Of a DNA stretch of 64,000 bases, positions 1 to 64,000 are shown piece after piece. This DNA is from Mustelus asterias. Its lineage: Eukaryota. The position numbers and the translations under genes are program-made. The stretch covers positions 80,290,001-80,354,000 of the forward strand of contig NC_135810.1 in assembly GCF_964213995.1 (NCBI RefSeq), written 5' to 3'. Numbering within the stretch: the first letter of the stretch is position 1; the number at the start of each line of letters is the position of its first letter. The notes below the pieces were generated by a model. It saw only the letters and a list, made by a program, of their open reading frames with translations. It was not told the origin of the DNA and did no database searches.

Positions 1-1760
1 AAGATGAAGCTTGATATAAATCATTAAAATAGTTTATCTTATACGCAGAAAATAAAAACACAGAATACCAGGTGAAGGGAATCCCACTTTCTTCATCAGT
101 ATCATTTCTCACAAATAATAATAAGAAAAAATAAGAAACCATGCACAATAACTGTTTTGTGAGTTAACTTGATTTTGCAATCCGCTTTCTTCCCAGAGAA
201 CTTCTAACGACAAAATATGACCCCTGAATTTTAGCCCTGGAACCCTTTGGTTTGTTCTGAGGAAGCAATCAGATATGTGTATATGTTCTCCAAAGGAATG
301 CTGCTACCAACTTCACAAATCCTTAATAAATAATCCTGTGCTAAAATCTTTGATACATCGTTGGTCTCTTGGGTCCATAACATCTGAGCTCCAGAGCATC
401 ATAGCAGGGGTGGGGAGGAGGAATAACCCAAAAGATGCACTGGGGACCCTTGGAAGCCCCACATGAGGATTGTACAGCGTTTGCCCTGGAAGTTCAGGTG
501 TTCGTTGGGCAATTGCCCTGCGCTGGGAAACATCAGGAACTCCGACTTAAATTGCAAACTTTGGATTGTTCCAACTGTCTGACAGCAATTGTTACCCCAA
601 AAAAGTTAAAAGAATTAAAACCAACTCTAACTCCTGGGCAACTATAGTACGGACCCAACTCACCCCCAACGTGACACCCTCCATGGAAGGCCTGGACTAC
701 CTCACATCTCCCAATGACTACCCCCGACCTCCCCATGGGGCATACTGACCATCCCCCACCCAGCCCTACAACTGTCTCCAATCCCGACTACACCCCCATG
801 TTTCTGACTACCCTTCACCCCCCCCGACTATATCCCATACTCTCAACTACACCCCATCCTCCCAACTACACTCCCCAACCCCAAATACCCTGTGGCCTCC
901 TAAGGGACCCCCGCCGCACCCCAACACCCCACTGAACCTCAGACTATACCCCCACCCCCTGGCTGCCCTCCCCACCCCCTCCGTCTACACACCATTCCTG
1001 ACTGCCCTCCCTGCCCCCTAATTGACTACCCAACCACCCCCACGAACCACCTGAACCCCCTTCTCACACCTCCCCACTGACCACCCACCACACAACCTCT
1101 CCTCACTGGCCACCACCCCCGCCAACAACCGTTCATTCCGCCCCACTGACCATCTCCCTCATGAGTACCTGGTCCCTCCACCGCTGACCCATCCTTCGGG
1201 CCCCACCCCCTCCCCTCATAACCTCACATTCACACTAACAGGCTTAATGTGCAAAACTACCTCCTCCCTGGCTTCTCAAAGTGACCGGACCTTTAAATAT
1301 TTCTGCTTTACAGCAGCTAGTGCCATAAAAAGGAAGCGTGTCTTCCTTACCTTTGACTTGGCTGCACTCAGCTGAAGGCCTCGGGAAGCTGCTGCACCTT
1401 TTTCACCCGGCCTGAGTCGGAAAGGTGTGGTTGCATTTCAGGGTAAATAGGGGCACAGTGACAATGTGATTGTGATTACCACTCCGTGGAATTTATGATG
1501 CCAGATGTCGACTGAGTAAGCACAGGGAGAAGAAAAACACAACACACCTCAGCATGTCCTGTTTGAAAGGCCTGACTGAATACCCAAGAAAGCCTCTTTT
1601 CTCTGAGTATTACCAGGAAGAGGAAGGGCATGGCTCCACTCTTTCCCTTTTCAGGGGTTTGCCAATAGTTCTGCCATCATACTGACAACCTCCTCTTCCA
1701 CCAGTATTGTTGTGTATTGGAGACATGATACACAGGACAGAATTTGGTTGAAAATAAACG

Positions 1761-2141
1761 GAGTTTTTTGAATGGTGTTTGATTTCTTCCATGGCTGCTT
1801 CTTCTCTCGCTGTCTATTACATTATTTGCAGTTCTTACATTAATGCAGCATAGCTCCAGTGAGCCAACAGGAATAAATACAAATGCATAACAAGTAGGGG
1901 TGGCACAGTGGCACAAAGTGCCAGGGACCCGGGTTTGATTCCCAGCTTTGGTCACTTTGGGAATCAAACCCGGGTGCCTGGCACTTTGTGCCACTGTGCC
2001 ACCCCTACTTGTTATGTATTTGTATTTATTCCTGTTGGCTCACTGGAGCTATGCTGCATTAATGTATGAACTGCAAATAATGTAATAGACAGCGAGAGAA
2101 GAAGCAGCCATGGAAGAAATCAAACACAATTCAAAAAGCTC
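1761..2141. repeat. Near-perfect palindrome (184-bp arms, 13-nt spacer)
   Basis: 1761-1944 is the reverse complement of 1958-2141 with about 5 mismatches counted by eye. Confidence 0.95.
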
Positions 2142-2375
2142 TGTGTGGAGTTTGCACATTCTCTCCGTGTCTGCATGGGTTTCCTTTGGGTCTTCCAGTT
2201 TCCTCCCACAGTCCGAAAGTCATGCTGGTTAGGTGTATTGGCCATGCTAAATTCCCCCTCTGTGTACCTGAACAGGTACACTGGAGTGTGGCGACTAAGG
2301 GATTTTCACGGTAACTTAATTGCGGTGTTAGTGTAAGCCTATTTGTGACTAATAAATAAACTTTTACTTTACTTT
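1897..2375 (+). mobile_element. HE1-type V-SINE (alternative-tail subfamily) interrupted by the inverted duplication
   Basis: Head GGTGGCACAGTGG..CCAGGGACCCGGGTTTGATTCCC; body TGTGTGGAGTTTGCACATTCTC resumes at 2142; tail TGTGACTAATAAATAAACTTTTACTTT. Confidence 0.85.
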
Positions 2376-2518
2376 AAGTATGTTCTCATCGGACATCACA
2401 TGCCAGGGATAAATAAATAGAAGCATCCCCAGCTCAAATGATGTTAGTGTTCAATGGAGTCTCTAAACTAACATTTATTGTCTCAAGTACTTTAGTTTAA
2501 ACACCTCAGCTGAATCAT

Positions 2519-2614
2519 AGGCCGGGATTTTCTGGCCCCGTGGTGGCGGCACCCACGTTGGAAGATTTAGCTGGATGATCCTGGTGGCACACATGGCCGT
2601 AAAATTCCAACCCC
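2519..2614. mobile_element. Short Harbinger-like MITE
   Basis: Imperfect TIRs GGCCGGGATTTT / AAAATTCCAACCC, resembling other GGG-TIR elements in the window. Confidence 0.5.
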
Positions 2615-2689
2615 AGTCTATGTTTCCCATTTCTACTGGTGAAATGAGCACTTTGCGAGCTCTATTCACCTTTAGTAGTACCTTTTCTT

Positions 2690-4490
2690 TACCATAAGTA
2701 ACACAAGAATTAGGAGCAGGACTGGGCCATTTGGCCCCTCGAGGCTGCTCCATCATTTTGGCCTCAGCATCAGTTCCTGTTATGGGTGTGAACCTGATTA
2801 CATCACCGGTGAGGGGCGAAGAAAATCGGGAATTATGATCTTGTCAGCGGAGTTCACGGTTTCTGTGTTTCGCCGGATTTTGAGCTCCCACCGTCATTCC
2901 TGCAGACGGAGAGCGCAGGCTCAAGGTTGCTCCCATTATGTCCACTTACTTATTTTCCTATGCAGCTTTGTGCTATCAGCAAATTTAGCTACCCTTTGTC
3001 CCTTCATCCAAGTCATTAATATAGATTGTAAATTGTTGAAGGCCCAGCACTGATCCCTGTAGCACTCCACTAGTTACAGCTCACTAACCCCTTTATCCTA
3101 ACTCTCACCTCCTGTTAGCTAACTCTGCTTTGTGCGTTTACCTCGGGATTTGTGGACATCTTACTTGAGAAGAGATGCTGCTGGAGGCAATGGTCTTGTT
3201 CAAAACCTTTTATTCACATGTTGACTATTTACAAAGGTTAGATAAGATCAAGACCAAACTGGAGCTACTGTCTGAGATGCTTCACTCTCAACCTCTCTCA
3301 GTGAGTAACATCACTGGGTCATGGCTCCCTATGCACATTCTTGGACCTATAATTAGAGTGAACCCTTTACACTAACCCATCCCCTATGCAGGCTAAAACG
3401 TTATCATGTACACTAAAATCATTCCATGCTATCATATGGCAAAAGGAAGGAACCCCAAAACCTAACGAGGAGCCAGGCGCAATGTGTAAATATGGTGATA
3501 AGAAATAGTTGTAGTTAGTGTTTGTGTTCAAATTATTTGGAAAGTATCATACTGTAAAGTTAAAAAATAACCCATAGATTTTAGAATTAATTTTTATGGA
3601 TAGCTGCAGTGTAGTTGATGGAGTTATTGAGCTAAGTCAGTTCTTAAAGTGAAAATAAGAACTTGGGGTAGCCAGTTACAGGCAAGGATTTTTATTTACC
3701 TTTGCAGACTTTACTTATTAAACGTCATGGCAATGAGTTGCTACCTTCTTTCTCCAGAAGAACTTAAGGAGGAGCAGGAGTAAGCCGTGTGACCCTTTGA
3801 GCCTACTCAATCATTCAATAAGATCACCGCTGACCTTCTTCAGCTCCACCTTCCTGCTTTATCCCCACATCCCTTGATACCCTTAGTATCCAAACAATGA
3901 TCGATCTTGAATGTTCTCAAAGACTGAACATCCACAGCTCTCCAAGGCAACTGGTTAACTCCCCCGTCCCTCCTTTCTTGAAAAAGCAGTTACAATTGCT
4001 ACCTGCCAACCGAAAGGGACCTTCCTAGAATCTAGATAATTCTAGAAGACCAGAATTAAGGCACTCACTATCTCTGCAGCCACCATTTTTAAAACCTAAA
4101 ATATATATGTTGTCAGTTCCAGGGGATTTAAAAAAAAAACTTTTAGTTCTATTCATTTCGCCAGTACTGTATGTTGTACGTCTGTAGATTTTGTCAATCA
4201 ACAACAAAGGACATAAGGTGGGTGCAAGATTAAATGTAAGAGATTGAGAACAGAGAACAAGGAAACCTCTTTTCACAGAGAGTGACAAGTATGGAATTAA
4301 TTTCCAGTGGTTAGTAGATGTGACAAAAATTACATCGAGATTCACGAATAGATTGAATAGGAAGATGAATTAAATCGAGTTGAAAGGATATAGGAACAGT
4401 GTTGGTAAATGTGTTGAGGACTATTTTGCTTGTGAGACGCATAAAAACAGTCTGGTTAGCCTTGAATGATCTGTTTCCATGCTGTAACTT
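2690..4490. mobile_element. Cluster of decayed CR1 fragments (about 2690-2780 -, 2930-3120 -, 3760-4160 -, 4210-4490 +)
   Basis: CR1 3' tails such as AGGAGCAGGA..GGCCATT.GGCCC and RT-derived CTATCAGCAAATTT / CCCAGCACTGATCCCTG. Confidence 0.65.
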
Positions 4491-4956
4491 ATATATATTC
4501 CTGTTTAAACAGGAAACACCATACAAAGAAGCTCTTTCTATTTTACTAATCCGTTCTATTGCAGAAGGAAAAATGTGGGTAATACGTGCCTGAACTGTTA
4601 AACTGCACTTCCACTGGGCCAGACTTTTTTATTTCACAGTGATTCCATCTCTTGGAGTTCAATGACAAATTGCATTTTTGCTTTATTATATAGAGTGTCC
4701 ATTAAGAGACCACTATCTTTATTAATCATACAAGAAGCAGTCACATTAGAAGCTTGTTCAGTGTGAAATCTTAGCTGCTCAGAAGGAAATTAAAGTATTT
4801 TCTCAACAACCATATTTGTTGAATAATAGTGTTGTTCATAATATCTTCACCAACATCTGATTTAATTCTGGAGTTGGGCAAAAGGTTTGCACTGAAAACA
4901 TTCTGCTACTGCGCTAAACATCACATGCCACATCTAATTGCCTTTCTTTCTGATAC

Positions 4957-5682
4957 TGGGACCGGGACTTACTGCTCAGGTGAATTCTGAAGCATGACAG
5001 TGAGTGGCATTGTGTGGAGGCAAAGGAGTTTTTGCCCCATGTCGTCTCTTTTCGAGAAGGCCCCCCCTGCATCTTGTCAGGCACTTCACAGACCAGTGGC
5101 GGGTGGGCCTTTCCCCCGGATCAAGGACTATGGGAGCAGCGGTTCAGCCAACTGAGAGCTGCCAGCCAACGTCTGAGCTCAGGAGTGCCACCAAGGAGGC
5201 AGTGGCTGCTGCCAGTACTACACCCATCTGAGGCCTTGAATCAAAAAGGGACCCAGGCACAGGTGGGGGTGGGGTTCACGGGATGGGGTCTCAGGAAAGG
5301 GGGGGACAAAGGGGGTGGCGGGGTAGAGAAGGGGTGGTGAAGGGGGTCAGCAACAAGGGTAAGTGGCTGGTCCCTCAATCAGGAATCGAGTGCCTTGGAA
5401 TGATTAACAATCCCTGGGAGCCCACAATATGCTCCCTGCGTGGCAAGGCACCAGCCCTCCCTCCCACCAGCCCACTGCTAGCTTAATAATAGAGCAGTTT
5501 GATGAGACCCTTAAATGGGCATTAATTCCCTACTGAGGAGAATTTGTGCAGGGCATTCGCCCTCAATCAGGGTGGAGGCAAGAAGTTGGGGTGGATGGAG
5601 AGGGGGGAGGTTCTTCACCTCCCTTCTAATTAAATGCCCCCACCATTAAACCCACCATAGGCAGGGCCATAACATTCCACCC
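4957..5682. mobile_element. GC-rich non-autonomous DNA element (Harbinger-like MITE)
   Basis: Degenerate GGG..ends (GGGACCGGGACTT / AACATTCCACCC) and an internal CCCTTAAATGGGCATTAATT motif shared with similar elements. Confidence 0.45.
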
Positions 5683-5967
5683 AGACTGTGGTTTACCTCT
5701 GGTTAGAGACTCCTGATCTTGGGTTTTCACACATATTAAACACCCAAATTAACCAAAACGAGAGCATGTGGTGTGGTCTGCAGTGCTGAAAGACCATTCA
5801 ATATTTTACTGCAATCAACAAGCTCCTCCATCCAACCTGCCATTTGCAGCACCCCATTTGCAGCACATTCCCCAAGGGTGTAGGTATGTCAGATACTCTG
5901 CAAACATCCTTTTTCTTAAAACCTGCCCAATGAGGTCTTGATCTCCAGGCACTTCAGTCAGGGGATT

Positions 5968-6317
5968 TTTTAAAATTCATTTGTGGGACATGGGCATTGC
6001 TGGCTGGCCAGCATTTATTGCCCATCCCTAGTTGCCCGAGGGCACTTGAGAGTCAACCACATTGCTGTGGCTGTGGAGTCACATGTAGGCCAGACCAGGT
6101 AAGGATGGCAAATTTCCTTCCCGAGTGAACTAGACAGGTTTTTCCAACAATCGACAATGGTTTCATGGCCATCAGTAGATCCTTAATTCCAGATATTTCT
6201 TATTGAATTCAAATTCCACCATCTGCCGTGGCAGGATTCGAACCTGGGTCCCCAGAACATTAGCTGAGTCCCTGGATTAATAGTCTAGCGATAATACCAC
6301 TAGGCCATTGCCTCCCT
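5968..6317 (-). mobile_element. SacSINE1-like tRNA/Deu-domain SINE
   Basis: Minus strand GGGAGGCAATGGCCTAGTGGTATT..GGTTCGAATCC head; tail GGGATGGGCAATAAATGCTGGCC shared with the LINE at 47830-48390. Confidence 0.85.
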
Positions 6318-6494
6318 TACATAAGTGGATCCTCCAACAGCAAAACTTTGCTTCTGACAATCCACATGCAACTGCTCCTGCTCAGTCACGCCCTGCACAT
6401 TATTCAGTGCATCCCTCTCCGCTTCACTGTCTAATTATGCCGGGTAGCTGTCCTTGGTTGATGGTATCTGATGCCAAGTGCTTGCAGAGTAGTA

Positions 6495-6580
6495 GAAATA
6501 AAAATAGAAAGTGTTGGAAATATTCAGCAGGTTTGGCAGCAGCCATGGAGAGACAGATCAATGGCATTTCATCAGAAGTG
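6495..6580 (-). mobile_element. Penelope-like pLTR fragment
   Basis: Similar to 62541-62630 (GGAAATATTCAGCAGGTTTGGCAGC). Confidence 0.55.
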
Positions 6581-7779
6581 CAGTGGAATCTGTTTTTTCT
6601 TCACCAGATAGGCCCAAAGGAAAATAAAAGAGGAAGAGATATGAGGGGGGATTGCTAAGGACCAGATACCGCTTTCAGTATATGTAGTTTGTCGACAGAT
6701 GATGCCCAGTGCAATATTATAAGAAGATAAAGAGAATGCCATGACCTTCTGCAGCTAGCAACTGCCCTCAGGAAAAGAACTCCCATATCCTCGATGGCCA
6801 TCCTCCGCCTTAGATTTGGGGAGCTTTCTCTTTATTGAATTTGAGAGGACACAGTTTCAGTGTTCACCATCTATCACAATTTACTGTCTCTCGCTACTGC
6901 TTTGGGCTATTTTCTTCTTTAAAAAATGTCAGAAAATGAGAAGCCCCTTTCATTGTCCCGAGTACAGTAAAACCTGGGTGTCACCCTGAGAAGGTCATGA
7001 GAGGCACATGCATGCATGCATGATTCAATTAGATTCCGTGGGCTGGATTTTACACTCCCCCCCACTGATGGGTGTTAAGGTGAAGGGGTTGGTCAAATCC
7101 TGTGGGTGGCCCACCAACTACCCACCTGTCCCTGCCCTCACCGCAGTTATACCAGCAGTGGGGAGTGGCAGTGAGCAGCCTGCATGCCTATGGACCAATT
7201 GAGGCCCTTAAGTGGGCAATTCAGGCCAGCCTCCAGCACCCAGGTGGGGTAGATTATGTATGCGTTCAAAAGCCAGTTACGAGAATGACTACATCATTAT
7301 TCCTCCTTTCCACTTTTAAAATATCTTGCCAGACAGTTGATCACAGAGTGAAAATTTCCTTGCCATTTTTAGCCCGTTGGTGGCTTACAAATGCTAAGGA
7401 ATTTTATTAGGCAAGGAAGGCAGGCCAAAATATTTTCTACCCATTCTGTGCTCTTCAAATTCTTCACCTAAGTCGCATCCTTTTTGAGCCTTCCCACAAT
7501 CTGGCCCCTTCTGGCTGTTCCTTCTGATCTAATTGTGTATGTTAGGATGAGGAGCAGTATTGCAGCAGCTGTGAATTTCCTGCATTTAAATGTCTAATAT
7601 GCTCTGGGAAAACTGGACAGCGATACGTTGGACCCAAATGAAAAGCGAGAGGTTTTTAAGCTAGGTTTTGGGAGGTCAATCATCACAGTCCCAAAACATT
7701 GGGTGGGGTTTGCTGGCCCACTGCATTTCCCAAGGCAATTCTGCCATTGCAGAGCTGGAAGATCCCAGCCATTGGTGCA

Positions 7780-8390
7780 GGAGTCCTTCAACCCACTATC
7801 CTGAGCCCAACTATCTGCAACAATGACATTCCCTCATCTGAAGTCAGAACAGAGGCTGTTTGTTAATGATTACAATATTCAGCTCCATTCAAAATTTCTC
7901 CTATGGTAAAGCAGTCCATATCTATATACAGAAAACATTGAACATTATTTAGCGACGGGCCGATAACTGTTAAGTAACATGTGGATCATGCCAGCCTATT
8001 ACTATCTCCAACAATAGAGACCTTAAGCATCTCCCTTGACATTCATGACTTTAGTATCATTCAGCCCCCAACTGTCAACATTCTGGGGTCATCATTGACC
8101 AGGAACCCCATAGACCAGCCATTTAAACACTTTGATAACAGGTCAGAGAGGTCACTGGCTCACTTCCTGACCTCCTGAAGTCTCTCTGCCATCTAAAAGG
8201 TACAAGTCAGGGTAGTGATGGAATTGGCTCCACTTGCCCAGAACAACACTCATGAAAGTTGACACTATCCAAGACAAAGCAGTCTGTTTGATCTTAAACA
8301 TGCACTTCCTCCATTATTGCCGCAGGATTCTTAGCAGTAACTCACCAATGTTTTTTTCAGCAGTACCTGCCAAAGTCATGACTCTGCCAG
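7780..8390 (+). mobile_element. Decayed CR1/L2-group LINE fragment
   Basis: Similar to 47830-48390 (GACACTATCCAAGACAAAGCAG, CAGTAACTCACCAA). Confidence 0.6.
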
Positions 8391-8495
8391 CAGGGTCCAT
8401 GTGCTGAGAATAAATAATAAAAGAAGATGTCAGAGCCCACTCTGCAAGACATGCTTCTCTGGGACAGTTATGACATTCCCTGTGGGTATCCCATT

Positions 8496-9748
8496 GTCAG
8501 CGATAATCATGGAGGAAGAGGAAAAACCTCAGAAATGATTGAAGAGTAAATGTGTTGATTTGGTAAATTGGCTTGCAATCCAATCTTGTCCATTTCCTGG
8601 GGGTGGGCAGGGCTGAGATGCTACAGCAACCTTCAGTCAGCCTTGACTACACTGGGGGGATTGAGTGCTAAAGTATGTCAGTGGGTGCAACATCAGACAC
8701 ATTGCCATGAATCCATAGAATCCCGACAGTGCAGAAAGAGGCCAATCGGCCCATCAAGTCTACACCAACCATAATCTCACCCAGTCCCTATCTCCGTAGC
8801 TCCAGGTATTTAACCTAGCTCATCTCCCTGACAAACTAAATGGCAATTTAGCATGGCCAATCAACCTGACCTGCACATCTTTGGAAGGAAACCGGAGCAC
8901 CTGGAGGAAACCCACACAGACACGGGCAGAACTTGCAAACACAGACAGTGACCCAAGCCGGGAATCGAACCTGGGTCCCTGGTGCTGTGAGGCAGCAGTG
9001 CTAACCACTGTGCTACCATGCCTCCCAGTGCAACAATCTAGTGCAGCTCACCACATGGAATGTGTTGGTCTCAGTGAAGATACTCCTTGAAATAATTCAC
9101 CGTTCCCTTGGTGTGACTGAAAAGGCCCAGTGGGCGTTTACTGTCTTAACCGTTCCACAGGAAATGCTTCTAAAAGTGCAAAACCCACTGCTCAGTGATT
9201 TATGTCAATTTACATTTCAAATCCGCCATCATACTTTGCAAATCAAACAAATAATGATTTCCCTCTACTTAGCCTCGTACATAAATAAATCATTATGTAC
9301 ATCGCTTTGATGGCAGTAAAATAAGTTTTCAATGCAGATTTCTGGAGATAGAGACGTTTGGCTGTTGAAGCAAGAGGCAAGGCGATTGTGCAGAGTATAG
9401 CTGCCTTTGAAAATGGATGGGTTGACTTTAAAATGCAAAACAAAGAGAAAAAAAGAAATGGTATTTTGAGCAGTCACTTGAAAAAAGTAAGTTCAGATAG
9501 AATGGTTGAGAACGGTGCTACATCTGTGCTGGGATGATCTGGAAACAAGCCTATTCCTCCATGATTATCGCTTTAGCACTCAATCCCCCCAATGTAGTCA
9601 AGGCTGACTGAAGGTTGCTGTAGCATCTCAGCCCTGCCCACCCCCAGGAAATGGACAAGATTGGATTGCAAGCCAATTTACAAAATCAACATATGTACTC
9701 TTCAGTCATTTCTGAGGCTTTCCCTCTTCCTCCATGATTATCGCTGAC
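8496..9748. repeat. Inverted duplication 8496-8673 / 9571-9748
   Basis: 178-bp arms are reverse complements with few mismatches; TTCCTCCATGATTATCGCT occurs at 9554-9572 and 9727-9745. Confidence 0.93.
8711..9026 (-). mobile_element. HE1-type V-SINE with CR1 tail
   Basis: Minus strand GTGGTTAGCACTGCTGCCTCACAGC..GGTTCGATTCCCGG head; tail GGGCCGATTGGCC..GGGATTCTATG. Confidence 0.9.
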
Positions 9749-9887
9749 TTTTACCATTCCAACCCAGTTACCAGCACCTCTCAATCTATCATGCAGAAAT
9801 TTCACGCATTTACAATGTGAGCACACCTCTCATTTCTGATCATTTCCTATTTGTGATATGATTTAAACATGAAAATTGCAATGATAT

Positions 9888-10577
9888 TGGGTGCGGTTTT
9901 CCCCCCAAAAATTCAAAGTGTTGAATTTGCGTAAAAACTGAACCCCCCCCCAGCCCCCGGTCCACCTCAATTCCCCCCACCCTGGCAGCCCTGACCGCCC
10001 CCCCCCTCTCCCACTGTCCTGACCACCCCCCACGCAACCCCAACCCCCCTGGCAGGCCAAACCCCCAACCCAGCCCGATGCCCTACCTCTGCTCGCAACC
10101 TCTATGCAGAGTGGCTGCGGGACCCCCCCATCCGTACCGATCTCCCCCCAAAGACCCCGCTCCATTTGATACCGCTCCCTTGGCAGGCCCCTTGGGCAGT
10201 GCCAAGGGGCCATGCTGGCCATGCCAGGCTGGCAATGCTCAGGGGGCACCCCTCTCACTCCCGACCTCCTCGGGGGGCCTCGATGGCCCCCCTTCACTCC
10301 AGTGGGGTTGGCCCGCTTTTGTAAACCCTGCTGGAGTGAAACAGTCCTGGCGGGGGTGAGGGGAGAGGCTAGTGGGCCCAGAGACTTCAGTTCCAGGCTG
10401 CTAATGATATGATAAATGTATTTAAATTTTCAATTGCGTACATTATACAGCTCCGCGCCGATTTCTGATGCAAAGCTGACAGCATTGGAAATCTGGTTGC
10501 CGGAGACTCATGGAGGTCGTGGCGGGAAGCCCACTAAACGGTCTCCACTTGAGTCTCCCGGCAAGCATAGCCCCCAT
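9888..10577 (-). mobile_element. GC-rich Harbinger-like MITE, same family as 46272-47597
   Basis: Shares CTGGAGTGAAAC, GACTTCAGT.CC and GGCAGTGCCAAGG blocks in opposite orientation; GGG-type termini. Confidence 0.7.
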
Positions 10578-10999
10578 TACGTTTCAGACAAATGCATGTA
10601 ATTAAACGAAGCATCAGTTGAATTTCACAAAATGTACAAAATATATATTGAATGATTGAGAGAGTTATTTTCAGACAAAAATATAACGCGCAACGTAATA
10701 GAAGATAAACACTTGACGGCCCTTCACCTAAAATTGCACTGGCACAAAGCTTCCTACTTAAGAAAATGGCAGTGTTTTCAACTCTGGAGACGAGGTGCGT
10801 TGGTGCGCAGGTTAAGTGACGCATTTCCCGCTGGGTGGTGGTGTGGATTATTGTGCCCGCTTTTGTACTTGAAAGCTCATTCATTATGCATCAGTGAGAA
10901 ACACTCCGAATCACACAGGTAGGCAGGCACCTCATGTACCTTGCCGTCACCTACTGGGTCACAGCTCCAGCTGGTCAATTTAAAGGCCACCTGAACACA

Positions 11000-12130
11000 G
11001 ACATGTGGACCAGCGACATTGAAATAGCCCCAAGGAATAAAAAGAGCATTGTGCGAAGGTTTCGCTCTCTAAAAGCTTTGACCATGGAATGCAAGAGCCC
11101 GTGTCTGAGGCACACGGAGGACAGCTGGAAGTCAGGCAGGTGTTGAGTCCGAGTCAGATGCTGAGCTTCTGGAAAGGGCTGTTGAAAGCATGCTGGCAAT
11201 ACAACAGGCAGTGGTACATCAGGCAAAATTGCAGGAGGCAGCGATCAGACCTGAGCGAAGGATGAAGGAGTCTGTCCATGTTCTGGCTGATATCAAGGTT
11301 CCAACACTGAGCTTCTTGAAGTCTCCAAGGGAAACATGGTGGCCACCTTGGAGTCCTTGGTCCAGCAGATTCTGCCAGATTTGCACACGGGCCTGCATTC
11401 CACCACTCCAGGCATAGGTATTATCCGTTAGTGGCCAGGAGAAAGAGGAGTGGGACACCTCAACCCCCCTTCAGATGCTTCTTCTCCTCAAGGGGCAGGC
11501 AGGGGCCCATGGGTACCCAAAGTTTAAGTTTTTTAAGTTTATTTATTAATGTCACAAGTAGGCTTACATTAGCACTGCAATGAATTTATTGTGAAAATTC
11601 CCAAGTCGCCACACTCCGGCGCCTGTTCGAGTACACTGAGGGAGAATTTAGCATGGCCAATCCACCTAATCAGCACATCTTTCGGACTGTGGGAGAAAAC
11701 CAGAGCATCCGGAGGAAACCCACGCAGACACGGGGAGAATGTGCAGACTCCGCACAGACAGTGACCGAAGCCGGGAATTGAACCCACGTCCCTGGCGCTG
11801 TGAGGCAGCAGTGCTAACCACTGTGCCGCCGTGCTGCTCAGGCCATCCACCCAGGTGACTCCACCGAGAGTGTTCAGCTGATCCTATTCTCTTCTGTCTG
11901 TGATCCCCATTACCTCCAGCTCCACAGACCGAGGAGGTTGCACCTGCCTCACAGCAGGAGACCCAAAGCAGGCCAGGGCCCTCCGAGCCTTGACCCTCCA
12001 GATATTATCCACCAATGTTGTCACTGACAACAGTGCGTCATAGTCAGCAGGCTGCTTCTACCTCTGCGTGGATGTTGGTGTGCACCAAGACATAATGGTA
12101 AGGTCCGCAAAATGAAGAAACGTTGCAATC
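11000..12130 (+). pseudogene. Probable decayed 3' part of the Myb/SANT-like partner gene of a Harbinger element
   Basis: Coiled-coil-like peptide MLAIQQAVVHQAKLQEAA..; convergent with the transposase at 13008-14427 as in PIF/Harbinger; no Myb domain visible. Confidence 0.35.
11522..11839 (-). mobile_element. HE1-type V-SINE (alternative-tail subfamily)
   Basis: Same head and body as other copies; minus-strand tail GTAAGCCTACTTGTGACATTAATAAATAAACTT. Confidence 0.9.
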
Positions 12131-12172
12131 ACAATGGGAGCATGGGTGTTCATTCACACATATATATATATA

Positions 12173-12530
12173 TGGGTGGCACGGTGGCACAGTGGTTAGA
12201 ACTGTTGCCTCACAGACTCAGGGACTTGGGTTCGATTCCGACCTTGGGTAGCTGTCTTGAGTTTGCCATGTGAACCATGTTCTCCCGTGTCTGCGTCGAT
12301 TTCCTTCAGGTGCTCCTGTTTTCTCCCACAGTCTAAAGATGTGCAGGTTAGGTGGATTGGCCATGCTAAATTGCCCCTTAGTGTCCTAAGATGGGCAGGT
12401 TAAGGGGATCAGCGGGGTAAATATATGGAGCTATGGGGATAGGGCTTGGGTGGGATGGTCTGTTGGACAGGCAGCAGAGACTCGATGGGCTGAATGGCCT
12501 CCTTCTGCACTGTAGGGATTCTATGATTCG
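12173..12530 (+). mobile_element. HE1-type V-SINE with CR1 tail
   Basis: GGTGGCACAGTGGTTAG head, GGTTCGATTCC B-box, tail GGGCTGAATGGCCTCCTTCTGCACTGTAGGGATTCTATGATT. Confidence 0.9.
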
Positions 12531-13007
12531 TATATATAACCTTTGTAAATACTCCTGTTCATGACAATGATCTCATTATTATAACACATGCATCGATGTG
12601 ACCTTTATTGTGAGGGTGACCCAAGCTCCCACCCTGTGATTGCCTCCCTTTGTGAGCATCAGATACATTTGAAATTTCACACACTCATGTTAGTTACTTG
12701 CCCCTTGTGTAATGTCAGGGAGCTCTGTCCAGCTCTAACCTTAAAGTGTCTGCACATAGAGCTTGGAACTGTTATTCCTTACAAGACACCATAAGGTTAT
12801 GTGTGCTCATGTGCCTTGGAGGGTTACAAATAATGTTGTTTTATCAACAACGGGCTGTCTTCATAGTTTGTTGTAAAGCAGCAGACCTGCAGCCATGATG
12901 CTCTCTCCGGCCATGTGTGCATCTCTGTGGCCACAAGAAGTATCTCCTGCGCAATGTACGGTTACGGGGTTTGGCTGATGTGCTGCTTCTCATTTGCCAC
13001 AGCTGCT

Positions 13008-14427
13008 TCAGCTGCTGAACTTTCTAAAGGTAAAGGCCTCCTGATCCCAGAGACTTGCAGGTCCAAGGCCCAATCCAGACCTTGCTTGTGATATCACCGG
13101 ATATAAAGGCCTTGGTATGGCACTAAGGGACAGAGGGAATATGCTCGGTTCCCCTTGCCTGGACCTTACTCCTCCTGAAACCTTGTGACCTACAGTGTGT
13201 ACAGACACATTTTTTACTCTGTGATACTTCAAGGGCATCAACATGTGGATGCTGATCCACGTCGCTCTCTTAATGTTCCTGCCAGTTCAGCTCTTCATCA
13301 TCCAAGGAATTCTCAGCCTCCTCCATCTCTCCTTTTGGCAAATGATCTCCCTTTGTCTCCATCTCTCCCTTTAGCAAATGATCTCCCCTTTGAAGTGCCA
13401 GGTTGTACAGGGAGCAGCAGACCATGATTATATGGGAGACCCTCTGTGGAGAGTACGGTTATAGCACCACCTGAAAAATTCAAACATCGGAGGCACATTT
13501 GCAGGATTCCAATGGTTCTGTTCAATTATGGATCTCGTCACACAGTGAGCTATATTGTAGCTTTGTCCAAGGCACTTTGGGACGATGTATGGATGTTGTG
13601 AGCCATCATTCCAGCAGGTACCCCTTATCATCCAGCAGCCAATCCTGTAAGCACCATGGCCCTTTGAATATCTCAGGCACCTGGGAGTGACTCAGGAAGT
13701 AGGAGTCATGGCAACTCCCAGGGTGCCATGCACAAATGTACATGATGTGCTTCTGATGATTGCATTCAAGCTGAACATTGAGGGAATGAAACCCTTTCCT
13801 GTTATTGAAGACCAGGGGCTGCTGCCATGGAGCTTTCAAAGCCGCATGGGTGCAGTTGATCACATCCTGTACTCTAGGAAAGCCTGAGATCACCTTATCG
13901 CAGAAATCCAGCAGCTTGGCTAGCTCCATCCATTGTGAACTTTACATAGCAATGAGTCTTACTATAGAGGACATCCATCATCTCCTTTATACGTTTATGT
14001 CTTAAGGACTGAGAGATGTCACAAAGGTCCCTATGGATCACTGGAACAAGCTACTTGCAAAGAGATTGAGTGCAGCAGTGACCTTCAGGGGCACCGGTAG
14101 AGGATGGCCTCCCAGTCCAAGTAGCATCAGGTCCTCCTGCAGAATGTGGTGGATATGACACACATCTTGACAAACATCGACGGCGCAGCATTATCTCTCA
14201 CTCAGCTCCAAATAGGAAAGGCAGCTCCAGGATGCACTTGGTCAGGACAGTCACCTCTATTGGATGGGTCTGACCTCCTCAACCTTTGATTCTTCTTGGG
14301 GCTCTCCTCAACCACATGCCTCAGGCCAGGTCTCCCCCTGAAGCTGTACTAGATGGAGCCAGGCCCTTTTTCCCTTCTGCAACCTGAGCACTGCCATCAA
14401 GAAGACTGGATTGAGCACAATCTCCAT
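13008..14427 (-). pseudogene. HARBI1-like PIF/Harbinger DDE transposase, frameshifted
   Basis: ORF 13606-13929 has GFPRVQDVINCTH..NRKGFHSLNVQL..PGSCHDS..WLLDDKGY, the diagnostic DDE_Tnp_4 motifs; flanking frames continue with stops and shifts. Confidence 0.88.
13321..13392 (+). repeat. Tandem duplication of about 36 bp
   Basis: CTCCATCTCTCC.TTT.GCAAATGATCTCCC occurs twice. Confidence 0.85.
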
Positions 14428-15789
14428 TCTGCAATCTTCTTTCTTCCTGTGGACAGATAGAGTCAAGAGGTTAATGTCGAATGATCAACTATGGTAGACC
14501 TCACACTCACAGCCAGAAAGCCACTGTCATGCCCTCGTGCTGTGTCTGCGCCACTTGCCCTTCTTTGTTCCCACTTTATAGCTGAGGCACCCCCTCTCAG
14601 ATTATAGATCCCTCAAAAAACACACCAATAACTTGACACCGAATTCCATTGAGGATGGAAGAGGCTTGAGCACAGACATGTTCACCTTCACTTAAAGCAC
14701 CCATGCGATGCCTGATTTGGTTTCAAGGTGAAGCCAACCTTGTACTTTTGGAATGACTGGATGCCCTATGGCCCATGTCAATTGGACAATGCACTGTACG
14801 TGGTTTAATTGATCATCTTGCAGAGAAGTAGCTGCTGTGCTCTCTTACTGGCTGACTGCATCTTCCCTTCTCACATTCCTCTCCTTTTTAAACACTCAAA
14901 TTTAATGCCACCCCAATGACTGCTGCAGTCTCGTGTAAAAGTGTACCATTCGTTAGTGGTTTCAATTTTAACTTCTCAATAAAGTGTTCATGAGTTCGCT
15001 CAACCAAGCCCTGATCTCCATGTTGGGAATAGAATAAGTCCAAATGTGCCCCCGAGAGGACCCTTGAGTCCATCCATAGGCTTCTCACACATTGCCTTGG
15101 GCCACACCCCTCCCCTGTGAAATTGTTTTTCCCATTTTTAGTTTTAAACTGCGTCACTGCTTTGGGGTTTCAAGATGGTAGTTCGACATTTCTTCTTCCA
15201 GACCAGCTTCGATCCTCTCCCTATTACCGTTCACATCCCTCTGATCATCCTGGAACTCCACAATGTGCAGATAGACTTCCCTCTGATAATTCTCCAACCT
15301 CCCCATTAACTCTGGAGCCCACTTTAAGTGTTGTGAACATTCTTACCCTCCCCCCCTCAAGCCCGCCACTGTGGATGTCCCCATACCCTGTGTGGACCTC
15401 TCCTCCTCCTCTTGAAGTTGTGTGCATGGTGACATACAGAGGGGATTACTTCATCCCCAATCCCCACCCATGAGAGCTTCAAGTGTTGCCCCTTTATTCC
15501 ATGTTCACCATTTACAGGCCCCTAACCATGGCCATCCAATCTGCAGCCCAGTCAGATACCCCCAGCGCACATCATTTATATCTGGTTTATTGTTATGATC
15601 CCAGCTGATCATGGACATCTGTACAAGTCAGATTCTCAAGGGTGAACCTGATTTGGAGGACACCAGAGGGGACCATGAAGAGCTTGGAGGCCATCCTTTC
15701 CAGTGTACAAGTACCTGACTGCACTGTAATGGGATGTATCAGATGAATGCAGTGGTGGTGAATATTGAATCCATGGTGGTCGAGGGAAG

Positions 15790-16828
15790 TATTTTGATTG
15801 CAAACAGAGTCTGAGAATGTGCTCTCTGATGGCTTGTCCAGTCTAAAGACTCCCAAATGTATCTTCCCTCCTTTCTTCACTTTCTCCTGCTCCTCCCGTG
15901 GTGAATTCCAGATCCTAGGAGATAATGGCTGGGTCCTCATCATTTTAAGGTTGTGGAGGTCTCAGCAGATTACTTGAACTTTGAAGCCACCTCCAATAGG
16001 TAATGCAGGGCTTGCCCTGTGTGGTCAAGGCAGCTTACGCAGATCAATTATCTGCTCCACACTGTTTCTAGTGGCTCTGTGCCTCTCATCATACACTAGA
16101 TGGTCAGGTGCCAGAAGCTTGTACCACGTTTCCGGGGGTAACCACTATCACTGAGTAGCCAGCCTCTGGAAGCCCTATGATGGTGGGTGTGGCTGACTGG
16201 CACAGGATGAATGCATCAAGGCTTCTGCCAAACATTCACCAACATGATGTTGGTGGAATGGTTGCACATCAACTAAAGGATGATAGGATGGTAGCTCTTG
16301 CAGTTCCTCTATCCATTCCTGTTGTCATGCAGAATTGACATACATGCAGTTAATGCCTCCCTGTACCATCCAGAATTTCTATTCTGGTTAAGGTATGTGC
16401 CCTCCCATGCTTCTTGTGCCTAATAAGGGAGAAAACAATGAACTTTCTGCTTCTGGTGTAGATGTCTTGATAGCTCAAACCAATGATATTTTAGGATATA
16501 CTTGAGATGTTGCCTGCTTCCACCTGGAAAGAGCTGGTGAGAGAAAGAGAATAGAAGTTTAGTGCCAGTGTGATCTTAAAGGCCACTGGTATGAGGCTCC
16601 TGGTCAGGTTGCAGGAGGTGGCACCGTTCAGGGAGTACCTCTTTGTTGAACTTGAGTTATATCAGGCCCTGTTCCTCGGTGAGCTGAGGTAGCAGACAAA
16701 CACTTTACGTCTATTAGATAGGCCCTTCTTTGGAGAACCCTCATTCTCCTTCCCCTCAACAGAATGCTCCTCCTTTGCAGCCTTCTCTCCATTTGCTGGT
16801 CATGTTGCATTGCAACCACAGCCTCCAT
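15790..16828 (-). pseudogene. Second, more decayed HARBI1-like transposase
   Basis: N-terminus MEAVVAMQHDQQMERRLQRR..RR; downstream remnants reading DAFILCQS and GWLLSDSGYP on the minus strand. Confidence 0.65.
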
Positions 16829-17547
16829 ACCTGGGTCATCAAACCTTATGTCATCTGGGATTTTAAATAGCAAGCCAAAACATCTCCAAAAATACAACAT
16901 AATACTTCCACAAACTCAGCCTAAATAGAAATATATCTAAACCTGGTGCTTCAACCTTTATGGAACATTATTGGTGGTGATAGGGATTGGGAAGAGGGAA
17001 TCCTCATCTGGCTGAATGAATATTCCGCTGGGAGTGTTTATCAGAAATCCCTCTGACAAAGTCTTGGAAGTCACGGTCAAAGCGGTTGGAATGACACCAG
17101 CGGTGTAATGGAACCTGATTTCATATGCTTAGTATGGGAAATATTATGCAGAGGCTAAAAGCACATTGCAATTAGTAGCAAGTCCATTAATCTTGCTCTT
17201 GTTTCCTTCTCAAAGCATTACAGTTGCAAAAGGAAAAAAAGATTAAAGAACTGCAAAATAAAATGATGACGATATGAGTTTCAATTGATTAAAAACATTC
17301 CAAAAGCAAAATGAAAAAATTAAACATTTGTAGCAAGCTTTGGGATTTGATATACTGCAGAGATACGTTTTATTCCAATATACTGACATCTCTTTAAATA
17401 CTGAGTACAAAAATCCATGATGATTGTATTAATCATGGACTAATGATATGTAATTTAACTACAGACTTTGAAATAAGATACAACCTTATTTTGTTGGCGC
17501 ATTTCTCTGTTTTGGTTCAGAGAAAAAGGGAATTGTATCTATTTCTT

Positions 17548-17685
17548 AGGCCGGAATGTTGCCGCCGTTCATGCCAGCAGGATTTTCCCATCCCGCCGCA
17601 GTGAACGGAGATTTGGCTGGGTGTGAAATTCTCCGACCTCGCTGCAGTGGGAGCGTGGCGTGAATGGTGGGTAAGATCATGCCCT
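17548..17685. mobile_element. Short Harbinger-like MITE
   Basis: Imperfect TIRs GGCCGGAATGTT / AAGATCATGCCC; CpG-rich island in AT-rich DNA. Confidence 0.5.
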
Positions 17686-17969
17686 CCTGTGTTTCTTGGT
17701 GGATTTTCTTCATTCTGTTACTAAGCTAGTCTAAGCTAGTCCTAAGATCTTCATCCAAAACCCTGTGGAATTCAATTATGCCCGTGTATAATTTTTGGTT
17801 TTCTTCTTTTTTTTCTCCTGAAGCACTTGCTGATAATGTTAATTATCATTTCACTAAGAATTGGAGACAACGAGAGCTATTCAGCTATGCTGGTTGGGGA
17901 TAGAATTGCCAAGTATGATCTTGCCTTTGCCATAAGTCAAGAGAAACAGACCTTTCTGAGCAGGGATCA

Positions 17970-18520
17970 CTGGTCAGAAATCCTGGCCGCGATTGTCCCA
18001 TTGCGACCCGCAACTTCTCTGGCGGGTCGGGGTGAGTGATGCGCATTGCTGACTTTGTTCCGGGATTTGCACATGCGCCTGGAATGCATGCGAATCTCCC
18101 AGATCTGGCGAACAGTCGCCGGTCAGACCACACTGGAAACCGACGGGAAGGCAAGTGGGTACTTTGAATCTTTTTTTAATATGTTTTAAATATCGTTTAA
18201 ATCTAATTATCAGGAACTTACCAGTCCCAATTGTATCTCCCAACCCGCCAGGATTGCCCATTGGGCATCGGGCAGTGCCAAGGGGATGGGGCCTATTGTG
18301 GGTGGGGCCTTGTAGCAATTGATGGGGGTGGGGGATCCCACTGCCACTCTGCAGATAGGATCGGTCTGGGTTGGAGGGAGGACAGTGATTGAGGTGGGCT
18401 GGAGTGGGGGTGGTCTCCGGGGGGGGGGGGGGGGGGGGGGGGGAATGGTGGGGGGTGGGGGCATGCCCCTCTGACCCCAGGGGGTCAGCGGGAGGGGGAT
18501 CTGCCGGGATGAGGGTGCTT
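17970..18520. mobile_element. GC-rich MITE fragment with a long G-run
   Basis: TGGGCATCGGGCAGTGCCAAG and CTGCCACTCTGCA blocks shared with 46272-47597; G-run near 18419-18443. Confidence 0.55.
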
Positions 18521-18569
18521 CAAATATACACAGTCCTGCTTAAACCACACTGAGATTATTGTGAACAAT

Positions 18570-19050
18570 TCGCAACACTACACCTTATGTGTATCCAACC
18601 TTGGAGGGATTGCAGCATAAATTTACCAGGATAATATCAGAATTCCAAGGGATAAATTATGAGGAAAGATTACACAAACTGGGGTTGTATTCCCTGCAAT
18701 TTACAAGGCTAAAGAGTATGGTTTTCAAGAGGGGAAACATAAAGGGTAGATAGAGAGAAAATATTTCTGCTGATTGGGGAGCCTATAACTAGGGGGCATA
18801 GTTTAAAAATTAAAGCCTGCCAGGAAAGACATTTGGAAAGACTTCTACACACAAAGGATGGTAGAAGTTTGGAACTCTATTCCACTAATGGCAATTGATG
18901 CTAGATCAATTATTTAGTTTAAATCTGAGATTGTTGTTGGCCAAAGCTACTCAGACATACGGGGAAAAGGTGGGTGTACGGTATTAGGTCACAGATCAAC
19001 CAGAACAGCCTTGAAAGATTGAATAGTCTATTCCTGTTCCGATGTTCTGA
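18570..19050 (+). mobile_element. Old CR1 3' fragment
   Basis: ATTTACCAGGAT..TATGAGGAAAGATT..ACTAGGGGGCATAG..tail CTATTCCTGTTCCGATG. Confidence 0.75.
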
Positions 19051-19747
19051 TGTCCCAATGTTTATAATCAACAGCAGGAATTCTACTCCATTTTCCCCTT
19101 ACTAACCCAAACACACGAAGATTCATTGTAATATCCTGTCACTGTTAACCCTGCAATCAATGAACCCAGCTACGGCCAGGGATTGTGGTGTCACTTTGGT
19201 TTTGTTAGCTTTCGCTTCTGAGTGAGAAGGTCAAATACCTTTTGAACTAGGCACTGACTATGTTGTTCAACTGTTTAGGACATAAGTTATAAGATTAATG
19301 AGGTAGCAATGCACATTTCAAAGCATTTCTGTTATAACTAACTTGTGACGACATACAAGAGTTCATCTATAATGTATTACCAGCACATGTGAACTTTAGC
19401 ATTTCTAGTTAGGGTTTGATGTTTCTCATGGAGTTCCTGAAGTTCTTTGTGATTGAGGAACAGAAGGGAGACCCAGTGATTTGCACACGTCTCTAAAAAT
19501 CATGGCCACACCCAGGCAAATGGTTAGTTTTTCACAAGGTTCCATGGAGGAATTTCTAGCTTGTGTGATGTACAATGAGGATGATTGATAGGATTGTCTA
19601 TCAATAATGTACTCGCCCTGATTTTCCTTTCCACTGACTCAAATGAACAGAAAGATTGGACAGAATTTGTAACGGGTACTGGGAGCTAATTTGGCCTCAG
19701 TGTTTTATCTCCCAACTGTAAAAGATCTGACCACAGAACCACAGAAA

Positions 19748-21459
19748 TAGAGAAATTATGCTAAATCTATATTGAACCGTGTTCAGACCACACATAGATT
19801 CTTCTGTACTGTCTGGTCGTCATGTTGTGAAAAGTACAGAGAGGCACTGGAGACGCAGAAAAGATTTACAACGATGATGCCAGGATTGCATGAATATGTC
19901 CACAGAATCTCTGAAAATGTTCAATATGTAGGAGCCAAAATTTCTTCCAATTGAACTTAAGCCAACATTTTTGTTCAGAATGAGCAAATTTTGGCATTCC
20001 GTTCTCTATTAAGCTAACCTTTATAATCTAGTCCGTATACTTTTATCATTAAGATCCATTGTAATTAGCCCAACTACCAAAATTACGTACCTGTTGAAGA
20101 GAAAGCTAACTGCAACTTTATTTTCTACTAGAAATATTTTGCTGCATACTTATTCAAAATGATCATAATTTGATCTCCTTTGGCCTTCTTGCACTGTGTC
20201 CTATCCCTAGCCAAGAACATAAGGGGGCATTACCTGCTGATGTTACTTCTAAATAAATCAGTAAAAATTACGCAAGTGCAGGGTGACTGGATAATCTTTT
20301 CGGTAGCTTCCATTCATTCCCATGGGGAAACACTAACTTGTCTTTCCGCAGAATGATTCATAACAAATTGTGGCTTCAAAAATGCCACTGCGTCAACTCT
20401 TGGATGTCATTTTGGTTGGAGATCTAGTTCGATGGGGAAGTTTCACTGATGTTATCAGATGTAACGGCAGCTGTAGCTCCATGTTGTGAGTCATCTACTC
20501 ACAATTATGTTCAGATGTTGAAATTAATTCTGGCTGTCACTGATGAGGAAGTGCATTGACTGCCCAAGTTAATTTCATTTGAGAGGATCATGGTTCTTGG
20601 AGATAAAAGACTTTCATTCGATCAGTCATATTGAAACAGGTACCCTGGGATGAAAATGCAGCGCATTTACCTACAAAAAACGATTCAATTAAGTATACAT
20701 TTACTGTTCAATTATTCTGCTGATTTTCCAGAAATGTAAAGTATTTCATTTTGTACAGTGGGGAATAATACATATGGGAATATAACGTCTTGGGATTCAG
20801 ATAATACTAATGTACAGAATTACATTGAATTGAATGGAATATGCAGAACAAGAACATGCCATTTGGTCCATATGTTGGCATTTATGCTCCACTTAAGTCT
20901 CCTCCCATTCTCCCTTTAACTTTATTAGCATAAGCCTCAATTTCACTTCATTGTCCATACAGAAATTCATGTTGGGTACATTACTCTTCCATATATTTCT
21001 TCCACATATACTTGTTTAACTTCCTTTGAAATGCATCTATACTATGTACCTCAAAGACTTCCTACTGTTGCAAGTTCCACATTTTCACCACTGTCTAGTG
21101 AAGAAGTTTATTTTCCTGTTCAATTTTAGTTGAATTCCCTGCTCAATTTCATGGTGATTGTTTTATATTGATGTCCTCTAAGTTTGTTCTTTGCCACCAA
21201 GCGGAAATACTTGTGTCTAGTGTCTAATCTTCAATTGGCTATCTCTCAAGCCTTCCTTCTCTTTTCAAAAGGAATCAGACCTACTCTGCTTATCTTTTCC
21301 TTGATAGACATAATCATGCAATCCTGGCATCATCGTCGTAAATCTTTTCTGCGCCTCCAGTGCCTCTGTATACTTTTCACAACATGATGACCAGTCAGTA
21401 CAGAAGAATCTATGTGTGGTCTAAACACGGTTCAATATAGGTTTAGCATAATTTCTCTA
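19748..21459. repeat. Inverted duplication 19748-19900 / 21307-21459
   Basis: 153-bp arms are reverse complements and share the private mutations of the old CR1 at 20830-21500. Confidence 0.92.
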
Positions 21460-21500
21460 CTTTTTAGTTCTAACCCTTCAGAAATAAACTCGAGAGCTTG
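20830..21500 (-). mobile_element. Old CR1 3' fragment
   Basis: Minus-strand RT C-terminal motifs and tail near 20840-20870. Confidence 0.65.
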
Positions 21501-21859
21501 TTTTGCCTTTTTTTCTGCATTCTGAAGTTTAGTAATGTTTTGTAATTTATTGCATTCCTCCTCACTCACTTTTCACCTTCCGCTACTCTGATGATGTATT
21601 TATAATATATATATTTTCTGTTTTACATGCAGCTGCCAAAAGATTCTGTTCCTTGCCACGGCTCTGTACGCTCCACCTTTATTCATTAGCCTTATTTGGT
21701 GGCTTACTGAAGGCCTTTAAGAATTCTCAGTGAATTACTTCTACTGCATTACCCATGTCCATCCTCTTTGTTACCCTTTAAATAATTCAGCCTTGGAAAA
21801 TATCAGTCAATGTTTTGGGCTCATGACCTTTTGAAATGGGATTAATTAAAGATTTAACA

Positions 21860-22420
21860 GGTTTTAAGCATGTACAGAGGCAGGGGAAGTGGGCAGGAGA
21901 AGAGAGAAGAAAAGAATGAAAGGGAATATCTGTGATAAGGTCAATCATTTGGCCTTCAAATGTGCCTGACGCTTGTGCCAGCAGCAAATAACTGTGTGTT
22001 TTCGTTGTCGATAAAGGCCCAAGTCTACCTGTCATTTTAGATGTTACAGCAAATACACAAACTTTGGTTTGACATTATGACATTTGACAAAGAGAATGAT
22101 GATCTTACAAGGAAGAATGATGTGGCAACATGATAAACCAAAAAACAAATAATGCGTCGAGAGCAACTGTAAATGATAACAGCAGAACCATTGTAACTAT
22201 TGTCCAAAGAGGTTAGAACAATGGTTACAATCTGAAGTTGTTAAAATCAATGTTGAATGCTGAAGATGGCAAAGTGCCGAATGGAATGATGTGTGCTGTT
22301 CCTTGAGTTTCCATTGAGCTTCAATGGAGCAATGTAAGAGGTTGAGGACAGAGAGGTCAGAGTGGGTGGAACAGCAAATGATCAAAAGCTGAGAGTTATG
22401 CTTACTGACTGAATGGAAAT
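21860..22420 (-). mobile_element. Penelope-like element remnant (GIY-YIG C-terminus)
   Basis: ORF 22197-22385 HSDLSVLNLLHCSIEAQWKLKEQH matches the typical PLE endonuclease C-terminus. Confidence 0.7.
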
Positions 22421-22700
22421 CACAGAATAGTTACAGCACAGAAGGAAGACATTCGGCCCATTGTGTTTGTGCTGGCTCCCTAAAGGAGGAATTCACCTCG
22501 TGTTACTTTGCTTGCCTGTTTCGGGCAGCCCTGCACAATCTCCATTTTCTGATAATAATCCAATTCCCTCTTGAATGCCTCCATTGAAGCTGCCTCCACC
22601 ACACTCTCTGGCAATGCATTCCAGTCCCTAACGACTTGCCTTTGAAAATATCTTTCCTCATGAGACTATTGCTTCTTTTGCAAATACCCTAAATCTGTGT
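22420..22700 (-). mobile_element. Old CR1 3' end
   Basis: ACAGCACAGAAGGA.G.CATTCGGCCCAT tail; TGCCTCCACCAC..GCATTCCAG. Confidence 0.7.
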
Positions 22701-22954
22701 TTGTTCAGGAGGTGTTCAAGATAACAAACACAAGATACGCCGTAGGTGGATGCTACAGCATCAAGCTCTTTAATTATATTGAAATTAATTAAAATTCGTG
22801 GAAATCAGGTTCATGCCTCTGATTTGTGCTGGCGAGATCTCAGTTATCTCAAATCAAAATCTCACCGACCCACATCCCCGTTATGACACTCCTGCGAGGC
22901 TTAGCTCCTCTAAAGGGATTTGCACCCCCAGCTAATGGGGCTGCTAGATTTTGC

Positions 22955-23060
22955 CCGTTAATTCTGTTTCTCTCCACAGGTGCTGCCTGATCTGCTGAGT
23001 TTATCCAGCACTCTCTGTTTATTTCCGATTTCCAGCGTCTGCAGTATTTTGTTTTTATTT
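22955..23060 (+). mobile_element. Penelope-like pLTR 3' fragment
   Basis: CTCTCCACAG.TGCTGCCTGA.CTGCTGAG..TCCAGC..TGCAGTATTTTG, as in 62660-62775. Confidence 0.7.
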
Positions 23061-23175
23061 GAGTGATGGAGCAGCTTGCTGTGAATAAGGTGTGATGCCT
23101 GGTTCTATGTTCTTTATTTGACCAGAGCAAAATTCCGTACCAGCATAATTCTGTTAAAATGAAGTTGTAAGTTAT

Positions 23176-23383
23176 GGGCGGGATTCTCTGACCTTCGCGC
23201 GGCGTCTTCCTTGTGGCGGGAGGCAGCGTGCCGTTGGCCTGTGGTGGGATCTTCTGGTCGCGCTAGTGTCAATGGGATTTCCCATTGACTCCACCCCACA
23301 CCTCTGGGAAACCCGTGGTGAGGGTGCACCATCGGTGGGACCAGAAGATCCCGCCGGTGTGAAGGGTCAGAAAATTCTGGCCC
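23176..23383. mobile_element. Palindromic MITE with nested inverted repeats
   Basis: TIRs GGGCGGGATTCTCTGACCTT / AAGGGTCAGAAAATTCTGGCCC; inner IR GGTGGGATCTTCTGGTC / GACCAGAAGATCCCGCC; core GTCAATGGGATTTCCCATTGAC. Confidence 0.8.
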
Positions 23384-23609
23384 GTGTTGTTGCATTTAAA
23401 TAGTTCAATTTTCCAAAGAGATTGACTTTCTGATGATCTCTTTTCAAACTCAGGGTGTAACCATTCCATCTGCTCAGTTCCATTGGCTATTCAGATAGAC
23501 AGAATTCACATTCTGCACACGGGAACTGCAAATACACAGACAGCAACGATTCAAACTAGATTTTCCCTTAACCAGGATATATATATTTTGTTAAAGCAGT
23601 GAGAGCATG

Positions 23610-24330
23610 GATTACATTCAGAGTAAAGCTGAGCAGGTTGAGTTATACTCACTGGAGTTTAGAGGAATGAGAGTGATCTGATTGAAACATTCAAGCTTCT
23701 GAGGGGACTTGACAGAGTACATGCCAAGAAGCGGGCGGCACAGTGGTGCAGTGGTTAGCACTACTGCCTCACAGCGCCAGGGACCCGGATTCAATTCCGG
23801 CCTCAGGTCACTGTCTGTGCGGAGTTTGCACTTTCTCCCTGTGTCTGTGTGAGTTTCCTCTGGGTGCTCTTGTTTTCTCCCACACTCCAAAGATATACAG
23901 ATTAGGTGGATTGGCCATGCTAAATTGACCCCTAGCTTCAGTGAGATTAACAGGGTAAATACGTGGAGTTACAGGGATAGGGCCTGGGTGGGATTGTTGT
24001 TGGTGCAGGCTTGATGGGCCAAATGGCCTCCTTCTGCACTGTAGGGATTCTATTATTCTAAGATGCTTTCCCTCATGGGGAAATATAGAACCGGGAGCAG
24101 AGTTTTAGAATATCTCATTTAGGATAGAGATGAGGACTCTATTAATCTATGGAATTCTGTTCCCCAGAGAACAGTGGAGGCCATTGTGTATATTCGAGAC
24201 AGATTTCTGATCTACAAGCGTGTCAAGGGTTATGGGGGGAGGTAGGAAAGATCAACTGTGATCTTATTGAATGTTGGAACAGGTTCAGGAATTACCTCTA
24301 TCTGTTCCTATTTTTTATGTTCTTACATCC
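23610..24330 (+). mobile_element. CR1 3' fragment split by a SINE
   Basis: CTGGAGTTTAGAGGAATGAGAG.TGATCT before 23733; continues after 24060 to tail TGTTCCTATTTTTTATGTTCTTA. Confidence 0.75.
23733..24060 (+). mobile_element. HE1-type V-SINE with CR1 tail
   Basis: Full head, body and tail recognisable. Confidence 0.9.
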
Positions 24331-25129
24331 CTAACGTGGTATGCTGCCTTTTTCCGTGCTGACAACATTGAGATTGTGTTCACCAAATTTACTCTACCAA
24401 ATGGCCCGTCATGCGATGAATTAAATTTTTTGGAATCTTCAGCAATATCATGCGCAAATGTTGTGTTTTGGTCTTCTTAAAGCTGTTCTTGTCTGTCAGT
24501 AGGAACAAATTGTCCTTGAAAGACCAGTGAAAAAGCACTTAAGCTAACATTTTGTTGGCAGGAAGTCAGACTTTAATTTGTTTTGCCCCATATTGAAAGC
24601 TTCAGACTGCACTGAATACATGAAATAACAGGAAACCAAATTTGCTGTATTAATGTCGCTGTGATCAGTTCCATTCATTATTATGACAAAAAGGTAAGCG
24701 TTTTTAATAATAGAACACAAACTGCAGTCAGGAATCTACAGATAATAGCTGTTGTTGAATACTATTGTACCAAATGTCTTGTTTATCCAACACAACACCT
24801 CATCATCCTTTTTCTTGGTTTAACACGATGGGTTGGAATTTGATCAGCCCTGGGGCTTTTTTTGGGCATCAAGTTGTCACAGTTCATAGACCTGTCTGCA
24901 CCCATTGAAATCAGGGTGGGCAGGATGACATTTTTTCTACTCACTTCATTCGATCGACAACAGCATTGGGAAAGCAACACCAGCCGTGCTCCCCAACTGC
25001 TCCTTTGCTCTCCAAAGTGCGCACAGCAGGAGGAACCTGCTGCGCCGCTCTCCGGTCACCTGCTACAGCCAGCCTACTCTTCTTGAAGGCAGACTGGATC
25101 TTAAAGAGAAGCCACACTAAATTACGGAG

Positions 25130-26460
25130 CAATATAAATGAGGTGGCAGAGCAAAGATGTGGTGCAAGAGAAGGAGCACCTTGTTTCCTCAGAGGACAAG
25201 GAGGCCATCAAGGACCACCCTCAGAGGGAGTGGGAGCAGGTGGACAAGGATGTCAACTCCTACAGTCTGGACCTGATGACCTGGCAGCATAAGTGTAACC
25301 TAATGGTTCACAGTTTAGATTAGGCCATAAAATAACCCAGAAAACAGTCAGAGAGCTGAAGACCCCAAGCGAGTAGTCATCTTCACATACTATCTTCTAT
25401 CACCACAATACCAACCTCTCACATTGTTTAATGCATCACAACCTTATTACTCACCTACCAGACCCACCAGCACTCCATGGCACTGACGCCTAATATCCCG
25501 ATATTCCCTTGCACCCTCACACACCTACCAATGCTGCCAGTCTCACTCACCTCTTGCTGCTTCCACACAGCTCCAGTTATTCTATGCCAGACATATTACT
25601 CAAAAACATTGCAACATAACCACCAACATCCTTCCCTGGTAGGACAAAGTGACACACCATCAAATGAACAGGGCACAGCCCAGGGCAGGACTAGGACACC
25701 TACAATCCTGAGCCCTGCTGAAGAGATGACTGTCTACAGCATGGAACAGGCTGCAATGGAATCTGTACCATTGGGCCTCACTGAGAACATTGAGGATGTC
25801 AGCATGTTCCTGACTTATTCCCATTCACAACTCTCTCAACCTGCTATTAGACATGATGCAAAAGCTGGTAATGTGTGACCACCATCCCCTTACCCTCACC
25901 TTCCCATCCTTTTTTGTTTATTCATTCATGGGATGTGGACATCACTGGCTGAGCCAACATCTATTGCCCATCCCTAATTGCCCTTGAACTGAGTGGCCAT
26001 TTCAGAGGGCATGTGGATCTGGCATCACATGCAGGGCAGACCAGGTAAGGATGGCAGATGTCTTTCCCTGAGGGAAATTAGTGAAACAATGTGTTTTCAC
26101 AACAATCAACAATGGTTTCATTAGACTTTTAATTCCAGATTTTATTGGATTTGTATTTCACCGCCTGCTGTGGTGGGATTTGAACTCAGATTCCCAAAAC
26201 ATTAGCCCGGGTCTCTGGATTAATAGTCCAGTGACAATACCAGTAGGTTACTGCCTCCCTCAGGTTCCTGCCTTCACACGCACACATGGAGCCTCAGGAG
26301 GAAGAAAAAGAACAATAACACAGCATTAATGAAGAGGCCCTGTCCCCTCTCCTGACACTTGCAATCACCAGCTCAGATAATGGCACTGCATGTATCTTTG
26401 AGGTTAGTATTGAATTAGGAGCAGCACACAGTGAGTAATACAAGAATGAGTGGGTTGCAT
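25130..26460 (+). pseudogene. Decayed multi-exon Myb/SANT-like (NAIF1/MYPOP-type) Harbinger partner gene
   Basis: 25138-25310 REWEQVDKDVNSYSLDLMTWQHKCN resembles the trihelix W..V...VN....R.W..C..K.ND pattern; exon-like blocks near 25642-25800 (ILSPAEE) and 26263-26460. Confidence 0.6.
25915..26259 (-). mobile_element. SacSINE1-like Deu-SINE
   Basis: Homologous to 5968-6317 along its length. Confidence 0.85.
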
Positions 26461-26590
26461 CTGATCTATTGGCTCACAAATCAGAGCCTGAAGGTAAAGG
26501 AGATCAAATGCCAAGGGGGAGAGGTAAAACACGTAAAGTGATAGCAACACGTAAGAAGAAGCTGATTGGCGATAGCTGGTAATTTTTTTT

Positions 26591-26790
26591 GGATGTGGAG
26601 ATGCCGGTGTTGGACTGGGGTAAACACAGTAAGAGGTGTAACAACACCAGGTTAAAGTCCAACAGGTTTATTTGGTAGCAAATGCCACTAGCTTTCGGAG
26701 CGCTGCCCCTTCGTCAGGTGGAGTGGAGAAATGCTCACAAACAGGGCATACAGAGACACAAACTCAATTTACAGAATAATTTACAGAATA
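26591..26790 (-). mobile_element. Penelope-like pLTR fragment
   Basis: Hammerhead core followed by AATAAA (26667-26672 on the minus strand) and CTGTTGGACTTTAACCTGGTGTTG; a partial second copy lies at 59550-59613. Confidence 0.85.
26685..26721 (-). ncRNA. Minimal type-I hammerhead ribozyme motif
   Basis: Minus strand CCAC-CUGACGA-A-GGGGC-AGC-GCUCC-GAA-AGCU-A-GUGG: helix I CCAC/GUGG, intact core, helix II, palindromic AGCU helix III. Confidence 0.85.
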
Positions 26791-29457
26791 AAGGAGAGGG
26801 AGTTGCACTTTTGATTAAGGAAAACATCACGGCAGTACTGAGAGGGGATATATCCCATGGTTCATCCACTGAGTCTATATGGGTTGAACTGAGAAATAAG
26901 AAGTGGGAAATCACTTTGATAGGGTGGTACTATAGGCCCCCAAATAGTTGGTGGGAAATTGAGGAACAAATATGTAAGGAGATTACAGATAGCTCCAAGA
27001 AAAAAAGGGCAGAAATAATAGGGGATTTTAACTTTCCCAACATTGACTGGCGCAGCCATAGTATTAGAGGCTTGGATGGAGAGAAACTTGTTGAGTGTAT
27101 TCAGGAGGAATTTCTCATTCAGTATGTGGATGGCCCGACTAGAGAGGGGGCAAAACTTGACCTCCTCTTGGGAAGTAAGGAAGGGCAAGCGACAGAAGTG
27201 TTAGTGAGGGATCACTTTGGGACCAGTGGCCATAATCCTATTAGTTTTAAGATAGCTATGGAGAATGATAGGTCTAGTCCAAAAGTTAAAATTCTGAATT
27301 GGGGCAAGGCCAACTTTCAACAGTTAATTGTGGGAGTCTGTGGGAAGGCAAAGGGACGTCTGGTAAGTGGGAGGCTTTCAAAAGTGTTGTTAACCAGGGT
27401 TCAGGGTAAACATATTCCTCTTAGAGTGAAGGGCAAGGCTGGTAGAAGTATGGAACCCTGGATGACTCAGGATATTGAGGCCCTGGTCAAGAAGAAGAAG
27501 GAGGCACATGACATGGCAGCTGGGATCAAGTGGATCCCTTGAAGAGTATAGAGGGTGTAGGAGTAGAGTTAAGAGAGAAATCAGGAGGCAAAAAGGGAAC
27601 ACGAGATTGTCTTGGCAGATATGGCAAAGGAGAATCGAAAGAACTTCTACAAATACATAAAGTGCAAAATAGTAACTAGGGAGAGAGTCGGACCTCTTAA
27701 GAATCAACAAGGTCATCTATGTGCGGATCCACAAGAAATGGGTGAGATCCTAAATGAATACTTCTCATCAGTATTCACTGTTGAGAAAAGCATGGATGTT
27801 AGAGAACTTAGGGAAATAAATAGTGATGCCTTGAGGAGTGCACATATAACAGAGAAGGAGGTGCTGGAAGTCTTAAAGCGCATCAAGGTAGATAAATCCC
27901 TGGGACCTGATGAAGTGCATCCCAGGACACTGTGGGAGGCTAGGGAGGAAATTGTGGGTCCCCTAGCAGAGATATTTGAATCATCGATAATCACAGGTGA
28001 GGTGCCTGAAGATTGGAGGGTGGTTGATGTTGTGCCTTTGTTTAAGGGGGGCTGCAAGGAAAGCCCTGGGAACTACAGGCTGGTGAACCTCACATCTGTA
28101 GTGGGTAAGTTGTTAGAAGGTATTTTGAGAGATAGGATCTACAGGCGTTTAGAGATGCAAGGACTGATTAGGGACAGTCAGCATGGCTTTGTGAATGGAA
28201 AATCATGTCTCACAAATTTGATTGAGTTTTTTGAAGGGGTAACCAAGAAGGTAGATGAGGGCAATGCAGTTGATGTTGTCTACATGGACTTTAGCAAGGC
28301 CTTTGACAAGGTACCAGATGGTAGATTGTTGCATAAGGTTAAATTTCACAGGATCCAAGGTGAGGTAGTCAAATGGATACAAAATTGGCTTGAAGACAGA
28401 AGACAGAGGGTGGTTGTAGAGGGTTGTTTTTCAAACTGGAGGCCTGTGACCAGTGGTGTGCCTCAGGGGATTGGCGTTGGGTCCACTGTTATTTGTTATT
28501 TATATTAATGATTTGGATGAGAATTTAGTAGGCATGGTTAATAAGTTTGCAGATTACACCAAGATTGGTGGCATGGTGGACAGTGAAGAAGGTTATCTAA
28601 GATTGCAACAGGATCTTGATCAATTGGGCTAGTGGGCTGACGAATGGCAGATGGAGTTTAATTTGGATAAAAGCGAAGTGATGCATTTTGATTGATCGAA
28701 CCAGGGCAGGACTTACTCAGTTAATGGTAGGGCCTTGGGGAGAGTTATAGAACAAAGTGATCTAGGGGTACAGGTTCCTTGAAAGTGGAGTCACAGGTGG
28801 ACAGAGTGGTGAAGAAGGCATTTGGCATGCTTGGTTTCATTGGTCAGAACATTGAATACAGGAGTTGGGACGTCTTGTTGAATTTGTACAAGACATTGGT
28901 AAGGTCACAATTGGAAAACTGTGTACAGTTCTGGTCACTCTTTTATAGAAAGGATATTATTAAACTAGAAAGAGTGCAGAAACAATTTACTAGGATGTTA
29001 CCGGGACTTGATGATTTGAGTTATAAGGAGAGGTTGGATAGACTGGGACTTTTTCTCTGGAGCGTAGGAGGCTGAGGGGGGATCTTATAGAGGTCTATAA
29101 AATAATGAGGGGCACAAATCAGCTAGATAGTCAATATCTTTTCCCAAATGTATGGGAGTCTAAAACTAGAGGGCATAGGTTTAAGGTGAGAGGGGAGAGA
29201 TACAGAAGTGTTCAGAGGGGCACTTTTTTCACACAGAGGGGTGTGAGTGTCTGGAACAAGCTGCCAGAGGTAGTAGTAGAGGTGAGTACAATTTTGTCTT
29301 TTAAAAAGCGTTTAGACAGTTATATGGGTAAGATGGGTATAGAGGGATATGGGCCAAACACAGGCAATTGGACTGGCTTAGGGGTAAAAAATGGGTGGCA
29401 TGGACGAATTGGGCCGAAGGGCCTGTTTCCATGCTGTAAACCTCTATGGCTCTATGA
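26790..29457 (+). mobile_element. CR1 LINE, most of ORF2 (APE endonuclease + RT) with several frameshifts
   Basis: YYRPPNS, IIGDFNFP, NYRLVNLTS, SQHGF, YMDFSKAFDKV motifs; tail GGGCCGAAGGGCCTGTTTCCATGCTG..CTCTATG. Confidence 0.95.
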
Positions 29458-31369
29458 CCATCCCAACACTCCCATGCCCACCTGACCTCTCCAGGCCCCC
29501 TAATATTTTTCATGTCTCCTCCATTCTCTCCTGGCCCTTTCCATATCCCATGTCTCCTCATATCCACCATTTCTCTTCCAAGATCCATATGTATCCTTCA
29601 TGCCTCCTCACATCCTCATGCCTGCTCCATTCCCCCATGCATCCTCCACACTCACACTCTGACCTTCTAGTAAAGACCAATGAGCCTTTGGCAAGCATAT
29701 CAGATCTTTGAAACGTTCAAAAACTGACAGGGTAAGCAAAACGACTTTGAAAACTAATATGAAAAAATACTATGCTTACAAATTCAAAGTGTCAATCAAC
29801 CAATCATTCATAGTATCAATGCCAAAAATCTTTAATCCACTTCAGACATCTCAATCTGGAGTAAATAAACACAAAGGCATTGAAAAACTGTTCAAAGATA
29901 CAGCACATTATTTCAAGGTGAAGATATAAATCAAACAAACTCATCACTCCCTTCAAGCCTGCTGAGCCATCCTTGGCACTCAGCCAGGCATTCTTAATGA
30001 GGCCATCTGGCCCACAGGTTTTTGACCATCTATTCTGACCGCTTCATAGATAAATGCTTCCGCTGATCTCCAAAAATATCTCATGAACTTATCCCCACAG
30101 ACAATATTGACACAGCTTATAGGGGTGTATTTGTGTTGGTTGACATCTTTATTACCTTTTAATAAACTGGTCTTCCTTTGAAAAATATTTTCAATGTCGG
30201 GTATTTATTTATATAACATTAGGAGGTGTAAAGTGGATAAAGACATTTTGTCATTAATACTGTGAATGGCTATGTATAAGTGACAGCTTTATGAGAAGGT
30301 AAGAGGGACATTGTATTTCAAAGGGAATGTTAAATGGTTTTGCTCCTGATTCCCAGCTCAAGACTAGGTTTCTCTCATGGTTCATGACTCCTCTGACCAC
30401 CATAATAATTGTGGTTGGGGTGGGGGGAGAAGTCGCGGGGGGGGGGGGGGGGGGGGTGGCAGGGGGGGCGGCTGGAGGGAGTTGAAATGCACACCCAGGA
30501 AATGGAACCAACACATGTGCAAGTTAGCTACCCACACCCTTATCCAGCACCAGCAAACATTGCCAGAAGTTGGCATGAGGGAGGGAATCCCAGAGTAGGG
30601 TCCCAGGATGACCAGTCAAACAGTCTAGGGTCACCTGAGTGCATCTCACTCTCCAACTGTGATTTTGTTCTGAATGGCTAATTAAATGCCACTCCAGGGT
30701 CTCATAATGTCCCACCCTCATCACTGGCCTCATCTGTTTGACTGGCCTTAGCGATCCCACCTCACTAATCTTTTTCCAGGCCTTCATGGCTGCTTCTTGT
30801 CTGGGATCTACTGAACATGTATGATGTCAGACTGTTGATCCTCTGAATTGCTTGTTCTCTTTCTGTTGGATCATGAGATGTCCCCATCACTATGACTACA
30901 ATCTCAGCATCTACATGTGTTTCATACTCTTGACCCTATCTGTCTCCTAGTCCTCTAAAGGAACAGGGTCGCCTAGAGAGGATGGTTCCTCACCCTGCGA
31001 GGTGAAAACCTTGTGAAAACCTGACACACTACGCTGCTAGCAATCCCTTGATGAGGATATGCAGCCATACGGCATATTAATATAGAATTCACTGAGCTCT
31101 CCTAGCAACAATGGAAAGTATTCCCAATCCCTTGCGCATGACTGAGGATCTGAGTGGGTGATGGTTTTTAGGTTGTCACGTTACAAGGGATATATCAACA
31201 CTGAGTAAGAACACGTGCTGGAGACATGGAGAGCAGCAGGGAGCCCCCATCGCAGGGCACAGGACACTCGGCTCAACTGGATGCAGATGCTGAGCTTAGG
31301 GGATCACCCACAACATGGCCAGTTCTGGAGCAGCAGCAGAAAATGAATGAAAGGTTACAAGTGAATCGA

Positions 31370-31495
31370 GAGTAATGGGGGGAGCAAGCAGGAAAGTGGA
31401 GTTCTGGTCACAATCAGGTCAGCCAGATCATATTGAATGGCGGAGCAGGTTTGAGTGCAGAATGGCCTACTCCAGCACCTATTCCTTATGTTATG
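31370..31495 (+). mobile_element. CR1 3' tail fragment
   Basis: GAATGGCGGAGCAGG..GAATGGCCTACTCC.GC.CCTATT. Confidence 0.75.
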
Positions 31496-32280
31496 TCAGG
31501 ATTTCCAGAGGCATCGCATGTGATTAACGATTGATGGAGTCCAGTTTAAATGCAAGTACCACCATGTCTCAGTCATTTGCTCTGATGTCCATTTCCGTGG
31601 AAAGAGTGAACCCCCTGTGAGAAGCATCAGACACAACAGGGAACCACGTGTATGGTGGCCCTCACCAACGGTGTGCACATTCTGGTTGCTGCTTGAAACA
31701 TGTTGGAGGAAACACTCACCTTGGTGAGTGTTCATGGTGCTCCTACCTGTTGCACACCTTCCCCCGACCCCCCATAGTCAAAGTCTGACATGATGGTGAC
31801 TCCTGCTGCAATGGCTGTGTCTTCCGCTGCAGATGTACAGATGGGGCAGTCTTTGGTGGGGCCCTTATGGGCTCCAAAACCCAAACAATGTCAGCTTCAA
31901 GCATTTCATCTAACAGAGCAGAGGAACGAGTGACCTGTTTAAATGCAGGGTGGGGGGGGGGGAATACAACAGTGATGTTAAAAAAAAGGAAGAGAAAGCA
32001 TCACAAGGAAGAGGCCTGGGTGTCAATTCTGTCATATATTAGTTTAATTGTCAATGTTTATGCATCATATATCAACTCTCCAGTGTCCGTCCATCTCCAA
32101 TATTGTCTTACACCCACCCAGTGGCCACCAGCCTTGAGGAAATGGCATGACAAGATTGGAATACAGTCAGTGAGTGAAACTTAAATGAAATGATTAATGA
32201 TTGTGGGAATACTATCCGTTGTGGCTGGGAGAGCTCAGTGAGTTCTGCATTAATGTGCTATATGGCTGCATTTCCTCATC

Positions 32281-33540
32281 TTAACTGAATTGCTTGAAGT
32301 CTGTCACAATTATCTCTAGCAGCGAGGTGAGTGGCTTCAGGGTCCCTGGTCATATTAGGTTCTTCCTCCGCCATCTTCCTTCCTCTCCTAAAGATGCAGA
32401 GTGCTCATCACTTTCTTCCTCTTACAGTTCCTGTCTGCTCTGCAGTGCTACATTATACAAGGCCAAACAGGCCAACCAATTCTGGACAATATTGTTCACA
32501 CATGCAGAAGAGCTACAGGTCTGTCCATGCAGCTGAATCACATTTTCAGCCATCCAATGGATTGCTTTACGATAGCTGCTGTAATCAAGTGACTCCAGTT
32601 CCTCAGTTATAGGGCTCTTCGCGGTCCTTAGAGGGTAACACTTGTCTCCATGCAGCCATCCATTGACCTGCTTTTCTGATGTAAATATCAGTGGGAGAAT
32701 TGACTGCCATATAATGATGGAAACATGGCAGTTTCCTGGATATTGTGTGCAGGTGTGCATGAAAAGCTTCCAATGGTTATAAAGCATAATGGAATGGAAT
32801 AACTTTAAATTGATGAATCCTCCTGGTTGATCTGGGAATGCTTTGACTCCTCACGTGTGTGCAGTCTATGACTTCCTATACCTGTGGGAATCCAACTAGA
32901 GCAACAAATCTGAAGCTCTTTTCCTTCTGTCTGGATTCCTTAGTTGCAACGTGGCAATAAATGGTGGCCCTAATAAGTGTAGCATCGGTCATCTGGGAGC
33001 TGAAATTGCGCACAGCAGGTTGTGAAATCTGTCCCTGGAATGAGCCGGAGGTGAAGAGATTCAGGACGATGTTGACCTTGACGGCAATGTGTGTCTGCAT
33101 GGTTCACCTGGAGGGAGGTCTTCTCCCAGGAAGATGCAGCAATGAGCTGCTGAGAATCCTGAGTTTCTCAAGGCACTGTCGCTCAGGCATGTTTAGAAAA
33201 CTGATCCTCTGTCTGTATACTACTACCACTAGCTCACCGTCACCTTCTCAAGGGCAACTAGGGTCTAGCCAGCGATGCCCACATCCCATAAATGAATAAT
33301 CGAAACTCTGGGAGTATTGCCATCAGCTCACTGGAATTGAGTGTTCATCCCTCCTGTCCCGTGGGATGGCAGGTGGCAGAGTAGAGGACAGCTGCTGTTC
33401 CTGGTGCTGGTACTGCTGCCTCAAAATCCAGGGTAGCACTGTAAAAACTGCTTCCAGGCTAACAGCTGGAAAGGGCAAACCATAGCAACAAAACTCTGCA
33501 GTCGCAGAAATGACCTCCAAAGTCATGGAAATCACCTCCA
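32281..33540 (-). pseudogene. Third HARBI1-like transposase remnant
   Basis: ORFs IAVKVNIVLNLFTSGSFQ..GFPQV and YPGNCH..GWLHGDKCYPL..LALYNVAL; a short LINE tail is inserted at about 33232-33300. Confidence 0.8.
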
Positions 33541-33611
33541 AAGCAGTGAACAAGCCCTGTGAGCTAAAGCCTTTCACTTCGGTAAAGAAACCACTGCTAT
33601 CGTTCAGTATT

Positions 33612-33920
33612 TTTGATTTGATTTGATTTATTATTGTCACATGTATTGGTATACAGTGAAAAGTATTATTTCTTGCGCGCTATACAGACAAAGCATACCG
33701 TACATAGAGAAGGAAAGGAGAGGGTGCAAAATGTAGTGTTACAGTCATAGCTAGGGTATTGAGAGAGATCAACTTACTGCGAGGTAGGTCCATTCAAAAG
33801 TCTGATGGCAGCAGGAAAGAGCTGTTTTTGAGTCGGTTGGTACGTGTCCTCACGTATCTTTTCCCCAATGGGAGAAAGTGGAAACGAGTATGTCTGGGGT
33901 GCGTGAGGTCCTTAATTATG
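33612..33920 (-). mobile_element. Rex/Babar-like LINE 3' end
   Basis: Homologous to 54520-54830; (TCAAA)n tail after TGTGACAATAATAAA. Confidence 0.8.
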
Positions 33921-35284
33921 GGTCATTAATTATTTAATGTTTCTTCAGTTGACCAATTTCAGAGCTCCATAAACCGTGCTGTTTGCTCACCTTGTTAAAC
34001 CTGGCAATACTCAGGCAGTGCAAGAAACCTGTGTACTGGTAATTAAAGCCAGAATTCAAGATTAAATTCACATTTAATTACATATTTAAATTGCTGATGT
34101 TTGACCAGCTCAGAAACGTGTAACAGTTAAATGTTGGTGTTGGCAGATTCCAATATGCTGACCTTTTTTGATGTTTCAATGTTTGTATACACTGACACTC
34201 ACCACACTCCCTCTCCATCAGCCCTCCTCCCATTTCTATCAATGTTGCTTTGGTACAGTATCGAGGGAAATCAATGGGATCCCTGTGCGCACCTGTCCTC
34301 CATCCTTCATTTCACCCCCCCCCCCACAACCCCCCCACCCCACCATCACCACCTGCGCCCCCCCCCCCCCCCCCCACCCCGACCCTTACCCTTTTCACTG
34401 GGTTGGGATGGGTCAAACTTTTCCCTCAGAACTTTTGCTTCAATTTACAATACTTTATAAAGAGATTCATGGTAGGTTAGAACTTTAAAATTCAGGGCTT
34501 TGCAAAATGTTCTGGTTGGATGAACATCAATTTGTAAGGTGGTGTAAAACTGTCAGTTCGCGCAATCCAATGTGTTTGCATTTAGATGCATGCAGGCAGC
34601 TCTGGGATGGAGGACAATTTTTTTTTTAATGACATACTCTTATGTTCCAGTCACTGATAATGTGATTCAGAGCCAGGTTGTGAAGGTAAATGTTTCAAAA
34701 TTGTCTTTTATTATGGCTTAGTTTCTAAAACTGGCAACAAATACAAGAAAATATATTTTCCAATTTAAGAATTTGTAAATGGACATCAGAATGTTTTCCT
34801 GATTTGTTAACCATCGATGATTTTTAGTCAGTGAATATGCACATGAGGTTAGCAGCTTTGAATAAAACACTCCATTTCACTTGTTATAGTCACTCAATCC
34901 ATTCTGGAAGTAAACAGAACAATCTGAAATGCAAAACAGTGGTTAGCACATTGATTTTGAATAGGCTATCAATGAAAGCTCGCCATGTGATTTATATTTG
35001 TGAGATAATTAATTCATTTTCTTCCACTATGGTGCAGAAGAATAATCAAGTTTTCAAAGTCCATAGGCCAGGAAATTGATGAAGCCACAGGGATCACAAT
35101 GCCAGATCACCTCACACACGGTTAAGCAGATGCAGGCAGCACTAAAGTGCCATGCACCACCACGATTGTGCCAATCAGCCCAGAGCAAAATAAACTGCTA
35201 ACTGGCTGCACGCTTAGCAGGAGGCCCAGATGTGTTCACAGCTAGCATGTCTTACATCTTAATAGCAACCTGTCCCTCTTTAAA

Positions 35285-37100
35285 ATGGAATTACATTACC
35301 CAGTCCAGGACAGCCTGCTCTCTAGTTGGTTCCTCAACGTATTGGTCGAGAAAACAAACCCTTATACATTCCAGGAAATCCTCCTCCATTGCATTGCTAT
35401 CAGTTTGGTGAGTCCAATCAATATGCAGATTGAAGTCACCCATAATAACTGTTGTACCCTTACTGCAAGCATATCTAATTTCCTGTTTGATGCCATCCCC
35501 AACCTCACTACCACTGTTTGGTGGTCTGTACACAACTCCCACTAACGTTTTTTGTCCTTTGGTGTTCTGCAGCTCCATCCAGACAGATTCCACATTGTCC
35601 AGGCTAATGTCCTTCCTTACTATTGTGTTAATCTCCTCTTGAACCAGCAATGCTACCCCACCCTCCTTTCCTTTCCATCTATCTTTCCTGAATATTGAAT
35701 ACCCCTGGGTGTTGAGTTCCCATCCTTGGTCACCCTGGGGCCAGGTCTCCATGATCCCAATTACATCATATCCATTAATGACTGCCTGTGCAGTTAACTC
35801 ATCCACCTTATTACAAATGCTCTTCGCATTGAGACACAGAGACTTCAGGCTTGCTTTTTTAGGCATTTATTGCCCTCTTTAAAATTATGATGTAATGTGG
35901 CCCTTTTTGATTTTTGTTTTTGGTTTCTCTGCCTTCCACTTTTCCCCTCACTGCCATTTGTTTCTTTTCCCACTTTACTTCCCTCTGATTTCCTGCATCG
36001 ACTCCCATCCCCCTGTCACATTAATTTAAATCCTCCCCAACAGCAAACACTGTCCCAGGACATTGGGTCCGGACCTGCCCAGGTGCAGACCGTCCGATTT
36101 ATACTGATCCCACCTCCCCCAGAACCAGTTCCAATTTCCTAGGAATTTGAATCCCTCCCTCTTGCACCATTCTTCAAGCCACATATTCATCTTTGTTATC
36201 CTGACATTCATACTCTGACTAGCACGTGTCACTGGTTGCAATCCTGAGATTACTACCTTTGAGGTCCTACTTTTTAGTTTAACTTCTAACTCCCTAAATT
36301 CAGCTTATAGGTCCTCATTGCATTTTTTACCTATATTATTGGTGCCTATATGGACCACGACAGCAGGCTGTTCACCCTCCCCCTCCAGATTGCCCTCCAG
36401 CTGCTCTGAGACATCCTTGACCCTTGCACCAGGGAGGCAACATACCATCCTGGAGTCTCGTTTGCATCCATAGAAACGCCTATCTATTCCGTTTACAATT
36501 GAATCCCCTATCATGAGAGCTCTGTCATTTTTCCTGCCCTCCTGTGCAGCAGAGCCAGCCACAGTGCCATGAACCTGGCTGCTGCTGCCTTCTCCTGGTG
36601 AACCATCTCCCCTAACAGTAACCAAAACGATATATCTGTTTTGGAGGGAGATGATCACAGGGGACCCCAGCACTGCCTTCCTACTCTTCCTCTGTCTGGT
36701 GGCCACCCTTTCCCTACTTCCCTCAGTAATTTTTATCTGCGGTGTGACAGGCTCACTGAGTATGCTGTCCAAGAATTCCTCAGCATCGCGGATGCTCCAA
36801 AGTGAATCCATTAAGCGGCCTGACAGGAGCTGCAGTTGGACACACATCCTGCATGTGAAGGAGCCAGGGACAACGGAAGTGTCCCTGAATCCCCACATCG
36901 CACAGGAGGAACATGGCATGGGTCTGGGATCTCCTGCCATGACTTAACCCTTAAGTTAATTTAACAACAACAACTACAATGACAAGAGAAAAAAATGAGA
37001 AGAAAGAAAAGAAAAATTACTTCCCAGTCACCAGCCAATCACTTATCTGGTTGCTGGCTGTGACGTCACGGTTCGATTTCTTTCTACTTCTATCTTGCCC
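35285..37100 (-). mobile_element. CR1 LINE 5' half: ORF1 (zinc finger + SGNH esterase) and endonuclease, RT missing
   Basis: CSSCAMW..TCRMC finger, IGDSIV, HIGTNN, DGLHL; endonuclease CLNAKSI, ETW, YRPPNS, GDFN. Confidence 0.92.
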
Positions 37101-38142
37101 TCGAGTCTCCCTTGCAAGTCCACCTTTCCGAAGGTGAGTGATGCTCCCTGGGCTGTACTTGTCCTCTTCCCACTCCTCAAGTCTCCTTCGCAAGTCCGCT
37201 TTTCTGTTCTTCCCAAAGGCTTGGAGACCTGAAAAAATGCAGTGTTAACAGAATGGGGCTGAGCGAGCAGCTTTGGTGGAACAATGAGGGCCATGAGGCT
37301 TCCTGGATTGTGTCTGATCTGCTGTGGAGCTGTCAATCTGAGCCGGTCAAAGTGGCCAGACTGCACCTGCTGCTCATTCAGACCATGAAAGGGAACCCCC
37401 GACTGACATCTGTCAGTCTGAGGACTTCAAAGGGACCTTCCCACTCCTGGGGCTTTTGAGTGCCAGCATATAGGGAGGCCAGAGCACCTGGCGTAAAGCC
37501 TGGTAATGGTATATAAATGTCTATTTTTGAATGGGTGGGAACCTGATTGGGGCTGGCGGGGAGGGCTGGGAGAATCGCGAGGGGTTTGCTGCCCGGTTGG
37601 AATCTTGTTTTAGCCCTGATGGCTGATTCAACGAGCCATCAAGATCCCCACCCGAGGCTAGCAGGCCCGGTGAATCCCTTCAGTACTTTTGTAAAATAAT
37701 CATTTTAATATGGGTTTGGAAAGCAGCTGTTTCTTTTATATATGGTTTCATAAAATCTAGCTGTTTCTTTCACATTTATTCTTATTCCTGGATGGAGCCA
37801 CCATCAGAATGGTTGTTCTCCAGCAGCACGTTACATGAAACAGCAGCTTTATAAATAATACAGTTAATACACAATGTCTGAGACTTATTAGTGAACACAA
37901 CAAGACTGTAAAAAGAAGGATATCTGCTTACTTGCAGCCTGCTGTGGGAACAGCAGAATCTGGCTGATTTTGTGCTATTATTTGTCTGAACAACAGGCTA
38001 TGGCATGATTTAAGCTTTCCGCTCAATGTTGTGTCTTTGTCAGCTTAGTGTCTTCTGAAGAGGAATCTGATTTAAAGTGTGGTATTTTGTTCATAAACAG
38101 TGTAAGACAATCCTAATGTTGTATATTAAAACGTGAAAGTGT

Positions 38143-38483
38143 CATAGAAATCATAGAAACCCTACAGTGCAGAAGGAGGCCATTCGGCCCATCGAGTCTG
38201 CACCGACCACAATCCCACCCAGGCCCTACCCCCACATATTTTACCCACTAATCCCTCTAACCTACGCATCCCAGGACTCTAAGGGGCAATTTTTAACCTA
38301 GCCAATCAACCTAACCTGCACATCTTTGGACTGTGGGAGGAAACCGGAGCACCCGGAGGAAACCCACGCAGACACGAGGAGAATGTGCAAACTCCACACA
38401 GACAGTGACCCGAGCCGGGAATCGAACCCGGGACCCTGGAGCTGTGAAGCAGCAGTGCTAACCACTGTGCTACCGTGCCGCCC
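38143..38483 (-). mobile_element. Young HE1-type V-SINE with CR1 tail
   Basis: CpG-rich full-length copy with tail repeat TTTCTATGA. Confidence 0.93.
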
Positions 38484-40208
38484 AAGATAATGCCGATCTT
38501 TTGAAGGTTCTTTTGTTACTAAATATCTGGCCGTTCTGTATAATGTCAAAGCTATTTTTTCCAGTTGGGAATAGAGGAGAAATGGTCATAATTCTCCTCA
38601 AATATGGAGTAATGAAATGTTTTAAAAGAATTCCTTTATTACCAGCACAAACACAATTGTTTTTTTAATTTAAGAATCTTGCAACTTTAAATTGAACGTG
38701 GATATCTGGAAGATTCAACACCTGAGACATTGAGCCAACACCTTACATATTCATGTGGTTAACCCACATGTTTTCTTCAAACTGTATTTAAAGCCAATAT
38801 CAGTAAAACAAACTGTATCTGCATTTCAGAACTTCAACTTATAACACTATAATTTGTAAGAATAAAAACATTGATTGAGGTCAGTGTTTTTGCAGGAGTG
38901 TAGGTGGAGAAGTTAGGATTATGGGGAATTAAGAATATTTTTATAATTAATTTACCTTTCGTTGTCAATTTGTGAATCCCATTAATAGTTCAAATTGATA
39001 AGAGTTTGCAAAGTTTCCTACCAGTAAAAATAAGCCTCGTCTCCTCAAACACTTATTATCCTCTGTATTTTGTTTCCCGTGAAAAGGTGACATCCATTTG
39101 TTTTCACTTCTGGTGTTCTAGGTTTAAATTCAGTCAGATATAAATAACCGTGATTTTCTCATTGATGATTGGTGTTAGTCTTGTGAAATTTGGCCTCCGC
39201 CACAATTTTGTCAGATTCGTACTTGGCTTTTGATTTATATTATGATGCTGCTATGAAGTTAAATTTGGTTCATGAGGCGTTACCTTCTGGGAACACACAC
39301 TGTCCAGAGGGTAAGTTAGGCCTATTACCTAGATTATCAGATGAAGCCATTAACAGAACAGAACAATGACTACTCAGTGCTATTTTTACTTGAGACAGTT
39401 AGGCCCATGGGAAGATTTAGAGAAAAGTTCAAATTTACAATGTTGGAATGATTTCAATGCAATGGATTTACTTAAACGGGCAATATGGTGGCTATAGTTC
39501 TCTCATCGAAGGCAGGAGATTTTAATTCATCATGGTAGCTGGGCTCTTCCAATTCATGACACAAAGAGCAGTGAGATGGGTTGGAGGTTAAGCTTTTAGT
39601 TTCCTACACCTCTGAATAAATATTGGTGTGAAGCATGCTTGAGCTTTATATGAGTGACCAGTGAGACTGAACACAAAAAAACCTCTAGTGCAATTTGTAA
39701 CAACTATCTCAACTGAATATGTTTCACCAAATAAATTTGGTTGCTCTGTCCAAAAATGCATGGTAATTCAATTCCTTTGCAACATACAGCAAGCAGTAAT
39801 TTTAGTAGTGGATTTGCCAAGTAGTAGGAGAGGAATCTGGGGTGATGTTAATGGAGTAATAAGGAATCTCTCTCTCTCCCTTGAGTTAAATAAAGCCCTA
39901 TCTCTACAGTCTAAAAATCCAGCACTGGAGATAGAGGCACGATCAGAGAGACTTTGGAAAAAGACATCAGCAGAAAAATATACTTGAGATTTTTTCACTC
40001 TTTCTCGCTTCCTGGAAATAAGCGCAAACCCCCCAGTTCAAGAGATCAAGTCCTACCAATGAACTGAGATCTTGTAAGAATTGCAACATCTTCTACCTGC
40101 TCCAAGGAGCCAGATAACTTCAATCAGCCACAATATTTAATAATCTACGCTCCAAAGACAGGCAAAGAATTATTAACCTTATTTGGACTCTTTCCATACT
40201 TCTGATAC

Positions 40209-40572
40209 ACGTGTATGTGTGTGCATGTGTGTGCGCGTGTGTGCACACATGTGTGTGTGCACGTGTATGTGTGCATGCCTGAATGTGTGTGTGTGTATGT
40301 CCGTGGTGTGTGTGTGCCTGCGTGTGTGTGTGTGTGTGTGTGCGCATGCCTGAGTGTGTGTGTTTGTGCGTGCGTGCATGCGTATGTGTGTGCGTGCGTG
40401 TGTTTGTGTGTGCCTTTGTGTGTGCGTGTGTGTGTTTGCGTGTGTATGTGTGTGTGTGTGCGTGCATGTGTAAGTGTGTGCGTGCGTGTGTGTGCCTTTG
40501 TGCATTGTGCGCCTGTATGTGTATGTGTCCATGCGTGTGTGTGTGCCTGTATGTGTATGTATGCGTGCGTGC
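40209..40572 (+). repeat. Imperfect (TG)n/(TGYG)n microsatellite
   Basis: Directly visible; resumes briefly after the CR1 tail (TGTGTGCGTG at 44571-44580). Confidence 0.97.
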
Positions 40573-41105
40573 GGAAAGGGAAGAGAGGGGTTAGGAGAGC
40601 GATAGTGGTGGGGGATGCGTCAGTTAGAGGCACAGACAGGCGATTCTGTGGGGGCGAACGGGACTCCAGGATGGTAGTCTGCCTACCTGGTGCTGGGGTC
40701 ACAGATGTCTCCGAGCGGATAGGAGGCATATTAAAAGGGGAAGATAAAGAAACGGATGTCATTATACACATTGGTGGAAATGACGTAGATAGAAAGAGTA
40801 GGGGGGTCCTAAGAGAGCAATTCAGGGAGTTGGGAAATAGGTTAAAAAGTAGGGTCACTAGGGTGGCCATCTCTGGGCTGCTCCCAATGCCTCGTGCCAG
40901 TGAGGCTAAGAATAGGGAGTTGGTTCAAATGAATGCATGGCTAAAGGACTGGTCCAGGAGGGAGGGCTTTATTTTCATAGACCAAGGTTTGGTTTTCAGG
41001 AGAGGATGGCACCTGTACAAGAGGGAGGGGTCACAACTAAGTTGGAAGGGCACAAATATCCTGGCTGGGAGCTTTGCTAATGCAGTTCGGGGGGGTTTAA
41101 ACTAG
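40573..41105 (+). CDS. CR1 ORF1p C-terminal SGNH/GDSL esterase-like domain (partial)
   Basis: [33 protein letters not shown]. Confidence 0.88.
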
Positions 41106-44029
41106 TATGGCAGGGGGGTGGGGATCAAACTATTAGGTCTATAAGTGTGGTGGCTGGGGACGAGCTTGGGGCTGGGACAAGGTTGGCAAAGAAGGAGAGC
41201 ACTCTGGGGGAGGACGACCTCACTGAGCCTGGAGGTCTGGAGTGCTTATACTTCAATGCAAGGAGCGTAGCAGGTAAAACAGACGAACTTGGGGCCTTAA
41301 TGCGCACGAGGAATTTGGATGTGGTTGCGGTGACAGAGACTTGGTTGAAAGAGGGACAGGACTGGCAGCTGAATATTCCAGGGTACAAGTGTTTTAGGCG
41401 AGACAGAGGAGGGACCAAAAGAGGTGGGGGAGTAGCGGTATTGGTTGGAGAGCATATTACAGCGGTGCAGAGGGAGGACAATTCGGAGGAGTCGTGTAGC
41501 GAGTCACTCTGGGTGGAGCTTAGAAACAGGAAAGGCGCAGTCACTATGTTGGGGGTGTACTACAGGCCCCCCAACAGCCCAAGGGAAGTGGAAGAATGGA
41601 TATGTCAGAAGATACTGGATAGGTGCAGGAAATATAGGGTTGTTGTAGTGGGAGACTTCAATTTCCCTGGTATAGACTGGAAATCGCTGAGGGCAGGGAC
41701 TCTGGATGGGGAGGAATTTGTAAAATGTGTACAGGAGGGTTCGTTGGAACAATATGTGGACAGCCCAACTAGAGAGGGGGCTATACTGGACCTGGTACTG
41801 GGGAATGAGCCCGGTCAGGTCTTCAAAGTTTTGGTTGGGGAACATGTGGCAAATAGTGACCACAATTCTGTTAGCTTTAGGATAGTGATGGAAAAGGATG
41901 AGTGGTGTCCCAAGGGTAAGGTGTTGGATTGGGGGAAGGCTAACTTTATTGGGATCAGGCAGAAATTGGCAGCTCTTGATTGGGAGAGGCTGTTTGAGGG
42001 TAAATCCACATCTGGTATGTGGCAGTCTTTTAAGGAACGGTTGTTAGGGCTATAGGACAAGCATGTGCCTGTAAAAAAGAAGGATAGGAAGGGTAGGATT
42101 AGAGAACCGTGGATAACCAGGGAAATTGAGGGACTGGTCAAAAGGAAAAGAGAGGCACATGTTAGGTCCAATCAGCTAAAAACGGAGGGAGCTCTGGAGG
42201 AGTACAATGAAAGTAGGAAAATACTCAAACGGGGAATTAGAAGAGCAAAAAGGGGTCACGAAATGTTCTTGGCAGACAGGATTAAGGAGAATCCCAAGGC
42301 ATTTTATTCATACATTAGGAACAAAAGGGTTGTTAGGGAAAAAATCGGACCTCTCAGGGACAAAAGTGGGGACTTATGCTTGGAGCCCAAAGAGGTAGGG
42401 GAGATCCTAAATGAATACTTTGCGTCGGTATTCACAAAGGAGAGGGATGTGTTGACTGGGAGTGTCTCGGAGGGGAGTGTTGAACCGTTGGAGAAAATCT
42501 CCATTACAAAGGAGGAAGTGTTAGGTTTGTTAGAGAATATAAAGACTGACAAATCCCCAGGGCCTGATGGAATCTATCCAAGGCTGCTCAGGGAGACGAG
42601 AGGTGAAATCGTTGGGCCTCTGACGCAAATCTTTGTCTCGTCACTGGACGCAGGTGAAGTCCCAGAGGATTGGAGGATAGCCAATGTGGTCCCGTTATTT
42701 AAGAAGGGTAGGAAGGATAACCCGGGTAATTATAGGCCGGTGAGCTTGACGTCCGTGGTGGGGAAGTTGTTGGAGAAGATTCTTAAAGATAGGATGTATG
42801 CGCATTTAGAAAGAAATAAACTCATTAACGATAGTCAACATGGTTTTGTGAGAGGGAGGTCATGCCTCACTAACCTGGTGGTGTTTTTTGAAGAAGTGAC
42901 CAAAATGGTTGACGAAGGAAGGGCCGTGGATGTTGTCTATATGGACTTTAGTAAAGCGTTTGACAAAGTCCCTCATGGTAGGCTAGTGAAAAAGGTTGGA
43001 TCCCATGGGATAAAGGGGGAGGTGGCTAGATGGGTGGAGAACTGGCTTGGTCATAGAAGACAGAGGGTGGTAGTGGAAGGGTCTTTTTCCGGCTGGAGGC
43101 CTGTGACTAGTGGTGTACCGCAGGGCTCTGTATTGGGACCTCTGCTGTTTGTGATTTATATAAATGATCTGGAAGAAGGAGTAACTGGGGTGATCAGTAA
43201 GTTTGCGGACGACACAAAACTGGCAGGACTTGCAGATAGTGAGGAACATTGTCAGAGGCTACAGAAGGATATAGATAGGCTGGAAATTTGGGCAAGGAAA
43301 TGGCAGATGGAGTTCAATCCTGATAAATGCGAAGTGATGCATTTTGGTGGGAATAATGTAGGGAGGAGCTACACGATAAATGGAAGAACCATAAAGGGTG
43401 TAGAGACGCAGAGGGACCTGGGTGTGCAAGTCCACAGATCTTTGAAGGTGACGTCACAGGTGGAGAAGGTGGTGAAGAAGGCATATGGCATGCTTGCCTT
43501 TATAGGACGGGGCATAGAGTATAAAAGTTGGGGTCTGATGTTACAGATGTATAGAACGTTGGTTCGGCCGCATTTGGAATACTGCGTCCAGTTCTGGTCG
43601 CCACACTACCAGAAGGACGTGGAGGCTTTGGAGAGAGTACAGAGGAGGTTTACCAGGATGTTGCCTGGTATGGAGGGGCTTGGTTATGAGGAGAGATTGG
43701 GGAAACTGGGGTTGTTCTCCCTGGAAAGACGGAGGATGAGGGGAGACTTAATAGAGGTGTATAAAATTATGAAAGGCATAGATAGGGTGAACGGTGGGAA
43801 GCTTTTCCCCGGGTCGGTGGAGACGTTCACGAGGGGTCATAGGTTCAAGGTGAAGGGGGGGAGGTTTAACACAGATATCAGAAGGACATATTTCACACAG
43901 AGGGTCGTGGGGGCCTGGAATGTGTTGCCGGGCAAGGTGGTGGAGGCGGACACACTGGGAACATTTAAGACTTATCTAGACAGCTATATGAACGGAGTGG
44001 GAATGGAGGGATACAAAAGAGTGGTCTAG
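41096..44029 (+). pseudogene. CR1 ORF2 (APE endonuclease + reverse transcriptase) with a single in-frame TAG at 42053-42055
   Basis: ORFs 41147-42055 and 42065-44029 are in the same frame; YFNARS, TETW, GDFN, SDH, QHGF, GVPQGS, FADD all intact. Confidence 0.95.
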
Positions 44030-44221
44030 TTTGGACCAGGGAGCGGCGCGGGCTAATTGTTCCTTGTTTCTCGTTTCAAGGCTTCATTCTATGATCATCT
44101 TGCTGGTGCCAGTACAGAGCGAGACTGCGGATAGTTGGGAACCTGTCTCGGGGGCAGGGAATTCATATGGTGTTCGTGGAAGTGGAAATGACTAGGGTTG
44201 GGAAGCATTTTCCGATCAGGG

Positions 44222-44351
44222 CCATTGTGATCTCCTGGACTCGTTTCGATCGCCTCAGGGGGTCGGAGAGGAATTTCCCAGATTTTTTTTCCCCATATTG
44301 GCCCTGGGGTTTTTCACTCTGGGTTTTCGCCTCTCCCTGGAGATCACATGG
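44222..44351 (+). other. Predicted multi-stem RNA structure in the CR1 3'UTR
   Basis: Nested pairings TGTGATCTCC/GGAGATCACA, GGAGAGG/CCTCTCC, CCCAGA/TCTGGG, CCCCA/TGGGG and side hairpin GATCGCC/GGGGGTC. Confidence 0.75.
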
Positions 44352-46271
44352 TCTGGAATGGGGGGGTGGGGGTGAGTTAATAGGTTGTAATGAACAAAGC
44401 ATCGTAGCTGTGAGGGACAGCTCGGTGGATAGGATATTGGTATGTAGATAGGCTGGAAAATTGGGCGGGGATCCTGGATTCAGGATTCAATTCTGGACCG
44501 GGGAGCGGCGCGGGCTTGGAGGGCCGAAGGGCCTGTTCCTGTGCTGTATTGTTCTTTGTTCTTTGTTCTTTGTGTGCGTGAGGTGCCACATTTCTTATTA
44601 TTTTGTTCTTGGGTTTAGTGGCTAATAAACTTGCTCTTTCTTTGACTCAAGAAAGCCTCGTTGATTGGCTCCTTATTGTTCACTGCATAGATAGTAAAAC
44701 AAAAATGGATTTACAAATACATCTATGTGGAAAATAAATTTAAAAACCTTTGTTACGACTAACCCAGGAGGCCGGATACAGGAGGGAGAGTACACTCCTC
44801 CTCATCTAGTTGTGACAATGTCAAGGAACTGATACTGAGGCAGGATTCCATCTAATAACATCATAATCTTTTCTCTCTTGGTTTATGAATGGTCTGACCT
44901 TTGAAATATGAATACAGACTTTAATCCATTCTTGTGTTATTTGACTTGGTCCCAGTCATCGTTATTGAGCACATAACACACATGAAAGATTCAGATATGT
45001 TAAAACCAGAGAAAAGTTGATGTAGTTTTCACCATCATAACCCAGCAACTAATTTTGAAATACCTTTGCAGTTTGTATCCTCAATTTATATGTTCTATTA
45101 TTTCCATTGAAAAAATTCCATTCACTTTTTTCTATTTTTGCAGGAGAAGTGGAAGTCTTATTGTCAGTGTTCCAGATAATAACAATCGTTTGTGCCGAGA
45201 GAGACCATCATTCCTTTGGGCTGTATGCTCTTCACTGAGCTATTTTATAGGTGAATAATTGAAAATCATATTTCTCCATTCCGTGGAAAGCCACTCAGTA
45301 AGGAACCACTCAAATAATACAGCTGTTGAACCCAGCAGAATGTGGTTTCGTAAATAGTAGGGGTGGTGGAAGTCCTAATCTCTTAAGTCTGAAACAACAA
45401 TCAGGAACAGTCTGGGCTAGAGAACATAGCTCTGACTGAGTATCCAACGAGAATCAGTTAATTTGGAAGTGTTCTCATTTGGATGATTCTGATTAGCATT
45501 CTTTCAGAGCCCAACAGAGATGAAGGAATTTCAGGAATTGGAAGAGGTTATTTCACCAACTAATTATTTTTTTCCAAAGATTAAAATCAGTTAAACTTCT
45601 GCATTCCAGAATTGCATGTCTCGCTTGCATGAGCGGCAATGGTATTTTCAATTGTGGAAATTCTTAGGGAAATTCCCTTCATAGTCAATTATACCTTCTA
45701 GATAATGCCTCTTACAGGCATCAAAGCAGTTTCCTGAAGCTTTCTCCTAACCTAAATTCCTGATACCTGAAATCATCTTTGTTGCTTACCCCCTTCTATC
45801 TTGGGTAATAATATCCTTTCTATAGGTAGGGAGCTAGATCTAAATGCAATACTGTTGATGGTCTCAATTTTCCCACATGTTAATTTATTACAAATAAAAA
45901 GGGAGGGTATTGGAGGGTAAATCCATTTAATTCCCACTTTATTATCTGTAAATTAAGCCATTAGTTAAAGTGCTCGGACAGCAAAGGGACAGATAAGGGA
46001 GAGTCACCTGCAACTTTCACGGGAAAATTATATTTCCACAAGCAAGAGCTATTAGTTTGTGATTATATTGAAATATACAGCTGAAGGTTTTTTAAATACT
46101 GCAAGGAAGAATTTAAAAGATTTAACCTGAAATAAGAGTGCACATCTACAGAACATGACTCCAATGTAATTTTAACAAACCTCAAGCAAGAGAGAGTCAC
46201 AGATTCTCACATGGAGGTGTGCACATGGGGGATAGCTTCCCAGATAAACCAGCTTATGTTCGAGAAGATTT

Positions 46272-47597
46272 TGGGGCGATTCTCCTAGCTCGGGAGACAT
46301 AGGTGAAGCTGTGTACTGGGCGCCACAGCCTCTGCGTCTCCGGCCATGTGATTTCCAGCACCGTCAGCTCTGTGCCAGAAATTGGTGCGGAGCTGATTAA
46401 AATATTTAAATCAGCATTTAAATATCATTAGTAGACCCAGGACTGAAGTCTCCAGGCCTGCTAGCCTCTACCCCCTGACAGAGGTGTTTCACTCCAGCGG
46501 GGTTTACAGTAGCTCCCCACTAACGGGGAGCTGGTGGCCCAACCCCGCTGGAGTGAAGGGAGGCCATGGAGGCCCCCCAAGGAGGTTGGGGGGTAAGGGG
46601 GGTGCCCACTGGGCATTTCCATCCTGGAAGTGCCAGCTTGGCCCCCTGGCACTGCTCAAAGGGCACCTTGGCACTGCCCACTGGGCATCGGGCAGTGCCA
46701 AGTGAATGTGGCCTATTGGGGGCTGAGCCTATTGGGGCAGGGCCTCTGGGGCAATCGGTGCAGCTGGGGGGGTCCCGCTGCCACTCTGCACTTGGGATCC
46801 GTGACAGAGGGAGGGTGAACAGCGATCGGGGCTGCCCATTGGGGTGGGGGTCAGCTTTCTGAGGGGGGAGGGTTAGGGCTGGGGGTGGGGGGAGGGGTTG
46901 GGGCAATCAGGACTGCCGGGCGGGGGTGGGGGTGGTCAGGGCTGGTCAGTGATCAGGGAATGGAGGGGTCGCATGGCCAGCAATGCGGGGTCTCAGGGTT
47001 GACCAGCGATCAGGAGGCCTGCAGTGTGGGCTACTGCGCATGCGCCGATCTCGGTGCTGACAGATCGGTGCATGAGCAGTGGCCTTCTCAGTGCTGTGCT
47101 GCCAGCCTCTTCAGCGGGAATAGGCCCCGCCCTTAGCTTTTCATCGTGATTCGTGTTAGGGCTCTCTGTGATGCACAGAATGTGGGAGATTCATTTTGAA
47201 AGTCCCGCTGAAACAGCAAACAGATTTCATAGAGTCATAGAGGTTTACAGCATGGAAACAGGCCCTTCGGCCCAACTTGTCCATGCCATCCTTTTTTTTA
47301 AACCCCTAAGCTAATCCCAATTGCCCGCATTTGGCTCATATCCCTCATTACCCATCTCACCCATGTAACTGTCTAAACGCTTTTTAAAAGACAAAATTGT
47401 ACCTGCCTCTACTACTACCTGTGTCAGCTTGTTCCAGACACTCACCACCCTCTGCGTGAAAACATTGCCCCTCTGGACCCTTTTGTACCTCTCCCCTCTC
47501 ACCTTAAGCCTATGCCCTCTAGTTTGAGACTCCCCTACCTTACCCCAGTTTTTACGTGAATTCGGCACTTAGAAGTTTTTTGGGAGAATCCCACCCG
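46272..47597 (+). mobile_element. GC-rich Harbinger-like MITE with a nested CR1 fragment
   Basis: TIRs GGGGCGATTCTCC / GGAGAATCCCACCC. Confidence 0.78.
47228..47543 (-). mobile_element. CR1 3' end, same subfamily as 26790-29457
   Basis: Closely matches the reverse complement of 29150-29457. Confidence 0.92.
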
Positions 47598-47829
47598 TAT
47601 TTACTGCCGCGGCAGCATTCTGGTCAGGCAGATCAAGCATTTTCTTTAGATGATGCCACAAGCCAAGTTCTCCAGCCACCAATTCCATCCAACTCCCTGG
47701 CCACTTCCTGAGATTGAGTCAGGCTGTTTGCAACCTTGGATGTGTGAACTATCTTATGGGATGAATTCTAAAGAAGGAAATGCTGAGACTTGTGCAGCGG
47801 TTTTGAAATGGTTATCCAAATAAATCTGA

Positions 47830-48390
47830 TAGTGACAAGAACAGGTCAGAGGTTGGGAATTCTGTGGCGAATAACTCTCCACCTGACTCCCCAAAGCCTG
47901 TCCACTTGCCTGGATGAAAGCAACTCCAACAACACTCAGGAAATGTGACACCATCCAGGACAAAGCAGCCCACTTGACTAGCATTCTATCCAACACCTTA
48001 AAAATGTATTCCTTCTGCCACTAGCATTGAGTGACTGAAGTGTGTACTATCTACAAGATACAGTGCAGCAACTCACCAAGGCTCCTTCAACAGTACCTTT
48101 CAAACCTTTCTACCACCCAGTAGGATAGGGCAGCAAACACATGGGAACATCCCCACCTACAGGTTCCCCTCCAAGCTATTCACAAACCTGACTTGGAACT
48201 ATATCGCTATTGTTTCGCTGTCACTGAGTCAAAATTCTCTCAACTTAACAGCACTGTGGGTGTACCTACACTATGTGGACCGCAGTAGTTAAGAAGGTTC
48301 ACCATCGCTTTCTCAAGGGCAATAGGAATGGGTAACAAATGCTGGCCTAGCCAGCAACACTCAAATCCTGTGAGAAAATAAATAAATAAA
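47830..48390 (+). mobile_element. CR1/L2-group LINE 3' fragment, probable partner of the Deu-SINEs
   Basis: GACACCATCCAGGACAAAGCAGCC..CAACTCACCAAGGCTCCTTC..CTCAAGGGCAAT.GG.ATGGG..AAATGCTGGCC tail. Confidence 0.75.
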
Positions 48391-48916
48391 GCGTATTTGT
48401 AAAACAGTACTTATATATTCTTCCAGTGCAAATATTTCATGTTGCAAAGCATACCTCTCAAGCGTCTCCGATTCATTAGAATATCTCATTTCCATTCTCA
48501 AAAAGTCTCTTTTCCAATTGCACAGCCATTATGTAAATTCTCGATTTCACGGTCTGAAATAATTATTTTTCTTTCTTCCTCCAAGTGAATGCCAGGAGAT
48601 GTGGATATCCCAGTATCCAAAAATATAAAGTCATATTATTGAAACAGTGGACTTGTTAAAGAATTCTTTATACATCTCTGCCAATGTGACGACAATTGGC
48701 TGCAAGTGAGTGAACTGGAGACAGATCTGTCATCTTCCCTTGTCCTTTCTGTTCTGGATTTTATCGAATTGTTTCTTCTCTGCTTATCTGTCCCCAAGAA
48801 GTACGGCCGTCACCGTGAATGGCGTATTTCTGCACTTTGCTGCAGTGCATTATTACGACAATGCCTCATGGCATTGACATGCATACTTTAAATCACATTG
48901 TGTAAATTAGCCACAC

Positions 48917-49189
48917 ACGGTGGCACAGTGGTTAGCACTGCTGCCTCACAGCGCCAGGGACCTGGGTTCGATTCCCAGCTTGGGTCACTGTCTGTGTGGA
49001 GTTTGCATTTCTCCCTGTGTCTGCGTGGGTTTTCTCCGAGTGCTCTGGTTTTCTCTCACAGCCTGAAAGACATGCTGGTTAGGTGCATTGACCCGAACAG
49101 GCACCGGAGTGTGGCGACTCGGGGAATTTCACAGTAACGTCATTGCAGTGTTAATGTAAGCCTTGTGACTAATAAATAAACTTTACTTT
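48917..49189 (+). mobile_element. HE1-type V-SINE (alternative-tail subfamily)
   Basis: Head and body plus tail TTGTGACTAATAAATAAACTTTACTTT. Confidence 0.9.
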
Positions 49190-49749
49190 AAAAACAAACT
49201 CTTTCTGTAATCATTATCATGCTTACCAAGACAACAAGTGGTGAATAAACAATGGCTTTTACTTTTGCATAACCAAAGTTTACTTTGGCACAATTCCATT
49301 TCATGGCTGCAGTTTAGATCTGGTATAAGACATAATTCTTTCTATTTGATCTTAGTGCAAGAGTTCAGACATGTACAAGGGGTGAAATCCTACTGTTTAG
49401 CAATCTTTTATCATACACAATGAAGGGGAAGAATCTGCATTTGAAAGATAATTACATTTTAAATGGATATTTCTTAGTAGTTTTACAAAGGAAAATGCAA
49501 ATCCTGCAGCAATGAAAGATCAGTTGGAAACAATAGAATAAATGCCTCATGGAAATGAAAATGATCTCAGTTTGCATAATTGGCAAAGTGTTTCCACATA
49601 TCGATTTTCTGTTATGGTAACCAGGTTGTGTGCATTGGTCTGGTTACTATTTATTCTAATATGATGGAAATCATACAATTGGGAACATTTCTGGTGCTGT
49701 GTCTTTTGAAGAATTATCGAGAAAAAATGTTATTACTCCCTGTTTTGAT

Positions 49750-50620
49750 TGTGGGGTGGTGATTCATGATAACCCTGAGGCTGCTGCTTCTGAGCCAGGT
49801 AGCATGTAAACTTTGTGCTGCCTCTGCATTTCAATGGTTTCAGCTTACAGCCCAGTGCCAGATACTCACCAGGGTGGGGCGGGAGGGCGGGGGGGGGGGG
49901 GGGGGGGGGGCGCGGCAAGCACCATACGTGGCTAACACATGTTTAGCTAGCTTGCACTTCTTAAAGGCAACCTGCTTCTCTTAAAGGGGAGCTTCGCTCT
50001 CTGAACAGAAGCTGCTGCTGTCTGTTGAAGAATTGCCTACAAGGAGAAACACCAGGCAACAGAGAGAGCTTCCAGAGTTTCTGATGGCCAAGCCGGAGGC
50101 ATTAGTACAGGAGGAAGAAAGAGCAGGAAACACAATGGGGTGCATTTTTCACACCCACTGCCAACACCAGAACCCTCCCAACCCCCATTGCATCCGCCAC
50201 TGGTGTATTTGAAGGTATGGGAAAAGGTAAAGAGAAGCTGATAACCAGTCCACCCTCAAGCTGTCCACACATTGCTCCTGTGGGAGATGGAGGTCAAAGC
50301 AGTGTCACTGAAGACCCTTGGTGGATAGGGTCTTCTGTTAGTAGCCCCTCCACTTCCTGCATTCTCTCTTAATTGCCGGTACTCCATGTCCCTTATATGT
50401 TATGCAACAATGCTTGGACTTCAATAGTGGCTCCAAAACTTGAGCAGACTTTCTGTCGAGAGGGTAGAAAACTCTTTGGAACTCCCTGTCAAGATGCAGC
50501 AACAACCCCTTCAAAATCCAATTAGTCACCAAATCTCCTGCAAGAACGCACTGCAGTACTTCCACAAAGATTACAACGGCAAAGGTAAGTCCAAAACACT
50601 TTGCTCGAAAATTGGCTGCT
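49750..50620. mobile_element. Internally deleted Harbinger element
   Basis: Start of a Myb-like ORF on + near 50040-50135 and HARBI1-like N-terminus (RRPYPPRVF) on - near 50255-50345. Confidence 0.55.
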
Positions 50621-50720
50621 GACCCTTTTAGTTACACCATGCAGCTAACATGTTCAGCTTTAAGTGAATTGGAGAACATATTAACTAGGTGTATGTGGTG
50701 AAAATGGGCAAAATGTGTGT

Positions 50721-51050
50721 CGGGGCGGCACGGTAGCACAGTGGCTAGGGGCCCTGCTGTCTCACAGCACCAGGGACCCGGGTTCGATTCCCGGCTGGGG
50801 TCACTATCTTTATGGAGTCTGTACATTCTCCCCGTGTCTGCATAGATTTCCTCCAGGTGCTCCGGTTTCCTCCCACAGTCCAAAGATGCGCGGGTTAGGT
50901 GGATTGGCCATGCTAAATTGCCCCTTAGTGTCAAGGGAACTAGCTAGGGTAAATGCTTGGGGTTATGGGGATAGGGCCTGGGTGGGATTGTGGTTGGTGC
51001 AGGCTCGATGAGCCGAATGGCCTCCCTCAGCACTGTAGGATTCTATGATT
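50721..51050 (+). mobile_element. HE1-type V-SINE with CR1 tail
   Basis: Full head, body and tail. Confidence 0.9.
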
Positions 51051-51108
51051 GGCCATTGAGGCTGATTGACATCACGATTCACCTCCTCTGCCTGCTTCCA
51101 TTGTACGC

Positions 51109-51594
51109 AGAACATAAGAACATAAGAAATAGGAGCAGGAGTAGGCCATCTAGCCCCTCGAGCCTGCCCGCCATTCAATAAGATCATGGCTGATCTGACG
51201 TGGATCAGTACCACTTACCCGCCTGATCCCCATAACCCTTAATTCCCTTACCGATCAGGAATCCATCCATCCGCGCTTTAAACATATTCAGCGAGGTAGC
51301 CTCCACCACCTCAGTGGGCAGAGAATTCCAGAGATTCACCACCCTCTGGGAGAAGAAGTTCCTCCTCAACTCTGTCTTAAACCGACCCCCCTTTATTTTG
51401 AGGCTGTGTCCTCTAGTTTTAACTTCCTTACTAAGTGGAAAGAATCTCTCCGCCTCCACCCTATCCAGCCCCCGCATTATCTTATAAGTCTCCATAAGAT
51501 CCCCCCTCATCCTTCTAAACTCCAACGAGTACAAACCCAATCTCCTCAGCCTCTCCTCATAATCCAAACCCCTCATCTCCGGTATCAACCTGGT
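51109..51594 (-). mobile_element. Young CR1 3' fragment
   Basis: Open C-terminal ORF2 frame YEERLRRLGLYSLEFRRMRGDL..FSQRVVNLWNSLP; (TTCTTATG)n tail. Confidence 0.95.
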
Positions 51595-52729
51595 TGATGC
51601 CCATGCTAGCTCTCAACCAGTTAGGCATGCTATGGGGGACACAATGGAGGTGGCCAGACATATTTGAGCCACCATTATTCCTCTTTAGGGTTTCTGTAGT
51701 GTTCGCACCAGTGGCATTGTGGAGTTAAATTTCCTGGTCAAGTATCTCATTATCAATGGCCAGTTTTTATATATTGTGGGCACAACTAGTACCAAAGACT
51801 TGCCCTCGAGAACTTGCAGAGCAAAGAAGTAAAGAATACTGGCCATCTTGTATTAACAAAGTATTTTAATTACAGTATGTATATTGAAAATATAATTTAC
51901 GACTTAAAAATTAGCTCTGTAAGCCTTTATATTTGCCGTACAGATAAAATTAATGAGATTTGTATGTTTGACACGGTTCATAATGTACCACACACAAACC
52001 ATGAATACAAGCCTTGAGTCCTTGCTGTTGATTCTGGTTTGGCTTCTTGTGTTTGAGCCTCAACCTCCTTACTCGGTTTCTTTTAGACACATACCCCAAT
52101 TATACTGACAAGCTGGAGCCAGAATGAATCCTGCTCTGGCAGCGATCTGGCATTTCCACATAAACAAAAGTGCAAACTCTGCTGAGTTAGACAGGCAGTG
52201 ACAATAAATCTGTTCTTCATTTTCACAAGTGAACCCTTTTCCTTTAAACTTGAAAATCAACCAGTCAAAATAAATACAAACAGCATTTTCTGTGCCCCAA
52301 CTTCTCTGCTGAGTGAAATCGAAACAATACTGGTGACGGACAGCATCTGGATCAGGAAGAATGATTAATCTTTTGTGCCTGACCTTTCATAGTTAGCCTA
52401 CTTAAGGAAGGACAAAACAGATAAAGAGTAAGTGGTACTTAACATTTGATTAATTTGTGGATTATTTTCCTTCAATTTCTAAGATGCCATATTTCTAAAA
52501 GCATAACGTACCTTCTTACAAAAATTTCAGCTGTACCTCTTCAGTTATGTATCCCACCAATTGACGTTTAAAAATAATTGGTCATGCTCAGATACGTTGA
52601 GGACAATCTTACCAGAATTCGGTAGAGTGCTGGTCCCAGTGAGGAAAACAGCATGCTTCTCTCGAGAGAAACAGGTCAGTTTTCTCTCCAGGTCTAACAG
52701 TGGTTTTTTCCTGACCTGCTCTCACAGCT

Positions 52730-53508
52730 CTAGTGTCTTCCTTAGCTCACCTGCCGTTGCAGCCCTCATACATGCCTTTGTTGCCTTCAGACTCAGCTAC
52801 TGCCAGCTGGCCTTCCGCTAACTTGAAGCCATCCAATATTCTGCTCCCAATGTCCTAACTTGCACCAACTCTTATCCACCCTTTATCCCTGTGCTCACTG
52901 ACTTACATTGGCCTCCAGTCAAGCTAAGCCTTACATTCTCATCCCTGTTTTCAAATCCCTCCATGGCCTCATCCCTTCCTAAGGTTGTAATCACCCCCAG
53001 TTTTCCCAGCTCCTTCTTATCTGTGCTCATCCAATTCTGGCCTCTTGAGCAGCCCAAAATTCTAACTGTTGCACCATTGGTGACCATTCTTCCAGCTCTC
53101 TGTTATGCCTTTGGGGCTGTTGTTGTGTCATTGCGCTATCACTTTAAGAGTCTAGTCACATGGATAGTTTGTGACATCATGGGCTGCTTCGTGGACCTTT
53201 GCCTGAGTCTGGATCAAGCCTTATGAGAGTCAACAGCTAATCAATTAACCCGCATTATTGTCTTCACCCAACCTCCCCAGGCACCAACTTCACGTTCTTT
53301 TATCCAACAAATGCAATATATAACAAGGCCTTGGCTCTGAAATACCTTCACCACACTTCTCTGCCTTGCTTTCCTCCTGTCGGATACCCCTTAAAGAGTT
53401 TACCTCTTTGATGAAGCTTTAGATCCAGTCTATCTCCTTCTGTGGCTTGGTGTCACACTTTATTTCATAATATGTTAAAGGTGATGTATAAATGTAAGTT
53501 GTTGTTGT
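52730..53508 (+). mobile_element. L2-type LINE 3' remnant (interrupted)
   Basis: LIHAFVAFRLSYC and PVLTDLHWPPV motifs; tail TATAAATGTAAGTTGTTGTTG. Confidence 0.75.
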
Positions 53509-53850
53509 GGAAGAAGGTTGTGTAAGGAGGATTTCAGGATTGAAAATCAAGTGGGCTCTATTATGGTGATGTGAACCTCCCCAGATAATTTGTGTCTTAA
53601 TGGATGGGACATCAGGCCAGTTCGATTGTTAGTAGTAATTACCCTAGCCTGATTTTCCATAATGCACTGCACCTTGACCATCCCTTAACTAAACACAAAA
53701 AGCAGCAAATCTTCCCTCTAGGTCATGGGTTGGCAATCCATGGCAAGTGGAACATGTGGTGATATTCAGTGGCAAGCGTGATGATTTTGAATGGCACGTG
53801 AGCTGATTGTCCAGCCTGAGTAGCCAAAGTTGCAGACCTGACAGACCAGC

Positions 53851-53931
53851 TTACTATACACCTTATATACTCCTACTATACTCTTACTATACACCTTATA
53901 TACTCCTACTATACTCTTACTATACACCTTA
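53851..53931 (+). repeat. 33-bp tandem repeat (about 2.5 copies) at the LINE 5' junction
   Basis: TTACTATACACCTTATATACTCCTACTATACTC occurs twice plus a partial third copy. Confidence 0.9.
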
Positions 53932-54840
53932 TGCACCTTTGACTGTGTGGCCAAATTACCCTCCAATTCGATTTTCAAGTTTGCTGATGACATCACCATA
54001 GTGGGTCGGGTCTCAAACAATGATGAGACGGAGTACAGGAAAGAGATAGAGAATCCGGTGAACTGGTGCGATGACAATAATCTCTCCCTCAATGTCAACA
54101 AAATAAAGGAGATGCTCATCGACTTCAGGAAGTGTAGTAGAGAACATGCCCCTGTCTACATCAATGGGGGCAAAATAGAAATGGTCGAGAGCTTCATGTT
54201 TTTAGATGTCCAAATCACCAACATCCTGTCCTGGTCCCCCCATGCCGACACTATAGTTAAGAATGCCCACCAATGCCTCTACTTTCTCAGAAGCCAAAGG
54301 AAATTTGGCATGTCAGCTAAGACTCTCATCAACTTTTACAGATGCACCATAGAAAGCATCTTTCTGGTTGTATCACAGCTTGGTATGGCTCCTGCTTTGC
54401 TCAAGACCGCAAGAAACTACAAAAGATCGTGAATGTAGTCCAAAACATCACGCAAACCAGCCTCCCATCCATTGATTCTGTCTATACTTCCCACTGCCTC
54501 GGCAAAGCAGCCAGCATAATTAAGGACCCCATGCACTCCGGACATTCTCTCTTCCACCTTCTTCCGTTGGGCGAAAGACACAAACGTCTGAGGTCACGTA
54601 CCAACCGACTCAAGAACAACTTCTTCCCTGCTGCCATCAGGCTTTTGAATGGACCAGCCTCGCATTAAATTGACCTTTCTCTACACCCTAGCTATGACTG
54701 TAACACTACATTCTGCACTCTCTCATTTCCTTCTCTATCAACGGTATGCTTTGTCTGTATAGTGCTCAAGAAACAATACTTGTCACTGTCTGCTAATACA
54801 TGTGACAATAATAAATTAAATCAAATCAAAATAAATAAAT
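53851..54840 (+). mobile_element. Rex/Babar-like LINE, 5'-truncated RT
   Basis: IFKFADDITIVG..WCDDNNLSLNV..FYRCTIES and CITAWYGSC..NNFFPAAIRLLN; (TCAAA)n tail. Confidence 0.9.
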
Positions 54841-56073
54841 TGGAAACAAAGAGTTGCGATGGTTTTAAAGCCGGTCTGTCATTGTCAATTTCACTGTGGC
54901 TGCACTGCTGCTTCCCACCTTCGGGCAGCAGCCTGGACCCGGTTTTCGTTTTGAAAAGCCAGCCAGATAGCTGAAGATGCAACTGGCAAGAGAGAAAACT
55001 TGGTCAACAAGTGGTCAGTGAAATCCTTACAATTTTAGAACTGCCTGGATGGTGTGTGTCGAGGGGGAGGAAGGTTGGAGGCGGGGCAGGGGTGTTGAGG
55101 GGGAGGTGAGAGAAGTTGGGAAGGGGCAGTGGCTTGGGGAGGTGGAGACGGGGTAGGGGTTAGGTTGGGGGAAAGATTAAGGAGAGACTGGGGAAGTTAG
55201 GGGGTAAGTAAAGACTTTATAAATGTTAAAATGTATCAGTAGAACACAAAACTCTAGAGTAAGTGGGACTCAGCACTCCAATTGTGAAAGTTTGCAGACC
55301 GCTGCTCTGGGTGGTGGAATGTGGAGAGGTAAACCCTGATTTTATTTCCAAATTAAGATCAATTTCTATTTTTTTCTTAGGAACAAATTGCTTTATGAGA
55401 AAGTAAATGGAATGAGTTCGAAAAATAGAAATTACTGCCAACAATATTCATAAACAGCTAATGAAATTATACTCATGTCTTTTCCAAACTTTAATATAAC
55501 AATTATTTTATTCATTTTAAACTGGTGAATACCTTTTGCTAAAATAGTGGATTGAGGAATTGAATAAAAGCACATATAATAACTTTAAAACATTCAGAGG
55601 GAGATCTTACTGGCTCGTCACACCGGTCAATCAGCATGGCGAACCGGTAAGATCGCAAGAGAGGCTAAAAGTCGGGTTTGCACCTGGTTTCTCACCTCTT
55701 GCGATCTTACCAGCTCTGGACTGCCGACGTGATCTGCCTTGTGCCCAGGAACAGCACCAGGTTGATTTGAATATTTAAATTTGAATTCCAACATGATTAG
55801 TGAGCCTGGGATGTAACCGTCTCACTTGCCTTTACAGGCTCGCCGGTGAAGGTCCTCATCAACGAGGATCGTGCATGGTCCTCACCAACAGGGACTTGCT
55901 GTGATGGTCTTGCCAGTGGAATCAAAGCCCATTGAGGCCTCCTTGATGGTTGAAGTGGAGGCAGCAGTAACCCTTGGGCAGTGCCAGTCTGGCACTGCCA
56001 ACCTGGGACCCTGGCAGTGCTGACCTGGCACCCTGGCACTGCCCACTGGGCACTTTGACACTGTCTGATAGGG

Positions 56074-56399
56074 GTGGCATCTTATCAAATGCCTTCTGGA
56101 AGTCCAGATATACTACATCTACAGGATCCCCATTATCCACTCTGCTTGTTACATCTTCGAAGAACCCTAGCAAATTAGTCAAACATGGTTTGCCTTTCAT
56201 AAAACCATGCTGACTCTGATGGACAGCATTTTGACTTTCCAAATGTCCTGATATTGCTTCCTTGATAATTGATTCTAACAATTTCCCAACATCAGATGTT
56301 AAACTAAGTGGTCTGTAATTTACCACATTTTGCCACCTTCCCTTTTTGAAAAAGGGCATTACATTAGCATTTTTCCAATGCACTGGAACCATTCCCTGT
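56074..56399 (-). mobile_element. Tail-less internal CR1 RT fragment, inverted copy of 57554-57871
   Basis: WKNANVMPFFKKG..QHGFMKGKPC..LDFQKAFDK; nucleotide match to the neighbouring copy. Confidence 0.9.
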
Positions 56400-56479
56400 T
56401 CATGACAGGGGCAGGCCCTAAGGGGTGGGGTGGGGCCATGATTGGAGTGGGGCCCAAGGGGAGGCAGAGGGGGAGCTGT

Positions 56480-58997
56480 GCTCAAGCAGTAGTTCCACAG
56501 TGGACAACAGTATACACCAGGAAATACTGGAAGTTTGCAAGAAAGGTATGGCAATAATCACGGGTGATTTTAATATGCACATCGACTGGAAAAATCAAAT
56601 TGGCAAGGGTAGTCTGGAGGCAGAGCTCATTGAATGTATTAGAGATTGTTCCTTGGAACAGTATGTTGTGGAACCAACCAGGAAGCAGGCTACTCTGAAT
56701 TTGGTATTGTGTAATGAGGAGAGATTAATTGATGACCTCACAGTTAAGGATCCTCTCGGGAGTAGTGGCCATAATATAATAGAACTCAAAATTCAGTTTG
56801 GGGGTGAGAAAGTGGAGTTGCACACTGGCTCTCTGGACTTAAACAAAGGAAATTACCTAGGCATGAGGACAGATTTGGCCCAAGTGGAGTGGGCAGGAAG
56901 GCTAAAAGGTAGGACAGTGGATGAGCAGTGCCATTTTTTCCTCACAACTAAAATATATCCCAGTGAGTAAGAAAGATGGTAAGGGGGGGGGAGTAAAAAA
57001 ATATCCATGGCTAAATAAGGAGGTCAGGGACAATATAAAGACAAAAACTAAGGTACATCATTTGGAAAGGCCAGTGGCAGGCTGGAAGATTGGGAAACTT
57101 TGAAACATAAACAAAGGGATACTGAAAAAGCAATAAAAAGAGCTGAGGTAAATTACGAAAGAAAACTAGTGCCAAATATCAAAAAGGATAGCAAAAGCTT
57201 CTATAAGTATATAAATGGGAAGAGAGTCGCTAAGGTGAATGTTGGTCCCTTGGAAGATGAAACCGGAGAGTTAATAGTGGGGAACACTGAAATGGCAGAG
57301 ATGCTAAATCAATACTTTGCCTCAGTTTTCATGGTGGAGGACACTAGTACCATTCCGATAGGAACAGGCAAGTCAGAGTTAATAGAGAGGGTAGAATTTA
57401 GAACAATCAACATCGATAGGGAAAAGGTACTCAGCAAACTATTGGGATTGAGGGTAGACAAGTCCCCCTGATGGCCTACATCCTAGGGTATTAAAGGAAG
57501 TAGCGGCAGAGATAGTGGATCCAATGGTTATAATATTCCAAAATTCCTTGGACACAGGAAAGATTCCAATGGATTGGAAAAATGCTAATGTAATGCCCGT
57601 TTTCAAAAAGGGAGGGAGGCAAAATGTGGTAAATTGCAGAGCAGTTAGTTTAACATCTGTTGTTGGGAAAGTGTTAGAATCAATTATCAAGGAAGCAATA
57701 TCAGGACATTTGGAAAGTTAAAATGCTATCCATCAGAGTCAGCATGGTTTTATGAAAGGCAAACCATGTTTGATTAACTTGCTAGAGTTCTTCGAAGATG
57801 TAACAAGCAAAGTGGATAATGGGGATCCTGTAGATGTAGTATATCTGGACTTCCAGAAGGCATTTGATAAGGTTAATTCACAAGGTTAGATCACATGAGA
57901 TTAGGGGTAATTTATTAGCTTAGAAAGGTGGCTGGCTGATGGGCAGAAGGCAGAGAGTCGGGTAAATGGATTTTTTTCTGATGACAAAAAGCAACTAGTG
58001 GGATGCCACAGGGTTTGGTCCTTGGGCCCAAGCTATTTACAATCTATATTAACTAATTGGATACCGGAATAGAAGGCTCTGTAGCCAAATTTGCAGATGA
58101 CACAAAAATAGGCGGGGCAGTAAATTGCAATGAGGAAATAAGAACGATACAAATGGATATAGATCGGAGAGTGGGCCAAAAGATGGCAGATGGAGTTTAA
58201 CATGGATAAGTATGTGGTCATGCATTTTGGTCAGAAAATGGGAAGGCGACTTATTAACTAAATGGGAAGAGACTTTGGGGTGCTCCGGTGCAGAGGGATT
58301 TGGGTGTCCTCGTTCATGAATCACAGAAAACTAGCATGCATGTACTGCAGATAATAAAGGGAATGAGTAGAATGTTGACATTTATAGCTAAAGGAATAGA
58401 ATATAAAGGTAAGGAAGTATTGTTGCAATTATACAAGGCATTGGTGAGGCCGTACCTTGAGTATTGTGCATAGTTTTAGTCCCCTTATTTGAGGAAAAGT
58501 GTAGTGAGATTGGAGGCAGTTCAGAGGAGGTTCACTAGATTGACTCCAGAGATGAGGGGTTTGTCGTATCAAGAGAGATCAAATGGTTTAGGCCTATGCT
58601 CGCTGGAATTTAGAATGATGAGGAGAGATCAAATTGAGGTATATAAGATGATAAAAAGTATGGCTAAAGTAGACGTGGAGCGATGCTTCCTCTTGTGGGG
58701 CATTCTAGGATGAGAGGTCATAGTCTTAGGATAAGGGGTAGCAAATGTGAGGAGAAACAACTTCTCCCAAAGATTTGTGAATCTGTGGAATTCGCTACCC
58801 CAAAGTGCGGTGGACGCTGGGACAGTGAGTAAATTTAAGGAAGAGTTAGATAGATTTTTAATTGGTAATGGGTTGACAGGTTATGGGGAGAAGGCAGGAA
58901 AATGGGGATGAGGAGCATATCAGCCATGATCGAATGGCGGAGTGGACTTGAGGGGCCGAATGGCCTAATTCTGCTCCTATATCTTATGAACTTATGA
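56480..58997 (+). mobile_element. CR1 LINE, 5'-truncated, frameshifted ORF2
   Basis: GDFN, QHGF, FADD remnants; tail GGGCCGAATGGCC..CTTATGAACTTATGAAC. Confidence 0.93.
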
Positions 58998-59549
58998 ACT
59001 CTGCAATCAGGGATTGGCCGGGGCAATGGTCGACTAGGGCAGCGATTGACCAGGCTGGGGGGAGTGGGGTGGTGATCAGTCAGGGGTGGGAGGAGTGGGG
59101 GTCGGAGGATTGGGGGTGGGGGAGTGGAGCGGCGTGGCTGAGTATCGGGGCAGCGATTGACCATGGGTATCATGGTGGATATCCAGGGAGGTGGGGGACT
59201 GCCAGATCACTCTGGATAAAGGCAAAATACTGTGGATGCTTGAGAGATCTGCGTGCGTGCGATAGCGCCCTCTAATGTGAGTAGCCGGCTTTCCGGCAAG
59301 ATTTAACTCCATCCACTCCCTTTACTGGCGTGAATCACACTTTGCCTTTTTTGCACTAAGTGCCACAAGATCTTTTCTGAAAGCATGCTGAAAAATGGAT
59401 GTAATTCTCTCCCGTTTTCATGCTCATTTGGCACTTAGAATCTTTTTGCTAAGATTGCCCCCTAAGTGTCAGTAATTTCAGCCTTCTTGTTGTTGTGAGA
59501 AAATATGAAAAAATTTAGTGTCTTTCCCCTGGGGAAAGGGTGAAGATGA

Positions 59550-59613
59550 TATGGAGATACTGGTGTTGGACTGGGGTAAACACAGTAAGAAGTCTCACAA
59601 CACCAGGTTAAAG
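59550..59613 (-). mobile_element. Penelope-like pLTR terminal fragment
   Basis: Matches 26592-26658. Confidence 0.8.
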
Positions 59614-60239
59614 TAAAGGGTGAAGAGGCTGGGGAGTCCATTGCTTTGCTGACTTCCCCACAGTCCTCCTCCCACCCCCTGATTAAATCAGGGCTGGCAG
59701 AGGTCAAGGTTGACCTTCCCACACCTAGGCCAATTAAGGCCATAAGAGGCCAATTAAGGGCTTCATCCCAACACTGTGAGATTCAGGTGGGGTCCCTTCT
59801 GTTTGGGTAGGGTTTACCCCATGAAGGACCCTGCTGGATGTCAGGGCCAACCCCTAGGGAAGACTCCTCATGCTTTCCACAGTGACACCTAGTCTCCGGC
59901 CATCTCCAGCACCTGCTTGACCTGCCCTGTCCCATTTACCTCTCCTCTGGGACATCCATGATTACTCCTCATCCTGGGCCTCCTGCAGTTACTACAGTGG
60001 CCACCACTCCCAGGGGCCGCTGGTTCTGAAGATCCTCTGATTGGGCAATGATTCCCAAAGGCAGGATCCGAGTTCTGTAGGCCCGGGGAACCCTGCTAGC
60101 AGGTAAGTGAGTGTCAGATTGATTAAATTCTGGTTCTCAGAAGTGGCACTGGCTGTGTTGCCACCAGCTCTTTGGCAGGTGGATAAGGCCAATGGCATGG
60201 CCACCAAAGTCAGCCCAGAGTACAATGGGTTTTAACTGG

Positions 60240-60710
60240 GCTCTCCAAATGGAAGAAGCCTTTCCATCATCAATGGAAAGTTTCATTTCATGTGACTAAC
60301 AACAGAACGATTTATGAATCTGACTGGAAGACTATCGCTAATCAGTGTGGAGCTCTTCCCTAAAGCTCCACAGCTTCATTTGCACTGACAAATTGATGTA
60401 TAATTTATGCATGATTCAACTAATTAGCATGAGGTTACAATTGTGGGCCCAACTCCATGTATGTATGCTTCAGCACTGTGTAAACAATACATTTTGAATA
60501 ACAAAGGCTGCTTGAAATGAATGAATCTTTTATGCAGAGAATTATATTCACTCCAAGTGATTAGAGCCTAAACTCTTTTATGGGAATGCAGTATTTGTAA
60601 AAATTTTCTCGCCATGAAACTAATCATTCATTAGGTGGAATAGTAAATCAGAATGACCTCATTATCGATTCAAAGGCTGCAGTAATGATTGTGTCTCACG
60701 TTGGCTTGAA
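60240..60710. promoter_or_regulatory. Candidate developmental enhancer / conserved non-coding element
   Basis: Non-repetitive stretch dense in Sox (ACAAT, AACAAAG), Fox (TGTAAACA), POU/homeobox (TAATTAGCAT, TGAATGAAT, TAATCATTCAT) and TCF (TTCAAAG) words; conservation untested. Confidence 0.3.
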
Positions 60711-60776
60711 TTAAGAAAAAATCAAACAAAACAATGCTAGACACTGAGGGAGCTGCAAGAGTGTGTGTCCTGAAAG

Positions 60777-62402
60777 AACATAAGAACATAAGAACTAGGA
60801 GCAGGAGTAGGCCATCTGGCTTCTTGAGCCTGCTCCGCCATTCACTAAGATCATGGTTAATCTTTTCGTGGACTCAACTGCACTCACCATAACCCTTAAT
60901 TCCTTTACTGTTCAAAAATTTATCTATCCTTGCCTTAAAAACATTCAATGAGGTAGCCTCAACTGCTTCACTGGGCAGGGAATTCCACAGATTCACAACC
61001 CTTTGTGTGAAGAAGTTCCTCCTCAACTCAGTCCTAAATCTGCTTCCCCTTATTTTGAGGCCATGTCCCCTAGTTCTAGTTTCACCTGCCAGTGGAAACA
61101 ACTTCCCTGCTTCTATCTTATCTACTCCCTTCATAATCTTATATGTTTCGATAAGATCTCCCCCCATTCTTCTGAATTCCAATGAGTATAGTCCCAGTCT
61201 ACTCAGCCTCTCCTCATAAGCCAACTCTCTCAACTCCGGAATCAACCTAGTGAATCTCCTCTGCACCCCCTCCAGTGCCAGTATATCTTTTCTCAAGTAA
61301 GGAGACCAAAATTGTACACAGTACTCCAGGTGTGGCCTCGCCTGCACCTTACACAGCTGCAACATAATCTCGTTGTTTTTAAACTTCATCCCTCTCGCAA
61401 TGAAGGACAAAATTCCATTTGCCTTCTTAATTACCTGCTGCACCTGCAAACCAACTCCTTGTGATTCTTGCACAAGGACACCCAGGTCCCTCTGCACAGC
61501 AGCATGCTGCAATTTTTTACCATTTAAATAATAGTCCGTTTTGCTGTTATTCCTACCAAAATGGATGACCTCACATTTACCAACGTTGTACTCCATCTGC
61601 CAGACCCTCGCCCACTCACTTAGACTATCTATATCCCTTTGCAGACTTTCAGCATCCTCTACACATTTTGCTCTGCCACTCATCTTCATGTCATCTGCGA
61701 ATTTTGACACACTACACTTGGTCCCCAACTCCAAATCATCTATATAAATTGTAAACAATTGTGGTCCCAACACTGATCCCTGAGGCACACCACTAGTCAC
61801 TGATCGCCAACCAGAAAAACACCCATTTACCCCCACACTTTGCTTTCTGTTAGTTAACCAATCCTCTATCCATGCTAATACATTACCTGTAACACCGTGC
61901 ACATTTATCTTATGTAGCAGTCTTTGTTGCGGCACCTTGTCAAATGCCTTCTGGAAATCCAGATACACCACATCCACAGATTCCCCATTGTCCACTGCAC
62001 ATGTAATGTTCTCAAAGAATTCCACCAAATTAGTCAAACATGACCTTCCCTTCATGAACCCACGCTGCGTCTTACCAATGGGACAATTTATATCCAGATG
62101 TCTCGCTATTTCTTCCTTGATGATAGATTCAAACATTATCCCTACTACAGAAGTTAAGCTAACCGGCCTATAGTTACCCGCCTTTTGTCTACCTCCTTTT
62201 TTGAACAGTTGCGTCACATTTGCTGTTTTCCAATCTGCGGGAACCACCCCAGAGTCCAGCGAATTTTGGTAAATTACCACTAGTGCATTTGCTATTTCTC
62301 CTGCCATCTCTTTTAGTACCCAGGGATGCATTCCATCAGGACCAGCTAACTTGTCCACCTTTAGCCCCATTAACTTACCCAACACTACCTCTTTCGTGAT
62401 AA
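60777..62402 (-). mobile_element. Young 5'-truncated CR1 with an uninterrupted RT frame
   Basis: ORF 60874-62583 with NYRPVSLTS, GVPQGS, FADD; (TTCTTATG)n tail; TGAAAG TSD at 60771-60776 and 62403-62408. Confidence 0.95.
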
Positions 62403-62408
62403 TGAAAG

Positions 62409-62932
62409 GTAGCGGTCTTATAGCACTGCGGGTAATGCCCCTGATTCTGAGCCAGGACTTGATGACCAAGTGAGCTGCATGCATAATGCGGCCAACCAGG
62501 TTGAGTATCAACTTGTAAACCCTGCCAAAGAGAGATTCCTGAAAATAAAACAGAAAATGCTGGAAAATCTCAGCAGGTCTCATAGCATCTGTGGAGAGAG
62601 AATAGAACCAACGTTCCGAGTCTGGATGAAAAAATAGGAGGTCTGAAGAAGGGTCACTCAGTCTTGAAACTTGGCTCTATTCTCTCTCCATAGATGCTGT
62701 CGGATCTGCTTAGACTTTCCAGCATTTTCTGTTTTTGTTTCAGGCTCCAGCATCCGCAGTATCTTGCTTTTATTATAGGAGAGATTCCTAGTCAGCCATG
62801 TGATGGAAAGAACATTGAAGCACTGTAACCTGCACAAGTCATGGCAAACCATTGCAGTGCCTTGCCAAGCATAACCATAGTTACTAATGCCCTCTCGGGG
62901 CATGGAACCCAAAGAGAGAGAGATCCTGACAG
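62409..62932 (+). mobile_element. Probable tRNA-derived SINE with an RTE-like tail, split by a Penelope-like insert
   Basis: Degenerate head GGTCTTATAGCAC..; tail ATGGCAAACCA.TGCAGT.CCTTGCC..(AG)n resembles RTE/BovB 3' ends. Confidence 0.45.
62541..62778. mobile_element. Penelope-like mini-insertion made of two inverted pLTR pieces with an 11-bp TSD
   Basis: 62541-62630 is the reverse complement of about 62650-62742; GAGAGATTCCT at 62530-62540 and 62779-62789; hammerhead-like CTGAAGA..GAAAC at 62643-62670. Confidence 0.82.
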
Positions 62933-63479
62933 TTACCGATCAAGGGTATGGAAATGCATGCACAATCTAGACCATGACATACAAAGGGACTTCTTATTTA
63001 AGTTCTGAAAGTTTCTAGTTAGGGTATAAGAAATAGAAGCATCAGGTAGGAATAACAGTTCTAAAGCTGGAAAAGTAGAACTAAAGCAATAGCAATGCCC
63101 AGGATTCTTTAAGAGAGACATTCTGAGCTGTGAGCTACAGCTACAAATGAGAGAACTACAAAAAGAATCTGCAGCTGTAGACTGAACATCACTGTTTAGG
63201 TTAACTGTAGTCAGAGATTCTTTTGAGGCTTTCTTTCTAGAGGCGAAGTGCATGCCAAAGGGATGATCAAACAAGTATATAGTCTTTGTGCCTTTGTCCT
63301 TAGTAAAATGCTTATCCTTTCCCAGCCTGCTTGTTCCTCAGTAAAGCCCCACCTTCACATCCTTAAGTTCAAAGGCGACAGACTTGAATGTATATAGCAC
63401 TTACAGCTGAAGGTATATGATACACAACAGGTTTAGCCATTCATTGCCAAATCTGGCTAGAGTATATAAAGCACTATTC

Positions 63480-64000
63480 AGCACTACTCTCTTATATATA
63501 GACACTATTCCAGGATTATGTGTTGGAATGCAAGAATAACCTCGATTTTTTTCCTCTATTATCAATAGCCTGTTTAAACATCTCTCCCTTGCTTACTTCA
63601 GCCATAAATTCAACAAGTGCAAGGAACTCATCGACTTTTTTGTCACCAAGATCAGAACGACCTTATCATCATCTAACTCTGCTGCATACCTTCCTTGCCT
63701 TGCTCACCAAGATTTCCCCATTTTAGTTCTGAACCCGCAACTTTGAAGTTTCTCTTCCATCATCCCCGTTGCCCACACCAAACATGACATCACAGCCATG
63801 TCCTGCTCTCTCAGTCCTGTTCCCAATAAACTGCCAGCCACCTATCTTCACTTCCTGCCCTCTTACTAATTGATGAATGGTTCCCTCTCTTCACTTACTA
63901 TTCCTCCCCATTTCAAATCTGACATTAACACTCCCATCCTCAAACAACCCAATTTTGTCTCCTTTGTCAGTGTAAATTATGATTCTGCCTTAAGCCTGCC
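63480..64000 (+). mobile_element. Decayed L2-type LINE
   Basis: AAGTGCAAGGAACTCATCGACTTTTTTGTCACCAAGAT, TCCTGTTCCCA.TAAACTGC, AATTATGATTCTGCC remnants of L2 ORF2. Confidence 0.6.

Follow-up and report, generated by a model that had tools for sequence, protein, structure and literature searches.

A slippery heptamer conserved at the ORF1-ORF2 junction of esterase-type CR1 LINEs, a candidate signal for programmed -1 frameshifting

Translation of LINE ORF2 is described as unclear in passages of PMC3708506. The window, a 64,000-nt stretch of Mustelus asterias DNA, contains a CR1-type LINE copy (40573..44571, + strand, as are all features below) whose ORF2 overlaps the end of ORF1 in the -1 frame and has no AUG upstream of its first endonuclease motif.

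The copy consists of an esterase ORF1 remnant, an ORF2 encoding an APE endonuclease and a reverse transcriptase (RT), and a 3' UTR with GTTCTTT repeats at its end, and lies in or beside a (TG)n microsatellite. It is 5'-truncated near 40573, where close copies carry further ORF1 sequence upstream instead. The ORF1 remnant (40575..41105), which has no start codon, represents the C-terminal part of an SGNH/GDSL esterase and ends in GGLN-stop. Its match to Pfam family PF13472 (E 1.8e-7, 32.2 bits) was 0.7 bit under the cut-off of 32.9; in relatives, whose full ORF1 measures 343 aa from stop to stop, the PF13472 esterase scored above the cut-off. The 299-aa 'ORF1' reading frame of the window is mostly (TG)n microsatellite. 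The endonuclease (41249..42052; PF03372, E 5e-15, and PF14529, with an alignment to L1 endonuclease) is followed by a premature stop (42053..42055), for which no match was found in related RNA contigs from three runs, and by the remainder of ORF2 including the RT (42056..44029; PF00078, E 9e-38). Because of its 5' truncation and premature ORF2 stop, the window copy cannot work itself: it is dead, and the signal described below belongs to its family. An endonuclease followed by an RT in ORF2, a short tandem-repeat 3' end and 5' truncation are CR1 features; the proposed assignment to CR1 was made by this domain layout and by likeness of the junction to CR1-labelled sequences in the PMC13343379 supplement.

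ORF1 ends in GGT TTA AAC TAG (41094-41105). As originally predicted, this places the heptamer U_UUA_AAC (41096..41102) in X_XXY_YYZ register, with its 3' end abutting the TAG stop (41103..41105), which is TAA or TGA in other families; the heptamer was assigned from the sequence and its conservation across families. In the -1 frame, no stop occurs between 41081 and 42052; this stretch includes a linker of 51 codons, free of AUG and stop codons (41096..41248), that leads from the heptamer up to endonuclease motif I (YFNARS, 41249-41266). The prediction also held that the first in-frame AUG lies past this motif and that the only nearby AUG is out of frame: the first in-frame ATG was located at 41300, and the ATG at 41107 lies in the third frame and opens only 9 codons. 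Window residues preceding the first AUG align with residues 13-30 of L1 endonuclease (whole match, 13-150), so that initiation at 41300 would lose this part. Asn14 of L1 endonuclease is essential. The G-runs noted within about 10 nt downstream were found as G6 (41113-41118) and G4 (41120-41123).

Conservation of the heptamer at ORF1-ORF2 junctions

With the codon usage of the endonuclease, the probability that one particular pair of codons contains an in-register canonical heptamer of any kind is approximately 0.002, and that it contains TTTAAAC approximately 6e-5. The two other TTTAAACTAR matches of the window, on the minus strand at 2492 and 18914, were not ORF junctions and were discarded, as was the overlapping in-register G_GGU_UUA as the conserved unit, since the upstream bases vary (GGT, AGT, GAT, GCT, ACT, TCT). 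When sites were collected from the source genome, whose named ORF1 relatives come from sharks and rays, with a pattern based on the flanks alone, 1487 of 1546 carried an intact TTTAAAC. The master element therefore carried the heptamer; as family copies decay neutrally, this count is not itself evidence of selection. Loci were also gathered by an endonuclease-motif pattern, Pfam score and divergent queries, and the esterase DGxHL motif served as the anchor for 148 segments, which came from 173 of 275 loci (the queries for L001-L060 had included the junction). TTTAAAC followed by TAA, TAG or TGA was present in 130 of the 139 segments that belong to the source genome.

The original prediction proposed conservation of the heptamer and its register at synonymous positions as a test. 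Across families, both were invariant in 13 vertebrate-type representatives. Among 147 ORF1 codon columns, the third base never varies in just seven, of which three follow one another at the heptamer. Immediately ahead of TTA, the codon always ends in T while coding for A, D, G, S or T, and TTA and AAC were each used in 13/13 representatives. The other nine conserved Leu columns of ORF1 use two to five codons each, and the other two conserved Asn columns use both codons. These representatives had been chosen as heptamer-bearing, a choice justified at the family level by the DGxHL-anchored counts; five of the 20 intended representatives were dropped and two distant ones stand outside the count. 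In control alignments of the endonuclease (12 representatives; six of 18 groups dropped), an invariant third base was found in none of 193 columns and use of a single codon in none of 44 conserved columns. As the representatives are related, all these counts are of non-independent events.

The heptamer was also detected beyond the source genome. All eight bird-like CR1 junctions recovered from metagenome contigs ('bird-like' by sequence likeness) read TTTAAAC-TAG, and snake and turtle ORF1 proteins end in RALN. Matches at the ends of esterase ORFs in the seen part of the PMC13343379 supplement, judged by eye, comprised 11/12 tttaaactag, 6/8 tttaaactaa and 1/3 tttaaactga sequences; as these are gappy consensus sequences with no denominator, they indicate presence only. 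Entry codes at these junctions were read as alligator, crocodile, bearded dragon, bullfrog, coelacanth and bowfin, and further codes as chimaera, sharks, rays and one teleost 'Crack'.

Among the loci L161-L215 (n = 55), 10 were usable; most stop short of the junction or have no endonuclease after the esterase. Two distant elements among the usable loci, likewise from metagenome contigs, whose ORF2 shares 28-39% identity with vertebrate-type elements, have the junctions G_GGA_AAC-TAG (L168) and G_UUA_AAC-TAG (L161), each with a -1 frame open through the endonuclease into the RT. Passages of PMC5009743 count U_UUA_AAC, G_GGA_AAC and A_AAA_AAC, which encode LN, GN and KN, respectively, among the heptamers most prone to shifting. 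Of 149 distant ORF1 proteins, 106 matched near the end of the ORF1 profile, 86 of them within 8 residues of the end, and these 86 ended in LN (48), GN (10), KN (1) or other, not slip-compatible residues (27), against a background of 1.1% for LN, GN, KN or PN ends. The 86 proteins include near-duplicates, the profile favours LN and not GN, and DNA was seen for one GN-ending element only.

Several further searches returned no such elements or fusions. A first metagenome scan and two scans of viral contigs found nothing, and a GTDB scan yielded three esterase-like loci, all without a downstream endonuclease. Eleven proteins were listed as longer natural fusions; the four examined were gene-model joins or other arrangements, with no clean in-frame esterase-APE fusion among them.

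The sequence downstream of the heptamer

A G-tract of the form GGGGG-N2-GGG (41113..41122), located at +11 to +20 after the heptamer, is conserved and is a candidate stimulator. G was kept at +12 to +14 in 21/21 representatives, at +19 in 20/21, and at +11, +15, +18 and +20 in 19/21. The kept positions include third codon positions, and linkers diverge beyond the G-tract. In the endonuclease, GGG accounts for 74 of 219 Gly codons. The pattern GGGG-N1-3-GGG occurs one to three times per whole ORF2 in three ORF2s, the first occurrence always being at the junction.

The original prediction also raised a pseudoknot downstream of the heptamer, which was not borne out: no shared fold was found, and z-scores were near 0, with ViennaRNA, a program that does not model pseudoknots. 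Within the downstream 60 nt, no shared hairpin was present in 21 representatives (z -1.5 to +1.5). Within the downstream 100 nt, which are C-poor, one of 20 representatives reached a z-score of -3.0 and no fold was shared. A local hairpin or pseudoknot was rejected as the stimulator on the basis of this lack of a shared fold. Rfam yielded a chance match only, and inspection of shark 3' ends by eye revealed no C-rich 3' UTR partner for long-range pairing with the G-tract. A two-tier G-quadruplex was predicted for 9/11 shark, 2/8 bird-like and 0/2 distant representatives.

The spacer between heptamer and G-tract is 10 nt. Spacers usually measure 5-9 nt and, at arterivirus and cardiovirus sites, 11-14 nt (both from passages of PMC5009743); the CR1 value is closer to the latter. 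The stimulator, the least certain part of the explanation, is probably the stop codon together with the G-tract and not a local hairpin or pseudoknot. The G-tract may be a protein-binding site or form a weak two-tier G-quadruplex.

Linker register and other routes to ORF2

Motif I was found for 136 junctions, of which 105 were in the -1 register and 31 outside it; many of the latter are probably decayed copies. The -1 frame was open in 99 of the 105, and 65 of these 99 linkers contained no AUG before motif I, with an in-frame AUG in the other 34. In the window cluster, 40/44 junctions were in the -1 register and 39 of these were open. Absence of an in-frame AUG before motif I in 34 of these 39 copies upheld the predicted AUG-less ORF2 for the window family. 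In 18 representatives selected for an open -1 frame, linkers had 12 different lengths (104-359 nt), all 2 mod 3, and the other two frames each contained 1-17 stops across the linker. In most clusters, the -1 frame extends just 1-5 open codons upstream of the heptamer, too few to accommodate a start there.

Termination at the ORF1 stop followed by reinitiation, at a nearby AUG or independently of AUG, would also give access to ORF2; the heptamer and G-tract would then be reinitiation signals and the product a free ORF2p. Such coupling has precedents in passages of the literature: UAAUG serves in SART1 (PMC3708506), and initiation of L1 ORF2 is believed not to depend on its AUG (PMC5009743). Consistent with reinitiation, a SART1-like TAATG occurs at the junction in L140 and L101, an AUG is present at linker codon 4 in 4/8 bird-like copies, an in-frame AUG occupies linker codon 48 in 18/18 copies of family F12, and no local stimulatory structure was found. 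Family F2 points the same way: 12/24 copies are in the -1 frame, and in 7/24, including 5/6 of one subgroup, a missing G closes the -1 frame early although the heptamer is kept. An AUG at codon 74 could serve in these out-of-frame copies, unless they are copied in trans. However, only a minority of elements have an ORF2-frame AUG that overlaps the ORF1 stop or lies close to it, and no start-codon position is conserved across families. Moreover, the linker keeps to the -1 register and stays open all the way from the heptamer even where an AUG lies 48-74 codons on, and reinitiation leaves both the X_XXY_YYZ form of the constraint and the swap to G_GGA_AAC unexplained. Reinitiation was considered unlikely.

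Slippage of RNA polymerase or reverse transcriptase, or another role of the junction as nucleic acid, was considered much less probable still. A minority of transcripts with an extra base would fuse the two frames, and the varying length of neighbouring G-runs among copies, as well as a natural, continuous frame of 1290 aa that L121 owes to one extra G in ORF1, are compatible with such an origin. The T3 and A3 runs of the heptamer are short, however, and the conserved unit is bound to codon register; in addition, no heptamer indel was observed among RNA contigs of four runs, a weak observation as it concerns contigs only.

A constraint acting purely on protein, with the C-terminal LN of ORF1p and FKL..G.G of ORF2p freezing each other's codons where they overlap, agrees with the invariance of LN at the end of vertebrate-type ORF1s. 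This reading, which is highly improbable, itself requires -1 translation across the heptamer, for which the 1-5 open codons offer no upstream start, and the occurrence of GN/GKL and LN/VKL variants tells against it. Equally improbable is splicing of an ORF1 start to ORF2 with the AG of the stop as acceptor, for which CTAG fits YAG and a stork gene model (P0206, a prediction) joins ORF1 to the -1 frame here, but the AG is missing from the TAA and TGA families, which also told against the splice-acceptor route considered in the original prediction, no pyrimidine tract is present, and no joint ended at the site in four RNA runs (contigs only). A non-GT joint at 41122-41337 in one RNA contig was set aside.

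Proposed mechanism and relation to known systems

The sequences show an in-register heptamer with a stop beside it and an open -1 linker, and in several families no usable start for ORF2; these junction features and the downstream G-tract are conserved at the nucleotide level. The junction signal is real and conserved, and it is probably functional. Based on these sequence comparisons, programmed -1 frameshifting that yields an ORF1-ORF2 fusion in esterase-type CR1 LINEs was assigned a probability of about 80%. The original prediction of such a fusion was supported, and none of the refutation tests it named that were run refuted it.

According to this proposal, termination at UAG would be the usual outcome, with release of ORF1p, and a minority of ribosomes would shift their pairing from UUA-AAC to UUU-AAA and continue through the variable linker. 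In the window family, the trans-frame product would read GGLN-LVWQGGG and continue into the endonuclease and RT. Slippage would set a gag-pol-like ratio, with the fusion kept low relative to ORF1p. If such a fusion is made, CR1 ORF2p is mis-delimited in annotations, the RT would be tethered to ORF1p and its membrane-binding esterase, and vertebrates would have one more conserved -1 site, with an unusual candidate stimulator. These implications would concern abundant elements: CR1 accounts for 11.8% of the chicken genome according to passages of PMC11835228 and is described as the dominant retrotransposon group in most vertebrates in the part of PMC13343379 covered.

A more far-reaching and rather doubtful extension of this proposal is that heptamer, stop and G-tract form one ancient cassette that predates the split of jawed vertebrates, in which the G-tract might act as the site of a trans-acting protein (ORF1p or a host G-run binder) or as a natural G-quadruplex. 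Natural frameshifting stimulated by a G-quadruplex was not known in 2016, according to passages of PMC5009743. If real, such a cassette would constitute a regulated, structure-free -1 frameshift by which the retrotransposon that dominates in many vertebrates makes a fusion of esterase, endonuclease and RT.

A literature search, whose coverage lay outside the CR1 papers of 1997-2003 and the Repbase entries, found no report of frameshifting in CR1. The terms frameshift, start codon, overlap and translation had no matches in the searchable part of PMC13343379; the passages of PMC2734521, PMC11835228, PMC4255032, PMC4120745 and PMC3905857 covered contained no statement on CR1 frameshifting, and the part of PMC5009743 covered did not mention 'CR1'. 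The searchable part of the PMC4316615 supplement (Suh 2014) holds 3' ends only. Early CR1 papers may already mention the overlap.

Close parallels among retrotransposons are the Dictyostelium elements TRE5-A and TRE3-A, in which ORF2 requires a -1 frameshift according to a review figure legend (PMC5911963). Like CR1, these are APE-type non-LTR elements; unlike CR1, they are amoebal and belong to another group. Drosophila R1B has an overlap of 14-59 bp between its two ORFs, with ORF2 in the -1 frame (PMC2718515); this element belongs to a different clade, and the passage concerned names neither a shift site nor a mechanism. SART1, with its UAAUG coupling, and mammalian L1 accomplish the same task, expression of ORF2 from a bicistronic LINE RNA. 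Both give a free ORF2p, whereas CR1 has no conserved start and its frames overlap at a slippery site.

With known -1 frameshift sites, CR1 shares the heptamers and their register, as given in passages of PMC5009743, and the joining of a structural ORF to a polymerase ORF. It differs from the classical sites in being a non-LTR element without a conserved hairpin or pseudoknot 5-9 nt downstream, and in that its heptamer is followed at once by a stop and, from +11, by a G-tract. The arterivirus nsp2 and cardiovirus sites, which are protein-stimulated (in arteriviruses with a trans-acting protein; passages of PMC5009743), have a long spacer, as does CR1. In arteriviruses, PCBP binds to a C-rich motif (PMC4937337), whereas the CR1 motif is G-rich. 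Compared with these systems, CR1 would be new in having a G-tract where the usual structure would stand.

Frame relations in other CR1 copies

At L121:843-4715 (-), corresponding to G000:C12 in the genome searched for family copies, a natural CR1 copy carried ORF1 and ORF2 in one unbroken frame of 1290 aa. This continuous frame resulted from one extra G, located approximately 20 codons upstream of the slippery heptamer. The fused frame was represented by this single copy, and an assembly error could be the source of the additional base.

In five loci of CR1 family F2 (L254, L256, L266, L273, and L274), the heptamer and a TAA stop codon were retained, while the downstream G run was one G short. 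As a consequence, ORF2 was not in the -1 frame in this subgroup. These copies may be either non-autonomous or AUG-reinitiated.

Boundaries and internal features of the window copy

At the 5' junction of the CR1 copy in the window lay a degenerate (TG)n microsatellite of approximately 360 bases (40210-40572), which caused spurious long ORFs on both strands. Within ORF1, a short block (40986-40991) differed from the sequence of relatives without altering the frame. The 3' UTR contained an extra segment of approximately 450 bases (44055-44500), with a short 3' UTR motif repeated on either side of it. This segment was missing from the related copies L276 and L277, and the extended segment matched 29 places in G000. 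The extended 3' UTR marks a small CR1 sub-lineage.

Distant ORF1 proteins and published consensus sequences

Four distant ORF1 esterases ended in FFH (P0090), FFR (P0106 and P0138), or FFN (P0163). Behind these protein ends there could be a U-rich heptamer, placed one codon upstream of the stop. A further protein, P0017, was a shark-type CR1 ORF1 filed under Pseudomonas aeruginosa, probably as a result of contamination. In the PMC13343379 supplement, GGTTTAAAC followed by TAG or TAA also occurred in the 5' UTR, upstream of ORF1, of the SquAca_CR1-3 and CR1-18 consensus sequences.

Follow-up and report, generated by a model that had tools for sequence, protein, structure and literature searches.

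CR1 LINE with an extended 3' untranslated region

The window, a 64,000-nt (64-kb) stretch of the Mustelus asterias genome (contig NC_135810.1, positions 80,290,001 to 80,354,000), carries on its + strand a 5'-truncated CR1 LINE that hosts a 439-nt module between ORF2 and its tail. The features of this element, numbered along the window, are:

40211-40571: (GT)n-type tract adjoining the truncated 5' end of the CR1 copy (tandem-repeat search)
40575..41102, + strand: 3' part of CR1 ORF1, GDSL/SGNH esterase (Pfam Lipase_GDSL_2)
41081..44029, + strand: CR1 ORF2, endonuclease and reverse transcriptase (RT) (Pfam Exo_endo_phos, E 5e-15; RVT_1, E 9e-38)
44032..44054, + strand: upstream copy of a 23-nt direct repeat, beginning 2 nt past the ORF2 stop
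44055..44493, + strand: inserted module, 439 nt, lacking in the empty form of the family
44442..44471, + strand: 30-nt ORF2-like piece in the module, 87% like the element's own ORF2 at 43269-43298 (E 1.5e-4)
44476..44489, + strand: two tandem GGATTCA units at the 3' end of the module (sequence)
44494..44516, + strand: downstream copy of the 23-nt direct repeat, with the 5' arm of the terminal stem-loop at 44505-44514
44505..44547, + strand: terminal CR1 stem-loop with a 10-bp basal stem and a GGGCC-GAAG-GGCCU cap (fold of 44455-44580, z -2.77)
44549..44573, + strand: 3' microsatellite tail, 7-nt unit x 3.6 (tandem-repeat search)

The Lipase_GDSL_2 match in ORF1 (E 1.8e-7, 32.2 bits) falls slightly below the Pfam cut-off of 32.9, and ORF2 contains a single in-frame stop (42053-42055) ahead of its terminal stop (44027-44029). 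Among the best 120 of 7909 protein matches to ORF2, the nearest named vertebrate protein is that of Chiloscyllium (66%); Mobula follows at 58%, and bird and turtle proteins lie at 43-58%, which points to a cartilaginous-fish host. Three CR1 ORF2 proteins that are 70-75% identical to the focal ORF2 are filed as Carnobacterium, Klebsiella and Proteus (P0017, P0034 and P0102); their contigs span 1.6-3 kb and are probably vertebrate contamination in bacterial assemblies.

The element combines the marks of a CR1, namely an esterase ORF1 (by the hit under the cut-off), an APE-RT ORF2 and a 3' hairpin followed by a microsatellite tail without poly(A). Its tail presumably resembles that of HER1. With HER1-like chondrichthyan CR1, which has a stringent 3' stem-loop, the element shares the esterase ORF1, the endonuclease-RT ORF2, the terminal hairpin and the microsatellite; by contrast, its 3' UTR is longer by the 439-nt insert, and it has sister copies without the insert. 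A HER1/HE1 pairing is listed for sharks and rays (PMC3747384). Genomic CR1 copies end in microsatellites, with no poly(A) (PMC13343379). The terminal stem-loop is presumed to be the RT recognition site, by analogy with zebrafish L2 elements (ZfL2), in which the need for a 3' stem-loop was demonstrated (PMC4176376), and with amniote CR1 (PMC4316615). An AATAAA at 44624-44629 lies in flanking DNA, 50 nt past the CR1 tail, and could serve the focal copy as a poly(A) site.

A family-wide insert between 23-nt repeats

The preliminary description of this DNA had reported 23-bp direct repeats at 44032-44054 and 44494-44516, and both copies lie exactly there. They read TGGACC(A/G)GGGAGCGGCGCGGGCT, are identical at 22 of 23 positions and are spaced 462 nt apart. 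With up to 3 mismatches allowed, the 23-mer matches the 64 kb at these two places only, and as two matches arose in 0 of 100 shuffles, the repeats are not due to chance. Elsewhere in the window, CR1 elements have short 3' ends. They lack the module, as the same description had said, but they belong to divergent subfamilies (~66% nucleotide identity) and also lack the 23-mer.

The 30-nt ORF2-like piece suggests, from its sequence, that the module 44055-44493 is a patchwork, and variants at 44439 and 44441 in sequencing run X1 bring this piece even closer to ORF2. The GGATTCA units are possibly the tail of a donor LINE. The stretch 44055-44200, which flanks the structured core described below, gives no fold signal (z +0.61). 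Beside the second repeat, at 44492, the focal copy has a private T, whereas C stands in every aligned contig of X1, X14 and X15.

At least half of the words of 43900-44600 are present in 14 of the 23 listed runs, from 7 coded organisms, and because only 37% of this interval lies outside the module, those 14 runs must carry part of it. Contigs were aligned to the element for 4 of the 23 runs. For X1 we aligned 48,900 contigs, and their summed depths, which are not copy numbers, reach 0.8-1.5 million over the module, 2.4-4.9 million at the end of ORF2 and 9-11 million over the tail. Module depth in this run is flat and amounts to ~0.3-0.5 of that of the adjacent ORF2.

Filled and empty forms coexist within the family. 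The empty form appears as joints that skip 461-464 nt (X1 and X14) and as loose ends that run from 44054 directly into the tail. In X14, a near-identical contig (depth 129) stops exactly at 44054, the branch point of the filled and empty forms; the module contigs beyond it have depths of 30-83. The empty form is also found in a contig with 26 differences over 130 aligned letters, which suggests that the short form is the older state. Since empty copies are no rarer than filled ones, the module is dispensable. In X15 (contigs, for which an RNA origin is a guess), depth over the core bins is 29-129 thousand versus 9-35 thousand over the rest of the module, which suggests that other elements share the core alone. 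Out of 10 million reads in X23, only 6 single reads could be placed, some over the core at <90% identity, too few for use.

Asked whether it is family-wide or free-standing, the module thus comes out as family-wide, spread over runs from 7 organisms beside an empty sister form, and it is not a unique insertion of an annotated, unrelated repeat. The near-perfect 23-nt duplication and the 3' tandem 7-mer do resemble target-primed insertion, as would befit a small, independent element that moves into this site of CR1 tails again and again. Yet no listed contig or loose end joins a module border to non-CR1 DNA, all of the listed ends being CR1; in X1 the module has an even depth that stays under that of ORF2; and the window holds no second module copy, our covariance model finding the core only. 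Such a free-standing element, which had been raised beforehand, is scarcely credible, and most likely a master copy took up the insert once in the past. An essential RT-binding role, raised likewise, is unlikely, given that the empty form is abundant and that the usual terminal stem-loop is intact downstream.

The insert could also be a neutral passenger, that is, a piece of an old repeat that landed in a master CR1 and hitch-hiked with it, its fold having functioned, if ever, in the donor only. The abundance of a coexisting empty form, the patchwork make-up with its ORF2-like piece, the lack of a fold signal in 44055-44200 and the reduced module depth in X1 all fit this history, whereas the persistence of the insert in at least 7 organisms speaks against it. 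Evidence from the core, given below, bears on it further.

The core folds into a three-way junction with two U-rich loops

The computed fold of the module centers on the following elements:

44222..44351, + strand: structured core, a three-way junction closed by P1 (fold)
44222-44237 with 44337-44351, + strand: P1, with a bulge at 44225 and U.U at 44236/44338 (fold)
44238-44247, + strand: linker, 10 nt (fold)
44248..44264, + strand: P2 side hairpin, GAUC/GGUC including a U.G pair, followed by a G that is bulged or mismatched (fold, alignment)
44265..44336, + strand: ENE-like arm (fold; compensatory changes relative to loci L001-L004, see below)
44265-71/44330-36, + strand: lower stem of the arm (P3), GGAGAGG/CCUCUCC, 7 bp uninterrupted (fold)
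44272-76/44324-29, + strand: lower U-rich loop, AAUUU x UUUUCG, 5x6 nt (fold)
44277-82/44318-23, + strand: middle stem, 6 bp, CCCAGA/UCUGGG (fold)
44283-90/44310-17, + strand: upper U-rich loop, U8 x UUUUUCAC, 8x8 nt (fold)
44296-44304, + strand: apical loop, 9 nt, on the top stem of the arm, CCCCA/UGGGG (fold)

Four nested helices and a side hairpin had been described at 44222-44351, and our calculation reproduces them (-57.4 kcal/mol, z -4.64). In the context of 44030-44575, pair probabilities are mostly at least 0.85; values are lower in P1 for the outer pairs (0.45-0.71), in P2 for two inner pairs (0.17) and in P3 for the first pair (0.14), and each of the four U-rich strands is unpaired with a probability of at least 0.92. 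The z-score depends on the frame chosen: the core scores best among 224 sliding 140-nt frames over the element (-4.49), but a shift by 15 nt in the two directions yields -0.97 and -1.83, and the entire 551-nt UTR gives -1.31. A preference for the sense strand had been attributed to the G-U pair of the side hairpin, and this hairpin is gone from the antisense centroid; by z, however, the antisense core (-4.62) is equal to sense, so energy does not choose the strand.

Among the listed core variants of the family, the three substitutions and two indels all fall at unpaired positions (chance 0.07 for the substitutions). This sparing of the stems argues, weakly, against a neutral passenger. The apical region 44296-44306 shows complementarity over 7 nt to 44218-44224 and over 6 nt to both terminal-hairpin arms, 44520-44525 and 44528-44533, a possible alternative pairing or chance.

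Compensatory changes preserve the lower stem in a distant lineage

A metagenome motif scan returned four loci with the full motif:

L001 15-297, L002 955-1233, L003 1014-1293, L004 2969-3073: bird-like core-bearing loci, multi-copy and GC-rich

We describe these loci as bird-like from a CR1 fragment in L001, whose identity to CR1 proteins is 76-77% for stork, 62-65% for turtle and 39-41% for shark and ray. All four are predicted to fold into the same three-way junction, with one U-rich loop per unit. Where the window has GGAGAGG/CCUCUCC as the lower stem, they have AGGAAGG/CCUUCCU; pairing is complete (7/7) in 4/4 loci even as 3 of the 7 pairs are altered on both sides, a compensatory result reached in 2 of 500 shuffles. 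In the alignment of the five sequences, all 65 of 65 cells of 13 pairs can pair, compared with 43-63% for slid partners (pairs were counted in P2 and P3 only; MAFFT misaligned P1 and the arm interior). The letters of the P2 stem are identical, and the AA at the loop base and the junction geometry invariant, in 5/5 aligned sequences.

The search pattern had fixed 3 of the 7 stem pairs and restricted the remainder to purine/pyrimidine classes. Features outside this pattern are shared as well, namely the P2 5' strand (identical), the CUG of P1 and an upper stem of a C-run and a G-run. As a control we took 93 viral matches, devoid of structure, to a looser pattern: none has 7/7 pairs, and 3, 4, 5 and 6 pairs form in 36, 43, 9 and 5 of them. 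Strict motif scans returned no match in viral contigs or in prokaryote genomes. We set aside 56 prokaryote loci with half of the motif as chance matches, as they consist of the short 5' motif alone with at most 37 aligned positions. BLASTN with the shark UTR does not detect the bird-like cores at E<0.01, so the link between shark and bird is carried by motif and structure.

The upper U-rich loop has no counterpart in the bird-like loci and hence no covariation support. Tandem degenerate units of ~170-180 nt follow the core in three of the four loci (L001-L003), the second unit forming a U7 x U5 loop in L001 and L003, and the apical sequence varies among the loci. No CR1 ORF2 adjoins them, and in their present form they are not CR1 3' UTRs; they may be unselected relics. 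Frames around them, with long ones on the opposite strand, have no Pfam match (0/5 frames) and nothing in the protein atlas, where the best score is 0.79.

Xenopus CR1-2_XT has the 3' strand of the stem only, placed between ORF2 and the tail, in one record of a supplementary alignment with trimmed UTRs (PMC4316615). A motif of this kind had been ascribed to amphibian and reptile CR1 3' UTRs; it is seen here as that strand in Xenopus and in full in the four bird-like loci, but in no non-avian reptile among these hits. Together with the X15 depth, the Xenopus record suggests that the core exists in other elements.

Compensatory change across homologues is thus seen in 3 of the 7 lower-stem pairs. 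As the alignment amounts in effect to two lineages plus a fragment, we regard it as suggestive and below R-scape-level proof. In line with the preliminary description, the module behaves as an acquired structured RNA element: it is family-wide, has an empty sister form, and keeps its core pairing through compensatory changes in a distant lineage. That every core helix is intact despite a sequence that differs from the bird form is not what a neutral passenger would lead one to expect, and we consider such a passenger improbable.

The core resembles ENEs

ENEs place one or two U-rich internal loops between stems, and poly(A) joins these as U.A-U triples (PMC7583470, PMC13541005, PMC12501189). 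The two U-rich internal loops of the core, each set between G-C-rich stems and not singled out in the preliminary description, make stability the best fit among the functions offered beforehand. We lean towards reading the core as an ENE-like stability element acquired by a CR1 master, in which the computed fold would bind poly(A) and stabilize the RNA. A generic ENE descriptor, composed after the fold was seen, has 2 hits in the 64 kb (both strands), nested within the core on the sense strand, compared with a mean of 0.03 in shuffles (n=30). As is usual for ENEs, the core occupies the sense (+) strand close to the 3' end of the predicted intronless transcript, with ~220 nt between it and the end of the tail.

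ENEs also have G-C pairs immediately beside the U tract for A-minor contacts. In the lower loop there are two G-C pairs, kept from the U tract by AA x CG, unlike in PAN; the upper loop is closed below by an A-U and then a G-C pair, behind a CAC extra. The shark lower loop is left with ~3 U-U positions and has a base of AA x CG/UG. No A-run >4 nt occurs in the CR1 UTR. Because genomic CR1 has no poly(A) and the UTR no A-tract, the putative ligand would be a post-transcriptional tail.

Two U-rich loops split by a short duplex, here the 6-bp middle stem, are one mark of the dENE of TWIFB1. The adenosine triad of dENEs is absent, the middle stem having no A run, whereas all solved dENEs covered in PMC13541005 possess it (its position in TWIFB1 was taken by eye from the published sequence; PMC10855403). 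Likewise absent is the lower-domain pocket, which in dENEs comes with a 3-4-nt bulge and an interrupted A-minor stem (PMC7583470); the lower stem of the core is uninterrupted over 7 bp on a 2 x 2 AA/CG base. The three-way junction may take the role of the pocket. Nor does the core match MALAT1/MEN-beta, which have a genomic A-rich tract and a tRNA-like structure downstream. In this modeled fold the core plausibly works like an ENE while standing outside both the dENE and the MALAT1 groups.

Comparison with individual ENEs shows where the likeness lies. With the ENE of KSHV PAN RNA, the core shares the order of stem, U-rich internal loop and stem, situated close to the 3' terminus in an RNA without introns (PMC10855403, PMC7583470), and by eye its polarity: a 5'-side G below the loop, a C above it and a 2-nt extra on the 3' strand (PMC10855403). 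By contrast, the core has two adenosines at the base of the 5' strand, fewer U-U positions in the lower loop, a second loop and a conserved three-way junction. Like the dENEs of rice TWIFB1 and of other transposable elements (TEs) in plants and fungi and the ENE of Arabidopsis Evade, the core sits in a TE 3' UTR (PMC12501189, PMC7583470, PMC10855403); with TWIFB1 and the plant and fungal dENEs it further shares two U-rich internal loops with a short duplex between them, and a U5 strand followed by a 3-nt extra. Unlike a canonical dENE it lacks the triad, and it has an uninterrupted lower stem, two loop-base adenosines and a three-way junction beneath. The lower stem resembles that of MALAT1/MEN-beta by eye, most of all in the bird-like loci, with a purine-rich 5' and a pyrimidine 3' strand (PMC10855403). 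The U tracts of the core, however, have no C/G interruption of the MALAT1 kind, and compared with MALAT1/MEN-beta there is neither a genomic A-rich tract nor a mascRNA-like Rfam match.

The invariant P2 stem, junction geometry and loop-base AA (5/5) belong to no described ENE, and they count in favor of another role. Intronless retroelement RNAs require export signals. The core could accordingly be a protein-binding RNA element, serving nuclear export, translation or the loading of ORF1p or ORF2p; junction and P2 would be its functional parts and the U-rich loops flexible hinges, perhaps with the apical loop pairing to P2 or to 44218-44224, for which the 7-nt complementarity offers a basis. 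This reading leaves unexplained the near-pure U on both strands of the loops, the second loop in the shark and the tandem units in three of the four bird-like loci, and the apical sequence on which it partly draws differs among those loci. We regard it as a serious but unlikely contender.

Ribozymes are present in other retroelements, and a compact three-way junction with invariant bases might cleave itself, as a ribozyme of a class not described before, and thereby process the 3' end of the LINE. The Rfam search that had been proposed for the module offers no support: the window has no match at the gathering score and chance-level matches only at E-value thresholds, and 44030-44600 has none at E<=10 except a 13-bit chance match. 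By eye, the linkers lack hammerhead core motifs, and cleavage 220 nt before the tail would remove the RT recognition site. A ribozyme is therefore highly improbable.

Proposed origin and mechanism

The reading as an ENE-like element implies the following history. A CR1 master would have acquired, once, a 439-nt sense-strand segment just past its stop codon. The donor would most likely have been a 3' UTR from a different LINE lineage, and either target-primed reverse transcription or template switching would have put the segment in, duplicating 23 nt. From the sense orientation, the duplication, the tandem 7-mers and the 30-nt ORF2-like piece we infer a LINE-derived segment that arrived via reverse transcription. 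Because the stop lies 2 nt upstream of the duplication and the 5' arm of the stem-loop was rebuilt by it, ORF2 and the presumed RT recognition site were spared. With stop and terminal stem-loop intact, the longer form would have kept transposing and spread alongside the short form; the two forms are seen side by side, and the route of insertion is the conjectural part.

In the LINE RNA, the U-rich loops would take up downstream poly(A) as U.A-U triples, about three in the lower and five in the upper loop, with the tail capped by the G-C-rich lower stem together with the three-way junction. The intronless transcript would then be deadenylated more slowly and transposition would rise, as was shown for the plant LTR element Evade. 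This model builds on the polymorphism of the insertion, the computed fold, the sense-strand U-rich loops and the structure-preserving divergence of the lower stem; it supposes that the LINE RNA is polyadenylated, that its tail threads through the loops, and that decay is thereby slowed and transposition favored.

A stronger version, that the core is a working poly(A) clamp, ancient and functional, which hops between CR1 lineages, strikes us as possible but somewhat doubtful. Going further still, the clamp could be of a new architecture, date from the jawed-vertebrate ancestor, be passed on by CR1 as a 3'-UTR cassette and have been the source of the domesticated triple helices of MALAT1 and MEN-beta. 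The idea of descent arises because the lower stems are closely alike, and we hold this whole scenario to be very unlikely.

The ENEs described so far come from viruses, MALAT1/MEN-beta, plant, fungal and slime-mold elements and a few fish-retrovirus elements (PMC7583470). In the literature found, which covers the primary ENE surveys through reviews, there is neither an ENE in a LINE nor a description of the core motif; the words 'LINE', 'non-LTR' and 'CR1' are absent from a 2026 triple-helix review, and passages of PMC5786205, PMC6379651 and PMC12941219 give nothing further on CR1. The core sequence may already be catalogued without a structural reading, for example in Repbase/Dfam or in the supplements of PMC13343379 and PMC4316615. 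CR1 is the dominant retrotransposon group in most vertebrates (PMC13343379). If the ENE-like reading is true, the poly(A)-clamp strategy would extend to vertebrate LINEs, CR1 RNAs would bear poly(A) tails that are never seen in the genomic copies, and structural studies would gain a new triple-helix fold. With its filled and empty sister forms the family offers a natural experiment: a single long-read data set can give the RNA-to-DNA ratio and the tail length of each form.

Other features of the window

A possible exon near 45144 has stops in the one frame translated. Interspersed repeats of ~330 nt, 74-82% alike, lie at 8714-9027, 12173-12529, 23733-24070, 38135-38484 and 50723-51050 and are probably a SINE family. 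Two further CR1 3' ends, at 29147-29457 and 47227-47541, are 88% identical to each other and have a short UTR with the same GGGCC-GAAG-GGCC cap as the focal element.
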